Virus record (IMG/VR): IMGVR_UViG_3300009514_000017 | Location: 1-64,000 of that record | Source of the DNA: a virus | DNA length: 64,000 nt | Reading direction: 5' to 3' (one strand) | Shown: piece by piece, positions 1-64,000 of the stretch | Position numbering within the stretch: position 1 is the first letter of the stretch | How the letters are laid out: each line of letters begins with the position of its first letter | The notes under the pieces: model-generated | Told to the model about the DNA's origin: nothing | Database searches by the model: none | Seen by the model: only the letters and a program-made list of their open reading frames with translations | Made by a program: the position numbers and the translations under genes

Positions 1-2
1 TA

Positions 3-1067
3 AAGGATGACGAGAAGCTTCTACAACTTCTCATAGACCTGACCCCACAATCTTTCGAGACAAGGACAGTTACTGTTTCCAGAAAGATCAAGAGGACAAA
101 GAAGTCCCGAGATGTAATAGACAGAACAGCCATAAAGTCTGGAAAGAAGGTCCTCGCAGATTCTCCGTTTTCTTCAGACTCCATAGATGAGGAAACGACG
201 TTTAAGTACCAGACCGATGCACCTGCTGTTATCGGTAGGATCGAAGGGGTACTAGACAACGTACTGGTTCCAAACGGATCTGGAAAGAAGGGTATAGGAT
301 CTAAAGGTGCCCACGGAACGATAGTTGGAATCCAGATCCCGCCAGGAACCGATGTTGTTGGTCTGGTTACCAATGTCTACGAACGTGTCATCCTGTATGA
401 GAGGGTATCTAGAAAGATAGACGATATCAGTAAGCCGTTGGAGGAATTGATTAGGCCAAGTTGGGTTTCAGCGAATTACACGAACGGGTTGATCGGGAAA
501 AATATCTACAAACCGTTTTTTGGATGTGGTGCTGTGACAGATGATGTTACGGTTTCACCAGATACGTTTACAGTGACGGACCAGATCCCAGACGTATCTC
601 CTTGGTCAACAAGAGAGGTCGTCGATGCTGTCATCGGTTCGTCTTGGTCGTCTGGAAACAAGACAGTTGAGATGTCCATAAACGACATCTTTGATCGCTA
701 TGTGAAGGTGAAGAGTGAGGGATTGGACGCCAACGAGTTCATCCGGGTCCTAACAGATAGGCCGGTAGCCACGTTCGAAGACGTGCTAGGTGGAGAGTTC
801 CAGGTGAATTCCGTTGGCGGTTCCAAGACAGTGAGTCCAGTTCCGGGAAGGAGGATAGGGTTTCACTCTCTCTCGGTAGACAGTGAGTTGTCAAAAGCTG
901 GCAACCTAGCTGGACTTACTGACGATCCGCTCACAGGCAGTCAGGGTTTTGGCCTGAGTGGAAAACCACAAGTCACCAAGGCATCTTATGATGTAAGAAG
1001 GCAGAAGCTGGAAAAAGTTGAAGCCTACAGAGCAGCTCTGTCATCGGGCCCGGGGTTTGTTGGGTAG
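3..1067 (+). CDS. 5'-truncated hypothetical protein (probably virion-associated)
   Basis: The frame of the listed 438..1067 ORF is open from base 3 (KDDEKLLQLLIDLTPQ...) with no stop, so the gene begins upstream of the window. Confidence 0.75.
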   Translation, partial: KDDEKLLQLLIDLTPQSFETRTVTVSRKIKRTKKSRDVIDRTAIKSGKKVLADSPFSSDSIDEETTFKYQTDAPAVIGRIEGVLDNVLVPNGSGKKGIGSKGAHGTIVGIQIPPGTDVVGLVTNVYERVILYERVSRKIDDISKPLEELIRPSWVSANYTNGLIGKNIYKPFFGCGAVTDDVTVSPDTFTVTDQIPDVSPWSTREVVDAVIGSSWSSGNKTVEMSINDIFDRYVKVKSEGLDANEFIRVLTDRPVATFEDVLGGEFQVNSVGGSKTVSPVPGRRIGFHSLSVDSELSKAGNLAGLTDDPLTGSQGFGLSGKPQVTKASYDVRRQKLEKVEAYRAALSSGPGFVG

Positions 1068-1132
1068 TCAATGAGGTTGGCCAGGCCGTATAGTTGGGGC
1101 TGTGTACGCACTTTGCTCCTGAGAGAGACGCG

Positions 1133-1372
1133 ATGATAAATCTAGATTCCTTCGTAGACGAGCTCACCAAGATCTCTGGAGTCCCTGGTAAGGGGATGTT
1201 GGGCAGAGCCATCAAGAGCAGGCTCTTGATTGGTGGAGGTCTGGTTGGCACCGGAGCAGTTGGAGTCAAGGCTGGTGAGAGTGCGCTTGACGATTACAAG
1301 CGTGGCCGAGTCATGCGTAAGCAGCAAGAGATGCAGGAGCGAATGCAGCGGCAGATGGAGAGTTTCCGGTGA
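1133..1372 (+). CDS. small protein with FxDELxKIS N-terminal motif and Gly-rich hydrophobic segment (putative internal head/ejection protein)
   Basis: ATG at 1133 gives MINLDSFVDELTKISG; contains LLIGGGLVGTGAVGV; overlaps the next gene (GTGA). Confidence 0.7.
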   Translation: MINLDSFVDELTKISGVPGKGMLGRAIKSRLLIGGGLVGTGAVGVKAGESALDDYKRGRVMRKQQEMQERMQRQMESFR

Positions 1373-1737
1373 CGCGCTTCGAAGCTTTCGCGGACGAGTT
1401 GAGTAAGATCTCAACCATCAGTCTGTCTGGCATCTCTCCAAACAGTGTGCCCATGCGTCCTCCAGCCATGTCTACGCCGATGTCCAGCCCAACGATGTCG
1501 ATGGCTGCTCCAAAGCCTACGATGTCAATGGCTACCCCTCGTCCTGCCTCTCCTTCCAGTAGAGGTGGCGGCATGGCATCGATGGGGAAGATGGCAACTG
1601 TAACCAGTGCTGGAGCACAACTTCTAGGTTCTCAGAAGGTAGGCCGTTTCCGGAACGTCGCGACTAGCAGGATCGTTGGAAAGCGTGGTTCTACGGTTGA
1701 CGATTTGGTTCCAAAAGTCATGGGAGCAGGTTCATGA
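1369..1737 (+). CDS. low-complexity Met/Ser/Pro-rich protein with FADELSKIS motif
   Basis: MTRFEAFADELSKIS; repeated PTMSM units; coupled to both neighbours by GTGA/ATGA overlaps. Confidence 0.65.
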   Translation: MTRFEAFADELSKISTISLSGISPNSVPMRPPAMSTPMSSPTMSMAAPKPTMSMATPRPASPSSRGGGMASMGKMATVTSAGAQLLGSQKVGRFRNVATSRIVGKRGSTVDDLVPKVMGAGS

Positions 1738-2213
1738 GCAGAGTACATGAGATGATCAAGAAGGCGGCTGAAAGAGGAAAGCAGAAGACTGCTGGTATGG
1801 CCAACAGCGGTGAAGAAGTAGAACAGATGATATGGAAGCGTCGCACACGAGCGCAGACTCGAGGCGAAGCCCAGGGGTTGTTCAGCACGTCTGGTGACAC
1901 GATTGAGCAGGACAGAGCAGATCTGAAGAAGCTGTTTGTCCAGACTGATGGTGCAGAGCTTGGCGCCGGTCTGATGGACCTTCCTGCCGACCTGAAGAAG
2001 GTGTCCCACGTAGCCTCTTTCCTGGACATGGTGGAGAAGAAGGCAGGGCTCACAGAAGCTCAGAGACGCTATCCGGAGTTGCAGAAAGTATCGGAGTATA
2101 CGAGTGGCGGAGCTGAGAGGACTACCAAGACTCAGCCGCCAAAGAAGCGGGATCCAAAGGCAGCATTTGGACCCGGACCCGCCACTGCTCCAATGACAGG
2201 TGGCAGGATCTAG
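1734..2213 (+). CDS. hypothetical protein with K-x-[AS] motifs (putative head protein)
   Basis: ATGA overlap; contains IKKAA, QKTAG, LKKVS, SFLDMVEKKAG, LQKVS. Confidence 0.65.
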   Translation: MSRVHEMIKKAAERGKQKTAGMANSGEEVEQMIWKRRTRAQTRGEAQGLFSTSGDTIEQDRADLKKLFVQTDGAELGAGLMDLPADLKKVSHVASFLDMVEKKAGLTEAQRRYPELQKVSEYTSGGAERTTKTQPPKKRDPKAAFGPGPATAPMTGGRI

Positions 2214-2221
2214 AGGTTGGC

Positions 2222-3094
2222 TTGGATAGCAAGGAGCAAGCCTTCGATGAGATCATGGAGAAGCTGGCTGTTCTGAAGCCCGCTAATAGGCTGCCGTATA
2301 CTCCAGCTCTGCCTGTAATACCTAATGCACACAAACCTCTCGCCTCGATTCAAAAGCGAGAGGTAGCGATGTGGCAGGAAGCCAAGAAGTCGAACTGGGA
2401 TCCCCAATTCACCAAACCGCTGTTGCGCTCTATGGAACCTCTCATTCAGAAGAGGTCCAGCCTGTACAAGAACCGTGGCGTCGAAATCCCACATAAAGCC
2501 GTGGACTTCGAGCATAGACGCCTGGCTCTGGAAGCTATCAAGACCTACGACCCCAACAGAGGAACCAAGCTTGGAACCTGGGTGACTGGAAGATTGAAGA
2601 ACGCTTCCAAGTTCATCGGTCAGAACCAGAACACAGCAAGAATCGTCGACGCCATCTCCGCTAAGATTGGAGACTACCAGCGTTTCAAGTCTGAATTGTC
2701 AGATCAACTAGGTCGTGAACCAACAGCTCAAGAAATCCATGACAACTTGATGAAGATCGACCACGACTTCGAGAGGTTGAGGGGAACCTCTCTTCGTGAA
2801 ATTCATCGTCTGGATAAGGAGCAGCGCAAAGATCTGTTCAGCACTGGGTCTGAAATAAACATGTCGGGTGCAGCGAGAACTCTAGATTACAACAAGGAGT
2901 TGATGCACACGATCATGGATGAATTGACTCCAGAGGAAAAAAAGGTTCATGTCCTGACGATGGGACTGGAAGGAAATCCAAGATTGCCTCCAGGACAGAT
3001 AGCCCGCAGACTCCATATGGACAACTCTAAGGTGTCCAAGATTCGCACCTCCATCCTCAAGAAGATGGAGCCATACAGGGTGGATCTACTCTGA
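2222..3094 (+). CDS. sigma70-family RNA polymerase sigma factor (FliA/SigB-like architecture, divergent)
   Basis: Region 2 LEAIKTYDPNRGTKLGTW (cf. AVxxFDPxRGxKFSTY); region 3 LSDQLGREPTAQEI; region 4 ELTPEEKKVHVLTMGL...PGQIARRLHMDNSKVSKIR. Confidence 0.88.
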   Translation: MDSKEQAFDEIMEKLAVLKPANRLPYTPALPVIPNAHKPLASIQKREVAMWQEAKKSNWDPQFTKPLLRSMEPLIQKRSSLYKNRGVEIPHKAVDFEHRRLALEAIKTYDPNRGTKLGTWVTGRLKNASKFIGQNQNTARIVDAISAKIGDYQRFKSELSDQLGREPTAQEIHDNLMKIDHDFERLRGTSLREIHRLDKEQRKDLFSTGSEINMSGAARTLDYNKELMHTIMDELTPEEKKVHVLTMGLEGNPRLPPGQIARRLHMDNSKVSKIRTSILKKMEPYRVDLL

Positions 3095-3300
3095 TGTCCA
3101 GGACCTCTAGACTGGAAGCGCTGAAGCGAGATGTTAAAGCATACGTTGCTAAAGAGAAAGAGCGGATAGACAAGGACGTTGCGTTCCTTGAAGCGATATT
3201 GAGCAGCAGGACCGGCGGGCGAGGAGTTCAAGCCGTGTCTGAAACCCAAACATCCAATGGAGCGCAGCAAGATCTGGCCTCGTTTTTGAAAGATACGTGA
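3094..3300 (+). CDS. hypothetical protein
   Basis: TGATG coupling to the sigma gene; helical, charged 68 aa. Confidence 0.6.
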   Translation: MSRTSRLEALKRDVKAYVAKEKERIDKDVAFLEAILSSRTGGRGVQAVSETQTSNGAQQDLASFLKDT

Positions 3301-3330
3301 AGTGGGGATGTAGCTTAGAGGTTTAGACCT

Positions 3331-3834
3331 ATGGCAATAACATTAGAGGTTGAAAACTCATCCCCAAACAGAAACTTGGCTCTGGCGAGGTATCTCAAAA
3401 TGACTGATAAGCAAGCCACGGCTGAGGTGCTGTTGAAACTGGACGAGGTCAAGAGTGACGTCAAAGAAGTGAGAACTGAGGTTCGTCAGGTGAAAACGGA
3501 CGTCAGCTCGGTTCGAGAAGACATAGTTCAGCTGAAGACCAGATTCGAGCACCATGTTGGTGTAGAGGAGAGAGCAGACGACCACTTCTGGTCCAGGGAC
3601 TGGAAGACCTTGATTGGCGCTATCGAGAAGATCAACGATAGGCTGACAGAGGTCGAGAAGTTGAACACTATCCTGGTGGAGAGGAAGACTATCCTTGCAG
3701 ATCACGAGTCTCGGATACGGATAGTTGAGACATCTGGAATCAAAATGTCTGTCAAGCTTGCCATGATAGTTGGGGGATCTGTCTTGTTGGCTAGTGCAAT
3801 AGTTGGTCTCCTATTCAAATACCTAGAGCCATAG
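3331..3834 (+). CDS. coiled-coil protein with C-terminal transmembrane helix (holin/XhlA-like membrane protein)
   Basis: Heptad pattern VKSDVKEVRTEVRQVKTDVSSVREDI; C-terminal LAMIVGGSVLLASAIVGLLF. The start may be the downstream ATG (MTDKQ, about 3400). Confidence 0.6.
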   Translation: MAITLEVENSSPNRNLALARYLKMTDKQATAEVLLKLDEVKSDVKEVRTEVRQVKTDVSSVREDIVQLKTRFEHHVGVEERADDHFWSRDWKTLIGAIEKINDRLTEVEKLNTILVERKTILADHESRIRIVETSGIKMSVKLAMIVGGSVLLASAIVGLLFKYLEP

Positions 3835-4767
3835 ATGCCTATCGTCGACCTGCCAATACTCGTCGCAAACGTGGATACTCTGCTGGGTGCCGGTCACACA
3901 GACATCGAGATTCACGCTTCGACGGATGAGGGAAATAGCTACGAAGAGATCACCGCTTCTACTGCAACTGCTGCCATCCTGACCTCGGACGACGCAAGTA
4001 CGACTTTCCAGATTGCAGGATACACCTTGGTCTTGAAGGTCGATGGTGGCACAGAAGAGTCTGTGGTCTTCAGCTCTACTCCGCCCAATTGGACTCCAGC
4101 TCAGGTCAGGGATGAGATCAACGCTGTAGTCGCAGGGCTTGCCGCCGTCAGTGGAAGCGCAGTCGTGCTGACCTCTGGAACGACTGGTAGAGCTAGCTCC
4201 ATTGAGATCGTGTCCGGTGGAACTCCTCTAGGCTGGGATGCCGAAACCTTGGTCTACGGCAAGGACGCCAGGGTTACTTTGGTTAGTGCAACCTACAGCT
4301 ATACCTATCAGGACGCCTCTGGTTCAACTGAGTATCGCTACAAGTGGCGAACGTCTGCGGACGGGGCGAACCCTATCTCGAGCTTCTCCCTGCCAATCTA
4401 TGGTTCGGAGCCGCCTCTGATAGCCGGCGCGAATCTATCCGTGGCACAGGCTACCTTCGTTGACGTTCAGGGGAAGCCTATCAGGACGAAGATCATAGTT
4501 GGGGTCGTCAATACCCCGCAGAGTTTGAGTGGGTATATCGTTGGAATTCAAACTCCTCTGGTCTTCGAAACCGATGATAGTGGATTTGTTCAGTTCACCC
4601 TTGTTCGAGGGGCCAAGGTCAGGGTAGCTTTTGAGGGCACTCCATTCGTCAAGGAGATCACCATTCCGAATGCTGCTACCTTCAATCTCTTGACTGAGCT
4701 TGGCAACGCTCCAGACGCTTTCACGGTCCAGCAGGCCCCGACAGCTCTTGGACGCCGAGTTCTCTAG
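3835..4767 (+). CDS. virion structural protein
   Basis: Beta-rich T/S/G/A composition; the C-terminal TDDSGFVQFTLVRG..ITIPN domain is paralogous to one in 14193..15140. Confidence 0.65.
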   Translation: MPIVDLPILVANVDTLLGAGHTDIEIHASTDEGNSYEEITASTATAAILTSDDASTTFQIAGYTLVLKVDGGTEESVVFSSTPPNWTPAQVRDEINAVVAGLAAVSGSAVVLTSGTTGRASSIEIVSGGTPLGWDAETLVYGKDARVTLVSATYSYTYQDASGSTEYRYKWRTSADGANPISSFSLPIYGSEPPLIAGANLSVAQATFVDVQGKPIRTKIIVGVVNTPQSLSGYIVGIQTPLVFETDDSGFVQFTLVRGAKVRVAFEGTPFVKEITIPNAATFNLLTELGNAPDAFTVQQAPTALGRRVL

Positions 4768-4776
4768 TGAGTAATC

Positions 4777-5283
4777 TTGGGAACTACAAGATCTTGTGGT
4801 GATTGTGTAGCGTGCTGCGTCTACCCAAGCGTGGACGAAGGTGACGTCAAGCACGAGGCACTGTCACCGTGCCAGAATCTCGTCAATTACAAAAAGCTTG
4901 TTCCTAAGGTAGTAGAGGAGCAGGGACGTTTCCATGGTATGCCCATACTCTCTACGAGAAACTACCGCATTGCCGGAGGGACAAGCTGCCTCATCTACGA
5001 GAACCGACCGTCCTGTTGCAGCGCATACCGATGTGCGTGGATAAACGGCGAGGGAGATGAGGAAGACCGACCGGACAAGTGCGGTGTCGTGGTGGACGAG
5101 ATCAGCCGCACCGGCCCCATCAGGAACGCCTTGATTGCCAAGCCTCTGTGGTTCGGAGCGGAGGATGAGGAAGCGGGGGGTCGTGCGATGGAGCGAATCT
5201 CACGCTCATCCGGCGTACCCTTGCTGGTGTTGCAGTTCACTGAGTTTCGTCTGTTGCGCATCGTCGGCAGAGGAGTCGCGTAG
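4777..5283 (+). CDS. YkgJ/FliB-like CxxCxxCC Fe-S or Zn cysteine-cluster protein
   Basis: CGDCVACC ... CLIYENRPSCCSAYRCAW signature. Confidence 0.75.
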   Translation: MGTTRSCGDCVACCVYPSVDEGDVKHEALSPCQNLVNYKKLVPKVVEEQGRFHGMPILSTRNYRIAGGTSCLIYENRPSCCSAYRCAWINGEGDEEDRPDKCGVVVDEISRTGPIRNALIAKPLWFGAEDEEAGGRAMERISRSSGVPLLVLQFTEFRLLRIVGRGVA

Positions 5284-7493
5284 TGGCTACCGTCGTCGTT
5301 GCCTTCCCGTCTACGGGTGGTCGGATCGATCCCAACAACGCCGGTGAAGCCGGCGTTACGACCGGCTGGGCACTCCTCGGTGGTGGGAAGTCGCTGACGG
5401 CTGAGACCGACTTCAAGTACCAAGGCTCCTACTCGATCTCCGTCAAGGTTTCCAAGTCGCAGGGTGGGCTCAGTTTTTCGCCCACCGCAGGGATCAACTT
5501 TTCCGCTACACCGCGCACCGCGCTGCTGAAGATGTACGTCGCCACCCCTGGTCTCTTGGGATCTCTCAACTCCGGCTCCGGTCTCAATGCAGAGATGGGT
5601 AGTGGTGGTGTTCGCTCTGCTTGGTACGTCTACTACTTGGAAGGAGTCGCGACCTATCCGCGCACGCGAGCGTTCATCATCCGCGCTGTAGACCCGAACT
5701 TGGCTGCCTTCCGAGACGAGATAACCGGCAGTCCGACCCTCACGTCGGTCAACTACTTCGGCTTCGAGATGGACGACTTCGCATCAGCAAGCGCCAAGGG
5801 TCAGAACATGGCGGTTGACTCGATTGACTATGTAGAGAATGGGGCTGCATCGTTGCTGTTGACTCGTGGAGACAGCACCGATGCCGACGGCACATTCCAG
5901 CACTTTGTAGACTGGGACTTCAACACGGCGGCGAACAGTTATGGAGTGGTGATCGGTGAAAGAGGAGTTATTTTTGTCACTGGCAAGCTTGGTATTGGTG
6001 AATCTGCGACGGCAACTGAGTTCACCGACAGCCTATTCAATATAGTTTTTGCTGATGGTAAGTTCGACTCAGACTTCTCCGGAATCATTTGGGATGTATC
6101 AAACGCCAGCACTGTAATTGTAATCTCAGACGGCAGCTTTCTAGGTCGTGGCTCAGCTACGATAGTTCGGTATTTTGATACGGCATTGGATGTTGCTACC
6201 GCTACTGAGATCATAACTATCACTGGTCACGGGTTTTCAACCGCAGACTATGTGACCTACTCGAAGCAGGGCGGTTCACACGCTGTTGGACTGACAGACA
6301 CATCCAGTTACTTCGTCAACAGAATTAGCGCAGACACAATCTATCTATACGACACTAGGGCTAATGCTCTTGTTGGTGGAGCCACCGGGCGACTCGACCT
6401 AACAGTAGCTTCAGCCCCAGGAGAGTCTCACAGTCTTACCCGCAGTCCAGATACTAGACCAAATTTCGACTGGGTTGGAACAACAGCAGATGCGGTCACT
6501 GAAGATGGTATCATCTATAACAATGTCAAAGAGTTGACGCTGTCCTCCGCTGTAACTATGACGAGGAACAAATTTATCCAAGCGTCCAAGATATTTGCGA
6601 ATGTTGGAACTCCATCACTTGCAAACTGCACATTCTCCGATTCAATTTTGGACGAGGGCAGTAACCTTATTCTTGTAGCAGACTTGGCTGTCCTATCTGG
6701 GTGTACTTTCGTAGCGTCTGACGATGGCCACGCTGTAAAACTCGCCTCAGCGGCAGGAACCCCATTCACTTGGAATCACGAACATTCTGGCTATTGGGCT
6801 CCAGCAGACAATGGTTGGAACTTTTCAACGGCACAGGCGTTTACGTCTGAGCAGATCAACTTCGATGCTAACCATGGTTTCACGACCGGGGACGCGGTGT
6901 TCTACAACCGTGAAGGCGGAAGCGCGAGCATTGGTCTTGGTACTACCGATGACGTCAAGTATTATGTGAACGTCGTTGACTCTGACACTGTAACGGTTCA
7001 TGCCACTAAGACCGCTGCAATTGCTGGAAGCAGTGCTATAAATCTAACAACCAGTGGTTCAGAGACTCACAGTCTCTACAGTGGTAAGGCCACGTTGTGG
7101 AACAACTCTGGTGGTTCAATTACAGTGAACGTGTCAGGTGGGGTGACTTTCCCATCTATTAGAAATGGGGCCAACTCAAGTACCCTCGTCCAGTCAACCG
7201 TCACATTGAAGGTGACAGTCAAAGACGTTGGTGGAAATCCAATTGAGAACGCGCAAACTGCTATCTATCTAGCTGCCAGCCCATACACCCAGTTGATGAA
7301 TGAGGACACTCTATCTTCTGGAATTGCACAGGAGGAAGTGGACATAGCTGCATCAACAGCAGTTTCAGTACGAGTTCGAAAGGGTGATACTGGATTCACC
7401 AAGTACATTCCAGTAAATTCTCCACAGACTACCACCGCTACAGGCTTGGACATCACCATCACTCTCGAAGTCGATACCAACAACAACTCTTAG
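5283..7493 (+). CDS. tail fibre/virion decoration protein with two HGFxTGD repeat domains
   Basis: Repeats ITITGHGFSTADYVTY...GLTDTSSYFVN and INFDANHGFTTGDAVFY...VKYYVN; C-terminal Ig/carboxypeptidase-regulatory-like TVKDVGGNPIENA. Confidence 0.7.
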   Translation: MATVVVAFPSTGGRIDPNNAGEAGVTTGWALLGGGKSLTAETDFKYQGSYSISVKVSKSQGGLSFSPTAGINFSATPRTALLKMYVATPGLLGSLNSGSGLNAEMGSGGVRSAWYVYYLEGVATYPRTRAFIIRAVDPNLAAFRDEITGSPTLTSVNYFGFEMDDFASASAKGQNMAVDSIDYVENGAASLLLTRGDSTDADGTFQHFVDWDFNTAANSYGVVIGERGVIFVTGKLGIGESATATEFTDSLFNIVFADGKFDSDFSGIIWDVSNASTVIVISDGSFLGRGSATIVRYFDTALDVATATEIITITGHGFSTADYVTYSKQGGSHAVGLTDTSSYFVNRISADTIYLYDTRANALVGGATGRLDLTVASAPGESHSLTRSPDTRPNFDWVGTTADAVTEDGIIYNNVKELTLSSAVTMTRNKFIQASKIFANVGTPSLANCTFSDSILDEGSNLILVADLAVLSGCTFVASDDGHAVKLASAAGTPFTWNHEHSGYWAPADNGWNFSTAQAFTSEQINFDANHGFTTGDAVFYNREGGSASIGLGTTDDVKYYVNVVDSDTVTVHATKTAAIAGSSAINLTTSGSETHSLYSGKATLWNNSGGSITVNVSGGVTFPSIRNGANSSTLVQSTVTLKVTVKDVGGNPIENAQTAIYLAASPYTQLMNEDTLSSGIAQEEVDIAASTAVSVRVRKGDTGFTKYIPVNSPQTTTATGLDITITLEVDTNNNS

Positions 7494-7503
7494 ATAGGAC
7501 TCT

Positions 7504-7710
7504 TTGCAAATGAGTGAGGAATCGAAGAAGCTGGTCAATCAGCCCGTGACCATCGACGTCAAGTTCATCATCGATGGCATGAACATAGTAGTTGAAACTC
7601 CGTGGGCAACTTCGGTGATGCCGACCGAGAAGGCAGTGAACATGGTCCTGGCTTACGGTTCACTGCACTGGAAGGAACCGCAAATCCCGGAATCTACTTC
7701 GGAAAACTGA
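7504..7710 (+). CDS. hypothetical protein
   Basis: Fills the gap between two structural genes on the operon strand. Confidence 0.5.
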   Translation: MQMSEESKKLVNQPVTIDVKFIIDGMNIVVETPWATSVMPTEKAVNMVLAYGSLHWKEPQIPESTSEN

Positions 7711-7808
7711 GTCCTCGTCACTGACACTTGAGTGGCACTATTCTCACTAAGACTGAACCGTGCCAGATCACTGGCTTATAGACGTACAAGAACAGGTGGG
7801 CCCACACG

Positions 7809-10800
7809 ATGTCTGATACCCTTCTCGGTGGAAACTGGACGATTTACCCCTCCACGGATAACAACAGGAAGCAAGTCACCTGGACGGGTTCGTCCGACGG
7901 GACTAACACCTGTAATGCTCTCTACTCTGCGTTGAGAGCTTGGGAAGATGATCCAGCCAACATGTCAGAACTCGCGGTCATGCGGGCTGACACGCCGAAC
8001 ATCTACCGTTTCCAGAACCAGTGGTTCATCGATGATACGTCTGTCGAGCATCTGACTGGTGGTTCTGTCTTCAGCGATGGTTGGGTGGATGGAACCGACG
8101 AGCATGTTCTGATCATCGGTTACGCCCCGACCACTGAGTTCAGCACGGCAGACATTGGCAGAACGATCCGTAGTGGTGGTGCTGGAAACGACACAGGAAC
8201 CATTCTCGACTTCAACACTATCCGGAATCTTCTGTGGATTCGTCCAGACGACCCTACAGTTAGCACTGGTGACGAGTTCGATGATGGTGCTGCTACCTAC
8301 ACCATCGGTGCTGCTCTCAATGGTGATCCAGTTACCTCGGTCATGGCTGAGGAAGATGGAACCGGATTTACCGAGTACACCACGGAAGCGAATGAGGGGA
8401 CAACTGAGAATGACGTTGTCTGTTTCCCCAGCACCTCGTCCATAAACGATGCCTTTGCCATAGGTTTCGAACAACCTTTCAGCAGGCTAGTGATTGACCG
8501 AGTTGGTGGTCAGGTTGGTACTGATGGCGGCTCTCTTGCAACACAGTGGCAGTACAGTACTGGTTCAGATGCCTGGTCTCCACTGGCCGGCGTTGTTGAT
8601 GACACGGCTTCTGGAGGTCTTTTCGGCGCCGCAGCTCTAGCAGACGGCGACGAGGTCACCTGGGATATTCCAACGGATTGGCAGACTGCTTCGATTAACG
8701 GCAGCCCTCAGCTATATTGGGTCCGAGTCGAGATCACCGCTGGTCTCTACACCGCAGCTACTCAACCACTGCTTGCTCAGATCTGGATCTCAGGTGTTGG
8801 CGCTGGAGCCTTCGATTCTCACAACCGTCATGGGGTAGGAGCGAAGGCTGGAGAGAGCGCTTGGGCGGGCATCACCACGAAGGGCACCGTCGAGCCCAAC
8901 ACGCACATTTACATCTCCCAGGAAGACCCAGACCTCATAGCTGGAGACTCCAAAGAGGTATCGGTTGTAGCCACCAAGGGTACTTCTGACTGGTGGTCAG
9001 ACGGTCAGCTCGATCTTCTGCTAAAGGTTAAGGAGGCCGACAACGTTTTCGGTCCACTTCCCAACTCGAGCCCAACGACCGCTGTGGCAACCGTGTTCGC
9101 GCGGCAGTATACCAAGACCTACTCCCACACGATTGAAACTGGTCTAGCCACCGCTGGTGGTAACACCGTGGCCCCGCTTTCAACTGGTGACGACGGCGAC
9201 AACCCCGCAGGAGCCAGGAATCTCATCTGGGATAATGGCGACGCCACTCTGACGTTGGTAGATGAGGAACTGCTCTACAACGTTGGGTCAGCAGGTGCTG
9301 GAAATCTGGTGGCAGGTGTTCAGGATAACGGTGGTGTCTTCACTGACGACACCACGGACCTGAACAGCGTTGCAACTGGTGACGTGCCGATCTACGACGC
9401 TGGCGGAGCGGGCGCGAACGACGCCTTCTACTTCGGCATGGACAACGAGTTTACCTTCCTGTTGGTAGATGTCGGCACAGGTCACAACGGAACGACTTCT
9501 ACACAGGTTTGGCAGTATTGGGATGGCAGCACTTGGTCGGCTCTGACGGTTACGGACAATACGGATGCGGGTAATGGAGCTCTCGAGACGGCCGGGCGTG
9601 GTTTGGTTTCGTGGCTGCTTCCATCAGATTGGGAACGCACTAACGTTGAAAATCAGCCTGCGACGGCGCCGACCAACCTGTACTACGTTCGTCTAATCAT
9701 CACGGTTGTTGGAGACATGACAACCGAACCAATCGTTGACACCGCTTGGGCCGCTGGAAATTCACAGCTCAAGGCTCGAGTTGCCGACACAGGTATTGGC
9801 ACTCCAGGTGGTGCAACCGGAGATGCCAACTACTACCTGCTCGGTGATCCCATCACCGACTTCGCCAACAACGATGTGGTAATCGCAGGAACGAGTCGCA
9901 AGAACTTCGACATCAACGGTGCCCCGTCTAACGTTGGACCAGCAGCAGATGCCTCGAACCTGACTGTGACCTTTGGTCAGTTCACTAGAGACATCAACGA
10001 GAACGGAACCGCAGATCCGTACTCAATTGATATAGGGAACGCTACCACTCTCGCAGTGCAGAACATGTACGAGTGGGGCAAGTATCTGACCCGTCGTGGC
10101 AATACGACTGCTCTCGTGACTGGTGGGCAGGAAGGTCAGTTCTACGTCGGGTCAGAGCTACAGATTGAGTATGACACTCAAACAGGTGGGGCGTTCTCAG
10201 AAGGTGACCTCATTTATGATCAGACGACTGAAGCAACAGGAATTGTTGTTGCTGACCACGATGATGGTGGCGATGGTGATCTGATCATCCGTACACTGCG
10301 AGGAACGTTTACCGCAGGCAACGTGTTGTCAGATTCACCAGATCCTACGCAGACGGTTGGTTCCTCTGGTCCGGGCTACGTCTACACGGTAGAGGACACC
10401 ACCTTCACGATTACCGATGAATCGGTTGATGCAGGAAGCGCTGGTGGTGGTGACGTTCCAGTCTTCCCGGCAACAGAGCAGGCCAACGATTATATTGCTG
10501 TTGGTGCGGTAAAGCCTTTCGCTAGGGTGATTTTCGATATTTCCACTCAGGGTGTCGATGGAGGTACTCTCGATGCACTATGGGAATATTGGAACGGATC
10601 GTCTTGGACGACTCTGGAAGGTGCCACTGGATTCTCGGATGGTACGTCCGACTTCACTGCAACGACCGGCAACAAGAATCTCGATTTCTATCCACCTGTT
10701 GACTGGAGACCTCGTGGTCTTTCAGACAGCACGGTAAATACACCAACCCTGTACTTCATCAGGTGCAGGTTGGTTACGGCGGATTACTCCACTAACCCAG

Positions 10801-11738
10801 TGGTGCAGCAGGTTCAGATCGAAGATCTCGTCACCGCAAACATTGTATCGGTCCGAGCCATCCCAGCAACTGTGGCTGCCCCGTTCGGAACCTACCCAGG
10901 TGCGTCCAAGTGGTTCATGGCTCCTGGAATGGCACCAACTCCTACAGAGTTGGTTACTACTGAGCAGCAGTCATTCTCGACGACTGACGACAACGGTAAC
11001 CTTAGAAACCCACCGAACAAGCAGAATATGACGGTGACCAATCTCATCGCTGGAGATACGGTCGCGGTCTATCGTAGAACTGGAACGGATATTAATAAGA
11101 CCCAGCTCACTCTGGCCGCTGGCAATAACCAGAGTAACACCACTCTAGTGATGTCTGGGACAATTCCTGCTGACAATCCAGCTGATGCTAATAGCAAGGT
11201 ATGGGTTATCAGCGCCAGTGGAGTCGAACACCGCTATCGCTATGCCAGCTTTGCTTCTGCAACCTTTACGCTAGCAACCGGAGTGACGGGTGGAACGTCG
11301 GATGGTGGAAGCTCAACTGCCGACGTGCTGCATGACACAACCGGTTCTCCGTTTACCAACGCAGAGGTTGGAGACTACGTTCGCAATATTACTGAGGGCA
11401 AGATCGGTAGGATCTCAGTGGTTACAGATGCTAACACCGTCACGGTCGTTCCAGTCTCTGGTGGAGCGGTTACTAACTGGTCGGGAGACTCTTACGATTA
11501 CAACGTGTTGATGGAGGATTATGATTCAGGTGCCAACGCATTTGTTCCATTGATTGAGCGTGTTGCTGATGCCATACAGGAACAGAGCACTTTGACTTAC
11601 GGTTCCGACTTCAACATCCGAATCGACGTGAGGCGTAACTCGGCAACGGCAATCCTCCCATTCACCCAGGACTCATCGTTCATTTCCACCGGGAGGTCCA
11701 TCGCGGCCATTCGTAACCCAGACACCATCACGACTTAG
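7809..11738 (+). CDS. large virion protein with three W[EQ]YWxGxxW beta-sandwich repeats (putative carbohydrate-binding)
   Basis: 1309 aa, acidic and Thr/Gly-rich; three about 120-aa repeats ending LY[WYF][VI]R. Confidence 0.75.
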   Translation: MSDTLLGGNWTIYPSTDNNRKQVTWTGSSDGTNTCNALYSALRAWEDDPANMSELAVMRADTPNIYRFQNQWFIDDTSVEHLTGGSVFSDGWVDGTDEHVLIIGYAPTTEFSTADIGRTIRSGGAGNDTGTILDFNTIRNLLWIRPDDPTVSTGDEFDDGAATYTIGAALNGDPVTSVMAEEDGTGFTEYTTEANEGTTENDVVCFPSTSSINDAFAIGFEQPFSRLVIDRVGGQVGTDGGSLATQWQYSTGSDAWSPLAGVVDDTASGGLFGAAALADGDEVTWDIPTDWQTASINGSPQLYWVRVEITAGLYTAATQPLLAQIWISGVGAGAFDSHNRHGVGAKAGESAWAGITTKGTVEPNTHIYISQEDPDLIAGDSKEVSVVATKGTSDWWSDGQLDLLLKVKEADNVFGPLPNSSPTTAVATVFARQYTKTYSHTIETGLATAGGNTVAPLSTGDDGDNPAGARNLIWDNGDATLTLVDEELLYNVGSAGAGNLVAGVQDNGGVFTDDTTDLNSVATGDVPIYDAGGAGANDAFYFGMDNEFTFLLVDVGTGHNGTTSTQVWQYWDGSTWSALTVTDNTDAGNGALETAGRGLVSWLLPSDWERTNVENQPATAPTNLYYVRLIITVVGDMTTEPIVDTAWAAGNSQLKARVADTGIGTPGGATGDANYYLLGDPITDFANNDVVIAGTSRKNFDINGAPSNVGPAADASNLTVTFGQFTRDINENGTADPYSIDIGNATTLAVQNMYEWGKYLTRRGNTTALVTGGQEGQFYVGSELQIEYDTQTGGAFSEGDLIYDQTTEATGIVVADHDDGGDGDLIIRTLRGTFTAGNVLSDSPDPTQTVGSSGPGYVYTVEDTTFTITDESVDAGSAGGGDVPVFPATEQANDYIAVGAVKPFARVIFDISTQGVDGGTLDALWEYWNGSSWTTLEGATGFSDGTSDFTATTGNKNLDFYPPVDWRPRGLSDSTVNTPTLYFIRCRLVTADYSTNPVVQQVQIEDLVTANIVSVRAIPATVAAPFGTYPGASKWFMAPGMAPTPTELVTTEQQSFSTTDDNGNLRNPPNKQNMTVTNLIAGDTVAVYRRTGTDINKTQLTLAAGNNQSNTTLVMSGTIPADNPADANSKVWVISASGVEHRYRYASFASATFTLATGVTGGTSDGGSSTADVLHDTTGSPFTNAEVGDYVRNITEGKIGRISVVTDANTVTVVPVSGGAVTNWSGDSYDYNVLMEDYDSGANAFVPLIERVADAIQEQSTLTYGSDFNIRIDVRRNSATAILPFTQDSSFISTGRSIAAIRNPDTITT

Positions 11739-11762
11739 CTCTGGTGTGATTTCGCAGAACTC

Positions 11763-11800
11763 GCTACGATCCCGTCGGGCCTTCCCGACGGGATCGTGGC
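11763..11800 (+). terminator. strong intergenic stem-loop (terminator or mRNA-stabilising hairpin)
   Basis: gctacgatcccgtcggg-cctt-cccgacgggatcgtggc, a 17-bp stem with one G-U; only a weak U-tract follows. Confidence 0.55.
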
Positions 11801-11868
11801 ATGTTTGGTGCTAGACTCCTGGTTGTGTTTTCACGATGAGCTGATGAGAAAAGTGGAGGAGGTGTCGA

Positions 11869-14196
11869 GTGTCAATCAGAACCGACATTTCAATCGATTG
11901 GAACGCATCTCCACGCATCATCACGGTGGCCGCCCCATCCACCGAATTCAACGCTCAAGACATCGTCGACACACTTCGGTTCGAGGAATCCAGAGTTTGG
12001 AACGCCCAATATCGGAAGCTTCTAACAGCGGCAGGTAAAGAAGAGCTAGGTGGTGGCACGGAAGTTGGTGTTACTATAACTCTCCAGAATTCAGTAGTTG
12101 CTTTTGAGGCTCGTAAGACTTCCACATCTGAAGGCACAGCTACAGCTCAAGACACTACTGGTGTCACACTCACAGATTCCGCAGCTGACTTTGTCGCTGA
12201 CTCGGTAGTTGCTGGGGCCTGGTTAGTTAACCTAACTGATTCTTCAGTTTGTACAGTGTTGGAGGTGGTTGACCTAAACACTTTAAGAACAGATGGGCTC
12301 GGAGACGGTATAGATAATCAGTTTGATATTGGTGATTCTTATTCAATCATCAACGTCATTGGTTGTGATCTGTCGGGTGGAAACGTGTTGGCAGTTGATT
12401 CTGGTGGTGCGTTCATTTCTCCTGTGCTTCCTACAGCAGGAACTCAGGTGAGGTTGACAGCGTCGAGTGCCGCCACAACCCAGAACCAAGCACAGTTAGA
12501 GCACTCTTCGTTTAACGGGGTGGTGACGTTTGACCAAGCAAACGGCACCCCCGGGTCAATCGGTTTGGCGGGCAGCCCCACACAGCCGGTGAATAATGTC
12601 CCGGACATGCGGATTATCGCAACGGCTCGTGGGTTTTCCAAGATTCAGATCATCGGAGATGCGACGTTCGACACGGGTGATGACATCAGTGGGTTCATCA
12701 TCTACGGAGAGAACCCTAGCAAGACACTACTCACGTTCAACGCAGGGGCGTTGACATCAGGGATTGATGTCAACGATGCAACGGTCACAGGTACGTTCGA
12801 CACGTCTGCCAGCTTCACCGACTGCCACTTGGAGACCATTTCGTTCGTGAAAAGTATCATCAACCGTTGTGTTCTGAATGGGCCTATCACTCTCGCCGGA
12901 ACTGGAACGACCATCATAACGAACTCCAGCGATGGGTTGGTCAATACGGCGCCGCCACCGTCTGTGGACTTCGACGGCTCCGGACGGTCTCTCGCGATTC
13001 GCAATTATCATGGAGATATACAGCTCAAGAACAAATCTGGGTCTGAGCGCATCGAGGTCAACATTAACTCGGGTGGGTTGATTGTGTTGGATGACACGAT
13101 AACCGCTGGTGTCATCCGGCTATCCGGGCTGTTGCACGTTCAGGACTTGACCGGACCCGGAGTCACGGTAGACGTGTCGGATGTCATCTACCCGGAGCAG
13201 CAGCAGCTTTCAGCGTTCGTTGACGCAGTGCATCTCGACGTGGTTGGTGGCACTGCGGGCATCAAGTATCCGCAGGGGACATCGCAGTATCCTGTAGACA
13301 ACCTGGCAGATGCTTTGACGATCTTGAACGAGAGGAATCTGGATGAGCTTCACGTTATCGGGGATCTAACTATTGGTGCGACGGACAACATCGACGGTCT
13401 ACGGATAGTGGGGCAGCACCGCAACAGAACAACGCTAACGTTAGTAGCGGGATGTTCCACGATGGACTCATACATCTCACACTGCACGCTCACCGGAGTA
13501 GTGAATGGGAGCATCGTCGTTCAGTCCTCGGTGGTGTACGGGTTGTTGAACGTCGGTAGCGAAGCGAAGTCGTCCTTCTTCTTAGACACGTCGCCGATCT
13601 CTGACGGCGGGTCAGCTATTACGTTTCGTAACGATCTAGCCAATCCGATGCCGGTGTATGTACTTCAGTGCTTCTCTGGCGAGATCGGGCACATGCCAGC
13701 CGTGATCGACATGAACGACTCACTACAGACCTTCACGGTTCAGAGTTGGTCTGGCGGGATTGGGTTCAAAAATTGGTCTCAGGGACAGGTGTGTAGTGTT
13801 GATGCAGACTCTGGACACGCCATTCCAGATTCGTCCTGCACGAGCGGAACTCTCATCCTGCATGGCACGATTGTAGTCACCAACAACTCTACGGGAGCCT
13901 TCGTCGTGGACCAGTCAGAGGCAGTGGGCGCAGGGGGCGCAGAGGGTATTGCGGCAAGTGTGTGGGGGACCTCGTTCGCCGGCGGGTTGTCTGCGCAGCA
14001 GTCAGTAGAGCAGGCGGCATTGGAAGCCAAGATTGGACGTCAGATCTTGCGTAACAACATCACTTGGGATCCTGGAACTGCCGTCATGACCATATATGAC
14101 GACGATGACACGACCATCTTGTTCAAGAGTCTATTTACGGATGCTACGGCTACCCCGTCCGTGGCTAACCCACTCAATAGAGAAAAGGTTCCGTGA
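11869..14196 (+). CDS. virion/tail protein with internal tandem duplication
   Basis: Two copies of G[ST]xxxPV[ND]N..D...I.GD.T...D.I.G..I.G; GTG start preceded by GGAGGAGG. Confidence 0.7.
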   Translation: MSIRTDISIDWNASPRIITVAAPSTEFNAQDIVDTLRFEESRVWNAQYRKLLTAAGKEELGGGTEVGVTITLQNSVVAFEARKTSTSEGTATAQDTTGVTLTDSAADFVADSVVAGAWLVNLTDSSVCTVLEVVDLNTLRTDGLGDGIDNQFDIGDSYSIINVIGCDLSGGNVLAVDSGGAFISPVLPTAGTQVRLTASSAATTQNQAQLEHSSFNGVVTFDQANGTPGSIGLAGSPTQPVNNVPDMRIIATARGFSKIQIIGDATFDTGDDISGFIIYGENPSKTLLTFNAGALTSGIDVNDATVTGTFDTSASFTDCHLETISFVKSIINRCVLNGPITLAGTGTTIITNSSDGLVNTAPPPSVDFDGSGRSLAIRNYHGDIQLKNKSGSERIEVNINSGGLIVLDDTITAGVIRLSGLLHVQDLTGPGVTVDVSDVIYPEQQQLSAFVDAVHLDVVGGTAGIKYPQGTSQYPVDNLADALTILNERNLDELHVIGDLTIGATDNIDGLRIVGQHRNRTTLTLVAGCSTMDSYISHCTLTGVVNGSIVVQSSVVYGLLNVGSEAKSSFFLDTSPISDGGSAITFRNDLANPMPVYVLQCFSGEIGHMPAVIDMNDSLQTFTVQSWSGGIGFKNWSQGQVCSVDADSGHAIPDSSCTSGTLILHGTIVVTNNSTGAFVVDQSEAVGAGGAEGIAASVWGTSFAGGLSAQQSVEQAALEAKIGRQILRNNITWDPGTAVMTIYDDDDTTILFKSLFTDATATPSVANPLNREKVP

Positions 14197-15140
14197 GCTT
14201 TATCTCATACGGGCTGAGAGGACTTCCGAACCCCATGGACGTCACAATCCTGGTTCAAGACGACACCGTTACACCCGCAGCCATAGAAGGTGTCGTCGTC
14301 AACGTTTACGATGGAATCACGAAAGCCTATGTGGCTCAGGCGACAACTGATGCCACTGGACTGGCATCCTTCGTCCTGACTGGAGAGCCTGACCCCGGCA
14401 AGACCTACGAGGTCAGGCTATTCAAGGTTGGGGCGCTGTTCGCCAACCCGTTTACGATTGCCGTGTTCGACAGTGGCACCAACGATTTCGAGGTAGCTGG
14501 AACTCTACTGGACCTCGAGGTGGCGACAGATCCTAACCTTTGTCGTTGCACCGGAAGGTTCATGGGCTTCGATCTACAGCCACGGGCCAACAAGTTGGTC
14601 AGGTTCTCGGCAGAGGTAGAAAACAAGACGGTTCAGATCGTCAATGGGGACATCGTGGCGGCATCCGACCACGAGGTTCGAACTGACGACAACGGCTATG
14701 TGAAGGTCGATCTGGTCAGAGGTGCTGTCTACTGGCTCATCTTCGCAGGGGACGAGGACAACTCGTGGAAGGTGACCATTCCAAATAGAGCCTCTGTGAA
14801 TCTCATTGAGCTCATCCACCCAGCACCTGGAAGTCTGGACTGGGATGACACTGATGCTCCTGGTGATGCCGTCTCTTTGGCTGTTGGGGAATCCAAGGAC
14901 GTGAGTATGACCCTGACCCTGACCAGCTATGAGACAGACGAGTATGTGGGGAACTGGTTGGACTTCGACAACGACGATACTGATGTTGTCTCCGCAAGCG
15001 TGCAGAAGAACGTTCTAACTCTCTCGGGTCTGACTGCTGGAACAGCCAACATAACGGTCACAGCCAGGACAGATTTGAAACCTGGAAGAGCTGGAGGATT
15101 CTCGGTCAGCTCAACACCTCTAGTCGTAACGGTGACCTGA
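14193..15140 (+). CDS. virion structural protein with Ig-like domains
   Basis: TDDNGYVKVDLVRG domain; C-terminal Big2-like VSLAVGESKDV...LSGLTAGTANITVT. Confidence 0.65.
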   Translation: MSFISYGLRGLPNPMDVTILVQDDTVTPAAIEGVVVNVYDGITKAYVAQATTDATGLASFVLTGEPDPGKTYEVRLFKVGALFANPFTIAVFDSGTNDFEVAGTLLDLEVATDPNLCRCTGRFMGFDLQPRANKLVRFSAEVENKTVQIVNGDIVAASDHEVRTDDNGYVKVDLVRGAVYWLIFAGDEDNSWKVTIPNRASVNLIELIHPAPGSLDWDDTDAPGDAVSLAVGESKDVSMTLTLTSYETDEYVGNWLDFDNDDTDVVSASVQKNVLTLSGLTAGTANITVTARTDLKPGRAGGFSVSSTPLVVTVT

Positions 15141-15547
15141 TGTTAAGCCTTCAGCAGACGACAGCTCAGAGAGATGTAGGAGTTTCCAGGTCCTATCAGG
15201 GGGTAAGAGCTCTCTGGCTGAAGGTCATAATCAGGGCAGTATTCGACTGGGTTTCCTATCGTGACAGCACGAAGCACGAACGGAGGATGGATGCTGAAAG
15301 TGCTCACTGGTGGTTGTTCAGAACTAACGACTTCTTCAACAGTTTTGAGAATGTGTGTGTCCAATTAGACCTAGATCCTAACAGGGTCAGAACGTGGGCG
15401 AATGGAGTGACCAAAGACCAAGTGGCAAAGATCGAGCATCTGGATCGTTCATCATCTGCTAGAGGTCGAAGTGATCTAGAGGTCAAATCAGCTGAACTGT
15501 TTCTCGTTTCGACTGAGCCTGATGATGACCTCTTCTTGGAATTTTGA
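15140..15547 (+). CDS. conserved-type phage hypothetical protein (LWxxVIxxAxxD...FxxVC..LDLDP)
   Basis: Motif pattern recalled from a common small phage protein family; coupled to its neighbours. Confidence 0.55.
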   Translation: MLSLQQTTAQRDVGVSRSYQGVRALWLKVIIRAVFDWVSYRDSTKHERRMDAESAHWWLFRTNDFFNSFENVCVQLDLDPNRVRTWANGVTKDQVAKIEHLDRSSSARGRSDLEVKSAELFLVSTEPDDDLFLEF

Positions 15548-17742
15548 TGTCACTACTGACTATAGCGAACCAATCCAAGGCCCTGCTCCGGCGGAGCCTT
15601 GTTGATGAGAAACTTTCAGGAGGGACAGACCCGAAGGTAGAGATTCGTGCTCTTCTCGATTCCATAATCTTAGGTCTACTGTCTCGACCCAAGGCAGTTA
15701 AGTTCGTAGCCCAACTGGCAAAGCGCAGACTCATTCAGGCACTACAGGATGAGATAGACACAATAGATAGTCTGACTGTAGACCTGGACGATCTGAACAA
15801 CACCTCTTTCAAGGTTCGTGATTCTTCGAGATTGAATAGTGCCAAGTCGGCTCTTCGCAGCATCAACGCTGGGGACGAGCTTAATGTTTCAGGTACGGCC
15901 TTCACCAGATTCAGTAATTCCGTAGACAAGTTTCTCAACGAGCAGCTATCGAAGAGCGTCAGACGTGTTGGCAGCACGTCCATGCTCCGCCCATCGGACG
16001 AGGCCAAGGCTGCCATTCCAACGGACTATGCCGAGCTGTTGTCCAGGCATGAAGATACGATAGACAGGTTTTATTCACTGTCATTGATAGACGACGAGTT
16101 CACCAAGTCACCTACGGCAGCTGTGTTGGGAAAGACGGTTTTGTCTAGGGTGATGACTGAGATCGATCTCATTCTCGACCAATTAGAGGGGGACGATTCA
16201 GCAAGCGAGGCCCGTAATCAGGTGGTCAGGTTGTTGGCCTCAAGGTCTGCGCTTGAGGTGGTTGGCACTGCTCCTTCTTTGTCTGGTCCAATACTATCCA
16301 CCGTTCTCGAGCTACCGGTTGGGTATGAGCTTACTGGGACCAGTGCCGCTGCCGCTGCGTTTGTCGAAGGGACAGATGGGACTGAAGCCAACGATGGGAT
16401 CATTCGTTTCTCGCTTGGAGCTTCTTCACCGCAGGTAACAGTAGATGTAGATGGAACGACGGTTGGACCTTTAGATTTTCCTCAGTCGACTGATTTCGAC
16501 GTGGACGATAAAGCGATAGTTGTGGGTGCTGTTCCAACTGGAGGATTCCCGGTCACTCTAGGTGCGACGACACAAGATCTATACATAACTCTGGTGACTA
16601 GCGGGACCGCAGTCAGTTACAGGGCAGCAATAGGAACAGGTTCTCAAACCCTGTCAGCAGTTGTGTCAGCCATAAACACGGCGCTGACTGGGGTTGGAAC
16701 AGCCGCTGAATTCTGTGCCTCAGGAACGGATAGGATCATCATTCGAGCGACGTCTGCTGATGTCATCAGGATTGATTCTGCCGTTGAGATTGCAACAGTG
16801 GCTTACACAGATTCTGGTCACGCTCTTCTTGGGTTTCAGGATGGCAAGTACGGGTGGAGTATTGCCAACCCGGATGGAGGAGGAACAGAGATAGACATCG
16901 TAGTTGATGCCTTCAACGAGCTGTTTGGATCTGTCGCAACGGCTGTAAGAGTCGGGGATGCAGTCAGGGTTGATTCGGTATCAACATCTGTCGGCGTGAC
17001 GATGACCATAACTTCTCCATCTTCTCTCGGAATAGATGGGGCCGTAAATGGTATGTCCGACGAGTTCCGACTTCTAGGTCTAGTGCGAGGAGTAATAACA
17101 GACCCAGTCGATCCGCAGGACTTGCTGGATGTCGGGGATGTTGTTACCACCCCAACTGGATCTTCCACTGTAGCTTCGTTGACCAATACGGCAGTGTTTC
17201 TTGCGGCGGAAGTCGACACGTTTAGTGGTAGCTTAACAGTGAACAGCGCACTGGATTCTCCGTTTGCTGCTCTGTCGACTGCTCTAGATGAGAATTTGGT
17301 TGTCTGGTCCAACACCCTATTCGTGGATGACATGAAGAGGCTAGATGCAGCCGTGGCCAAGGTCTACGGGTCGATAGACAGAGCATCCACTAACGAGTTC
17401 AGGAGATTGCTGGTTCTGCTTAGAGCTTTCATGGCAGATCTGAAGACAGCTATATCCGATTCTTCGACTGACATTCCAGCAGGTTGCGCGACTAGAGAGC
17501 GAGCGTTGGTGAATGGGATCATAGAGTCCTTCGAAGAGCGTAATATGGACCGGGCTCTAGGTTTGTTCCTGACCGGGAAGTTGATGGACTTGTTCACAAT
17601 AGACTTGGATGAGGTCTCCTACGCTGGAAGACTGGCCAAGGGTGTAGAGGAACTAGCCAGGATGGATGTTGAGTTCGAGAAGCAGTTCGAGGAAGGCGAG
17701 AAGAGTAGGCTACGAGGGTATCTAGATAGGACGGGACTATAA
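15544..17742 (+). CDS. virion structural protein (helical ends, beta-rich core)
   Basis: 732 aa, located directly before the baseplate genes. Confidence 0.65.
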   Translation: MMSLLTIANQSKALLRRSLVDEKLSGGTDPKVEIRALLDSIILGLLSRPKAVKFVAQLAKRRLIQALQDEIDTIDSLTVDLDDLNNTSFKVRDSSRLNSAKSALRSINAGDELNVSGTAFTRFSNSVDKFLNEQLSKSVRRVGSTSMLRPSDEAKAAIPTDYAELLSRHEDTIDRFYSLSLIDDEFTKSPTAAVLGKTVLSRVMTEIDLILDQLEGDDSASEARNQVVRLLASRSALEVVGTAPSLSGPILSTVLELPVGYELTGTSAAAAAFVEGTDGTEANDGIIRFSLGASSPQVTVDVDGTTVGPLDFPQSTDFDVDDKAIVVGAVPTGGFPVTLGATTQDLYITLVTSGTAVSYRAAIGTGSQTLSAVVSAINTALTGVGTAAEFCASGTDRIIIRATSADVIRIDSAVEIATVAYTDSGHALLGFQDGKYGWSIANPDGGGTEIDIVVDAFNELFGSVATAVRVGDAVRVDSVSTSVGVTMTITSPSSLGIDGAVNGMSDEFRLLGLVRGVITDPVDPQDLLDVGDVVTTPTGSSTVASLTNTAVFLAAEVDTFSGSLTVNSALDSPFAALSTALDENLVVWSNTLFVDDMKRLDAAVAKVYGSIDRASTNEFRRLLVLLRAFMADLKTAISDSSTDIPAGCATRERALVNGIIESFEERNMDRALGLFLTGKLMDLFTIDLDEVSYAGRLAKGVEELARMDVEFEKQFEEGEKSRLRGYLDRTGL

Positions 17743-18093
17743 ATGCCGGTAACCACAGCAGTTGTTAGACGAGTCCTAGCAGACTCCATTAACCTGCTTC
17801 GAAGTGTTGAGGTAGATAGGAGTCTGTCGTCTACTACTCTGGATCATGCCATCCAAGAAGAGATCAAGCTCCTGAAGAGAACTGAAACATCAACCCAGGT
17901 AGATGATTCTGGGCAAACCAGAATTTCTAGATGGGACGAGTTGAATGCTCTCGAGGCCAACTTGGTTAAGGTCGTTGACGAAATAATGAGTGCTGGAACA
18001 GACAAAGAAGCGTTGGCCAAGCTCGGAATTATAGATGAAGAAGAAGCTGATGATCGTGAGCAGAGTGAAGTAGACAACACGGCAGGGGAGTGA
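17743..18093 (+). CDS. hypothetical protein, acidic C-terminus
   Basis: Abuts the previous stop (TAAATG). Confidence 0.6.
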   Translation: MPVTTAVVRRVLADSINLLRSVEVDRSLSSTTLDHAIQEEIKLLKRTETSTQVDDSGQTRISRWDELNALEANLVKVVDEIMSAGTDKEALAKLGIIDEEEADDREQSEVDNTAGE

Positions 18094-18094
18094 G

Positions 18095-18739
18095 ATGCAG
18101 GATTACAGAATCACGCTTGCCAAGACTCAACTCCCCTACCACTTTTATGAACCTCTTCGTGGTTTTCGCCCACCATCTATTCGTGTAGTGGGCGAGCGTA
18201 TGCATCAAGCGTTGGAGGTCGTCTACAACGGAATCGTGCAGACTCAGTTCTTTGCGCAATCCAGGAAGAACCTAATCGTCCCAATCCCTAGCAGCCAGAT
18301 TGGGAGGCCACTAAACGAGCTGGTCATCATCTCCACGACGAAGCTGACGTTTGAACCTGCAACCGTTGTCTTCCAACTTTCCAGACCACCACAGATGGTC
18401 AGCGGGATAGATAGGCTGGTTCAGATGTTCCTGATGGAGCTGTTCACGACCCCAGGTTCAGACATCTTCGATCCCAAGTCTGGTGGTGGGGCTCTAGCGC
18501 TAGTCGGCAGAAACAGTGGTGGTGATCGCGGCGCAGTAGTAGGACTCACCAGAGCGGTGGATGCAGCGAAGAGATCGATAGCCAAGAAACAGGCTCAGTT
18601 CAAGAGAGTTCCAAACGAGGAACGTTTACTGTCTGCTACCCTGTCCAACGTTTCGTTCAATAGCTTGGCGTCTGTCCTGTCGGGGCAGATTGAGATAAAG
18701 AACATGTCCGGTCAGTCAGCGACGGTTGGAGTGGGTTGA
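18095..18739 (+). CDS. baseplate wedge protein, gp25/gpW-like
   Basis: GIDRLVQMFLMELFTTPGSDIFDPKSGGG matches the gp25 L.T..GE..F.P.FG pattern; lies directly before baseplate J. Confidence 0.7.
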   Translation: MQDYRITLAKTQLPYHFYEPLRGFRPPSIRVVGERMHQALEVVYNGIVQTQFFAQSRKNLIVPIPSSQIGRPLNELVIISTTKLTFEPATVVFQLSRPPQMVSGIDRLVQMFLMELFTTPGSDIFDPKSGGGALALVGRNSGGDRGAVVGLTRAVDAAKRSIAKKQAQFKRVPNEERLLSATLSNVSFNSLASVLSGQIEIKNMSGQSATVGVG

Positions 18740-21700
18740 TGCCATCATCAGACGAAATCAGAACGTTCATCGAGGACCGACTTCAGGCTCTCGACCCGTC
18801 GATATCGTTGGAGTCGGGATCGAGAGCACAGACGGATTTCGTCGAGCCAGTCCTTACTTTTCTAGGCACTGATCCGTTCGAGACCGACATTGAGGCGTTC
18901 ATTGTAGACAGGTTCTCTCAAGAGTTTCCTGACATCTACTCAGGAGACCCCAGCGTCGTATCGGATGTGTTTGCCAAGCCACTACAGTTGATGCTCGAGC
19001 CGTTCAAGCGTGGCGTCAACATCTTGAAGCTACAGCAATCACTGGCAGACCCAGACCTGTTGACAACGGATTCAACGGAATCCTTGGCGGCGAACTTCTT
19101 CTTTGAGAGGACAGCAGGATCTAGGGCTACTGGAACAGCACGGGTCAAGTTCCCAGTGCCAAAGAACGATGAGTTTGAGGTAACGACTCGGTTCTATTCC
19201 AGTGGCGGGTTGAACTTCTATCCGACTGCACCACTCAGTATCTCTGCCGAAGAAATGATCTTCAATCGAGATGGCAGCCTCTTCTATGTTGATGTTCCTG
19301 TCCAAGCAGAGGAGGAGGGGGACGAGTACAACATAGGAGTTGATGAGCTGACGGGCGTGGACGGCGTGTCTGGAGTTGCTGCTGTCACCAACTTGAAGAA
19401 GTTCAGCAGCGGGGCAGTACGTCTAGACAACGCTGCGTTCGTAGACCAGACGAAGGAGATGTTGAACGAGAGGTCTCTGAACACCAGACGTGGTGCTCGA
19501 GCCCGTCTACTACAGGAGTTCCAGAACGACACGAGAGCAATCCAGGTCATAGGCGCAGGCGACGTTGAGATGCAGCGCGACATACTAGTTGCGACATCTC
19601 CAGGCCACTCTTGGATCACCGGGTCCGTGTCTTTGTATAACAACCTCGCTCTTGTACAGGCTCGCATCATAGACGGTGAAGAGGACGACGCACCTGCGGC
19701 TGAGGACACGCTGTTCCTCTATTTGAATTCCACTAGCTATCCATCATTAGATCAGGATGACAGGCTGGTAGAGCTAACCGTAGAGAGTCTGGTTTCTGGC
19801 CCACTTGCGGACGCAGGGACTGGGTTTCAGCAAGCCTATCTCGTCACTTGGTCAGGGGACTTCCCGACTGGTGTAACGCAGGGAACGCCTGCTCCTGGTG
19901 GGTGGGTAAACGGGCAATCGTTCGAGGGAGGATTCAGGAAGCCGGGCAACGTTCGAGTTTCATCGCTGCCAGACATTGGCGCTGTCTCCCCGGCGTTGTC
20001 CGTCCCGAATGGTGAGACTCACGTCTACGGCCACACGGATGTCTACGTGCGACCGATTTTGCAAGAGGATGCCTATATAACCCTTGATACACTGTCTGAC
20101 TCTTCACCTCTCGTGGAGCGTTCGACTCTTGATACGAATGGTGCGGGATCACCAGCGAACCGTGTAGTTGACAGCGCCAGCTTCGATTTTGCTGGAGCAG
20201 GGGTTGAAGCTGGACATCTCATCATCATCGACAGTGGTGAAACGGATGAGGGCGTCTACACGATTCAGGAGGTGACAGCAGCAGGTGCTGGTGCTCCTTA
20301 CTACCTCTACCTGACTGAAGACCTGACTGTGTCCCAGTCCGGGTTGCGCTACAAGATTCTGTCCAACATCAGGATCGATCCGTTCGACGTCACGGTGAGC
20401 AAGTTCCCGTTCGGCAGCGTCCTGGCAAACGATCTGTCTACTCAGGTCGGCTCCAACCTACTCACCCTGTCTACGAACGACATGCTCAGTTACTCGGTCG
20501 AGGTTGGTGACACGATCAAGCTGACCAGCGGCAACGATAAGGGTGAATACACGATCACGGCATTCGATTCGGTGCTTGGTGGACGGGGTCTGATTACAGA
20601 CCAGGTAATGGGTGCAACTGCTTCAGGCATCACCTATGAGGTCTTCAAGCCATTGGATTCATTGCAGAATCCTCTGGTTCGCATCAAGCAGATCTTGCTC
20701 CTAGATTCCAGCGGGCAGTCAACTGGAGTTTCTATTCCACCGGCACAACCGCTTGGAGCCAAACCTACTTCGGATTTCACTTCGGCGAAGATCAGAAAGG
20801 CCAGCACTAGAAGAACTGGATACGTTCTCCCAGACATCGAGGATTCCTATTTCACCAAGTGGGTGGAGTGGTCGGTATTAGAGACTGCCGCCGATGCTTC
20901 TGGAACCAGGTACTCAGCTGGTATTGATTCTGTGTCGCCTGTAACGACTGGGTCTGCAAGCACATATCAGGCTGTCCTCTTCCCAGACACTGGACCAACC
21001 GAGTCCGAATTCGACTTCCACGGAAACGCAGTAGGTGGTGGCGAGGCTCAAGGGAAATGCTCCTGGTTCATAGCACCAGCAGAGTCAACGGATGAGACCG
21101 TCAATTATCCACCGATAGATGAGCCGAAGCAGGGGGAGTGCCTGACGATCAAGAATGGTCCCAACGCCGGCAGCTATCTCATCAAGCAGGTGTACAAATT
21201 CAAGAGGTTGGTTGCCACAACTGACTATGAAGTTTGGGACTATTTCATTCAGATCTATGGCGAGTTCCCCGTTGATGTTTTCAAAAGCCTCATCGACTTC
21301 ATAAACGAGACTGGGGTCAAAGCATCACTGGATATTTCAGTCCCGGCGAGTGCATCCTTCGACACCGTCATCGAGGCGACATACGCAGGGGTTCCAGGCA
21401 ACGCTATCAGTTTAGCAACTGTTGCAGATGGGACTGGGGCTGGAAGTCTGACAAGATCTGGAACTGCGTTCACATTCCATTATGACTCTGGAGTGACACT
21501 GGTCTCAGAATTCGAGGATGCAGTTGATGCGTTGACTGGTGATGACGATCTAATTGCCGTCAGGACAGTTGGAACATCTCCAAGTTATGCGTTGGCGAGC
21601 GGTAGTGGTGATACGTTTGGTACAACCCTACTGACTGGAGGAACCAGTATAGTCTCGGAGCTACCACTGGATGCCTCTTCTAGTGACATAGATTGGCCAG

Positions 21701-23637
21701 GTACATTCATAGGGACAGGAAGCAGTATCTTTGATCAGTTTGGCGCAAGGTTGAATACAGTCCTGACTTCCACCTATTCGATCACGTCTCCAGCTGCCGC
21801 AGCCATACAGACTATCGTCGCTGGCTTGACTCAGTGCTCCTACGAATGGGGTGACCCTGCTCGTGGAGTCTTGAGGACGTACTTCGAAGAGCCGACGTTC
21901 TTCGAGATGGTGACGGGTGGGGCAGATGGTTCAACGGAGTTTCAATACACCAACTCGTCTAGTGAGGTCATCAAGTTCTGGCCCGACCCTAACAGATACA
22001 CCAAGTACGAGTTGATTCCTGGAAGACTGATAGGAGATGTAGATCCTACCGACTACCGTCGTGACCTAGATGCATCCAGTCCTACTGCTCCCGAGTTTAC
22101 AGACACTGATGAACCAACCATGTTCCAGACCGGAATCAAGGTTGGCGATGTCCTGTCTGTACACGAGGAGGTGGTGGCCACTGGATATGGAACTCCATCC
22201 TATGGGCTTACTGGAGTTCAGCTGTTGCAGGGCTCCAATCAACTGACGGCACCATCATCAGCAGGCTCTCCGTTCTCTGCCGCCCTGGTTGGCACCTACG
22301 TCTTCATCGAAGAGGGGGTGGACAAGGGTGGATACGTCGTCACCGAATATGTTGATGCCAACAACATCAAGATCAGTCATACAGCAACGGAAACGACTCC
22401 AACCATTGTTGAACAGGCTTCTGAGGCGGCCAGCGGCACAGCCAAGTTTGGAACCAGTGGTTCAAACATCAAGGTTACGAGGTCGTCAGGAACCTTCGCA
22501 GCGGGAGATGTTGGCAGATACATTACTGTGTACGGAGTCGATTACAACGACAATGGCTCATGGAAAATTGAGTCCTTAGAAGATGCTGATGCCACCGCTG
22601 TTTGTACCTTGGTTGGTACGACCAAGGCGTGGGATAACTCTGTTGCTTTCAGGTGGGTCACTACTGCGGCTCCAAGCTCTGCTCCAACCAATCCCAGTGC
22701 AGGAGGTGGGGACACTGAGCTAGTAGCTCTCAGACCCGTTAGATTCTACGAGGGGACTCCGCAGGATTTCACCATTACCGCAGTTCCAGACTTCGACGAC
22801 CTCTCTACCTCCAGTGTCACAATAGGTGCAGGGCTGAGTGATGGATTCATGCAGCCCTACAGGATCTACAGGACGAATATTCGTAGGGTGACCCCATCCG
22901 AGATGGATGTTAACCAGGACGACTCCCTGTACTTCGTTGACTCTGAAGTTTTGTCTCTGTCTCCGGGAGTGGACGCCAACATCATCGAAGACACATACCT
23001 AACTCTCAAGGATGACACCTTCACCACTATTGGGTTCTCTCACAACGTCACAGACCCCGCCTTGACATACTCCACCAAGGAAACTGGAACGCTAGATCTA
23101 CCGATCAAGCTGTTGCCAGTGGGGAGTGAAGACAAGCCAGGGAACTACGTAGACCTTCCGAATAGCCCAATCCAGATCCAGTATGAGAGGTCTAGCCTAG
23201 TCTCTGACTTCCAGGACTTGTTGGATTCGGCGCAAGACAGAATCACATCAGCCAACTTCCTAGCTAGACACTTCCTCCCGGCCTACATCTCTTATGATGC
23301 TACCTATAACGGAGGATCCGTATCCTCAACTGTCGCCAAGAAGATTATCGAGTACATCGACACCCTGCCCATAGAGACGGCGATTGACGTCTCTGAAATT
23401 CAGGACATCATCTCCAAGAACAGTGGAGATGTTGATACTCCAACCAAAGTCATCTCGATCATCCATGATTGGAGCAGGGTCAGATGGGTCGAGCTGAACG
23501 AGAACGAACTTGGTGGGACCACGACCAAAGTTCCATATGATGGAACGGCAAGGGTGTCGTTCTACAGGCCGGGACCAGACGTCTCGGATGAAGACACCAT
23601 CCCAGCTGGTGAGAGGATCAATCTGACACGAGAGTAG
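18736..23637 (+). CDS. baseplate J/gp6-like protein, greatly enlarged
   Basis: N-terminal LAANFFFERTAGSRATGTARV...VPVQAEEEGDEYNI...VTNLKKFSSG; C-terminal IIEYIDTLPIETAIDVSEI. Confidence 0.75.
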   Translation: MMPSSDEIRTFIEDRLQALDPSISLESGSRAQTDFVEPVLTFLGTDPFETDIEAFIVDRFSQEFPDIYSGDPSVVSDVFAKPLQLMLEPFKRGVNILKLQQSLADPDLLTTDSTESLAANFFFERTAGSRATGTARVKFPVPKNDEFEVTTRFYSSGGLNFYPTAPLSISAEEMIFNRDGSLFYVDVPVQAEEEGDEYNIGVDELTGVDGVSGVAAVTNLKKFSSGAVRLDNAAFVDQTKEMLNERSLNTRRGARARLLQEFQNDTRAIQVIGAGDVEMQRDILVATSPGHSWITGSVSLYNNLALVQARIIDGEEDDAPAAEDTLFLYLNSTSYPSLDQDDRLVELTVESLVSGPLADAGTGFQQAYLVTWSGDFPTGVTQGTPAPGGWVNGQSFEGGFRKPGNVRVSSLPDIGAVSPALSVPNGETHVYGHTDVYVRPILQEDAYITLDTLSDSSPLVERSTLDTNGAGSPANRVVDSASFDFAGAGVEAGHLIIIDSGETDEGVYTIQEVTAAGAGAPYYLYLTEDLTVSQSGLRYKILSNIRIDPFDVTVSKFPFGSVLANDLSTQVGSNLLTLSTNDMLSYSVEVGDTIKLTSGNDKGEYTITAFDSVLGGRGLITDQVMGATASGITYEVFKPLDSLQNPLVRIKQILLLDSSGQSTGVSIPPAQPLGAKPTSDFTSAKIRKASTRRTGYVLPDIEDSYFTKWVEWSVLETAADASGTRYSAGIDSVSPVTTGSASTYQAVLFPDTGPTESEFDFHGNAVGGGEAQGKCSWFIAPAESTDETVNYPPIDEPKQGECLTIKNGPNAGSYLIKQVYKFKRLVATTDYEVWDYFIQIYGEFPVDVFKSLIDFINETGVKASLDISVPASASFDTVIEATYAGVPGNAISLATVADGTGAGSLTRSGTAFTFHYDSGVTLVSEFEDAVDALTGDDDLIAVRTVGTSPSYALASGSGDTFGTTLLTGGTSIVSELPLDASSSDIDWPGTFIGTGSSIFDQFGARLNTVLTSTYSITSPAAAAIQTIVAGLTQCSYEWGDPARGVLRTYFEEPTFFEMVTGGADGSTEFQYTNSSSEVIKFWPDPNRYTKYELIPGRLIGDVDPTDYRRDLDASSPTAPEFTDTDEPTMFQTGIKVGDVLSVHEEVVATGYGTPSYGLTGVQLLQGSNQLTAPSSAGSPFSAALVGTYVFIEEGVDKGGYVVTEYVDANNIKISHTATETTPTIVEQASEAASGTAKFGTSGSNIKVTRSSGTFAAGDVGRYITVYGVDYNDNGSWKIESLEDADATAVCTLVGTTKAWDNSVAFRWVTTAAPSSAPTNPSAGGGDTELVALRPVRFYEGTPQDFTITAVPDFDDLSTSSVTIGAGLSDGFMQPYRIYRTNIRRVTPSEMDVNQDDSLYFVDSEVLSLSPGVDANIIEDTYLTLKDDTFTTIGFSHNVTDPALTYSTKETGTLDLPIKLLPVGSEDKPGNYVDLPNSPIQIQYERSSLVSDFQDLLDSAQDRITSANFLARHFLPAYISYDATYNGGSVSSTVAKKIIEYIDTLPIETAIDVSEIQDIISKNSGDVDTPTKVISIIHDWSRVRWVELNENELGGTTTKVPYDGTARVSFYRPGPDVSDEDTIPAGERINLTRE

Positions 23638-23899
23638 GCGAACGCAGGACCGTAAACGAGTATGGGTCAAACTCTACATGGCACGACTGACAAACAGCTA
23701 CCTTGTTGGACAAAATCTTGCCATCGGAGAAAGGGTTCTCCGGGTTGGTCCTGCTCTCGATGGACGAAGCACTACACGCAGGGCAGGTGAGCTTGGAGAG
23801 AGAAGCCTGCTCCTCTGCTTTTGCGGGAGTGAGGATGTCCTCTTGACCCTCCAGGAGCTCCCAAATCCTGGAGGCAGGCATGGTCTTGATACCTGGCAT
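23618..23899 (-). CDS. small zinc-ribbon protein (CPAC...CQSC)
   Basis: ATG at 23899 with GGAGG upstream; fills the only gap in the + strand tail operon. Confidence 0.65.
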   Translation of the reverse strand: MPGIKTMPASRIWELLEGQEDILTPAKAEEQASLSKLTCPACSASSIESRTNPENPFSDGKILSNKVAVCQSCHVEFDPYSFTVLRSPTLVSD

Positions 23900-23932
23900 T
23901 CGTTGACCCTCCAGTCTGCTGACCAATATACT
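23900..23932 (+). promoter_or_regulatory. sigma70-like promoter TCG-TTGACC-N18-TATACT
   Basis: -35 at 23903-23908, -10 at 23927-23932; same architecture at 53617 and 59649. Confidence 0.65.
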
Positions 23933-23958
23933 GCCACCCGCTTAGAAAGGGTGAAAGC

Positions 23959-26916
23959 GTGACCATCAGACTGTCAAATACGAGGCCCGGAGACAACGAG
24001 TATTCCGTTCCTCCAGAGGGTCAGTTCCGTATGACCCTAGCTTCCAAGCGAGAGTTGGTCAACGTCAGGACATCCAAGATTTTGGTTGGTAGTACGGCCA
24101 TAGACTTCGATGGATCTACACTACCAGAGGTTGACGCTAACGTAACGACTGGAGGTGTGACTGTCGAGGTCAAGACTCCAGAGAGAAAGACCCCAGTCAA
24201 CGCAAACACTACTCGAGCAATAGTCTCATCCAATCTCAGGATTACGAAGAACACGAACGATGATGCAGATACCGGAATTTATGAGGTCACTGCTCCGATT
24301 TCCGAGTTCGAGGATGGAGAGTCTGGGGTAGGAGCAGCTCTGTACGTCAAGTTCCAGGTCAACCCATCCACCTGGAATACGTTCAGTCCAGGCTGGTGCA
24401 GCCTGACAGACATGGCATGTCCATTCTTCCAACTCGAGTATGGTCCCTTGAACACAGCTCTGTCTGTATTGTTCCGGGACAATAGCGGAGATGGATCTCT
24501 TGTAGTAGGGGGCCCAGAGCAGACGGCAGGTTCTGCTAGACCAGATCAAGCCGAGGTCACAGACTCGTCGTTTCCTTGGTTCACACTCGCCGACGGAACG
24601 ACGGTTCACTTGTGGATTGTCTTCGACTTAGGTGAGTCTAGTGCTCGGGTCTATGCGGCAGAGGATGGGCAGGATTTCATCCTCATGTCGACTCACGACA
24701 TCGGTGACCTGTCTGTATTTCCTGTTGCTGGTCAGCATCAGAACTTTCGTGCTGCTGCTTCCAACGTAGTTCGCGCCTACTTCGGAAATGCTGGTAGGGT
24801 CGGAGACGTTCTCGACATCGAGGATTGGTTCCTCCTACCGTACACGTTTTTCCCAGTCAGCATTACGAACCAGTCCCTATCTGGGACTGGAACGGACATA
24901 ACCGGGAACAGTCCTGTTCAATACAAGCCTCTTGATAGAAAGGAGCCAGACGCAGATCTCGGTGGCTGGTATCCGTTCAAGTCTGGAACTTCGGTAAGGC
25001 CAGTTCCAAAGTTCGTGAACAAGGGTGGCTTTGCCAAGAAGCCTCACTACCTGAAAGTCACCAGGGAAGATACGGGCGAGGTAGCTTACGCGAGGAAGAT
25101 AGATCAGTTCGATGAGTCCTTCGGAAGCACCAAGCTCACCACAGGCGCGATGATAGAGATGACTGCCAGGGCAACCATCAGGTCTGCTTATGGCATCTCA
25201 TCAATGATGGGGATCGAGCTGGACGATGGAGCAGATCTGTTCAGGGCCTTGATCTTGGACGATGGACAGTTCTGTTTTCTGATCGACCCTCTCAGACACA
25301 GCCTGGACTCTGGCTACAGCTTGTCTGGAGTAGCTCACCCACTGGAGATTGAGCATACCTACAGGCTGTTGGTGGACAAGCTTCATGATGAGATCTGCCT
25401 GTTCGTTGACGACATCGATACCCCGGAAACGATCTTGCCACTGTCTGCGGCCCCAGCTTTTGGAACCAGTGCAAGAGCTTTGTTTGGTCACATCCTAAAC
25501 GTAAACACGGATTGTGATCTGGAAATCTCGAGAGTGTTTCTGGCTGAGTCGTTCAGGTCGTGGGATGGGAGATTTGGGATTCTCCCTCAGTCACCAGCTC
25601 AAGACTCAAGAACTAGGATGTCTCTGTACTCCCCAGTTGACTGGATGGATGGGGACCAGGACAGCGTTCGCCTAAACGCCACCGGTTCTTATGGTTCAAG
25701 AGTGACCATGAGTAGAATTGACAATGAGTTCTGTTCTGACTCAAACGCCTTTGTAGATTTCCGGATGATGATAGTTAGCCATTCCGGTGCAGACAACGAG
25801 CGAGGGGCTATCGGAACGACTGGAGTCGAAGTAGATATGGGTTTCATCAGCCCAGACCCCACAGTTGCTAATGTACAGAGTGTTAGATTGCTGTTCGTGA
25901 ATGCAGGTGCTTACGGAAGAAAAGCCTGTTTCGCTTTTGAAGACTATACGGATTCAGACTTTACAGAGCAGACCGCAAACGGGAGGAAGTACTCCATAGA
26001 CGTGGACTGGACTGACTTCCACTCCTACAGAATCCTATATAGAACCGGTGTGGCTCTCGAGCTGTACATAGATGACTTCGAGACCCCAGCAATGCAGATA
26101 CTGTGGGGTGTGGGTGGTTTCGGACTGAGCACAGGCTTCGTCTACAACGGTTTGGAGCTTGGCCATATCGATGGTAGCAGGCTGTCAGATAGTGAGTGGA
26201 TGCACATAAGGTGGGGATCTGGCTACGGCGTAGACGTTGGAATGAGACCAGAATTCCCAGCCAGCACTCTGGAAGATTATCTGCTGAATGGTAAGTCTAT
26301 CATCGCCGGTGGAGCCACTGAAACAGCATTGCTATCTTATCAGCTCTCGAGCTCAATTCCAGAAGGCTACTCCATATCTGACAGCGATACTCTTCTTGTG
26401 TCTGTTGATGGTGGCGGAGCCCAGACGGTAACTTTCACTGGAACTGCTGCTAGGCTGTCGAAGACTGGTCTATCTCTAGGGTTCCCGTTGAGTGGAACCT
26501 TGGTCTACTCGATTGATGGAGATAGAAACCAGACGGTGACAATAACGGCGGCTGCTGATTACGCAGACCTGGCCGCACAAGTGGATGCAGGTCTAAGCAA
26601 CGCAACTGCTACTGATAACTCTTCCACTGAGCTACATGTAGACTCAGAAATTCTAGGGAGCACGTCTAGTGTCTCGGTTGTTGATGGTACTCTTCTCTCC
26701 ACCATTTACGCCGCCCCGGATTCGGATTCTGGAACTGGTAACATGCCAAACCTGGATGACGCTTCTGCGGATGAAGTTGCATCTGTAATATCATCCGCTC
26801 TGACTGGGGCTAGTGCTTTGAGACAAAACAGCACCATCATCATCTCAAGTGATACAGGTCTGGGTGGTACAATTGTGGTAACTGGTGGAACTGCTCAGGC
26901 AGCACTGGGGTTCTAG
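23959..26916 (+). CDS. large tail/baseplate-associated structural protein
   Basis: 985 aa, beta-rich; the C-terminus carries the VDGG..TVTF / GGTAQAALGF module also found in other virion proteins here. Confidence 0.65.
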   Translation: MTIRLSNTRPGDNEYSVPPEGQFRMTLASKRELVNVRTSKILVGSTAIDFDGSTLPEVDANVTTGGVTVEVKTPERKTPVNANTTRAIVSSNLRITKNTNDDADTGIYEVTAPISEFEDGESGVGAALYVKFQVNPSTWNTFSPGWCSLTDMACPFFQLEYGPLNTALSVLFRDNSGDGSLVVGGPEQTAGSARPDQAEVTDSSFPWFTLADGTTVHLWIVFDLGESSARVYAAEDGQDFILMSTHDIGDLSVFPVAGQHQNFRAAASNVVRAYFGNAGRVGDVLDIEDWFLLPYTFFPVSITNQSLSGTGTDITGNSPVQYKPLDRKEPDADLGGWYPFKSGTSVRPVPKFVNKGGFAKKPHYLKVTREDTGEVAYARKIDQFDESFGSTKLTTGAMIEMTARATIRSAYGISSMMGIELDDGADLFRALILDDGQFCFLIDPLRHSLDSGYSLSGVAHPLEIEHTYRLLVDKLHDEICLFVDDIDTPETILPLSAAPAFGTSARALFGHILNVNTDCDLEISRVFLAESFRSWDGRFGILPQSPAQDSRTRMSLYSPVDWMDGDQDSVRLNATGSYGSRVTMSRIDNEFCSDSNAFVDFRMMIVSHSGADNERGAIGTTGVEVDMGFISPDPTVANVQSVRLLFVNAGAYGRKACFAFEDYTDSDFTEQTANGRKYSIDVDWTDFHSYRILYRTGVALELYIDDFETPAMQILWGVGGFGLSTGFVYNGLELGHIDGSRLSDSEWMHIRWGSGYGVDVGMRPEFPASTLEDYLLNGKSIIAGGATETALLSYQLSSSIPEGYSISDSDTLLVSVDGGGAQTVTFTGTAARLSKTGLSLGFPLSGTLVYSIDGDRNQTVTITAAADYADLAAQVDAGLSNATATDNSSTELHVDSEILGSTSSVSVVDGTLLSTIYAAPDSDSGTGNMPNLDDASADEVASVISSALTGASALRQNSTIIISSDTGLGGTIVVTGGTAQAALGF

Positions 26917-29900
26917 ATGCCGTCCGTTCCTATTTCAGGTCCAACCCCAGCAACTTCAACCAGGCCAGTTGCCATCGTTGTTGCTACTCCCTTGGCTGCG
27001 ACCATTGGATCTCGGGTTCTACTCAACGGCAAGGCCAGCACGAACGCCGCTGGAACTACTCTCACGTACAAGTGGGAGTTCGTACAACCACTACCCATTG
27101 GGTCCCGGGTTGCCATCCAAGGGTTCATCGAGGTCGAAGACGATTTGTCTGTTGTAGCGTTCACTCCAGACATAGTCGGGGAGTACATTTTCAATCTGGT
27201 GGTAAACGACGGCAATTACGACAGTGATCCGTTCTATCAGCAGATCAGCGTCCGTTCAGTTGTAGTCCCACACGCCAGGGGAATAGTGCCAGATGGGAAA
27301 TTCATCTGGAGCTACTTGAGAGATGTGTGGAAGGAGGTTGAGGGTAGAGACCTGTTCGAGACGTTGTGGTCTACCCTCATCCAGATAGTAGGCTCGGAAG
27401 TTCTAAAGCTCTATCAGGCAGACTTCAACAAGAGCATCCGTGATGTTCAGAGTGAAGTGCAGAAGAGGTGGCTTTCATACGCTCCTCTCCTAGAATTGGA
27501 CACTGATAGCCTTTCGTTCTTTCTGGGGAACGTGTCGCAGGGACGCGATGGAATAACCGAGCCTTACCCGTTTCAATTGAAGGGCATCATAGTTAATGCA
27601 CAGGAGTTCATCCCTGTTGAAGGAACAGCACTACCCTCTGATGTTGGAACCGACCTGACCATCACATTCAGCCTGGATTCTGGTAACGAGGCTGACTACA
27701 GAATATTGAGCTTGAATGGAAGCAAAGATGGTTTTCTGCTTGCCATAAGCTCGTTCTCCGCCCCAACCGCAGACGAGTCCTACGCATCAAAGACGTTCTA
27801 CTTCAGTGACAGATCGACGAGTTGGGCTGCAACGACTGCGGGTCCGTACTCCGTCGGCAACTACATTAGGTTCGTTTCCGGAGACAACAAGGGCATCTAC
27901 AGAATCATGACGGTGTCTGGAACAGACATCACTGTCGATAAGCCACCACCGTTTTTGTCGGACGCAGGCAATCCATCTTCCGGTCCAGTTTATAACCCGG
28001 TGGAGTTCACACTACCTAGGGTTCAGACATCGACTGTGACCAGCTTGGCTATTCCATACATTGGTAGGGAGACAGAGTTTGACTCATTCAGGGTTGGACG
28101 ACTGTTGACGTTTGGTGGCAAGGATGTGACTGCTCCAGGTGGTACACTACGAGAGGCAGGTCAGCAGACATACGAGCCATCTAGTGCTCGAGTCGATTAT
28201 CGTCAGGGGGTAGCAGTAGCCAAGTTTACCATTCCAGACACCAACCAGGCACCCTCTGGATTGTTCGGGCAAGACTGGAGGTTGTCCAACACCCTAATAT
28301 CTACCTCTCAGAACTTTGACGAGCTGGGTGTCAACCCGGGCGACTTGTTGACGTTCAAGGTTCATCTGGTTGGATCTGATGTCGCAGTAGACCTAAAAGC
28401 TCTTGTTGTTGGGGTTCGAAAGAAGAAGCTGGCTTTCGAGTTTACTAGCTCAAATCTCACTCCAGGTTCAGCCGTCACGGAGAATGTGGTCAGAACTCTG
28501 GTAGTCGGTTTTGGAATCGATGGTTATTCACTAGCTGATGACGGGACGGATGTTTACGAGGACGATGCGCTGGACTTCAAGAACAGCTACGAGTCCATGT
28601 TATTCCAAACCTCATACCACAACGTGCTGCTAGATCAGGACAGTACGTTGACTATCAATGGAAAAGGCTACTCGTTCATTCCGTTCTCCATTCTCCGTCA
28701 TCAGACTGTAGGGGTGGACGTAGACCTGAAGTCTGTTCCGATGTTGCAGGAGTTCATCAAGCCTCCTCAGACAGTGACCAGGAGTGGTGTCACCTATCAA
28801 GTCCACAAGGGAGTCGAGTATGCTCTGGAAAGAGCCCCTAGACCATACGTCGAGAACTCCGACTTCACGATAGGTGATGAGAACGCCTACAGCGGTAAAT
28901 TCATATTCGAGTCCGGCTCCAACTACGTCGAAGGTGAGGGGATCGATTTTATAGAGTTGGGAATCAAGGCTGGTGATTCGTTCGAGATAGTTACCCCTCT
29001 GTCCTTGGCGGCGGATTACACAATCTCGGCTGTGGTGTCACAGGACAAGATCAAGCTCAGTCTCCCAGTTCCTCTGTTCCCAGTGGACCCAGTAGTAGAG
29101 GCGAACGTCGTAATCACTAGGCGAAGGTCTGGTAGATTCATGCGGTTCGTTCCCGGCTTGTTCTCAGTAGCTGGCCCAATCGCACCTAAGAGACTGTGGG
29201 CAGAGGTCTCCTTCGTAGACAATAACACCGTCATAGAAGGCAACTTCGGTCTGGCGGTTGGTCTGAAGATAGATGACTTGGAGAATGTAACCAAAGACAT
29301 TACCTATCGGCAGGCAGTGGCAGGATTGATGCGTGCCTATTCCAACTCACCGTCTATAGATAACGTAAGGACTGGTCTAGAGATCTTGCTCGGTATCCCG
29401 TTCGCTGAACATCGCGGAATCATTCGCTCCATAAACCCTGACTATAGAAGAGATTCCTATGGGAGAGTTACCAAGGGGCAGATGATAGTGGAGGATGTGG
29501 ATAGCAGTAGTGACCCTCTTGGTACTTTCCGTGTCTACGTCTACCCATTGGATGAAGAGTCAGAACTGTCTGGGCTCGAGGTCAATCCAGTCACCGATCT
29601 ACCCTATGTCGTTGGAGACATCGTTGAGGCGTTTGCAACCTTGGCAGTTGGTATTGGAATTCAGGATTACCTCACCCATCCACTGGATGACACGTTCTCT
29701 GCCGCCAAGAGATTGCAGCAGTTTCACTCGGTCAGAGTGTTAATCAACGACAACATCTACTCGTCAGGAGAGTACGACCTGGTATCGAAGTTCTTGCGCA
29801 ACATCACACCGTCGTACATCAAGTATGCACTAACCGTGATGTCAGACTTCGACGAGGATGTTCAGGCTCTTGATGCTCTCCACATGAACATCAGTGGGGA

Positions 29901-31107
29901 GATCATAGTAGACAACGCTTCGTTCGGCATCGCTCCTGCTCTGATGCTCAACAACAGGATATTCCTGTCGAGCGCTGGTCTGATCTTCATAGGTGATGGT
30001 GTGTTCAGGGCCATGAGATATGGTCTTGCGACCGTTGCAGCTACAGGAGATAGCAAGTTCACAGTGTCCGAGGGAGGGATTCTAAACCCCAGAGCGACTG
30101 AGGACTTTGAGGCTCCACTGGTTCGTGCTGGAGATACAGTCTGGATCAGGAATGGGATGGCAGGTGGTAAGTACACTGTTGATTCTGGAATCACCGACAC
30201 AGAGATCCCTGTCAGTGATGGTCCGTCTGTTGGGTTTGCTCAAGAGTCCGGTCTTGGATACGTCGTTCTTAGAGCAGTAAATCCAGAACTAGTTACTGGA
30301 GTAACCGCTGATATCTCTACTGGTGTAGATGAGATCTCCATCTCCGGAGGGCAACTCAGGGTTCATGGAGTTGGTCCAGGAGATTGGCTGATCGTTGACT
30401 CTGCCTCTGTTGGTGCCAGGAGATTTACCATCCTGGATGTCATCAACTCCGGTAGCTCTTGGGACACAGTCAAAGTCACGCCAACACCAACCGGTACCGC
30501 TACCCCAGCTGCTAGGATCTGGCGACCATCTCTTATGACCAAGGTAGAGGAGACGTTCCAGATTACTGGGAGTGGTGGTACTATCTACACTCCGGATGAT
30601 ACATGGTGGATCGGTCTCGCAGATCCTGGAGACGAAATAGAATTGGATGATGACACCCAGAGTAGATTCCTGCTTGGTGATCCATTGGATGATTACTCTG
30701 TCAGCTCGATCCCAGCTGGTGCAGCAGATTATAAACTGGTCAAGAAGAACAGACCTGGAGCATTCGTCTCTCTGGATCACTTGCGATATGATCCGATGGA
30801 GCAGATTGATATAGACTTGGTTGAAGATCAGACTCTTGCTTCTTGCTCTGTTGGCAGTACAGATGTGACTCTCCAGGAGGAGAGAACCACAGCACCACCA
30901 TCAGGACCAAGTGCAGTGAACCCAGCAACCATGAACGTCAAGGTAGGCGATTATCTGATATTGACTGGTGGTGCAGCTGGAGCCATGAACATAGGCTACG
31001 GTAATGGGGTATTTCCTATCGTGGCTTTTGATGCGACCAAGGTTGTGATCAGTCAGGGCCTACCTGACACTGAGTCAGTGGCTTGGGCCATAAGACGGAG
31101 ACTGTAA
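26917..31107 (+). CDS. baseplate wedge-like protein with N-terminal PKD/Ig domain
   Basis: LNGKAS...LTYKWEF...FTPDIVGEYIFNLVVNDG (PKD-like); YRQAVAGLMRAYSNSPSIDNVRTGLEILLG resembles gpI/gp7-like wedge proteins. Confidence 0.65.
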   Translation: MPSVPISGPTPATSTRPVAIVVATPLAATIGSRVLLNGKASTNAAGTTLTYKWEFVQPLPIGSRVAIQGFIEVEDDLSVVAFTPDIVGEYIFNLVVNDGNYDSDPFYQQISVRSVVVPHARGIVPDGKFIWSYLRDVWKEVEGRDLFETLWSTLIQIVGSEVLKLYQADFNKSIRDVQSEVQKRWLSYAPLLELDTDSLSFFLGNVSQGRDGITEPYPFQLKGIIVNAQEFIPVEGTALPSDVGTDLTITFSLDSGNEADYRILSLNGSKDGFLLAISSFSAPTADESYASKTFYFSDRSTSWAATTAGPYSVGNYIRFVSGDNKGIYRIMTVSGTDITVDKPPPFLSDAGNPSSGPVYNPVEFTLPRVQTSTVTSLAIPYIGRETEFDSFRVGRLLTFGGKDVTAPGGTLREAGQQTYEPSSARVDYRQGVAVAKFTIPDTNQAPSGLFGQDWRLSNTLISTSQNFDELGVNPGDLLTFKVHLVGSDVAVDLKALVVGVRKKKLAFEFTSSNLTPGSAVTENVVRTLVVGFGIDGYSLADDGTDVYEDDALDFKNSYESMLFQTSYHNVLLDQDSTLTINGKGYSFIPFSILRHQTVGVDVDLKSVPMLQEFIKPPQTVTRSGVTYQVHKGVEYALERAPRPYVENSDFTIGDENAYSGKFIFESGSNYVEGEGIDFIELGIKAGDSFEIVTPLSLAADYTISAVVSQDKIKLSLPVPLFPVDPVVEANVVITRRRSGRFMRFVPGLFSVAGPIAPKRLWAEVSFVDNNTVIEGNFGLAVGLKIDDLENVTKDITYRQAVAGLMRAYSNSPSIDNVRTGLEILLGIPFAEHRGIIRSINPDYRRDSYGRVTKGQMIVEDVDSSSDPLGTFRVYVYPLDEESELSGLEVNPVTDLPYVVGDIVEAFATLAVGIGIQDYLTHPLDDTFSAAKRLQQFHSVRVLINDNIYSSGEYDLVSKFLRNITPSYIKYALTVMSDFDEDVQALDALHMNISGEIIVDNASFGIAPALMLNNRIFLSSAGLIFIGDGVFRAMRYGLATVAATGDSKFTVSEGGILNPRATEDFEAPLVRAGDTVWIRNGMAGGKYTVDSGITDTEIPVSDGPSVGFAQESGLGYVVLRAVNPELVTGVTADISTGVDEISISGGQLRVHGVGPGDWLIVDSASVGARRFTILDVINSGSSWDTVKVTPTPTGTATPAARIWRPSLMTKVEETFQITGSGGTIYTPDDTWWIGLADPGDEIELDDDTQSRFLLGDPLDDYSVSSIPAGAADYKLVKKNRPGAFVSLDHLRYDPMEQIDIDLVEDQTLASCSVGSTDVTLQEERTTAPPSGPSAVNPATMNVKVGDYLILTGGAAGAMNIGYGNGVFPIVAFDATKVVISQGLPDTESVAWAIRRRL

Positions 31108-31772
31108 TGGGATTTTCCGAGTCGGTGATAGTGTCAGACAGTGGATTTGCAAGACTAAGAAGAAAGATCGGTGGAGCGATAGCCGGCGTAGACTTCGACG
31201 ACCGTAGCGTCATTGAGGTCACTGGTTGGGTTCGAGCAGTCCTGCGAGAGAGGGGAAAGATAGTTCCCGGTTCTCGAAGAGAGGGAAAGAACATCTGGAC
31301 CAACTACGGTAGAGAGCTCATCACCCAACTCATCGCCTACAAGGATACAGGTCTAGTCAAGCATCGAGACGACAGGTTGTTCTACATAGGAGTGGGGACG
31401 GGATCACAGGTAGAGGATGTAGGAGTCACCTCGTTGATAACGCCGGTAGACTACAATGCCTCCTCCGAGTTTCTGGCGCCGCTCGATCTCTCTCTTGGAG
31501 TTTCACCTTCGTTTCCTCTGACACCATCGAAGACAACTGTCAGGTTTCACAAGATCTTTGCGGAGAACGAGATTACTGTGTCGTCATCTCCAATCAACAT
31601 TACGGAGATGGGGCTGTTCACGAACGGTGAGCAGACTGCTTTCACCGTCGGTGGAAGAGACATCACGACAGCCAACGGTGGTCTACAAACACCCTGTGCC
31701 TACAGAGCATTCGAGCCTATAGGGAAGAGTGACTCCCTCGAGCTGGAAGTAAGCTGGGACATTCGTCTCTAG
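31107..31772 (+). CDS. baseplate/tail-fibre attachment protein
   Basis: NIWTNYGRELITQLI..YIGVGTG..ITEMGLF..F.PIGK...LEVSWDIRL pattern; TAATG coupling. Confidence 0.65.
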   Translation: MGFSESVIVSDSGFARLRRKIGGAIAGVDFDDRSVIEVTGWVRAVLRERGKIVPGSRREGKNIWTNYGRELITQLIAYKDTGLVKHRDDRLFYIGVGTGSQVEDVGVTSLITPVDYNASSEFLAPLDLSLGVSPSFPLTPSKTTVRFHKIFAENEITVSSSPINITEMGLFTNGEQTAFTVGGRDITTANGGLQTPCAYRAFEPIGKSDSLELEVSWDIRL

Positions 31773-31781
31773 GAGTCGGCA

Positions 31782-34700
31782 ATGCCAAATATGAAGTACT
31801 ACAGACGTCCTCAGCTTGTACAAGCCAACCGTCCGCTGCTGACCTACGCGACGGTTAGAGGCTCTGTCTTCCGGTCTGACCCTGATGGCTCTCACACAGA
31901 ACCATGGTTCAACGTCTCTGCTTCACAGACGTTTATCGTTACAACTCAGGATGGTGCATCAACAACTACTCTGACTGGTGCCCCTGAGTTCAACACCATC
32001 ATCACTGAGATCAACGCTCAGATGGCCACGGATGTTGTTAACGCCGTGGCCTTCAATGCAGATGGCTATCTCGCCATCAAGTCCACAGCAAAGGGTGCCA
32101 ACGGATATATAACGATAGGTGCAGGCACTGCCAATACTGCCCTCGGTCTTACCAATGGAGACAAGTCATACGGGGCTGAAGTTCCTTACTCTCCTCCGGG
32201 AACAAACGCAGAGGATTGGGGAACCTTCTTCCCTGGACATGGAGAGAACCTAGACTCATCCGTGTTCAACAGAGGGATGTCGGCCATTGCAGGAAACGTA
32301 GACGTCCTGCATTCGGTCATCTCTCGTCAGGCCCCAACTTTAGAAACGGTTATGACTGGGGTAGATAGTGGTGACACTACTGCTATCGGTGGTGGAACTG
32401 GAGATTACGTTCGCTTGGCAGTTGCTCCGGCCGGCACCAGAGTATGGGTTGGTTTTGGAGATCTGACTGCAACTTCTGGGGAGGCCACGCTGGAGAAGTT
32501 CTTCCGGCTCATCGATCTAGATACCAACACGATGTCGCAGTACAGAGTCGTCGCTGTGGTCAGGAACCCAGCGACGACTCTGGGTGATCCTCCATCCGGT
32601 CACGGCGGGAACTACGCCGACGCAACGACCTGGGCCAACGATGGGAACGTTCTCGGTGTTCGTCTAACCAAGTCGTCTGCCGAAACGATCACTGGTATCT
32701 CTGGTGGTGACACCATCACCTGTTCTGGGGCCACATTCTCTACCAATGGAGTTGTTGCTGGCGATGTAGCAATAATTGCCAACGCAGACAATTTGGATGA
32801 AGGAGACAACAACGGCGAGCGCTGGATCATCACTAGCGTGGTTTCTGAAACAGTCATCAAGGTCCGCGCCATGTCAAAGGCGGAGTTGGACTACTTCTCC
32901 GTCACGAGCAACGAAGTACAGCCAGTTCTGGAGCTTACAGCGCAGAAGACGGGCGGGGAAGTTTACGGTGACGTTACTGTAAAGACCGGCGTCTTCATGG
33001 ATGGGTTGGAGCTGATTGTCACTCCAGCTATTCCAGTGGGAACCAATCTTGGCCTCCAGATTCCAACTGATTCCCAGACGCTTGAGTCACTAGATCTAAA
33101 CGCTCCACTGCTAGGCACCACGTCACTGACTGAAGCCTACGGTCCAAATGTTACCCCACTACCTGATGGGTTGATCAAGGCGCCAGAAGGGTCGTTGGCT
33201 GGAGACTTGACGTTCACTGCCGGAACCATGAGGTGGAGAGGGAAGGTAGTTACCATCCCGACTGCCACATTTGCACCCGCAGATCTAACAGCATCTCAGA
33301 CCAACTATCTGTATGTGGACGGTGATGAGGGGATCATCAAATTCACTACCACAGTCTCTGATCTTTCAGCTTGGACTGACAACGACCCCAGTAGCTGGAC
33401 CGCCGCTAGCAAACCGCTGCTCCTTGGTGTTGCAATCGTCGATGGAGCCCCGGCCATCACGTCATACACGAACGGACAGAGAGTCCTCGCGGAAGACTCG
33501 GTCAACGTCACTGTTGGTTACGGTGGACAGTTCGCAACTCTCGAGGATGCTGCTGTCTACATCAACGCCTTGTCCAGTGCTTCGTCTGAGACTTCACCGG
33601 CGGCAGATGGAAGCTATCCGCATTTCAACGTTGAGATCGTCAGTGACATCTCCATCGGCGCAGACATCACGTTCTCGGCACCTGGACTAAAGCTGTATGG
33701 AAGGAACCCAAATACTGTCGTCGAGTGGGGAAACGACTACGCCATTACCTATACTGGTGGTGGAACTCTGGTCATCGAAGATTTGAATCTGACGACTGCG
33801 TCCGGAGGAGCAGTCGTCGCTAAGATGTTCTACATCGACAGTAATGATTCTCGAGTTGTCGTTGACAATGTCATACAGACTCACGCTGGAACCAATTACG
33901 TCTCCAACTTCATCAACACTTCTGCAACCGACGGAATTTCAGAGTTCCGAGCGTTGAACAGTACGTTCAACGTTGTTGGTTCAGTGTGTCGTGGTGATGG
34001 AGCAGGTGGGGTTGGAACAGGTCCTGGTAAGGTCTTGTTCTACGGATGTAATGTTACAACCACAGATGCAGGGAACAACCAATTTCGACTCGTCTGGCCA
34101 ACTGGTGGAACTTGGGGAACCGCGACGAGTACGTTTACCGTTCGAGATTGCGTGTTGGACATAAGTACGAATGACACTACCGGCTACATGATTGTCTCAT
34201 TGGTTGCCGGTGGTGCAGTCGTAGTTGATGGTTGTGTAATTACTATAGCAGCGACTCTTCCAGAATCTGGAGCAGCCGCAAGAACTACACACCTCATCGA
34301 CATGAACAACGTTGCAGGCGCATCTCTTGTCTTCACCAACACATCTGTTGGGACCATGCCAAAGGCCATTGAGGCTGGGGCCACAGATCTAGTAAAGGTT
34401 GATAATTGTATATTCTCAGTCAGGGCTCATGGAAACACAGCAGTTGCATTCCTTGAGGATGTAACCCAGGTCTCGAATTGCTTCTTTGAGATTGTAAACT
34501 CAGGAGACGTAGGCAGAGTTGCACCAACCACTGCAATCAAGCTGGATACAGGCGGCAACGCGAGCGGTAACTTCATCTCAGGCACAGGCAATGGGATAGA
34601 GATGGGTGCTCGCAGTTCTGCGGATTCCAACTTCATTGAAATCAGTGCTGGTGCCAACTCTCTTCCGACGTCTGCCATCTTGATGAACAGTTCGTCCATG

Positions 34701-36308
34701 GTGACTGGGAACTGGATTCAGAACACTCTTGGCAGCCCAAACAACGGGGTCATCGAGTGTTTGACTCAGACCGGTGGAACTATCGCGAACAACATCATCG
34801 ATAACACTGGTGGCTCAGCTACGTCGTCTGCCATCTACTTGTCAGCTTCCAGCCGTATTAATGTGACTGGCAACTACATTGTATGTCCCGGAACTACATG
34901 GACTGGTATAGAGCTCATCAACGGAGATGAGATCACAATCACAGGTAACACGATCTACTCCACGAGTGAGTGTATCCTCGTAGATGTCTCGTCTGCCAAT
35001 GTGACTATCTCTGATAATAGACTAGATTCATCGGTTCTTTACGGTGTCAACCTGGACCAGTGTACTAAGGTAGCCGTTTCCAACAATGTTGTCACCGCAG
35101 CTGGACATGGCCTCTATCTCAATGTTGCCCTTGATGTATCACTGACTGGAAACAATGTTGTTGTTGGCGCTGGTGACAGTGCTGTGTACCTCAATGGTGC
35201 CTGTATCGATGTTATCGTAAACGATAACTACCTAGAGGGAACTGACACCGCAGGTGTTGAAGTTAGTGCTACGTCTCAGAACATCATCGTCTCAAACAAC
35301 AGGATAGACACAGCAGGTGGTGATGGCATCAACTGCGCTGGTGACGATTACGTTCTGAATGGAAATCGAATCGTTACGACTACTGGACACGGTGTTGATA
35401 TCTCTGGTGATAGAGGTACCGTTGTTGGAAACAAAATCACAACGACGACAGGCACTGGGGTGCAGGTTGGCGGAACCAATGTAGGTGCAACCATCGGTAA
35501 TAATCACATCGTCACGTCTTCTGGTCAGGCTATTCAGTACGATGGTGATGATGGTTCCATTGCGAACAACAACATCACCAACTCGTCAAACGTCACTGGC
35601 GGGGTGATTGAGCTTAGTGGTGCCAACCATGTAGCTATCACTGGTAACGTTCTAAGCTTGTCAACTAACAGCTACGGAATATTTCTGACGGGGACTACTT
35701 CCTATGTCAACATCTCTGGAAACAAAATTGAGAACGTGACGGTAGGAGGTGATGGAATCGTGCTTGGTACAGGAGCTGGATGCACTGACATTACTGTATC
35801 TAACAACACAGTAATTGTCGCAGAGGCAAAGGCTTTTATTCTGACATCGGCTCATAGAATAAACGTCTCAGGCAATTTCTTTGAGAACACTGGAGATGGT
35901 GGAACGAACAAGCACGTTGTTCATATTGAAGGTACTAGTGGAACCAAGCCGCAGGATTTCTTGTTTACAGGGAATACTGTAAAGCTTGGTGATTCAACTA
36001 ATGATGATGACAATCTTCCGATGGAGATTCTCTACGCTTTGAATGCGATAGTTGCCAACAATATGCTCATTCGAGACTCTGGGAATGGGGCTGGACGTAT
36101 ATTTATCCGAGTTGGAGCCACCGGTGGTGATGCGGCGGACTCAGCGCATGGAGTTCTTGTTTCACACAATCTCTTCTCGGGTGGTACAGGTGGTGTGGTA
36201 GATAACGTTAACTCTGTTGGGACTGGTAGGACTAGAACACATCGTCCAGTCACTCCTGTTGAAGAAGGAGGGGCAGGGACCTTCAGTACCGGCCAAGCGT
36301 TCGAGTAG
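31782..36308 (+). CDS. tailspike with right-handed parallel beta-helix (pectin lyase-like, putative depolymerase)
   Basis: C-terminal half has more than 20 repeats of about 22 aa (I/V-T/S-G/N-N-x-I); helix cap VGYGGQFATLEDAA. Confidence 0.8.
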   Translation: MPNMKYYRRPQLVQANRPLLTYATVRGSVFRSDPDGSHTEPWFNVSASQTFIVTTQDGASTTTLTGAPEFNTIITEINAQMATDVVNAVAFNADGYLAIKSTAKGANGYITIGAGTANTALGLTNGDKSYGAEVPYSPPGTNAEDWGTFFPGHGENLDSSVFNRGMSAIAGNVDVLHSVISRQAPTLETVMTGVDSGDTTAIGGGTGDYVRLAVAPAGTRVWVGFGDLTATSGEATLEKFFRLIDLDTNTMSQYRVVAVVRNPATTLGDPPSGHGGNYADATTWANDGNVLGVRLTKSSAETITGISGGDTITCSGATFSTNGVVAGDVAIIANADNLDEGDNNGERWIITSVVSETVIKVRAMSKAELDYFSVTSNEVQPVLELTAQKTGGEVYGDVTVKTGVFMDGLELIVTPAIPVGTNLGLQIPTDSQTLESLDLNAPLLGTTSLTEAYGPNVTPLPDGLIKAPEGSLAGDLTFTAGTMRWRGKVVTIPTATFAPADLTASQTNYLYVDGDEGIIKFTTTVSDLSAWTDNDPSSWTAASKPLLLGVAIVDGAPAITSYTNGQRVLAEDSVNVTVGYGGQFATLEDAAVYINALSSASSETSPAADGSYPHFNVEIVSDISIGADITFSAPGLKLYGRNPNTVVEWGNDYAITYTGGGTLVIEDLNLTTASGGAVVAKMFYIDSNDSRVVVDNVIQTHAGTNYVSNFINTSATDGISEFRALNSTFNVVGSVCRGDGAGGVGTGPGKVLFYGCNVTTTDAGNNQFRLVWPTGGTWGTATSTFTVRDCVLDISTNDTTGYMIVSLVAGGAVVVDGCVITIAATLPESGAAARTTHLIDMNNVAGASLVFTNTSVGTMPKAIEAGATDLVKVDNCIFSVRAHGNTAVAFLEDVTQVSNCFFEIVNSGDVGRVAPTTAIKLDTGGNASGNFISGTGNGIEMGARSSADSNFIEISAGANSLPTSAILMNSSSMVTGNWIQNTLGSPNNGVIECLTQTGGTIANNIIDNTGGSATSSAIYLSASSRINVTGNYIVCPGTTWTGIELINGDEITITGNTIYSTSECILVDVSSANVTISDNRLDSSVLYGVNLDQCTKVAVSNNVVTAAGHGLYLNVALDVSLTGNNVVVGAGDSAVYLNGACIDVIVNDNYLEGTDTAGVEVSATSQNIIVSNNRIDTAGGDGINCAGDDYVLNGNRIVTTTGHGVDISGDRGTVVGNKITTTTGTGVQVGGTNVGATIGNNHIVTSSGQAIQYDGDDGSIANNNITNSSNVTGGVIELSGANHVAITGNVLSLSTNSYGIFLTGTTSYVNISGNKIENVTVGGDGIVLGTGAGCTDITVSNNTVIVAEAKAFILTSAHRINVSGNFFENTGDGGTNKHVVHIEGTSGTKPQDFLFTGNTVKLGDSTNDDDNLPMEILYALNAIVANNMLIRDSGNGAGRIFIRVGATGGDAADSAHGVLVSHNLFSGGTGGVVDNVNSVGTGRTRTHRPVTPVEEGGAGTFSTGQAFE

Positions 36309-36321
36309 TATAGAACAGAGC

Positions 36322-36362
36322 TAAAAGAGAAAGGGCCCGGTGAAGTTCACCGGGCCCTTCTC
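36322..36362 (-). terminator. intrinsic terminator at the convergence of the structural and replication modules
   Basis: Perfect inverted repeat aagggcccggtgaa-g-ttcaccgggccctt (36331-36359), followed on the - strand by tctctttt; may act in both directions. Confidence 0.8.
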
Positions 36363-36569
36363 CTATCCCAACAGCACCCCATCTGGGATGACGACTGCCG
36401 AAGCTATGATCTTCTGCAAGATCTTGGTTCGTTTCTCACCTGGAGGAAATCTCAGTCCAAGATGTTGATCTGCGAACCACCTGAGTTGTTCATCGCTCCA
36501 CGAAACAAGATCTTCGCTGCTTACAGCTATAGTTTCACTCGGCAGCACAGTGTTTGGGCGACGAACCAC
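36363..36569 (-). CDS. small protein, helix-extension-helix (Rho-N/HeH-like) pattern
   Basis: SDEQLRWFADQHLGLRFPPGEKRTKILQKII; start uncertain. Confidence 0.5.
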   Translation of the reverse strand: MVRRPNTVLPSETIAVSSEDLVSWSDEQLRWFADQHLGLRFPPGEKRTKILQKIIASAVVIPDGVLLG

Positions 36570-36592
36570 AGCAGCTTCTTCGGCTCTCGCCC

Positions 36593-37594
36593 CTACGAAG
36601 GGTTGGGCGCAAACACCTTCAGGTAGCCCATGAACTCAGGCAGGGTGTTCTGCTTTCCAGCCTTGTTTAGGGACTCGACCATAGCCTGGCCAACTCCCGG
36701 CGCAGCGCCGTAGATGTGATGCATGGCGACGCAGAGGAGGAGTACATTCTGGCCGACCTCGTCGATGTTGTCCTTGACTTCGTCGACCTTCTTGTTCAGG
36801 TCCGAGTAGCCCTTCTTGAGGGCTGCAATCTGCTTCTTTAGATCTTCGAGCTCACCTCCAGACTGAGCAGGGGCTGGCTGTACCTGCTGTGGGGCAGGAG
36901 GGCTGAACTGAGGCGCTGGAGGGAAACCAGGAGCTGTGGGCGGTGGCTGGAAGCCTGGGGCGACCGGTGGCCCACCATTGGGTGGAGGAGGAGCATACTG
37001 CTGTGGCGCAGGAGGCGGCGGTGGAGCGGATGCAGTACCACTGGCAGCTCCCTTTGATCCTTTCGATCCCTTCCTCGGCCCACGCTTCGTTGGGGTTGTC
37101 TGGGGCGGTGCCTGCGGAGGCGGTGCATACCCACCTGTGGGAGGACCTGGAGGTGGCGCGAACCCGGGAGGGGGAGCGAATCCAGGAGGCCCAGGAGGCG
37201 GCGGTGGAGGCTGAAATGCCTGTGCCTGCTGTGGTGGCGCTGGTGGAGTCGGGTAGGCTCCAGGAGGCGGAGGAGGTGCGGGAGGATGTGCCATTGACTG
37301 CGCTCCTTGCGGTGTTGGAATCACCTGTGAAATGCTGCCTGAAAACTGTGGTATTTCTGGATTGTTAGGGTCATCTGGTGCCAACTGATTGCCTTCTACA
37401 TCTTGACCCACTTTGATTTCATGGTTCAGCACCATTTGTCGTATCTGGTGCTTGGGGGTTTCAAACCCCTTCTGAAAATCGACCAGCTCATACACGAGCT
37501 GGGCCAGATTCCTGACACGCAAAAACGTGTCGGCCTGTAGCTCGTTGAATCTTTGGCTCCAGAGTTTTACTGGGGCCGCCGGTCCTGCCGTCAT
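36593..37594 (-). CDS. polyproline-rich protein with coiled coil
   Basis: About 140-aa P/A/Q/G region, followed by LEDLKKQIAALKKGYSDLNKKVDEVKDNI. Confidence 0.75.
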   Translation of the reverse strand: MTAGPAAPVKLWSQRFNELQADTFLRVRNLAQLVYELVDFQKGFETPKHQIRQMVLNHEIKVGQDVEGNQLAPDDPNNPEIPQFSGSISQVIPTPQGAQSMAHPPAPPPPPGAYPTPPAPPQQAQAFQPPPPPPGPPGFAPPPGFAPPPGPPTGGYAPPPQAPPQTTPTKRGPRKGSKGSKGAASGTASAPPPPPAPQQYAPPPPNGGPPVAPGFQPPPTAPGFPPAPQFSPPAPQQVQPAPAQSGGELEDLKKQIAALKKGYSDLNKKVDEVKDNIDEVGQNVLLLCVAMHHIYGAAPGVGQAMVESLNKAGKQNTLPEFMGYLKVFAPNPS

Positions 37595-37866
37595 TCCTTG
37601 CTTTCTCCTTTCTTACCACTATCCAGGATGGCTTGGACTCCCATGCTTCCAATGAGATCGATGACTGCCATCCTGGCTATAAAAGACGACTCCGTGGTGG
37701 GGCTAAATAGGGGACAAGTTCCTCCCTCGTTTACCATCTCGATGGTGACGTGTGTGCAAGTTTCTAGTCTGTCACACGAGATACAGTCCCCTGCCCTCAA
37801 AGTTCCATCATGTTCGGTGCGAAACATGACCCGTGCTTCCCTTCGGTGCAGTCGAAGGTTGTGCAC
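37591..37866 (-). CDS. small Cys-rich protein
   Basis: CISCDRLETC...CPLF; ATGA overlap with the downstream gene. Confidence 0.55.
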   Translation of the reverse strand: MHNLRLHRREARVMFRTEHDGTLRAGDCISCDRLETCTHVTIEMVNEGGTCPLFSPTTESSFIARMAVIDLIGSMGVQAILDSGKKGESKE

Positions 37867-38141
37867 TTACCGTTGCATCCCGGAAGTTGTGGTCGGATGC
37901 GCTGGATGTGTACGTCGATAAACCCTTCTAGTCTAGTTCGCGTGAACGTAGTTCCAGAGAGCTCAACTGGGTGGGGTTCCCTTTCTCCCATCACCAAAGA
38001 CACCAAGACTCCCTTTGGCAAGTGTCTCTTCAACCTACAGCCGTTCTGTAAGAAGGCGAGTCTAAGTAGCTCTGTTGGATTGCATCGTTCCAGAACTTCT
38101 CTCATCTCTACTTCTGAGCTTGGCTCCATCTCCTGAACCAC
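37797..38141 (-). CDS. small Cys-rich protein
   Basis: C-terminal CNGKCTTFDC...C. Confidence 0.55.
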   Translation of the reverse strand: MVQEMEPSSEVEMREVLERCNPTELLRLAFLQNGCRLKRHLPKGVLVSLVMGEREPHPVELSGTTFTRTRLEGFIDVHIQRIRPQLPGCNGKCTTFDCTEGKHGSCFAPNMMEL

Positions 38142-38563
38142 CCATCCTTTGCCTTGTCGATTCCTAGTTCTAGCAGGTCCTCCTGTTTCGGGCAGGATGG
38201 ACAGAAATCATACGGTTTCTCTTCACAGATCTCGAGAGTAACCTCAGTGTAGTGCTCCGGCTGTTTTTCGTTGATCCTGTCTGCTAATCCAGTCCATACC
38301 GGACACATGACCTTCTGTAGTCTACGGGTAGGGTCGGACACCAAGATCAGGGTGAAGACCCGGTGCGGGCAGTATGTACATGCTTCGTAAGGTCTGACGG
38401 CACATACTGCCCTGTCCTGATGCTGAATGACTTCCGGGTCTTCAACTACTGGTCGGCAGATTACTGTCCTGCCGTTGCCCAATACTCCTGTTTCATTCTC
38501 TCTTAGTCTCCTATCCTCATCCCTCTCCGGTGTTAGAGTCTCCGGGTTGAGGTGCATCCTCAC
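38108..38563 (-). CDS. Cys-rich hypothetical protein (two CxxCP units)
   Basis: CAVRPYEACTYCP and CEEKPYDFCPSCP form an internal repeat. Confidence 0.6.
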   Translation of the reverse strand: MRMHLNPETLTPERDEDRRLRENETGVLGNGRTVICRPVVEDPEVIQHQDRAVCAVRPYEACTYCPHRVFTLILVSDPTRRLQKVMCPVWTGLADRINEKQPEHYTEVTLEICEEKPYDFCPSCPKQEDLLELGIDKAKDGWFRRWSQAQK

Positions 38564-38987
38564 CTCCGAGGTAACGTTCAGGATCTATTGCCTCAAGGAA
38601 TACCTCTACCCTTTGGTTGCTAGGATCCTCGAACTTGTCCTGCCCGGCCGCGAAGATCTGACTATCATCTATGCCGATGGCGGTCTTGATGCTGTCGACG
38701 ATGATCTTGACGCGGTTGTCCAGGTCGATCTTCTTATACCGGGATTTGGGACGTTTTCGTGGATCTGGATGGTTCCAGTTCTTGTTCTGTAGCGCTTTGA
38801 AGTAGAACCTGAGGTAAACCCAGTAAGCACTGTTTGGGTCTAGCTTGTTGATCTCAGGTCCATGTTCTCGAATGACCGTTGAGACAAACTGGTTCAGATA
38901 TATTCTTGCAGCCTGAGTCTTGATGGTTCCGCGAATGTACAGCTTGTTTGAGGTGGGTGGGATCTCGGGGTATACGATGTGTATCAA
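38517..38987 (-). CDS. rusA: RusA-family Holliday junction resolvase
   Basis: PPTSNKLY ... KIDLDNRVKIIVDSIK..IGIDDSQI. Confidence 0.85.
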   Translation of the reverse strand: MIHIVYPEIPPTSNKLYIRGTIKTQAARIYLNQFVSTVIREHGPEINKLDPNSAYWVYLRFYFKALQNKNWNHPDPRKRPKSRYKKIDLDNRVKIIVDSIKTAIGIDDSQIFAAGQDKFEDPSNQRVEVFLEAIDPERYLGGEDAPQPGDSNTGEG

Positions 38988-38991
38988 ACCT

Positions 38992-39231
38992 TCACCTTTC
39001 GTCCTCCTCCTGCATTCTGTCTACCATCTTTCTTAGGTCGTCAGCGGATGGCTGCCCGTTGTGCAACGCCTGGTGTGGAGTCTTGGAGTGCTTCCCTGCT
39101 TTGTGTACCAGCACGAAAGCAAGCTCTCCACCCTTGGCAAGCCTGACCACAGCTTTGGTCTTTCCCTCACGCACTACCTGTGGGCTGAACTCCTCGAACT
39201 TGCTTCCGTAGTACCGCTCCAGCCATCCCAT
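38992..39231 (-). CDS. hypothetical protein
   Basis: GGAG upstream; fits the operon spacing. Confidence 0.55.
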   Translation of the reverse strand: MGWLERYYGSKFEEFSPQVVREGKTKAVVRLAKGGELAFVLVHKAGKHSKTPHQALHNGQPSADDLRKMVDRMQEEDER

Positions 39232-39269
39232 GACTCCATCCTTTTCTTAGGACACCCCTCGAGAGTCCA

Positions 39270-39872
39270 TCATCTGGAGGTTGGTGCCCACCTCTGACCG
39301 GGGAACGACGGTGCTCTAGCAGACCCTGTCCTTTTCTGCCTGTCCACGTCCTGCCCTCTCTGCGTGATTCTACGAGAAACCGTTTCCCAGTTTCTCTTGG
39401 CGCGGTTCCTGGCGGCAGCAACGTAGTTGTGGATGCCCTTTTTGACTAGGACATCTTGCTGAGCAGCCAATAGCCTTACATCCGTTACCACGTAATCTTG
39501 CGCAGCAGGGATGGTCAACTTTTTCTTGGCTGTAGCTGCGGAGTTTCGAAGAGACACTCTAAGTCTGGCCTGGACGAACTCGTAGTTTGCTTCTGCGGTT
39601 CGCAGGTTATTTTCGGCGATGACCAACTCATACTCGAGCCACCCAAGCCAACGGTTGATGCATTCAAGCAGGTCCCCAAGCTGGTCGTCGGTGAGGAGGT
39701 TGGTGTCTCTTGGGTCTTCACCACTGTAATCAGTTGGTCTTGTTGCCGATGGAAGACCTCGCTCAGTGATGAGCTGGAATACGTTGTCGTGGACGCCTTG
39801 GAAAGCAGAAGTTCCGGACGCCAAGTCGTTGACATGCTCATCTAGATCTTTCGTCAGATCGAACTTGTTCAC
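39270..39872 (-). CDS. helical protein, possibly a UvsY-like recombination mediator
   Basis: Long amphipathic helices, QDYVVTD..L segment, SRRIT end; close to recA. Function is inferred. Confidence 0.5.
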   Translation of the reverse strand: MNKFDLTKDLDEHVNDLASGTSAFQGVHDNVFQLITERGLPSATRPTDYSGEDPRDTNLLTDDQLGDLLECINRWLGWLEYELVIAENNLRTAEANYEFVQARLRVSLRNSAATAKKKLTIPAAQDYVVTDVRLLAAQQDVLVKKGIHNYVAAARNRAKRNWETVSRRITQRGQDVDRQKRTGSARAPSFPGQRWAPTSR

Positions 39873-39874
39873 TT

Positions 39875-40765
39875 CTACCTCCGCGCTTTCTGCTTACGCG
39901 AGATATAGTCGTTGTAGCCGTGGCAGTTGAAGCTGTATCCGCAGCTCTGGCAGTTGAAGCCTGGAGTAGGTGGTGGTGGGTCATCATTGTCGTATCTCCT
40001 GACCAGGTCTTGAAGCTTTATTTTCACAGCCTCCCAGAGAGGTAGCTCGAATGGGATTGTGAAATCCTTCAGCATCGACGTGTCTTTGTTCATGTATAGG
40101 AACCAAGTTATAGGTCTCTGCGTCACGGCTCCATAGACACATGCTTGCTGTTTGTGCTCCGGCTTCGGCTTGTTTAGCTGCCCAAACCCGTGGGAGTTGA
40201 TCGTCTTGTACTCATGCACGACGCCAACCTCAAAGATTGGCGAGTTCGGTATGTTCTCTACCACGGCGATGTTGTCTGCATCTGCATGACCTTCGATGTA
40301 GAAATCACTGGCAAGGTCATGTGTGTCGCCGTTAATCGAGATTTCTGGAACGTAGTAGTCTCCCCATGCACCCATCATTCCGTATGTCTGAAACAGCCCA
40401 TGTAGCTCGTGGCCAAGATCGAAGATGAGCCTCAACCTGTAGTCTATACTCTCGTGGGCATCCGCTCCAATCATGGTCCAGTAGATCTTGAGCATGCATG
40501 GGTCTGCGATTCCGGATGGGTGAATCCCCGGATAGCGAGGCTCGTGTAGTACCCAGCCTCGCTTGTCACAGCTATGACATGGAACCCATTCAGGCTCTTC
40601 CTTGGCCTGCTTCTTTCGTTTCGTTAGATCAGTTAGGAATGTCTCAAGCTTCTCCTTCAAGCCGAGATTCTTTGCGATGATGAACCTTGCGTTCTGATTC
40701 ATCTCCTCCCACTGCTCTATGGTGTGCAGTTTTATGATCTCCCGTTTCGGGACGATGATGTTCAT
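39875..40765 (-). CDS. Cas4-like PD-(D/E)XK exonuclease with Fe-S cysteines
   Basis: HPSGIADPC..GHELH..GHAD..EYKT..QACVY..CQSCGYSFNC; ATG at 40765 in an ATGA overlap. Confidence 0.8.
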   Translation of the reverse strand: MNIIVPKREIIKLHTIEQWEEMNQNARFIIAKNLGLKEKLETFLTDLTKRKKQAKEEPEWVPCHSCDKRGWVLHEPRYPGIHPSGIADPCMLKIYWTMIGADAHESIDYRLRLIFDLGHELHGLFQTYGMMGAWGDYYVPEISINGDTHDLASDFYIEGHADADNIAVVENIPNSPIFEVGVVHEYKTINSHGFGQLNKPKPEHKQQACVYGAVTQRPITWFLYMNKDTSMLKDFTIPFELPLWEAVKIKLQDLVRRYDNDDPPPPTPGFNCQSCGYSFNCHGYNDYISRKQKARR

Positions 40766-41214
40766 CCCGTGTACTCCTTGAGAGCTACATCGAAAACCCA
40801 CCACGGAACTACCACTAGATTGAAGTCCTCCCATTTCAGGAAGTGGCTCCCTCCATGAATCTTGAACGACTTGGACGTGATGATTTCTGGAGTCATCTCT
40901 AATAGATTTGCGTAATCTTTCAGCCAGTTGTAGTCGCAAACCACCAACCGATCATCTCCATCCAACAGGTCTATCTGGAAGAACCAAACATCGACTCCAC
41001 TCTCCATGGCCTCCTTCCTGATCTTGCGTATGTCGGCCAGCTTGAGAGAGTAGAAGTTCTTGGACGTGGTCTTTGCTTCGCCTTTGACGACTCCACGAAC
41101 CTGCACATCACTCTTGGCGCTGAACTTGGAGCCAGAGCCGGGCATGACCCGGCCCCCAATACTCCTAGCCAACCTTCGCTCCTGTTCTTGGCTCTTCTTG
41201 TGGACCCTACTCAT
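40762..41214 (-). CDS. PD-(D/E)XK endonuclease, Holliday junction resolvase-like
   Basis: QEQERRLA..GG..PGSGS..KSDV...EAKTT. Confidence 0.7.
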   Translation of the reverse strand: MSRVHKKSQEQERRLARSIGGRVMPGSGSKFSAKSDVQVRGVVKGEAKTTSKNFYSLKLADIRKIRKEAMESGVDVWFFQIDLLDGDDRLVVCDYNWLKDYANLLEMTPEIITSKSFKIHGGSHFLKWEDFNLVVVPWWVFDVALKEYTG

Positions 41215-42520
41215 CGACCCACCGAGATAGGTCTATGTCGATGCTCTTCTTTGCTAGAGCTCTAGCTCTGATCTCGTTCATCAATGTGTCACTCCTGCCT
41301 TCATTCGAGGCTTGTACTGCATCCTGCACCAAGCCATCGACGAATTTGTCTCTGCCCTGAGCCTTCAACAGGATGTTCCCATCCTCGTCGGCCAGTGTGT
41401 ACCAGGCTCCGGCTACCTCTATGATTCCGTAGTTCACACCAGCCACTAGGGCATCGGTGTAGAAGTCAGCGTGGCCATTCTCGAATGAGAAGATGAACGA
41501 GCCATTACTCCCTTCGTGGATTCCGGCTTTGCCCTTGTCGATGTTCCAGTAGACCAGCTTCCGGTCGAAGATTCTTCTGTCTTCCATTCCGGTTGGGGTC
41601 ATCTGAGATCTTCTGAAGTCCTTGTCGGGGGAGGCCCCACCTTGTAGTTCAACGCTCGTGAACTTCGTGTGCTCCAGAGCTTTCCCGCCGACGCTTCTGA
41701 ATAGCCCGGGATTGTTCATCTGTTCCCGGATCTGATTGATGGCGATGATGCAGGACGTTCTGGACTGACCGTAGGCATCCTTCTCGATGAAGAGTGACGA
41801 CAGGTGCTGGCAGAACTTCGTCATAGCAACCGACACTCCACCGTACTTCTTCTCACCAATAGAATCCACTTGGGACTCTGAATCTGATAGCAGTGAGCCA
41901 ATGGAGTCTATGATTATAAGGTGATAGACATTGGCTTCCACTGCTTCCAGTACCCCATCGAGTAGATACTCTGCGCTGCGTCCGTACATCTCGTCTATTT
42001 GACCAACAGTAGTCGTTAGGTCTGCCCACTGCTCCTTGGTGAAGGACTCCCCACCTCTGGCTACCTCAGCTCGTTCCATGGCGGCAACGTCTTCGCTGCT
42101 GTAGCCAACCACTACTCCGGCTTTTCGGCCTTGTGTGATGTCTAGACGCATCTCCGAGATGGCGAACAAGACCTTCATCTTCTCCCGTAGCAAGTACTGA
42201 AGTTGGCGAACCACCTGCCACGTTAGATAGGATTTGCCAACGCTGAATCTTCCTTTGATCTCAGAGATGCCAGCACAGGGGAAACCTCCCATCATCTCGG
42301 TGTCGAATGAAATGAGCCCTGTCTGTAATCTCATGTGTCTCCAGACCAGTTCTACATCGGAAGAAGACATGAGCTGGATGCCTTTGTTCTTCGCAACCTT
42401 GGCGAAGACAGCATCTCTCCGCTCATTGCGTGAAGGCATCTTGGCTTCCTGGGTTTTTGCAGCTCCAGGAGTTCTCTTTGCTGAAGCTTTTTTGACCGCT
42501 GCCTTCTTTCTAGCTGCCAT
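41207..42520 (-). CDS. recA: RecA/UvsX recombinase
   Basis: TGLISFD..GGFP; Walker A GRFSVGKS; Walker B IIIDSIGSL; INQIRE; GGKALEH; GAWY. Confidence 0.92.
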   Translation of the reverse strand: MAARKKAAVKKASAKRTPGAAKTQEAKMPSRNERRDAVFAKVAKNKGIQLMSSSDVELVWRHMRLQTGLISFDTEMMGGFPCAGISEIKGRFSVGKSYLTWQVVRQLQYLLREKMKVLFAISEMRLDITQGRKAGVVVGYSSEDVAAMERAEVARGGESFTKEQWADLTTTVGQIDEMYGRSAEYLLDGVLEAVEANVYHLIIIDSIGSLLSDSESQVDSIGEKKYGGVSVAMTKFCQHLSSLFIEKDAYGQSRTSCIIAINQIREQMNNPGLFRSVGGKALEHTKFTSVELQGGASPDKDFRRSQMTPTGMEDRRIFDRKLVYWNIDKGKAGIHEGSNGSFIFSFENGHADFYTDALVAGVNYGIIEVAGAWYTLADEDGNILLKAQGRDKFVDGLVQDAVQASNEGRSDTLMNEIRARALAKKSIDIDLSRWVDE

Positions 42521-42695
42521 CACTCTCCCTTACTTCTGGTCTCTTCTCAAAGGGTTCGGTTCCACAGTTGGGGCAGTATGTTGGAGGCTGTGAGTTGCCA
42601 AGCTTGACCCCACACTTTGGGCACCTGTACTCGCCAAGCTTTTCAGCCTGCTTTACCAGTTCGTCATCAAACTCCACTCCGTACTTTTCCATCAT
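42510..42695 (-). CDS. small zinc-ribbon protein
   Basis: CPKCG...CPNCGTEPFE. Confidence 0.65.
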   Translation of the reverse strand: MMEKYGVEFDDELVKQAEKLGEYRCPKCGVKLGNSQPPTYCPNCGTEPFEKRPEVRESDGS

Positions 42696-42939
42696 GTCTT
42701 CTAAACTCCCTGAACCGTATGACGTTCGTCTTTTTCGATTCCACTTTCAACCCAAACAGCATCTTAGGGGCTATGACAACAGAGTAAAAGCATCCAAACC
42801 CTGTCAGCCTAACGTTCCTGTCTCCGTTGTTTAGTGCGGCTCTCACTGTCTTGATGGTAGACAGGAGAACCTTTTTCACATCAGCCCTGGTCAGATTGGA
42901 ATCCCTAGCTACCTCTGCAATCAGATCGGAGAAAGTCAT
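42667..42939 (-). CDS. hup: HU/IHF-like DNA-binding protein
   Basis: MTFSDLIAEVA..LTRADVKKVL...VRLTGFGCF...IRFR; TGATG coupling to polA. Confidence 0.85.
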   Translation of the reverse strand: MTFSDLIAEVARDSNLTRADVKKVLLSTIKTVRAALNNGDRNVRLTGFGCFYSVVIAPKMLFGLKVESKKTNVIRFREFRRHDGKVRSGV

Positions 42940-44978
42940 CAGTGACACTCCGCCCAATTGTATCCACTGACTGGGCTTACCGGCAGTGGAACTAGAAGTG
43001 GTTGATCAAACGGGTTCTCCATGTGTAGCTTGATTCTTTCACTTGCAGTCTCACAGACCGAGTCATCGTCTGGGATTTCAAAGATCAGTTCATCGTGGAT
43101 CTGCAATAGCAGCCTGCAACCAACCTCGTTCAAGGTTGAATCCCAGAAGCACTTGAGCATGGCCATCATCGCTATGTCGGCAGCAGACCCCTGGATTCGT
43201 GCGTTTACTCCTTGTCGTTCTGCGAGAGCACGTTCCCTCTTTCTCATGGTTCGTACATCACCGAATCTTCGGAACCTACCCATTACAGTCTGAACGTACC
43301 CGACCTTGTTGATCATCTTCTTGTCGTACTCAATGAACTCAAACACTCCTGGGAAGACGTTGAACCACTGGTCGATTAGATCGAACCCGTCTCTCTCCGA
43401 GTAGACCACTGCACCCTTGCTTTCCTTCGTGAGGTTTGCTGCCAGCAGCCTGCCACCGATGCCGTAGATGATGCCAAAGCCAACAGCCTTCGCACCTTGT
43501 CGTCTCTGAAGTAGGTCACGTTCAGTGCTTGTCAGTTCTCTATTCAGTTTGCCAGACTTGATAGCATCGTCTGCTGTCTTGGCTGCAACCACCTCTTCAT
43601 AGCTGACTCTCCCGTTGCTCATCTCAGCGACGGTCAGACAGTGGATATCAACTCCATCGATGATCGCTTGAATCATCTTTCGGTCTTTGGAGAAGTGCGC
43701 CATCAGCCGCATCTCGAGCTGCGCGTAGTCAGCCACCAGCAATCTCATAGCTATACTGGCTATGAACGCTTTCCTGATCTTGAACTCGTCTCCACCTGGA
43801 CGAGGGATGTTCTGAAGGTTTGGTTTCGAGCTGGACAATCGACCCGTGACAGTGCCGTGCTGATTTAGGGTGGTGTGCATCCTCCCATCGTCGGCTACGA
43901 TATCTCTCATCCCCTTTACATAGGTGCTGTGGATCTTGCTCAACTTCCTATGACGCATGAGGATGTTGGACAGCGGGTCTCCCATGCCTGCCCACGTCTC
44001 CAACGTGTCCTTGTCCAGAGATGGCTTCTTGATGCCAGAAGCCCCTCCGCTCGTGTACTCGATTGGTGTGTACCCGAGCTTGTCGAAGAACAGAGTTCGT
44101 AGCTGGTCTGTGGAGTTCAGATTTATGATTTGACCGGCAGCCTTGCCAAACTCCTTCTCTATCGACTCAATCTCTTTGAGCATTCCTGGAGCGATGGCAT
44201 CCAGGTGTGCAAGATCGATATTGAATCCAGTCCGCTCCATACTGAATAGGACCTTAGTGAATGGAACGCATACGGTGTAGAAGAACCGTTTGGCAGTCAT
44301 GCCAGAGTACAGCTCTATCTCTTCCAGTACTTCGTCGTACTTAATGCGAAGGGTGGTGTGGTTGTACGCATCTATAGATGCGTAGTCTGTTGCGGGAACT
44401 ACCTTCTCCGGGTCTGCCAGTGCCGTGTAGATGAGCTCCCCTTCTGTCTTTTTCTCCTCACCCTTCTTCTTGATGTTCTTCCCAAAGATCTCGGCAAAGG
44501 TAGGTGGCATCCACCCGAACCACGCGAAGATGTTCTCCTTCAACCCGTGTCTGCCCTGCTTGTTCTCGTCGTGTAACCACGACATGACACTGGTGTCTCG
44601 CAACTCTCCTGCCTTGGTTATATCGATTCCACGATTGGCGAGCATGTGGGCGTCGAACTTGGCATTGGATATATCGAAGTTGGTTTGTGGGCTTTCGAGA
44701 AGAGGCCGAAAGATTGGTAGGAGCTCTGCTGTTAGACAGATCCTGGTGTTCACATCCGATAGCGACCAGATGATTGGATAGGACCTCATATTGTTTATGC
44801 CGGTCGTTTCCGTGTCTAGTCCCAGCCCGTTGTTAACGAACCTCGATTGCATGTAGTAGTCGAGCCACTGCTCTGCGTCCTGTTGGAGGCAGACGAAATG
44901 GGATGGCGGAAGCTGAATATTGAATGCTTGCATGGGGTAGAAAGGTGGTCCCCGCTTTTGGCGGGGACCACCTCTCAT
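42939..44978 (-). CDS. polA: family A DNA polymerase with 3'-5' exonuclease
   Basis: Exo I LDTETTG, Exo II NAKFD, Exo III YASID; motif A ADYAQLEMR, motif B KAVGFGIIYG, motif C QIHDE. Start is either 44978 or 44933. Confidence 0.95.
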   Translation of the reverse strand: MRGGPRQKRGPPFYPMQAFNIQLPPSHFVCLQQDAEQWLDYYMQSRFVNNGLGLDTETTGINNMRSYPIIWSLSDVNTRICLTAELLPIFRPLLESPQTNFDISNAKFDAHMLANRGIDITKAGELRDTSVMSWLHDENKQGRHGLKENIFAWFGWMPPTFAEIFGKNIKKKGEEKKTEGELIYTALADPEKVVPATDYASIDAYNHTTLRIKYDEVLEEIELYSGMTAKRFFYTVCVPFTKVLFSMERTGFNIDLAHLDAIAPGMLKEIESIEKEFGKAAGQIINLNSTDQLRTLFFDKLGYTPIEYTSGGASGIKKPSLDKDTLETWAGMGDPLSNILMRHRKLSKIHSTYVKGMRDIVADDGRMHTTLNQHGTVTGRLSSSKPNLQNIPRPGGDEFKIRKAFIASIAMRLLVADYAQLEMRLMAHFSKDRKMIQAIIDGVDIHCLTVAEMSNGRVSYEEVVAAKTADDAIKSGKLNRELTSTERDLLQRRQGAKAVGFGIIYGIGGRLLAANLTKESKGAVVYSERDGFDLIDQWFNVFPGVFEFIEYDKKMINKVGYVQTVMGRFRRFGDVRTMRKRERALAERQGVNARIQGSAADIAMMAMLKCFWDSTLNEVGCRLLLQIHDELIFEIPDDDSVCETASERIKLHMENPFDQPLLVPLPVSPVSGYNWAECH
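44943..44973 (-). terminator. GC-rich hairpin between the SSB candidate and polA (terminator or attenuator)
   Basis: 13-bp stem aggtggtccccgc/gcggggaccacct, followed on the - strand by ttcta. Confidence 0.6.
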
Positions 44979-44984
44979 TACCTC

Positions 44985-46340
44985 CTAGTATGGAACGTCC
45001 TCTTCTTCTCCCTCATCGTTGTTACTGAACTGAGGAGGGGGAGAGAACTGAGGGGGAGAGGGGAAGGGAGCCGGCTGTGGTGCGTACCCATTGGTAGGGG
45101 ATGGTCTCTGTGGCTGCTGCGCGTACATCTGCTGCGGAGCCATCTGCTGCCCTTGTGGGAATCCCATAGGCGGTTGACCATAGCCTGGAACCGGGGCTCC
45201 ATACTGTGGTGCCATGTGGGAGAGATTGAGTTCCATCCGATCTGCGTGTGCCTTTGGGTCTAGCGGCTTGTGGATTTCGCGGAAGTCGAACGGCTCTGCC
45301 GTCAACTCCTCCAATCTCTGCTGAAGAGTCTGTTCGTGTAGCAGGGCCGGGTTGACCCTCTTCGAGAACTCCTCTACGGACTCGAACTTGCTGAGGACCA
45401 TGTGACTGTTGGTTCCCTCACCCTGACGCAGACCGTGCAGGACTACGTCAAACATCGACTGAGAGGTTCCGGTCTGATTGCAGGATGAACAGACCGAGTA
45501 CTCCTTCAGTGCAACCATTGTCCGACAGGTTGGGCATGGATGCCTCTGAACGACGATCTTTGCCAGTTCATCATCCGATCCCGGATACGTCGCTGCATCG
45601 ATGATCGCGGTGTTGCAGGTGGGGCAATAGAAGCAGACTGCCTTAACTTCACCACCACACTGACAACGAGTTGATACGAGCTGGTCCCACGCTTCTAGGT
45701 CTGCAAGGTGACCACTCCCGATCTCGAAGTAGCGCTTCTTCCCCAGCACGTCCACCACGCTGTCTCCGTAGTTCGGCCAGTATTCTCCCTGCTGTAGGTT
45801 GGCCGGTGGGTGACCAGCCCTGACTCGGCAGAAGTTGCAGGCTCTGCCAACACACTCGTCATCCACCATGACGAATTCATTGGTCTCCTTCTTCTGCACC
45901 CACTGATTGTCCTTGGTTCCCCACAGAGGGTGCCGGTGATAGATCCCGAGGTGAGCCACAGTGAAGTAGAACTTGTCCTTCAGGTTGATGGTCTTGTCAC
46001 CCTGGTCCATGTGCATGCAGGACAGGCAGGGCTGTGGATTGTATGGGTCGGTTCCTGCGGAGCACGGAACATCTCTGAACTTGACCTGACTGATCTTGCG
46101 AGTGTGGGTCGGTATCCGACAGAACGGTAGCCTCACGTCCTTTGGCTGCCCGGTGGCTGGGTCTAGCTCCACCAGGTCCGGAGACGGGTTCGTCTCCACG
46201 TAATCACCATTCACGATGATGATCGGAGTAGGGCTCGAGGGTAGACGCAGGCGGTCCCTCCAACTCCCATACTTCTTCTTCCTGCCACCAGCGGCATTGA
46301 TGGCACGAGCGCCTCTCCGGAAGTTACTTGTTAGGGACAT
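44985..46340 (-). CDS. putative single-stranded DNA-binding protein with multiple Zn-finger motifs
   Basis: Lies between primase and polymerase; acidic C-terminal tail EGEEEDVPY resembles SSB DDIPF tails; many CxxC pairs; P/Q linker. Confidence 0.55.
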   Translation of the reverse strand: MSLTSNFRRGARAINAAGGRKKKYGSWRDRLRLPSSPTPIIIVNGDYVETNPSPDLVELDPATGQPKDVRLPFCRIPTHTRKISQVKFRDVPCSAGTDPYNPQPCLSCMHMDQGDKTINLKDKFYFTVAHLGIYHRHPLWGTKDNQWVQKKETNEFVMVDDECVGRACNFCRVRAGHPPANLQQGEYWPNYGDSVVDVLGKKRYFEIGSGHLADLEAWDQLVSTRCQCGGEVKAVCFYCPTCNTAIIDAATYPGSDDELAKIVVQRHPCPTCRTMVALKEYSVCSSCNQTGTSQSMFDVVLHGLRQGEGTNSHMVLSKFESVEEFSKRVNPALLHEQTLQQRLEELTAEPFDFREIHKPLDPKAHADRMELNLSHMAPQYGAPVPGYGQPPMGFPQGQQMAPQQMYAQQPQRPSPTNGYAPQPAPFPSPPQFSPPPQFSNNDEGEEEDVPY

Positions 46341-47424
46341 ACAGTTTTCCTCTCTTCCTCATTACTGCGTTCAAGTGCTCTATGTACAACATGGAACTTA
46401 TAACGAACTCGCGAATGCCTTCTGGCTCGTAGTCGTCTGGTTGAGTGTTGGAGTCATCCTCAGGATACTGCATGACCATGACCTTGCCTCTCGACACCTC
46501 CCATAGTTGATCTCCTATGGTGAGTGCAGCCTCTATTCCGGCGCTGTCGTTGTCTAGACAGAGGACGAAGGTAACTCCCAATCTCTCCAGTATTCGTTTC
46601 TGGTAGCGCGTCAAGGAGCTCCCCATGAGTGCCACAGTGTTTGAGAACCCAGACTGAATCATCCACAGGCATGCCTTGAACCCTTCGGTGATGAAGAGCG
46701 TACCCTGCCCGTCGGACATCCCAACTAGGCTTGGATAGATGCGGTTCAAGTTCCAGATATACTTACGGTTTTCCAGGTGGTAGGTCGGGAACATCTCATC
46801 GAACCAGCTCCCATAGTCACTTGGGATGACAGTTCCATCTCGTCGTTTTCTGCACCCTTCGTAGACGTGGTACTTGGGTTGCTGGCTGCTGATGGTTGCG
46901 CCACCTGAATATCCGACCAAGCCGCCGTACACATCCCTGATTGGATACATGATTCTTTGGCGTTTCTTGTCGTACCCAATCTCCATGTCGGCCAAGAGTT
47001 GAGTATCAAACCCTTTCTCTGTCAGGGCGGTGGGTGTGTGGTCGTATACACCCACCAGTGCTTCCGGTAGAACTACGTCCGCCTTGTAGGGATCTTTGTC
47101 AGAGAAGAAATGCTTTTCTGTGAAGTCGTGTATCTGACGATTGCGATCCAGTACAGGCTGGATGGTGCTCGTCTCTGCATCAATGATGTGCCTAGCAACT
47201 CCAAGGAGCCGCAGCAGTCGTTTGATGTCTCCGCCCTTGGAGGCTGGACATCCTTCCGTGAAGCAGTGGAATAGTCCCTTCTCGAGGTTGACTGAGAATG
47301 ACGGTCTATTCTCGGACCCACCCTTGTGAAACGGGCACTTCGTCAGGACGTTCCCCATCATCCCGCCACGGAAGTGCGACGTAGGCATGTACTTCTGAAT
47401 GAGTGACAGAACCTCCTGCTGCAT
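46324..47424 (-). CDS. dnaG: DNA primase (CHC2 Zn finger plus Toprim)
   Basis: CPFH..PSFSVN..FHCFTEGC; YPIRD..G.LVGYSG; ITEG; LCLDNDSAG. Confidence 0.9.
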   Translation of the reverse strand: MQQEVLSLIQKYMPTSHFRGGMMGNVLTKCPFHKGGSENRPSFSVNLEKGLFHCFTEGCPASKGGDIKRLLRLLGVARHIIDAETSTIQPVLDRNRQIHDFTEKHFFSDKDPYKADVVLPEALVGVYDHTPTALTEKGFDTQLLADMEIGYDKKRQRIMYPIRDVYGGLVGYSGGATISSQQPKYHVYEGCRKRRDGTVIPSDYGSWFDEMFPTYHLENRKYIWNLNRIYPSLVGMSDGQGTLFITEGFKACLWMIQSGFSNTVALMGSSLTRYQKRILERLGVTFVLCLDNDSAGIEAALTIGDQLWEVSRGKVMVMQYPEDDSNTQPDDYEPEGIREFVISSMLYIEHLNAVMRKRGKLYVPNK

Positions 47425-47443
47425 TAGTCTTCCTCATGGATGA

Positions 47444-48838
47444 CTACCTTCGACCAAACTGTGGTGGTGGAATATGTGCTGGCAGGTTGTTGGACCCGCC
47501 GGGCAAGTTTCCACTGGTCTTCTGTTGCTTCTTCTTCTCACCATACTCACGCATCTCTTCAACGCTGGAGTAGGACTTGATGAAGCTGAAGTCAGTCGAT
47601 GGAATTGCGTTTATGATGAACCCGTCTATGTCGGTCTCACGAGTTCCAGGCATACCAACGATGATCTCATTGGCATGAGTTTCAGGATTCTTGACCTTGT
47701 TGATTTTGTAGACAACGTCTGCATCTTGGCCAAGAGCATCTGCATATCCAATCTCGGTCAGGTCTTCACCACGAGATCCTTGACTACCTCTGTTCGCCTG
47801 AGTGATCCCAACCACTGGGATGCTGAAGTCTCTGGCTAGACCTTTCGCATCCTGTGAGATGTTGGTGATGTTCTTCCAATCCACGGACTTGGTCTTAGAT
47901 CTGTCGTCCTTCATCAGGTAGAGGCCATCGATGAACACGATGTCTGGGTCCAGCTCTTCTATCTTTGATCGAATCCACGACATCCCACCACCATCTGCTA
48001 CTCCCCTATCCGACAACAGAATGAGGAATGGGCGTTTGATCCCATAATAGGATGCTGCTTCCTCGTCCTCTTTCAAACTGGAAGCCATTGTCCACACATA
48101 GTTGAGGATGTGCGGTTGCAGTTGACCCTTCTTGAACGCCGAGTAATCAACACGAGCGAGAAGAGTGATGATCCTGCGTCTGAGTGCAGCAACACTCATC
48201 TCTCTGGAGAAGAAGATCACTCTCTTCCTGGCCATCGTGTAACAGAAGGTCGCCATCATAAGGGCAACCCAAGTCTTCATGCTCTTAGGTCGTCCGAAGA
48301 TGACGATGAACTCTTCCGGGTTCATCCCTAGTAGTTCCTGGTTCAACACGTCCCACGGATAAGGGATGCCGGTTATTCCACCACCAACTACTATATCTTC
48401 ATACTCTTCGCGGATGCTTTGGTATGCATCAGCCATGGACAGGTCTTCACCGCTTGTGTAGGACCTGTTGATAGAGAGGACTCTCTCCCTCGCTATCTCA
48501 AGAAGTTCTTGTGGATCTCCACTAGCCCCGGTTATCAACTCCTGTCCGAGGTTGTACAGATCAATCTTCTGTTTTTCTCTGCGAATGTGGTCACAGAGAA
48601 CCGGAACCGAGTCTGGTGCGTACATCAACTGGAAGGATGGAAACGTTTGTCTCAGCATGTCGATGCTGGGAACTTGTCCAGATGTTGCTGGAGATCTATA
48701 AATCCTTCTCAGGTGCCTGTAGATCTCTTTGGCTTCCGCTGATGAGAAGAAGTCCTCGTCGATCTTCGCCCTGTCCAGTGACCGGAAATCCGAATCTTGT
48801 ATAACCCTCGAGATGAGGGCGAATTCGATATTGCTCAC
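47444..48838 (-). CDS. dnaB: DnaB-like replicative helicase (SF4)
   Basis: GIPYPW..LN..L.G; Walker A GRPKSMKT; FSREMS; Walker B VFIDGLYLM; QANR; QDAD. Confidence 0.9.
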   Translation of the reverse strand: MSNIEFALISRVIQDSDFRSLDRAKIDEDFFSSAEAKEIYRHLRRIYRSPATSGQVPSIDMLRQTFPSFQLMYAPDSVPVLCDHIRREKQKIDLYNLGQELITGASGDPQELLEIARERVLSINRSYTSGEDLSMADAYQSIREEYEDIVVGGGITGIPYPWDVLNQELLGMNPEEFIVIFGRPKSMKTWVALMMATFCYTMARKRVIFFSREMSVAALRRRIITLLARVDYSAFKKGQLQPHILNYVWTMASSLKEDEEAASYYGIKRPFLILLSDRGVADGGGMSWIRSKIEELDPDIVFIDGLYLMKDDRSKTKSVDWKNITNISQDAKGLARDFSIPVVGITQANRGSQGSRGEDLTEIGYADALGQDADVVYKINKVKNPETHANEIIVGMPGTRETDIDGFIINAIPSTDFSFIKSYSSVEEMREYGEKKKQQKTSGNLPGGSNNLPAHIPPPQFGRR

Positions 48839-48921
48839 ATTCCTCCCGTCTCAGGGTGTGTTGAGCATCTCATAACACTCTGGGTCGTACCTTGTCTCAG
48901 ATTTTGGTTGGTTCTTGAAGG

Positions 48922-49248
48922 TCAAAGACTGGGGATACCATCACTAGAGCCGTCGTTCAGTTCGGACTCTAGTCCTTGTGGTCTAACAACCAGCTCACCA
49001 ACGGACACGAACAGGTCAGCAGCTATGTCCAATTCCATAGATCTGACTAGCTCGCTCATGATCTCCAGAGTTCTATCACTCCACCCGACCAGCCTTGTGT
49101 TTGGGCCAACTCGGATGTGTGATTCCTCGTTCTGATCTGATGCTAGATAGTAGGTAGACCCGAGGCTGAACGCCTCGCTGTTGAGTTGTGAAAACGTGAT
49201 GTTGGCTATCGACACGTTCGTGAGCTTGCATCCAGAGCCTGGAGTCAT
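48922..49248 (-). CDS. hypothetical protein
   Basis: AGGAG upstream; on the operon strand. Confidence 0.6.
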   Translation of the reverse strand: MTPGSGCKLTNVSIANITFSQLNSEAFSLGSTYYLASDQNEESHIRVGPNTRLVGWSDRTLEIMSELVRSMELDIAADLFVSVGELVVRPQGLESELNDGSSDGIPSL

Positions 49249-49256
49249 GTTCTCTC

Positions 49257-49637
49257 CTAGAACTTGTAGGCGTCGGGACGACCGCGCTGAGCCAGCATCT
49301 GTCTCAGCTGACTCTCTGCTTCTTCAAATGCCTGCTGCGCTAAGGCCCCAGCATAGTACTTGACCAGGGTCGCAGCCTGCTGGAATGAGGAATCGTCTTC
49401 GTCTCCTTCGTTGCATGCAGCAGACACAGTGAAGGAACCAGATACTCCTGTACCAAAGTCCTTCATGCTGAAGTCCTTTGTAGAAGAAACTCGTAGCTGT
49501 GCGTTTCCGATCAACGGCTGAAATCGTGACATCATTTCCTCGTCAGGTTGCTGGTCGATAGCAAATGGATACATCTCATCACCGAGGATGATCTGCACCC
49601 TGCCAGAAATTCTTGGCTCAACCAGGATAGCGTCCAC
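49257..49637 (-). CDS. hypothetical protein
   Basis: TAGTG coupling to the upstream gene. Confidence 0.6.
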   Translation of the reverse strand: MDAILVEPRISGRVQIILGDEMYPFAIDQQPDEEMMSRFQPLIGNAQLRVSSTKDFSMKDFGTGVSGSFTVSAACNEGDEDDSSFQQAATLVKYYAGALAQQAFEEAESQLRQMLAQRGRPDAYKF

Positions 49638-50239
49638 TACTTGATCTCACCAAGAAATAGAACTGGCCTAGCTCCAGATACGACAGCCGTGGATTCCATC
49701 TCGTCGTAGGCTTCATCAATCACTTTCTCGAGGTTGTGCTCCTCCAGCCAGACCAGAACGTTCGGGAAGTCGATGTTCCACTCGTATGAAACCAGGGACT
49801 TTTCATTCCCGCTCTTGTCATAGGTCTTCAGTGCCATGAGCTCATCGAGCTTGCCCAATTTGCGCAGCTCATCGAACAACTCGTCTGAAGAGAACCGCCT
49901 CTTGGTTCTTGACTCCACTTTCAGAGTTCCTACCGTGAGCCTGGTAGCGTTTCCTCTAGGTCCCCGAAGGTTATCCGGGTCCAGCTTGATGGCATCTCTC
50001 AGCTTGATTTTAGCTTTAGCCAACTCACCGTTTCGCCGCTCTACCAATCTGGCAATGTGGTCAAGCGCAAGGACGTGCTGAGACATCAAGTGATTGATGT
50101 CTGGCATGGTGTTCCAAGCAGGTATCAAGTATCTACCGGTCTTGAACTCTTCGATGAAATCCTTCATCTCCTGGTCTGCATCCTCGAATGCAGCAACAGC
50201 TATTTCATGTTCCTTCTGTTCAATTATAGGCTGTTCCAT
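49637..50239 (-). CDS. hypothetical protein
   Basis: 200 aa, charged, on the operon strand. Confidence 0.65.
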   Translation of the reverse strand: MEQPIIEQKEHEIAVAAFEDADQEMKDFIEEFKTGRYLIPAWNTMPDINHLMSQHVLALDHIARLVERRNGELAKAKIKLRDAIKLDPDNLRGPRGNATRLTVGTLKVESRTKRRFSSDELFDELRKLGKLDELMALKTYDKSGNEKSLVSYEWNIDFPNVLVWLEEHNLEKVIDEAYDEMESTAVVSGARPVLFLGEIK

Positions 50240-51059
50240 CTACCATCCTGATTGGCATTGGGGTGCCAAAGTGTTGGTAACGAATTACATCTACTATAGT
50301 CATTGCACTCCTCCACTCGTCTATGGTGGAGGTCCAAGCACCTTCTTTCCTGTTCCAGTCTGCAACTCTGAGCAGGTAGGCTGGGTGGAATGTGGCCATC
50401 ACTGGGTATATGATGGGTGCAATGTTTCCACGAATCTCGACCTCGAAGATCTGACCGTGCTTCTTGGTGATCTCCATCTTCTTTCCCGTCAGCGTTTCCA
50501 ATGCGACCTTGCCTGACGAGATGATCAGTATCGGATCAACGATGTAGATCAAATTCCTGACCCGCTCCCAACAAGCCTTGGCCCAGGCAGCTACCGGTGT
50601 GACGTTGTCTTCTGGACGACATGCCACGATGTTGGTCACGAAGAATTGTTCTCTTCGATACTCGAACATCTTCTCGTGGAAATGAGTCTCGGCTTGACGA
50701 GACGCTCGCTTCATTGGCTTGAACCACTTCCACAACTCCTGGATGCCAGAGTCGTCTGAGGTCATGGCTATGAGCTTGTTCATCAGCCGACCAGAATCTC
50801 CAACGAAAGGGATTCCCGTCTGGTCTTCCACTTCTCCAGGAGCTTCACCGATGATCATTACGTCGGCGTCTGGGTTACCGTCAGCAAACACAATTCCGTG
50901 TTCGCGCTGCTGGTGCAGTGGACATGCCATGCAGTTTTCCCACTGCGAGTACAACTCCTGTAGCTGTTGTGCCTTGTCACCGCTGAAGATTCCCAATGGG
51001 AGTCCGTCGTACTTCTTCGCCTTCAGCTTTCTTGGGCTTCTGGTTTTAGCTGTTGTCAT
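50220..51059 (-). CDS. udg: uracil-DNA glycosylase family 4 (Fe-S)
   Basis: CMACPLH..VFADGNPDADVMIIGEAPG..ED..G.PFVG.SG..TNIVACRP..HPAYLLR. Confidence 0.93.
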   Translation of the reverse strand: MTTAKTRSPRKLKAKKYDGLPLGIFSGDKAQQLQELYSQWENCMACPLHQQREHGIVFADGNPDADVMIIGEAPGEVEDQTGIPFVGDSGRLMNKLIAMTSDDSGIQELWKWFKPMKRASRQAETHFHEKMFEYRREQFFVTNIVACRPEDNVTPVAAWAKACWERVRNLIYIVDPILIISSGKVALETLTGKKMEITKKHGQIFEVEIRGNIAPIIYPVMATFHPAYLLRVADWNRKEGAWTSTIDEWRSAMTIVDVIRYQHFGTPMPIRMVDGTAYN

Positions 51060-51521
51060 TCAACCTCTCGTTCCCACCCTCGGTGGTAGGGTGAGACCAG
51101 CGTTAACCGCAGATCTCATCTTCTTATCCTCGAAATACTGGATGAGATTGACGGCCAACTTCATCTGGTTCTCAGAGCTGAGACTAGTCGCCCACTGCGC
51201 AGCGACCGGAGCTATCTGTACAACCTCGTCATCTATGAATGCCAGGCTCATAGTGACAGCAGTCTCTATCATGCCCTCCGGACGCATCTGCCTAAGTATT
51301 GAGAACCTGATGGGGTTCTTCAGATCGATGGCCTGACCAGCGAGTGAAGCCGAACGCTCCACTTGCATAACCTCTCCTATCAAGAAATCACTCCCATTGA
51401 AGTACGCGATTATAACTCGGCTGAAGTTGCAACCGTAGTCGCAGCTGAGAGTTTCAATTAGCTCTTTAACCCTCCTCATCTCTGAGATCTTGTTCTGATA
51501 GTCTTCTGAGCTCATCGTCAT
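51060..51521 (-). CDS. hypothetical protein
   Basis: On the operon strand between the helicase and UDG; start uncertain. Confidence 0.6.
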   Translation of the reverse strand: MTMSSEDYQNKISEMRRVKELIETLSCDYGCNFSRVIIAYFNGSDFLIGEVMQVERSASLAGQAIDLKNPIRFSILRQMRPEGMIETAVTMSLAFIDDEVVQIAPVAAQWATSLSSENQMKLAVNLIQYFEDKKMRSAVNAGLTLPPRVGTRG

Positions 51522-52935
51522 ACAATCCTTGTAGTTCTGGGGGTAGTGTTTGAGGTTGTATAGAAGGATTCACTTGGTTGAATGTGTACCCCCAATGCTT
51601 CAGATCTCTTCTGACTGACTGACACATACGTTTCAAGGTAGGCATGGTCCAGTCTTCGAAGATTACGAAGATGGGGTTGGGTTTGCCAGGCAGGAATCTC
51701 TGTATCCTGCCCATTGACTGCTGAAGAGACGTCTTGGCTTTGAATGGTGTCAACCAGAACAACAGATCTAGCTCGTCATCATCTACGCCTTGAGATCCTA
51801 GTCTCGAGATGGCAAAGCACACTCGACTGTTCCGAAGCACGTCTGTTCTCTCATGCTTCGGAGTTTCCTGAATGATGATCCCAGACTCCGGGAATATGGC
51901 GTGCATCAATTTCAACTGCGCTTTGGAGTGAGATAGGCAGAGAACCTTCCTGCCCTGATCCAACGCTGTCTTGATGTGCCAATAGCGGTAGATGTTGCTG
52001 GTTAAGTCCACCCCTAGTGCGCTTCGGACGAGTGAGATGTTTCTCGTTGCTCCGATCAGACCGACGTTCGGATCCAACATGACTGGGGTGCGCTGGAAGA
52101 AGATGTCTGGAATTAGATCTTGAGTCAGGTCCGTGTAGAACGGGAGACCGATGTTGCTGGTATAGATTGGATCTAGTCCATCTTCTCTCTTGACTGTTGC
52201 TGTTAGCCCAATTCGGTTTCCAAAGAACGGTGGTGCGGTCAGGCTGAACTTCGGAGCACCAATCTGGTGAACTTCATCGTAGACGATCAGTCCGTAGTAG
52301 CGGAACATCTCTTCTGGAACTTCCCCCTTTTCTATCTTCTGCCAGAGCGTGGTGACCAAAGCTATGACTAAGGGTTTTTGCCACTCGAACTTCTTCCCAC
52401 TGATGATCCCGACACGACCCTTGAAGTTCAACCCTGGATCTTGCTCTCTCCCCTCGGTGTCGTCACCATAGATCGCACGCTCCCATTGGTCCATGATCCC
52501 CCCATCAGGAACAACGACTAGGGTTGGGGCTCCAACCTGTGCTATTTTCTTCAGTGCTAACTTAGTTTTGCCTTTCCCACAAGCCAGATTGAAGATGCCG
52601 TTGTCGTGAGTAGCTAGTGCCTGCCACGCCTTCTCCTGATCTTCGTTTCGAGGGATAACAAGATCTTGGAACTCGACTTTTTGGAATGTAGGACGTAGAT
52701 CTACAAACTCGAAATCGTATTTGGGGTAGTCAGCAACTGATACGAATTCTCTAGGAGTGATAATGTGGTGCTCGGATTCCTCCCAGAGATGTATTACTAT
52801 CTGTCCATCAGGAGTTGGGACCGAGAACTCGAGCGCAGACTTCACCCAGTGAGGTCTGATGTGCCTCTTTGGTAGCCACAATCTATTGGAGATGTAGGCT
52901 TTATCAGGGTCCTTGCGGTAGAACTCCAGATTCAT
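51466..52935 (-). CDS. superfamily 2 DNA helicase (UvsW/XPB-like)
   Basis: LACGKGKT, DEVH, GLTAT, QSMGRIQR. Confidence 0.9.
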   Translation of the reverse strand: MNLEFYRKDPDKAYISNRLWLPKRHIRPHWVKSALEFSVPTPDGQIVIHLWEESEHHIITPREFVSVADYPKYDFEFVDLRPTFQKVEFQDLVIPRNEDQEKAWQALATHDNGIFNLACGKGKTKLALKKIAQVGAPTLVVVPDGGIMDQWERAIYGDDTEGREQDPGLNFKGRVGIISGKKFEWQKPLVIALVTTLWQKIEKGEVPEEMFRYYGLIVYDEVHQIGAPKFSLTAPPFFGNRIGLTATVKREDGLDPIYTSNIGLPFYTDLTQDLIPDIFFQRTPVMLDPNVGLIGATRNISLVRSALGVDLTSNIYRYWHIKTALDQGRKVLCLSHSKAQLKLMHAIFPESGIIIQETPKHERTDVLRNSRVCFAISRLGSQGVDDDELDLLFWLTPFKAKTSLQQSMGRIQRFLPGKPNPIFVIFEDWTMPTLKRMCQSVRRDLKHWGYTFNQVNPSIQPQTLPPELQGLYDDELRRLSEQDLRDEEG

Positions 52936-52970
52936 TGAACCTCCAACACTCCCCCCCGGAGTGTCGGACT

Positions 52971-53534
52971 CTACTTCTTGGGGATGACAACTGCTGGAAA
53001 CAGGGTCGCCTGCCTGAATGCTAGCAGGGCTTGTTCACAGATGGCTTCTCCAACTCTCAGGGCGATGTTCTTAGAAACCCTAGCCATGAACGTCTCACCC
53101 TGAAACTGCGGCCGGAAGGGTGGAGGAACAGAATAGATGGCATGAAACATCGGATCTTGTACCGACCCGTAAATCCCGATGCCTCCACCGTATGGAGGCT
53201 GGACTCCGGGCATCGCACCGAAGTTCTGAGTTGGAACCGGCTGTAGGCGGTTCGGAATCTGGACCGGGACCATCTGGCCATACTGCTGCTGTGGCGCTAC
53301 AGGAGGCGCTCTGTATGGTGCAGGTGGAGCGTACAGAGGTAGCCTCCGTTGCTGAGGAGGCTGTGGAGCTATGGGAGATGGTGCGGGTCGAAATGCCTGT
53401 GATTGGTACATGGATTCCTGTACCTTCGCGCGGCATTCCGAGTTTACGTCACAACTCTCACACACTCGGGAATCATTCTCGTATGATCCCCAACACTGTG
53501 GTCTTTCAGCGGTTTGGTACTTCCAGTTCGGCAT
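52971..53534 (-). CDS. Cys4 plus Pro/Gln-rich protein, first gene of the replication block
   Basis: ATG at 53534 after AAAGGAG; CWG..CESC...C followed by P/Q/Y-rich low complexity. Confidence 0.7.
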   Translation of the reverse strand: MPNWKYQTAERPQCWGSYENDSRVCESCDVNSECRAKVQESMYQSQAFRPAPSPIAPQPPQQRRLPLYAPPAPYRAPPVAPQQQYGQMVPVQIPNRLQPVPTQNFGAMPGVQPPYGGGIGIYGSVQDPMFHAIYSVPPPFRPQFQGETFMARVSKNIALRVGEAICEQALLAFRQATLFPAVVIPKK

Positions 53535-53564
53535 GACTCTCCTTTCGGTTGCTAATCTGCCCAC

Positions 53565-53575
53565 TCCTTATACCC
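53565..53575 (-). promoter_or_regulatory. candidate phage-specific promoter element GGGTATAAGGA
   Basis: About 30 nt upstream of the first - strand gene; a similar GGGCATAAGAG sits at the other divergence point (59622-59632). Confidence 0.4.
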
Positions 53576-53616
53576 TCGAACTGAGCAGTCTTGTTCGTCG
53601 GTTTTCCCATGTAGCG

Positions 53617-53649
53617 TCGTTGACTGTAGACTATCCAGCTGCCTACACT
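53617..53649 (+). promoter_or_regulatory. sigma70-like promoter TCG-TTGACT-N18-TACACT
   Basis: -35 at 53620-53625, -10 at 53644-53649, 12 nt before the ATG at 53662. Confidence 0.65.
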
Positions 53650-53661
53650 CGGACCTGATGG

Positions 53662-54795
53662 ATGGCTCATGTCCTGGAGATCAAGATGAAAACTGCCGGT
53701 GTTGTGTTCGACTTCTACGATGACCCTTCCGGAGAGATTCTGAAGACGGCTTTCCCTACTCAGGAAGCACTACCAGGTTTGATCAAGACGGCGCATATCC
53801 TCAACGATATGGAGAGGAAGGTTCTTAGAGACGAAGCTTACGCGCTCGTGTTTGAAAACGATGGAGTTACTCTTCGCAAGTTTGCCTGTATAGACCCAGG
53901 AAACACCCTGATGTCAGCTGTCTATTTTGAGAAGACGGCTTACAAGCTTCCAGAGGAGCTTAGAGAAGAGGCTCGGACCAAGATAGCTTCGAGGCTGAAG
54001 GAGTTCTTTCCGCCAGATCCACTGGACAAGCTGGCAGTTCATCTTGGGATGTCAAAGAAGCGCGACCCAAGGAAGATGAAGGACGACAACTCTGGCCAGA
54101 AAGATTGGGAGGATAGGACAAATATGGTTCAGGGGTTCGTTGAGGGAGATGATTCTCCTGGTGCAGCTCAGACCAAGACTTCTATGCCGGTAGCATACGA
54201 TGAGGTTAAGGCAGCGGTTCAGTATTTCAATGATCTGTGGCCAGAGATGTCACCGCTACAGAGGCATGAGTTCGCAGAGAAGACTGCATCTCGAGCTGAT
54301 GAGCTAGGCATCGAGGTTTCTGACAGGATGCGTAGGTATGGGTCTACATCTTACGCAGAAGATGTAGACGATCACCTGACGTCCCGCGCAGCCCATGCTC
54401 CTGTATACAAGGAGGTGTATGCCTCCTTGAAGGAGAAGAGGGCCAGTCTGGAGCCAGAGGAGTTTGCAGTTCTGCTTCAGACGGCTGACGACTCCGCAGA
54501 CCTAGTTCGGTTCTACGGCGGTGTTATTCAAGACCCGTACTTCTCGACCTTTGGATACGTTGACAAGCTGGCATCTTGGTCATGGACTGGCCCGACCGGG
54601 GACCATGTGAACTCCGAACAGTTGGATCGTCTGGCGCGCAATGCCAGGCCGCTGCTGAAGAAGCACTTCAGTGACGAAATGGTAGATGAGTTTTGTAAGA
54701 GCCCGGTCGAGATCTTCGAGTCTCTTCCAGATGACATGAAGATCATCTTGTCCAGGTTGGGGAGTGACGAGTTCACCAACTTCGGTGAGAACTGA
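53662..54795 (+). CDS. putative head/scaffold-type protein with repeated K-x-A motifs
   Basis: MKTAG, IKTAH, EKTAY, TKIAS, DKLAV, EKTAS, EKRAS, DKLAS; upstream of portal. Confidence 0.65.
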   Translation: MAHVLEIKMKTAGVVFDFYDDPSGEILKTAFPTQEALPGLIKTAHILNDMERKVLRDEAYALVFENDGVTLRKFACIDPGNTLMSAVYFEKTAYKLPEELREEARTKIASRLKEFFPPDPLDKLAVHLGMSKKRDPRKMKDDNSGQKDWEDRTNMVQGFVEGDDSPGAAQTKTSMPVAYDEVKAAVQYFNDLWPEMSPLQRHEFAEKTASRADELGIEVSDRMRRYGSTSYAEDVDDHLTSRAAHAPVYKEVYASLKEKRASLEPEEFAVLLQTADDSADLVRFYGGVIQDPYFSTFGYVDKLASWSWTGPTGDHVNSEQLDRLARNARPLLKKHFSDEMVDEFCKSPVEIFESLPDDMKIILSRLGSDEFTNFGEN

Positions 54796-54796
54796 T

Positions 54797-55030
54797 ATGG
54801 AGACTGTATCTCTCCACTCTTTTGCAGATGAGCTTCAGCAGATCTTGGAGAAGGATGCGGGACTCAAGGATTTTTTCATCCGAAAGGTTGCACCTGAGTC
54901 CAGCAAGAGGTTAGCTAGAACAAAAGTCGTATCAAACATCACTGGAGCTTTTCCTAGATCAGTCAAGCCGGTTAAACCGATAGACATGGGTGATACGTGG
55001 TTGGCAAAAGCTGGACTTCGACCTGCGTAG
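54797..55030 (+). CDS. small protein with SFADEL..EKDAG motif
   Basis: ATG at 54797, 1 nt after the previous stop; METVSLHSFADELQQILEKDAG. Confidence 0.65.
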   Translation: METVSLHSFADELQQILEKDAGLKDFFIRKVAPESSKRLARTKVVSNITGAFPRSVKPVKPIDMGDTWLAKAGLRPA

Positions 55031-55037
55031 GTAGTCT

Positions 55038-55970
55038 ATGAACCAGCCAGAGATCGAATTCTACAAGCGCTTGACTGAATTCGTTCCGACTGCTCCTACT
55101 GAAGGCAGTCCTGTAGAGGAACGTTTCAAGGCTGTTCCAGATTACAAGATCCCAGTTAGCCCTAAGAACCTCTTCACTCATCAGGAAATCCACCCCATCG
55201 TTCTAGACCTATCTCTACTAAAGGCTTTCGGTGAGGAGTGGTACTACTGGGAAGTTCCGACTCTGTGGAAGTCCATCCACGACGAGTTCAAGTCCAAGGT
55301 GTCGGAGTCGAACAGAGCCAAGATCAACGCTGTAAGAACTGCAAGAATCACCACCCTACCGTGGGATAGCTGGCACGTTTTCGAGAATGTGGTACTAGCA
55401 CTAGATGGATTTGTTCCACGGTGGGACATCCTACAGAAAGTAGATCTTGAGTCACTGTTCGTAGGAGTGGACATCCTGGAGCAGATCAGACCTGAGGACT
55501 ATTCGGAAGATGTCCGCAACTACATAGCTGCTGTCTTCTTGGATGATGATGTCTTCTTCACCCCTCCACCACTAGAGTTTTCACAGGCAGAAGTCTCGCA
55601 GCCCTATTACCTTTGCAAGGATTGTGGAAATGAGGAGTGGGCGCTACATCACGATGGCATCTGCTCCGTGTGCTCTGGTAGATACGATCCAGAGAACGGT
55701 TTGTCGATGCGGCCTTCCCAAGAAGCCATAGACAAGAAGCTCGGGCAGAACACCGTGTTACGATACAAGTTCGACCCTGGGCCTGAGCAGAGAGTCTGGG
55801 ATCTAGTGGCCAGGTCCAAGAATGAGCAGTCGATTTTGAAGGTGGCTGGTCCAGCAGAGATAGGTGTGTCAAAGCTGCTGGATGCTAGAGACCTCATGAA
55901 CATCAGGCGCAGACAGCTCAAGAACCAGCTGACCGCTCTCAAGTCTTGGCTGAACTCGAGGTCTTCATGA
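55038..55970 (+). CDS. hypothetical protein with Zn ribbon
   Basis: CKDCG...CSVCSG. Confidence 0.7.
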   Translation: MNQPEIEFYKRLTEFVPTAPTEGSPVEERFKAVPDYKIPVSPKNLFTHQEIHPIVLDLSLLKAFGEEWYYWEVPTLWKSIHDEFKSKVSESNRAKINAVRTARITTLPWDSWHVFENVVLALDGFVPRWDILQKVDLESLFVGVDILEQIRPEDYSEDVRNYIAAVFLDDDVFFTPPPLEFSQAEVSQPYYLCKDCGNEEWALHHDGICSVCSGRYDPENGLSMRPSQEAIDKKLGQNTVLRYKFDPGPEQRVWDLVARSKNEQSILKVAGPAEIGVSKLLDARDLMNIRRRQLKNQLTALKSWLNSRSS

Positions 55971-56503
55971 TTGATTATTCAGCCTTCACTGATGAGCTGG
56001 AGAAGATTGGTGGAGTAGGAACCTTTCTTCAGAAACAGATCAAAAACGTTGGCAACACGATTAATGACTTTGCTAATCCCATAAAATCCATGAAGGCTGG
56101 ATGGGAGTCTGGTGCTGCCGGTAGATCGTTTGGTGGATGGGGCGGTAAGCTACTGACAGACAAAAATAAGCCGTCGTTCTGGCGTCATCTACCTGTAGGA
56201 CCCAAGGCTCAGATAACAGGCTTTACTGCACTTGAAGCTCCAGGCGCCCTCGCCAAAGAAGACCCTAGTGGCGAGGGGCGATCTCGTCTGCGTCGTGTAT
56301 CTGGAACCCTTGGTGGGACCGGAGGTTTTTTGGTCGGTGGTAGACATGGACTCCTTGGCTCTCTGGTTGGTGGAGCCATTGGCCAGAAGATGTTGAGTGG
56401 GTCTGTAGGATTAGGGGAGAGCACTGTAGAAGCTGTCAAGCAACTCAAACGTCAGAGAAAGTTTAATGCATTGAATACAACGCAGACCCCCGTGGGGCCG
56501 TAA
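55967..56503 (+). CDS. glycine-zipper protein with AFTDELEKIG motif (putative ejection/membrane-channel protein)
   Basis: ATGA overlap; GTLGGTGGFLVGG..GLLGSLVGGAIG. Confidence 0.65.
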   Translation: MIDYSAFTDELEKIGGVGTFLQKQIKNVGNTINDFANPIKSMKAGWESGAAGRSFGGWGGKLLTDKNKPSFWRHLPVGPKAQITGFTALEAPGALAKEDPSGEGRSRLRRVSGTLGGTGGFLVGGRHGLLGSLVGGAIGQKMLSGSVGLGESTVEAVKQLKRQRKFNALNTTQTPVGP

Positions 56504-58509
56504 TGTCGTCAGATCTAGACTTCTACAACTCCCTGTCTGGCGTATCCAGATTCTCTGGTGTTCGTGGTCGGCTCTCGCAAGGTGGGTCGTTTCCAGCTCG
56601 CTATCCATCCCCATTCTTCGATCTCGGTCATACTTGGCTACCACACTCGATTGGCAAGCTGCATCAGTGGTGCCGCTACTATTACCTAGTCAATCCACTG
56701 ATCAATGCCGTCATTCACAAGATGGCGGAATATCCAATCACTGAGATTGTCGTCAACGAGGTAAACAAGACCACCAAGGAAAAGTGGGAGCACATTCTAG
56801 GACAGCATCTTCGTATTCGTGCGTTCCAGGTAGAAGCTGGCCTCGACTACTTCACTTACGGGATCTGCATTATCACGATGCACTTCCCATTCGAGAAGTA
56901 TCTCGCTTGCACGAACTGCAAGTTCGAGGACAAGGCCAGCAACCTCAAGTACAAGTGGCGCAACCTGAACTACATCCTTCGTTGTCCCAAGTGTGACCAC
57001 GAGGGGCCAACCAAGGTTCGAGACCAGTACCTGAAGGACTTCCGTCGAATCAGGTTGATGAGATGGAATCCAGAGTACGTCTACATAGAGCAGGGGTTTG
57101 CTGGCGCGGAGCCCATCTACACTTTTATGGTTCCGAAGGGTCTCAAAAACGAGATCATGATGGGCAAGACCCGCGTTCTCAACACGGTTCCAGATATCTA
57201 CATTGAAGCGTTGAAGCGCAACAGGAATATAGCGTTCGCTCCAGAGAACATGTTCGTGATGAAGCGGCCAATCATCTCTCAGAGAGAGACGGGTTGGGGT
57301 ATGCCTCTCATCCTTCCTGTTCTGAAGGACGCTTTCTACCTTCAGATCTTGCGCAAGTCTCAGGAAGCTATAGCTTCTGAGCATATCGTTCCACTTCGTG
57401 TTCTGTTCCCTCAGGCAGGAAGCGGAACGAGCGATCCATATACCTCAATCCCAATTGAGTCTTGGAGGTCCCGTATAGAGCGTGAGATCACCAAGTGGAA
57501 GTACGACCCAAACTACATTCCTGTTCTTCCTCTACCTATTGGGTCTCAGTCCATTGGTGGAGATCAGAAAGCTTTGAATCTGCACCAGGAGATCAGCCTC
57601 TGGTCTGAGCAGATCGTTGCAGGAATGGGAGTGCCGAGAGAGTTCGTGTTCGGCGGCCTTACATTCTCTGGCTCCAACGTGTCGATGAGGATGTTGGAGA
57701 ACGCTTTCATCAACTACCGTATCGACCAAGACAACCTCTTGAATGAGTTCATCATCAGGAGAGTTGCAGACTACATGGGTTGGCCATCGGTGCGCGTATC
57801 TATGCGCAAGTTCAAGATGGCAGACGATCTACAGAGGATGAGCTTCCAGTTCCAGCTCAACCAGGCAATGAAGATCTCAGACGAGTCTCTGTTGAAGGAA
57901 TGCGACCACGATCCAGTAGTTGAGAAGGAGCGCAAGGAGCGTGAGGTTGGAGCTCAACTCGAGTACCAGCGCAAGATGCAGCTATCACAGGCTGAGACTC
58001 AGGGTCAGATGTTGCTTGTTCAGTCTCGCTATCAGGCTGCTGCCCAAAGCATGTTGGCTCCGGCTATGCCTGTGCAGCCTGGAGCTCAACAGGGTGCAGC
58101 ACAGCTCGGTGGCCAGCAGGGTGAGATGGTTTCAGGAGACCAACTTGGAATTCCTGGAGTTCCTGGTGACGTTTCTGTCTCTCCAGAGAATGCTCAACAG
58201 CAGCCAGTTGAAGGAGTTCCGACTGAAGCTCAGAGTCCTCTCAGCATGAACACACAGGGTGCTGGGATAGACATTAGGTACGTTGCTAAGAGGGTACTGG
58301 CTCAAATCCAGAAGCTGTATGCCCAAGATCCACAGCAGGCGAACATGAAGCTTGAGGAGATCAGGGCATCCAATCCACAGCTATATAGTCTTCTCATCCA
58401 GATGGCTAACAGTAGGGTTGGCTCTCAAACCGATCCACTAAATCCGGTTCAGTCTCCGCAGCCACAGGTGAAGCCACCTCGTAGCCCCAAGTCTCCAGCG
58501 GCTGCGTGA
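56503..58509 (+). CDS. portal protein with Zn-ribbon insertion and Q/P-rich C-terminus
   Basis: YYLVNPLINAVIHKMAEYP; GWGMPLI; IVAGMGVPREFVFGG...SNV; size and architecture fit large-phage portals. Confidence 0.75.
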   Translation: MSSDLDFYNSLSGVSRFSGVRGRLSQGGSFPARYPSPFFDLGHTWLPHSIGKLHQWCRYYYLVNPLINAVIHKMAEYPITEIVVNEVNKTTKEKWEHILGQHLRIRAFQVEAGLDYFTYGICIITMHFPFEKYLACTNCKFEDKASNLKYKWRNLNYILRCPKCDHEGPTKVRDQYLKDFRRIRLMRWNPEYVYIEQGFAGAEPIYTFMVPKGLKNEIMMGKTRVLNTVPDIYIEALKRNRNIAFAPENMFVMKRPIISQRETGWGMPLILPVLKDAFYLQILRKSQEAIASEHIVPLRVLFPQAGSGTSDPYTSIPIESWRSRIEREITKWKYDPNYIPVLPLPIGSQSIGGDQKALNLHQEISLWSEQIVAGMGVPREFVFGGLTFSGSNVSMRMLENAFINYRIDQDNLLNEFIIRRVADYMGWPSVRVSMRKFKMADDLQRMSFQFQLNQAMKISDESLLKECDHDPVVEKERKEREVGAQLEYQRKMQLSQAETQGQMLLVQSRYQAAAQSMLAPAMPVQPGAQQGAAQLGGQQGEMVSGDQLGIPGVPGDVSVSPENAQQQPVEGVPTEAQSPLSMNTQGAGIDIRYVAKRVLAQIQKLYAQDPQQANMKLEEIRASNPQLYSLLIQMANSRVGSQTDPLNPVQSPQPQVKPPRSPKSPAAA

Positions 58510-58511
58510 GG

Positions 58512-58742
58512 TCATCTGCCATCTTCAGGAAACCAATCCTGAAATTGGTTTACTATTTCCCAAGTCTCTCTCAAAGTCTCACTAGCTCGGGAGAATGCTT
58601 GTTGTACTTCTTCCGGCGCCTTCTGAAACGACATCTTCATCCACAGATCGTATTGAGTCATCCATAGCGCTCGGATGTCTTCGCAATGGCTTTCTATGTC
58701 GTCGCGATAAACTGGTTCTAGATACGGGTTTATACGCGCCAT
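58512..58742 (-). CDS. hypothetical protein
   Basis: TGATG coupling; convergent with portal. Confidence 0.55.
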   Translation of the reverse strand: MARINPYLEPVYRDDIESHCEDIRALWMTQYDLWMKMSFQKAPEEVQQAFSRASETLRETWEIVNQFQDWFPEDGR

Positions 58743-59191
58743 CAGCCATCATCTCCCAACAGTTTCTCTGAGCAGTCGTAGCACACGGAGTCAATCTCAC
58801 ATCCACATGCCTGACACACTCCGTTGGTCATCTCTTCTAGCTCAGTCATGAATCCATCGTCGACGTTACTGATGATAAACTCACACACGCATTCCGGATG
58901 TAGGTTGACTCTACCCTCGGTTTCATTTGCGTAGTCGACGATAAGATCCCCAGTCTTCTTGTTTCTGAATACTGCACCATGAAACAACTCGACTGCTTCC
59001 TCACCTAATTCAATCTCATTGCTACACCACTGACACTTCATCATCGCCGCTTGTGGAGGTGGTGTAGGTTGGATCTGCTGCTGGTATGATTGTTGGTAAC
59101 TCGGCTGATACGACTGCTGTGGCGGCTGCGGCTGTTGGCTTCCGTACTGTAGGAAGTTAGGGTCGAAGGTAGGCCATTGAGATTTGCTCAT
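58742..59191 (-). CDS. Q/P/Y-rich N-terminus plus Cys-rich Zn-binding protein
   Basis: ATG at 59191 (ATGA overlap); QQSYQPSYQQSYQQQ; CQWC...HPEC; CQAC..CYDC. Confidence 0.65.
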   Translation of the reverse strand: MSKSQWPTFDPNFLQYGSQQPQPPQQSYQPSYQQSYQQQIQPTPPPQAAMMKCQWCSNEIELGEEAVELFHGAVFRNKKTGDLIVDYANETEGRVNLHPECVCEFIISNVDDGFMTELEEMTNGVCQACGCEIDSVCYDCSEKLLGDDG

Positions 59192-59478
59192 CGGATCACC
59201 AATTGTAGAAAGGCACTTTGGCTGCCACACCTAGTGCAGCCATCAAGTCCTGGCGAGTCTGGGTCTGAGTCATCACCGCTGTTAAACATCCCTGGTAGTT
59301 CTCGCAACTCACCTGCTGTTTCTTTCAAGCACCTCAAGCATTCCCATCCAACATGACTCACGTTTTTCAATTCCTCCTGTAGATACATGCATTTGGCACA
59401 GTCAAACGCTGTACACAATCCCCTATCCTCGTTGTCAAGCATTAGCTGGCAGAACGCTATTCGATTGGCATATGGCAT
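59188..59478 (-). CDS. small Cys-rich protein
   Basis: C..CTAFDCAKC; CLRC; CTRC. Confidence 0.6.
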   Translation of the reverse strand: MPYANRIAFCQLMLDNEDRGLCTAFDCAKCMYLQEELKNVSHVGWECLRCLKETAGELRELPGMFNSGDDSDPDSPGLDGCTRCGSQSAFLQLVIR

Positions 59479-59491
59479 TTGGTTTGCCTGT

Positions 59492-59527
59492 CAATTAAAG
59501 GAAGGACGGGATCTACCCGTCCTTCCT
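59492..59527 (-). terminator. intrinsic terminator closing the mini-ORF transcript
   Basis: 12-bp stem aggaaggacggg/cccgtccttcct, followed on the - strand by ttaatt. Confidence 0.6.
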
Positions 59528-59537
59528 GCGGGACTCC

Positions 59538-59585
59538 CTAGAGACCGAGGGAGTCCCACAGCTCGTCGATGGCGTCATCGAACAT
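59538..59585 (-). CDS. 15-aa acidic mini-protein MFDDAIDELWDSLGL
   Basis: Perfect SD (AAAGGAGG) 5 nt upstream of the ATG; flanked by a candidate promoter and terminator; below the ORF-track cutoff. Confidence 0.55.
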   Translation of the reverse strand: MFDDAIDELWDSLGL

Positions 59586-59621
59586 TGACGCCTCCTTTCG
59601 GGGACGTTATGTCCCTCTACT

Positions 59622-59632
59622 CTCTTATGCCC
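59622..59632 (-). promoter_or_regulatory. candidate phage-specific promoter element GGGCATAAGAG
   Basis: Matches the 53565-53575 element; lies upstream of the mini-ORF unit. Confidence 0.4.
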
Positions 59633-59648
59633 TAAAATCGCTGTCTTT

Positions 59649-59681
59649 TCGTTGACCTAATCAGCACCTGACCTGTACTCT
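59649..59681 (+). promoter_or_regulatory. sigma70-like promoter TCG-TTGACC-N18-TACTCT upstream of the RNAP gene
   Basis: -35 at 59652-59657, -10 at 59676-59681. Confidence 0.6.
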
Positions 59682-59756
59682 CAGCATCGTCCAGGCTCGA
59701 AAACCCAAGGCGCTGGGTAGAGCCTCTCTTCACCGAGCGCGTCTTAGGTGAGGTAC

Positions 59757-62700
59757 ATGGCACGCATATCCCCGACTGAGGTCTTTGATGGCCTCAAGAA
59801 AAACACAGTCGAGTCCATCAAGTCCTACTTCCCGTTTGAAGAGGGAGGTAAGAGGCTTGAGGTCGAAGACGTTTGGGTCGATGACAAACTGGACGTCAAC
59901 GATATTCAATCACAACAGAAGGCCAAGCTCGATGACAAGACCTGGGGTGTAAAGGTCAAAGCCAAGATGAAGCTCACCGATATCAAGACCGGCAAGGTCT
60001 TGGATCGAGCTACGTCCAGTGTGGCCACTCTGCCGAAGATGACGAATCGCTTCGGCTACATCGTTGGTGGAAACGAGTATCAGGTAGACAATCTCTTCAG
60101 ATTGAAGAGCGGTGTCTACACCCGAATCCAGAACAACGGCGAGTTGGAGTCTGAATTCAACTTGGCCAAGAGCCCTGTGGGTGGTCGCGGGTTCTCGGTC
60201 CACTTCGATCCAGAACGCAAGAAATTCTCGCTTCTCTACAAGACAGCCAAGATTCCACTCCTCCCAATCCTCAAGAGCATGGGGATGGCAGACGATGACA
60301 TCAAGAAGAACTGGGGCAAGGAGATCTACGAGGCGAACTCCCCCAAGTCTCAGAAGGCTTATGACCAAGCACTGTTGGATTTCCAGACCAAGACCAGTGG
60401 AGATGCCACGTTCAAAGGGTCGAAAGATCCTAAGGAGTACATCAAGGAGTTCTTTCATCAGTCTGAGTTGCGACCAGACACGACCTCCATCACTCTAGGA
60501 AAGCCATTCGATAGAGTGAGCCACGAGGTTCTATCGATTGCAGCCAACAAGGTTCTCGGTGTGTCTCGAGGAACCAACGAGCCTGACGACCGTGACAGTC
60601 TGGCGTTCAAGGAAATCACCTCCACCGAGGACTTCATTCCAGAGAAGATCGAGAGGTCTGCTAGGGCTATCCGGGGCAAGCTTCGTCAGACTATGGGGAG
60701 GAAAGACAAGATCAAGGAGATTATCCCTTCCGGTGAAAGAGGTCTGTTTGGTCAGCCAGTACATGACTTCTTTACCAAGGGCGGGTCTGTTGCTGAGTTG
60801 TCTGACCAGACCAACCCATTGCAGATCTTGTCTGCACATCGCAAGACTACCTTGATGTCAGAGCAGTTCGGCGGCATGAAGTCCGAACACTCTCTCACCC
60901 CAGAGATGAAGGTGGTCAACCCTAGCCACATAGGGTTCCTTGACGTGATGAAGACTCCCGAAAGCAGTCGCTCGGGTATCACCGTCAATCTATCGCTACA
61001 GGCACAGAAGAGAGGTAAGGAGCTCGAGGCTCCTGTCTTTGATCTGAAGTCAAAGAAGTTGAAGTACGTCTCAGCCCACGAGTTTCATGGACGCAATTCT
61101 GTATTGCCAGACCAAGTCAAATGGGTTGATGGCAAGCCGGTGCCTATAGCCAGCCGTGTCAAGATGAAGGTCGTTGGCGGGGCGATAGAAGAGCGTCCGT
61201 GGACCGACGCAGATTCTGTAATGCCAACTGCCAAGGGCATGTTTGACTTCACCTCGAACATGATTCCTTTCTTGCCGTCAGACCAGGGCAACCGTGTGTC
61301 GATGGCAGATAAGCAGATGGAGCAGGCTATTAGCCTGAAGCATCGAGAAGCTCCACTCGTTCAGACCAAGACCGAGAAGGAAAAGACGTTCGACAAGGTG
61401 TTGGGAAACTTTGCCTCTCAGAGATCACCCGTTGCCGGGAAAGTAACCGCAGTTAGAGGTAATCAGGTTACGGTCAAGGACGCGAAGAACAAGAGTCATA
61501 ATGTCCACTTGTACGATCACTTCCCTACCAATGACCCAAAGGGAATGTTCCATTCCGAATCGTCTGTGAAGGTCGGAGACCATGTCTCAAAAGGCGATAC
61601 TCTGGCGGATACCAACTTCACAAAGGGTGGAAACCTAGCACTTGGAACCAACCTCCGAGTTGGTTACGTGCCATTCAAGGGCTACAACTTCGAAGACGGT
61701 GTCGTCGTATCTGAGACGGCATCTAAGAAGTTGACCTCCGAACATCTGTACAAAGAGTCACTATCTGTGTCCCCAAACGATGGGGATCGTATTGACAAGA
61801 ATAGATTTGTTGCGGTGGCCAAGCGCAAGATCGCTCAGATGCAGCCAGGAGAGCTGGACGCCATTGGTAGTGATGGTGTGGTCCGCGTTGGTTCACATGT
61901 TCAACCAGGTCAGGTGTTGGTTACTGCGGTTGGTAAAAGCAACCTGGACAAGAGAGATCATGCTCTAGGTTCATTCGGTCGTAGAGCCATGTCATTGGAG
62001 AAGGACAAGTCTCTGGTTTGGAACCACTCCAGTCCTGGAAAGGTGGTTCGTGTAGTCAAGAGCCCTAATGGTAAAGAGATAAAGGTTCACGTCAAGACTG
62101 AGGAACCTTTGGTCGTCGGCGATAAGGTGGCCGGACGCCACGGTAACAAGGGCATCGTCACTAAGATTCTTCCCGATGACGAGATGCCATTTACTGTTGA
62201 TTCTAAGACCAAGGAGAAGAGGCCCATACACGTCCTTCTCAACCCGACCGGCGTGCCTTGCTACGACGATAAGACTGAATTCTTGACCGACACTGGATGG
62301 GTTCAAGCTCCCAAGATCCATGAAGAGCATCGGTTCGCTACGATCAACCCGAAAACTCTAACTCTTGAATTCCAAGATCCAGAGGAGGTTTACCACATAC
62401 CTTACACGGGTAAGATGTACAGGATTCAGAACCAGCAGCTTGACCTACTAGTTACTCCTCACCACAAGCAGTTCACTGCCAAGAGAGGGAACCAGAAGCT
62501 GTATGGAGCGTTGGATTTAGATGACCAGGAGCTTCCGTCTCTGTTTTCATTGGATGAAGCACAGGAAATCATAGGCCAACCAAGGCGGTATCTAAAGGCT
62601 GCTAAGTGGAAAGGTGATAGCGCGGCTTTCTACTATATAGAGCCTGGAACTTACGCTGGAGTAGGGCCTAAGCCTACTCATGGAATGAACATCCCAGCAT

Positions 62701-64000
62701 CTATCTGGGCTGAGTTCATGGGATGGTTCTTGTCTGAAGGAAGCACGTACTTCAACAAGGCTAACTACAGCTACGTTACAGAGATTTCCCAAGACAAGAA
62801 TGTAAATCCAGAAAACTATGATCGCATTCGTACGGTCATGGAATTCTTTGGGCTTACGTTGGAGGAGACGGACTCTGGTATTCGCGTTAAGCACAAGGGC
62901 TTATTTGAACGACTGGCTTTGTTGGGTAAGGCTCGAGAGAAGTATATTCCTAGAGAGATCTTGGACATGGAGCCACGGCATTTAAGGCTATTCCTAGATG
63001 CTGCTGTACGAGGTGATGGATCTGAGACTTGGGATGCAGAGACGGGTCACTACGGTAACAAGAAGTATTGGACTGCTTCTAAAAGGTTGGCTGATGGGAT
63101 TCAGGAAGTAGCTGCCAAGCTTGGAATTGCAGCCAATATAAAGCGTGAGAGTCGTAGAGGTGATGACGCTTGCTACTACATTTCTTTGAGTGGGAGTCGT
63201 TTAGCGCCATGGGTAAATTGGTCATCAACGACTAAGTCTAACCAGGTTGAAGAGTGGGAGGACTACGACGGAGTAGTTCACTGCGCTACAGTTCCGAACG
63301 GAACTCTCTTGGTTCGTAGGAATGGAAAGGCAGTCTTCAGCGGGAATACAAGAATCAACGTTGGTCAGGTTCTAGAGACAGCAGCAGGGAAGATTGCTGA
63401 GAAGACTGGTAAGCCTTTCATAGTCGACAACTTTGGTGACCCCAAGTCCAACAATCGCAAGATGGTAGCGGATGCTCTTAAGGCACACGGGCTCACTGAT
63501 GAAGAAGATGTCTACGACCCGAGCAATGTGAAGAAGCCAATCGGTTCCGTCCTGGTTGGTCCACAGCACATACTCAAGTTGCAGCACCAGGTTGAAAAGA
63601 AGCTTACCTCCCGTGGTGGTTCAACTACTGCTGGTGGAGCTGGACTCAAGTTCGACAGTGACAGGCAGCCACAGAAGGGTGGGGAGCACGGGTCTCAGGG
63701 ATTTGGTCAGCTGGAACTCTACTCGTTGCTTGCACATGGGGCCAAGCACAACATCCGTGAGTTTGCCACGTACAAGTCCGACGAACAGAATGAGCAGTTC
63801 TGGGCGCAACTACAGTCCGGTAGAGAGCCGCCACCTCCAAAGGTGCCATTCGCTTACAACAAGTTTGAAGCTCTCCTAAAGGGGTTGGGTGTCAATGTAG
63901 AGAAGCATGGAACTGAGATTCAACTTCTACCATCAACAGACAGGCAGACTATTGCTGCTGCTGGTGGAGCGTCTGGGGAATTGAAGAAAGCCAACTTGAC
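59757..64000 (+). CDS. rpoB: multisubunit-type RNA polymerase beta subunit, intein-containing, apparently fused to beta-prime (3'-truncated)
   Basis: ATG at 59757 after GAGGT; open to the window end. Motifs: LPKMT..GYIVGGNE, DQTNPL, TPES..SG, IPFL..DQGNR..M..KQM.QA, GYNFEDG, GDKVAGRHGNKG, LNPTGVP|TRINVGQ, LKL.H.V..K, LLKGLGVNVE, then IQLLPST..TI....GELKK. Confidence 0.93.
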   Translation, partial: MARISPTEVFDGLKKNTVESIKSYFPFEEGGKRLEVEDVWVDDKLDVNDIQSQQKAKLDDKTWGVKVKAKMKLTDIKTGKVLDRATSSVATLPKMTNRFGYIVGGNEYQVDNLFRLKSGVYTRIQNNGELESEFNLAKSPVGGRGFSVHFDPERKKFSLLYKTAKIPLLPILKSMGMADDDIKKNWGKEIYEANSPKSQKAYDQALLDFQTKTSGDATFKGSKDPKEYIKEFFHQSELRPDTTSITLGKPFDRVSHEVLSIAANKVLGVSRGTNEPDDRDSLAFKEITSTEDFIPEKIERSARAIRGKLRQTMGRKDKIKEIIPSGERGLFGQPVHDFFTKGGSVAELSDQTNPLQILSAHRKTTLMSEQFGGMKSEHSLTPEMKVVNPSHIGFLDVMKTPESSRSGITVNLSLQAQKRGKELEAPVFDLKSKKLKYVSAHEFHGRNSVLPDQVKWVDGKPVPIASRVKMKVVGGAIEERPWTDADSVMPTAKGMFDFTSNMIPFLPSDQGNRVSMADKQMEQAISLKHREAPLVQTKTEKEKTFDKVLGNFASQRSPVAGKVTAVRGNQVTVKDAKNKSHNVHLYDHFPTNDPKGMFHSESSVKVGDHVSKGDTLADTNFTKGGNLALGTNLRVGYVPFKGYNFEDGVVVSETASKKLTSEHLYKESLSVSPNDGDRIDKNRFVAVAKRKIAQMQPGELDAIGSDGVVRVGSHVQPGQVLVTAVGKSNLDKRDHALGSFGRRAMSLEKDKSLVWNHSSPGKVVRVVKSPNGKEIKVHVKTEEPLVVGDKVAGRHGNKGIVTKILPDDEMPFTVDSKTKEKRPIHVLLNPTGVPCYDDKTEFLTDTGWVQAPKIHEEHRFATINPKTLTLEFQDPEEVYHIPYTGKMYRIQNQQLDLLVTPHHKQFTAKRGNQKLYGALDLDDQELPSLFSLDEAQEIIGQPRRYLKAAKWKGDSAAFYYIEPGTYAGVGPKPTHGMNIPASIWAEFMGWFLSEGSTYFNKANYSYVTEISQDKNVNPENYDRIRTVMEFFGLTLEETDSGIRVKHKGLFERLALLGKAREKYIPREILDMEPRHLRLFLDAAVRGDGSETWDAETGHYGNKKYWTASKRLADGIQEVAAKLGIAANIKRESRRGDDACYYISLSGSRLAPWVNWSSTTKSNQVEEWEDYDGVVHCATVPNGTLLVRRNGKAVFSGNTRINVGQVLETAAGKIAEKTGKPFIVDNFGDPKSNNRKMVADALKAHGLTDEEDVYDPSNVKKPIGSVLVGPQHILKLQHQVEKKLTSRGGSTTAGGAGLKFDSDRQPQKGGEHGSQGFGQLELYSLLAHGAKHNIREFATYKSDEQNEQFWAQLQSGREPPPPKVPFAYNKFEALLKGLGVNVEKHGTEIQLLPSTDRQTIAAAGGASGELKKANL
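62259..63347 (+). mobile_element. intein with LAGLIDADG homing endonuclease (363 aa) in RNAP beta
   Basis: Starts CYDDKTEFLT; block B LLVTPHH; endonuclease motifs FMGWFLSEGS and FLDAAVRGDGS; ends VHCATVPNGTLLVRRNGKAVFSGN, then +1 Thr. Removing it restores NPTGVP-TRINVGQ (cf. NPLGVPSRMNIGQ). Confidence 0.93.

Follow-up and report, generated by a model that had tools for sequence, protein, structure and literature searches.

A fused beta/beta-prime RNA polymerase gene with two inteins, encoded beside the portal gene in a family of large phages

The 64,000-nt stretch analysed here (the window), DNA of an uncultured large phage, ends inside a gene that reads from the beta subunit of a bacterial-type RNA polymerase (RNAP) straight into beta-prime, and by sequence comparison this gene is a member of a large phage family of single-chain bacterial-type RNAPs. 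We put at roughly 60% the probability that its product is a one-chain catalytic core which is spliced from two inteins, works with a phage sigma factor and without alpha or omega, and is packed in the capsid. From ATG 59757 (alternative start, GTG 59748) the frame is stop-free through base 64000 of the window, as the earlier note had recognized for this unlisted open reading frame. The first stop in the full 75.8-kb contig, which shares its numbering with the window (L001 coordinate + 56000 = window position), is the TGA at 68634-68636, giving a product of 2,959 aa counted from the ATG; neither a stop soon after 64000 nor a separately started beta-prime gene was seen. The features referred to below are as follows.

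2222..3094, + strand: sigma70-like factor gene, 290 aa (sigma70 model matches below curated cut-offs, homology to Arash gp10)
56503..58509, + strand: portal protein gene, 668 aa (32% identity, E 5e-85, to the Arash gp204 portal)
59652..59681, + strand: promoter-like TTGACC-N18-TACTCT, ~75 nt before the ATG; the contig has three such sites
59757..64000, + strand: in-window part of the fused beta/beta-prime gene, which comprises 2,959 codons plus TGA and runs on to contig base 68636
59757..62258, + strand: beta N-extein, aa 1-834, containing GYNFEDG (aa 642-648) and GRHGNKG (aa 793-799)
62259..63347, + strand: intein 1 in beta, aa 835-1197, 363 aa (Cys1, TPHH block B, LAGLIDADG endonuclease, terminal Asn, Thr+1)
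63348..63911, + strand: beta C-extein, aa 1198-1385, reaching the last beta strand
63891..63932, + strand: beta/beta-prime joint, aa 1379-1392 (alignment and structure model, pLDDT 86-95)
63912..64000, + strand: start of the beta-prime N-extein, aa 1386 onward, extending to contig base 65093 (aa 1779)
64485-64595, + strand, beyond the window: clamp helices of beta-prime
65073-65093, + strand, beyond the window: NADFDGD, aa 1773-1779
65094-66590, + strand, beyond the window: intein 2, aa 1780-2278, 499 aa (QQLGSV start, two LAGLIDADG domains, LSN end, then Thr+1)
66591-68633, + strand, beyond the window: beta-prime C-extein, aa 2279-2959, with bridge helix, trigger loop and second Zn site

Along the frame, Pfam models for Rpb2 domains 2, 3, 6 and 7 are followed, in order, by those for Rpb1 domains 1-5. 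The matches to Rpb2_6 (161.5 bits), Rpb1_2 and Rpb1_5 (79.4 bits each), Rpb2_3 and, just barely, Rpb1_4 lie above the cut-off; those to Rpb2_2, Rpb2_7, Rpb1_1 and Rpb1_3 lie below it. The Mg-binding triad NADFDGD, sought in the same frame past the window at the suggestion of the earlier note, is present and identical to Salmonella residues 458-464. GRHGNKG aligns with residues 1068-1074 and GYNFEDG with residues 809-815 of Salmonella beta, and alignment to the Salmonella enzyme places the bridge helix at aa 2561-2586 and the trigger loop at aa 2700-2715. The second Zn site (C2597, C2665, C2672 and C2675) aligns to C814, C888, C895 and C898 and is invariant in A1. The beta-prime Zn finger, which the earlier note had also wanted checked in this frame, is absent: a 32-residue deletion takes out all four cysteines of the N-terminal Zn ribbon (E. 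coli-type C70, C72, C85 and C88), and in the family alignment a short loop replaces the ribbon throughout. This loss and the second intein at the catalytic triad had not been foreseen. Comparison with bacterial sequences showed that the proteobacterial insertions SI1, SI2 and SI3 are absent from the enzyme as well. Among solved structures the best matches are beta-prime chains of bacteria (E about 1e-122), and identity amounts to 26% with the Salmonella enzyme and 27% with a Bacilli enzyme. The description of the enzyme as compact and bacterial-type thus holds, with bacterial beta-prime chains as its closest relatives and losses that consist of lineage-specific insertions and the Zn ribbon.

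In both trees that we built, a fully supported branch separated the phage group from all 25 sampled bacteria, none of which was Helicobacter or Wolbachia. As sister to the fully fused group, both trees recovered the enzymes of cultured phages, namely Salmonella phage Arash (Gp206 plus Gp216, with sigma Gp10; OQ632216.1, PMC10585845) and Vibrio phages D69, D148 and D181; the YerA41- and Carin-5-type enzymes were placed on a long separate branch. The Arash-type enzymes have the same joint and likewise miss the Zn ribbon; the first piece is 33% identical to the fused gene described here (E 1e-117 over beta), the sigma factors are homologous, and the Arash portal gene lies two genes upstream of the RNAP gene. 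Their beta-prime, however, is cut ~90 residues after the catalytic triad, with the remainder encoded by a second gene of 606-610 aa (in Arash ~4.8 kb away from the first piece), whereas the frame here runs on without a break past the position of the Gp206 C-terminus. The Arash-type RNAP genes showed no inteins. In the published Arash annotation both pieces are named 'subunit beta' and the fusion goes unmentioned (PMC10585845), and we found no description of the beta/beta-prime fusion of this phage family in the searchable literature.

The sigma-like open reading frame matches >25 sigma70 models over residues 66-283 (regions 2-4; best E 1.8e-11, all below the curated cut-offs), gives weak Pfam matches for r2 and r3, and is similar to the annotated Arash sigma gp10 (E 9e-18); a homologue is present in all five complete relatives (193-202 kb). 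A complex model of sigma with beta-prime aa 1384-1779 scored 0.72 (best of three controls, 0.00), passing a mark that 58 of 80 solved complexes attain, as do 2 of 110 mismatched pairs, although for such a textbook pair the score may stem from resemblance to solved holoenzyme structures and not from binding by this copy. The modelled interface sets sigma region 2 on the clamp helices, with runs agreeing in at least 49% of contacts and a partner pLDDT of at least 64. The factor is the likely promoter-recognition partner of the fused RNAP, and the core would pair with it to find phage promoters. A search for alpha and omega, also proposed earlier, detected neither PF01000 nor PF01192 on the contig, which represents ~40% of a genome, so that absences from it mean little; the same Pfam models, the only ones applied, found no match in the five complete relatives either, and the controls matched in 14/14 genomes. 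The enzyme would probably use no alpha or omega, but recourse to host alpha is conceivable.

In 68 of 70 loci, and likewise in Arash and D69, a portal gene on the same strand precedes the RNAP gene, so the earlier placement of the latter beside the portal on the structural strand proved to be a conserved arrangement. The accompanying suggestion of a virion enzyme finds indirect support in the Arash homologue: Gp206, which comprises beta and the N-terminal half of beta-prime, gave the most spectra of all proteins in purified particles of that phage, 3,516 versus 1,333 for the major capsid protein, Gp216 gave 1,210, and sigma Gp10 was also detected (PMC10585845). Because of the homology to Arash and the fixed place beside the portal gene, we consider that the family's enzyme is probably carried in the virus particle; it would then be delivered with the DNA, allowing phage transcription to start without the host enzyme. 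Rather unlikely, in our judgement, is that the fused enzyme, real and active, is no particle component but is made after infection from a host-read sigma70-like promoter and transcribes middle and late genes, its adjacency to the portal gene reflecting late co-expression. The TTGACC-N18-TACTCT element could mean that the RNAP gene is transcribed by the host polymerase once infection is under way, but the consensus scan did not pick the element up, and the phage sigma could just as well recognize it. The 116 proteins of the Arash particle preparation include clearly non-structural enzymes, such as ribonucleotide reductases and kinases, and the authors allow for carry-over of abundant proteins (PMC10585845); against the post-infection reading stand the excess of Gp206 over the major capsid protein, its co-detection with the second piece and sigma, and the retention of the RNAP gene within the portal module. 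With a single RNAP per genome (the complete relatives have one Rpb2_6 match each), the enzyme must work inside the cell in any case; a packaged enzyme that is the sole RNAP would therefore probably also serve later in infection.

The gene contains two LAGLIDADG inteins, both of which the precursor must lose because both sit within catalytic motifs; protein splicing, which we infer for both, would yield an enzyme of ~2,097 aa. Intein 1, inserted between NPxGVP and TRINxGQ of beta, matches LAGLIDADG_3 and Hom_end, starts with Cys, contains TPHH and ends in GN followed by Thr. It has the class 1 features (Cys1, block-B TxxH, C-terminal Asn, +1 nucleophile and homing endonuclease), with Gly rather than His as the penultimate residue. 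Intein 2, inserted directly after the third catalytic Asp of NADFDGD, matches Intein_splicing at E 5.8e-7 and has no Cys, Ser or Thr at position 1 (Gln instead) and no block-B His; ITDDDER (DDD.R in the family) stands in place of TxxH, and the intein ends Ser-Asn, followed by Thr+1. Its splicing is not assured, because the usual Cys/Ser1 and block-B His are missing, and the Gln start, the ITDDDER and the Ser-Asn end could be read as signs of a crippled copy in which intein 2 cannot splice and the precursor is inactive. We regard this as very improbable, since this intein type recurs at the identical position in 12 family members, whose exteins share only about 30-55% identity, and has strictly conserved blocks (WS.H..R, SG.QI..DDD.R, GYDLTVP..ETF and LSN, then Thr+1), and the exteins on either side retain every catalytic motif. 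Such blocks at a conserved site point to selection for function. Intein-free relatives read uninterrupted across both intein sites in the alignment, and the family as a whole is an intein hot spot, with eight sites, every one of them in catalytic motifs.

At the joint, the last beta strand (VNVEKH) leads through a two-residue turn into the first beta-prime strand (EIQLLP) with no linker. The terminal motif of beta (PFAYNKF...GVNVE) begins at aa 1364, base 63846, where the earlier note had placed it, and continues in frame into the presumed beta-prime start; beta without the 363-aa intein measures ~1,020 aa, again as estimated from the window. In the family alignment, even sequences of 29-33% identity match across the joint with no variable linker between the subunits. 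It is predicted as a hairpin with pLDDT 86-95 (mean pLDDT of the whole model 85.1, pTM 0.77), and structure comparison matched the predicted fold to bacterial beta-prime. That the fusion is an assembly artefact, a stop-removing sequencing error or read-through of two genes has practically no chance of being right and is, on comparative sequence data, already refuted: nothing was found to favour it beyond one relative (L029) with a break inside the gene, and the frame, with Rpb2 and then Rpb1 domains as the earlier note had proposed, is single and continuous in the other 79 of 80 related IMG/VR loci, which are independent assemblies, and in >120 database proteins (~2,080-2,110 aa, contigs up to 210 kb), the same joint is found in cultured Arash and D69, and it has neither a spacer nor a start codon context and forms one predicted hairpin. 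Assembly of a cellular RNAP takes four or more chains, with the alpha dimer as scaffold. In the phage enzyme, the direct turn from the last beta strand into the first beta-prime strand tethers both double-psi-barrel subunits covalently, and this tether may take over the assembly role of the cellular alpha dimer.

Natural RpoBC fusions occur in Helicobacter and Wolbachia, with the same topology of beta C-terminus to beta-prime N-terminus. The bacterial RpoB/RpoC core shares with the phage enzyme its domain order, catalytic motifs, bridge helix, trigger loop, second Zn site and clamp helices; unlike in bacteria, the phage gene lies next to a portal gene and comes without the Zn ribbon, SI1-SI3, and alpha or omega genes. 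Phage N4 has a T7-like vRNAP, one very large chain that the particle delivers for the start of early transcription. Single-chain virion enzymes with two barrels are known in the crAss-like gp66 and the tape-measure-fused RNAP of Thermus phage P23-45 (PMC10770324), which resemble the present family in that one very large chain carries both barrels, and which are delivered from the particle for early transcription. The crAss RNAP is too diverged for the beta/beta-prime Pfam models (PMC7481178), whereas the present enzyme is plainly bacterial-type along its full length. The mReC enzymes (Weinheimer and Aylward 2020, PMC7481178) are similar to the family in coming from uncultured tailed phages, some of ~180-300 kb, with a compact cellular-type beta/beta-prime apart from those of cells. 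In the entries examined, the mReC table gives one protein for beta and another for beta-prime; the text brings up fusion for crAss phages only, and the screen needed separate beta and beta-prime hits (PMC7481178). The present family departs from this published description in its single continuous gene for both subunits. The phiKZ/AR9 RNAPs are likewise phage-encoded two-barrel relatives of the cellular enzyme without alpha or omega, and one of their enzyme sets travels inside the particle and is injected (PMC7598289). They consist of four or five polypeptides, with two sets per genome and no sigma (PMC7598289, PMC7824862). The family described here differs in having one polypeptide, one set per genome in the five complete relatives, and a sigma70-like gene.

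An abundant natural single-gene RNAP that holds all catalytic elements and has a probable sigma partner, but has lost alpha, omega, the Zn ribbon and every lineage insertion, illustrates how few parts of the bacterial enzyme are indispensable, and offers a compact target for structural work and one-gene expression of a sigma-dependent polymerase. The conserved intein type at its active-site triad lacks the canonical nucleophile. Tentatively, with the odds against it, one may picture a self-sufficient minimal machine, made of a ~2,100-aa chain and a small sigma without alpha, omega or Zn ribbon, which would be packed in the capsids of ~200-kb phages as the only polymerase they need, and in which intein 2 would splice by a chemistry that belongs to none of the three intein classes described so far. 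To the routes of the split phiKZ enzymes and of N4 with its T7-like enzyme, the fused RNAP would add a third by which large phages may import transcription, and its cultured members, Arash and Vibrio D69, make the idea of virion-borne transcription testable now.

The reading frame of the RNA polymerase (RNAP) opens at GTG 59748 or ATG 59757 and is free of stops from the ATG through base 64000, as the earlier note had described. In the single 75,790-base IMG/VR virus record (classed linear, ~40% complete) it runs on to a TGA at contig positions 68634-68636, giving a precursor of 2,959 aa counted from the ATG, so that an early stop followed by a separate beta-prime gene is absent. Pfam recognizes Rpb2 domains 2, 3, 6 and 7 and then Rpb1 domains 1 to 5 in this one frame, together with two LAGLIDADG endonuclease regions and one intein splicing domain. 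The beta terminal motif begins at aa 1364 (base 63846) and reads in frame into the beta-prime start. Of the two beta-prime features to be sought downstream, NADFDGD lies in the same frame (aa 1773-1779), but the N-terminal Zn finger does not: all four cysteines of this ribbon fall within a deletion relative to Salmonella RpoC. The original observation is confirmed, and its reading as a beta/beta-prime fusion is supported.

The precursor carries two inserts, whose borders were fixed by alignment with 19 relatives and later with 191, the intein-free relatives lacking both:

62259-63347, + strand, aa 835-1197: intein 1, in the beta site NPxGVP/TRINxGQ (here and below, a slash marks the insertion point)
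contig 65094-66590 (L001:9094-10590 in the alternative numbering of the same contig), outside the window, + strand, aa 1780-2278: intein 2, directly after the third catalytic Asp

Intein 1 starts with Cys, contains a TPHH block and ends with Asn followed by Thr, and intein 2 starts with QQLGSV and ends with LSN, again followed by Thr. Removal of both leaves 2,097 aa, comprising a beta part of about 1,020 aa, the size that had been estimated for it without the intein, and a beta-prime part of about 1,075 aa. Aligned to Salmonella RpoB and RpoC, the protein retains GYNFEDG, GRHGNKG and NADFDGD, as well as the bridge helix, the trigger loop and the four cysteines of the second Zn site. Compared with the bacterial enzyme, beta lacks segments 233-348 (SI1), 938-1047 (SI2) and 1125-1178, and beta-prime lacks 147-178, 942-1133 (SI3) and the final 41 residues. 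These deletions, and the absence of any phage-specific insert of 20 aa or more in the comparison with bacterial enzymes, mark the enzyme as a pared-down bacterial-type core. It is 26% identical to the Salmonella enzyme and 27% to a Bacilli enzyme, and among solved structures its best relatives are beta-prime chains of bacteria (E about 1e-122).

At the joint, a Gly-Thr pair separates VNVEKH (aa 1379-1384), the final strand of beta, from EIQLLP, the strand that opens beta-prime, and the alignment shows no variable linker even among members at only 29-33% identity. An AlphaFold2 model of aa 1198-1779 built from 46 sequences (mean pLDDT 85.1, pTM 0.77) places a two-residue turn between the two strands, with pLDDT of 86-95 at the joint, and Foldseek matches the model to bacterial beta-prime, including the cyanobacterial N-terminal half.

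The fusion extends well beyond this contig. In the protein database, fused proteins of about 2,080-2,110 aa number more than 120; they show 47-63% identity over aa 1198-1779 and come from contigs of up to 210 kb, and longer fused proteins contain inteins. A single-protein query retrieved none of the IMG/VR relatives, and an alignment-based scan recovered at least 525; among the best 80 of these, 79 loci encode beta and beta-prime in one continuous frame. The sole broken gene among those 80, at L029:9953-17023 in a 210-kb IMG/VR record, consists of frames of 796 and 1,560 aa meeting at 12340-12344, and the break may be due to a frameshift, a stop codon or faulty sequencing. Cellular genomes yielded family members at two loci only, both on 160-200-kb contigs in metagenome bins, all other matches being ordinary rpoB-rpoC at 23-30% identity.

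Among shorter proteins, the nearest matches are truncated copies of the fused enzyme, followed by a large set of about 1,450-1,500 aa that comprises beta and the N-terminal half of beta-prime. The latter layout is the architecture of cultured phages, namely Salmonella phage Arash and the identically built Vibrio phages D69, D148 and D181. Arash Gp206 (1,525 aa) aligns over the same joint (33% identity, E 1e-117) and stops about 90 residues past the catalytic triad, the remainder of the enzyme being Gp216; this distance excludes the site of intein 2 as the point of the Arash split.

We placed the enzyme in two trees, one by FastTree (68 rows, 1,917 columns) and one by a short IQ-TREE search (43 rows, 1,757 columns), with bacterial rows picked from the best tblastn matches and intein-bearing family members left out. 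In both, a branch with full support sets every sampled bacterium apart, and opposite the bacteria the fully fused enzymes (support 98 and 95) group, with support of 100, with those of the Arash type (93 and 88); since the trees contain neither an archaeal or eukaryotic outgroup nor the multi-subunit-RNAP-encoding Caudovirales (mReC), this topology shows separation from the sampled bacteria and not branch depth. Cobetia phage Carin-5 and Yersinia phage YerA41 share a long separate branch in both trees. Their RNAPs are also compact and cellular-type, encoded as sigma, beta (1,083 aa) and beta-prime (927 aa) in Carin-5, sizes similar to one of the two mReC size classes, and as beta-prime N, beta-prime C and beta in YerA41. 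On L113, a 7.4-kb contig from a bin labelled Gammaproteobacteria, cellular-type beta and beta-prime sequences share a single open frame of 2,016 aa, cut off by the contig edge; in the FastTree phylogeny this locus groups with Patescibacteria-like sequences, and it may represent an RpoBC fusion in a cellular lineage other than Helicobacter and Wolbachia.

The RNAP of this family is an intein hot spot. Across 192 family sequences we found eight insertion sites, every one within catalytic motifs (TPE/S, GDKL/S, GRHGNK/S, KGIIT/C, NPxGVP/T, NADFDGD/T, MD/SFH and FH/SGG), with up to four inserts per protein and lengths reaching about 3,390 aa. An insert follows NADFDGD in 36 sequences, of which 35 could be typed by stricter extraction:

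about 360 aa: Ser start, His-Asn end; 10 sequences
about 495-515 aa: Cys, Ser or Thr start, Trp-Asp end (Gln-Asp in one); 13 sequences
about 500-530 aa: Gln start (Glu or Asp in two), Leu-Ser-Asn end, Thr at +1; 12 sequences, including the present one

The Gln-start type has strictly conserved blocks and no invariant Cys, and SG.QI..DDD.R replaces the block-B TxxH, leaving no block-B His. Its conservation among proteins with exteins that have diverged at 50% or more of positions argues for a working intein. To our knowledge, it fits none of the three known intein classes. In three relatives (protein P0108 and loci L010 and L043), Asn instead of the third catalytic Asp precedes a Cys-start, Trp-Asp-ending intein (NADFDGN/C...WD/T), which implies either a one-residue shift of the splice borders or a spliced product devoid of the third Asp.

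The gene occupies a conserved place in the genome:

56503-58509, same strand as the RNAP gene: portal gene, 32% identity to the Arash portal Gp204 (E 5e-85)
contig 68636-71808 (L001:12636-15808) and 71832-72695, directly 3' of the RNAP gene: three conserved genes, of 381, 672 and 287 aa

Of the 70 loci with enough flank, 68 have the portal gene upstream in the same orientation, as do Arash and D69, and of 67 loci, the three downstream genes are present in 61, 65 and 50, respectively. PHROGs and Pfam assigned to the RNAP neighbours only a weak portal match and a DNA ligase; none of the three downstream genes matched a family in either, save for a faint hint of a baseplate OB domain in the first. 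Four ORFs with no other resemblance carry a shared peptide, F-x-D-E-L-x-K-I, close to their N-termini, and a ligase-like ORF has it at its C-terminus:

1094-1369, 1321-1734 and 55889-56500; contig 73111-74550 and 74964-75743: ORFs with the peptide
11739-12035: weaker match

The peptide, considered as a possible cargo tag, is absent from the RNAP.

The position beside the portal had suggested a virion enzyme. In tandem mass spectrometry of purified Arash particles, Gp206 yielded the most spectra (3,516), compared with 1,210 for Gp216 and 1,333 for the major capsid protein, and the sigma factor Gp10 was also detected; the list of 116 proteins includes metabolic enzymes, and the authors allow for carry-over (PMC10585845). 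By homology with Arash, and given the conserved place in the portal module, the RNAP is probably packaged in the particle, and from this indirect support we infer that it may be delivered with the virion. Five complete relatives (193-202 kb, CheckV 100% for all, terminal repeats in two) contain exactly one Rpb2_6 match each, and neither alpha nor omega was found in them by Pfam models; with a single RNAP gene per complete genome, the enzyme must also have a role within the cell. A pattern search of the contig for TTGAC[CT]-N18-TA[CT]NCT returned three sites and none on the minus strand:

23903, + strand: candidate promoter
53620, + strand: candidate promoter
59652, + strand: candidate promoter (TTGACC-N18-TACTCT), about 75 nt upstream of the RNAP ATG

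These are candidates for recognition by a host or phage sigma; in the region 5' of the RNAP gene, a consensus promoter scan yielded no call.

A potential sigma is encoded by the ORF at 2222-3094, to which more than 25 sigma70 models align over regions 2-4 (best E 1.8e-11, all below curated cut-offs) and which also matches the annotated sigma Gp10 of Arash (E 9e-18). A protein-based search found homologues in all five complete relatives (34-43% identity); Pfam Sigma70_r4 has no match on the contig, and Sigma70_r2 matches weakly in one of the five complete genomes. When the sigma-like protein was modelled in complex with beta-prime aa 1384-1779, the score was 0.72 (best of three controls, 0.00), a value that 58 of 80 solved complexes and 2 of 110 mismatched pairs attained; contact agreement between runs was at least 49% and partner pLDDT at least 64. 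In the model, sigma residues 59-103 and 134-138 touch the clamp helices (beta-prime 1577-1613). Sigma region 2 on the clamp helices is the textbook holoenzyme interface, so the score may stem from likeness to solved holoenzymes; the model indicates that the predicted interaction surfaces are kept and is not proof of binding by this copy. From this indirect support, we infer a sigma partnership.

A published comparison is with the mReC, uncultured tailed phages whose beta and beta-prime are compact and branch deeply; in the table entries compared, the two are separate genes, the screen demanded separate matches, and the paper mentions fusion for crAss phages only (PMC7481178). L043, from a sample shared with that study, was rejected as an mReC contig because it carries a fused copy with an intein, whereas mReC genes are separate. 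A fused, sigma-associated enzyme is absent from two reviews of jumbo phage RNAPs (PMC7598289, PMC7824862), and no description of the fusion was found in the literature searched, most subscription journals lying beyond the reach of that search, which is no proof of absence. Automatic JGI names for some members ('beta subunit/beta-prime subunit') show that annotation pipelines see the fusion. As far as searched, the family is unpublished; the gene described here is a member of this large phage family of single-chain bacterial-type RNAPs, its own copy interrupted by two inteins.
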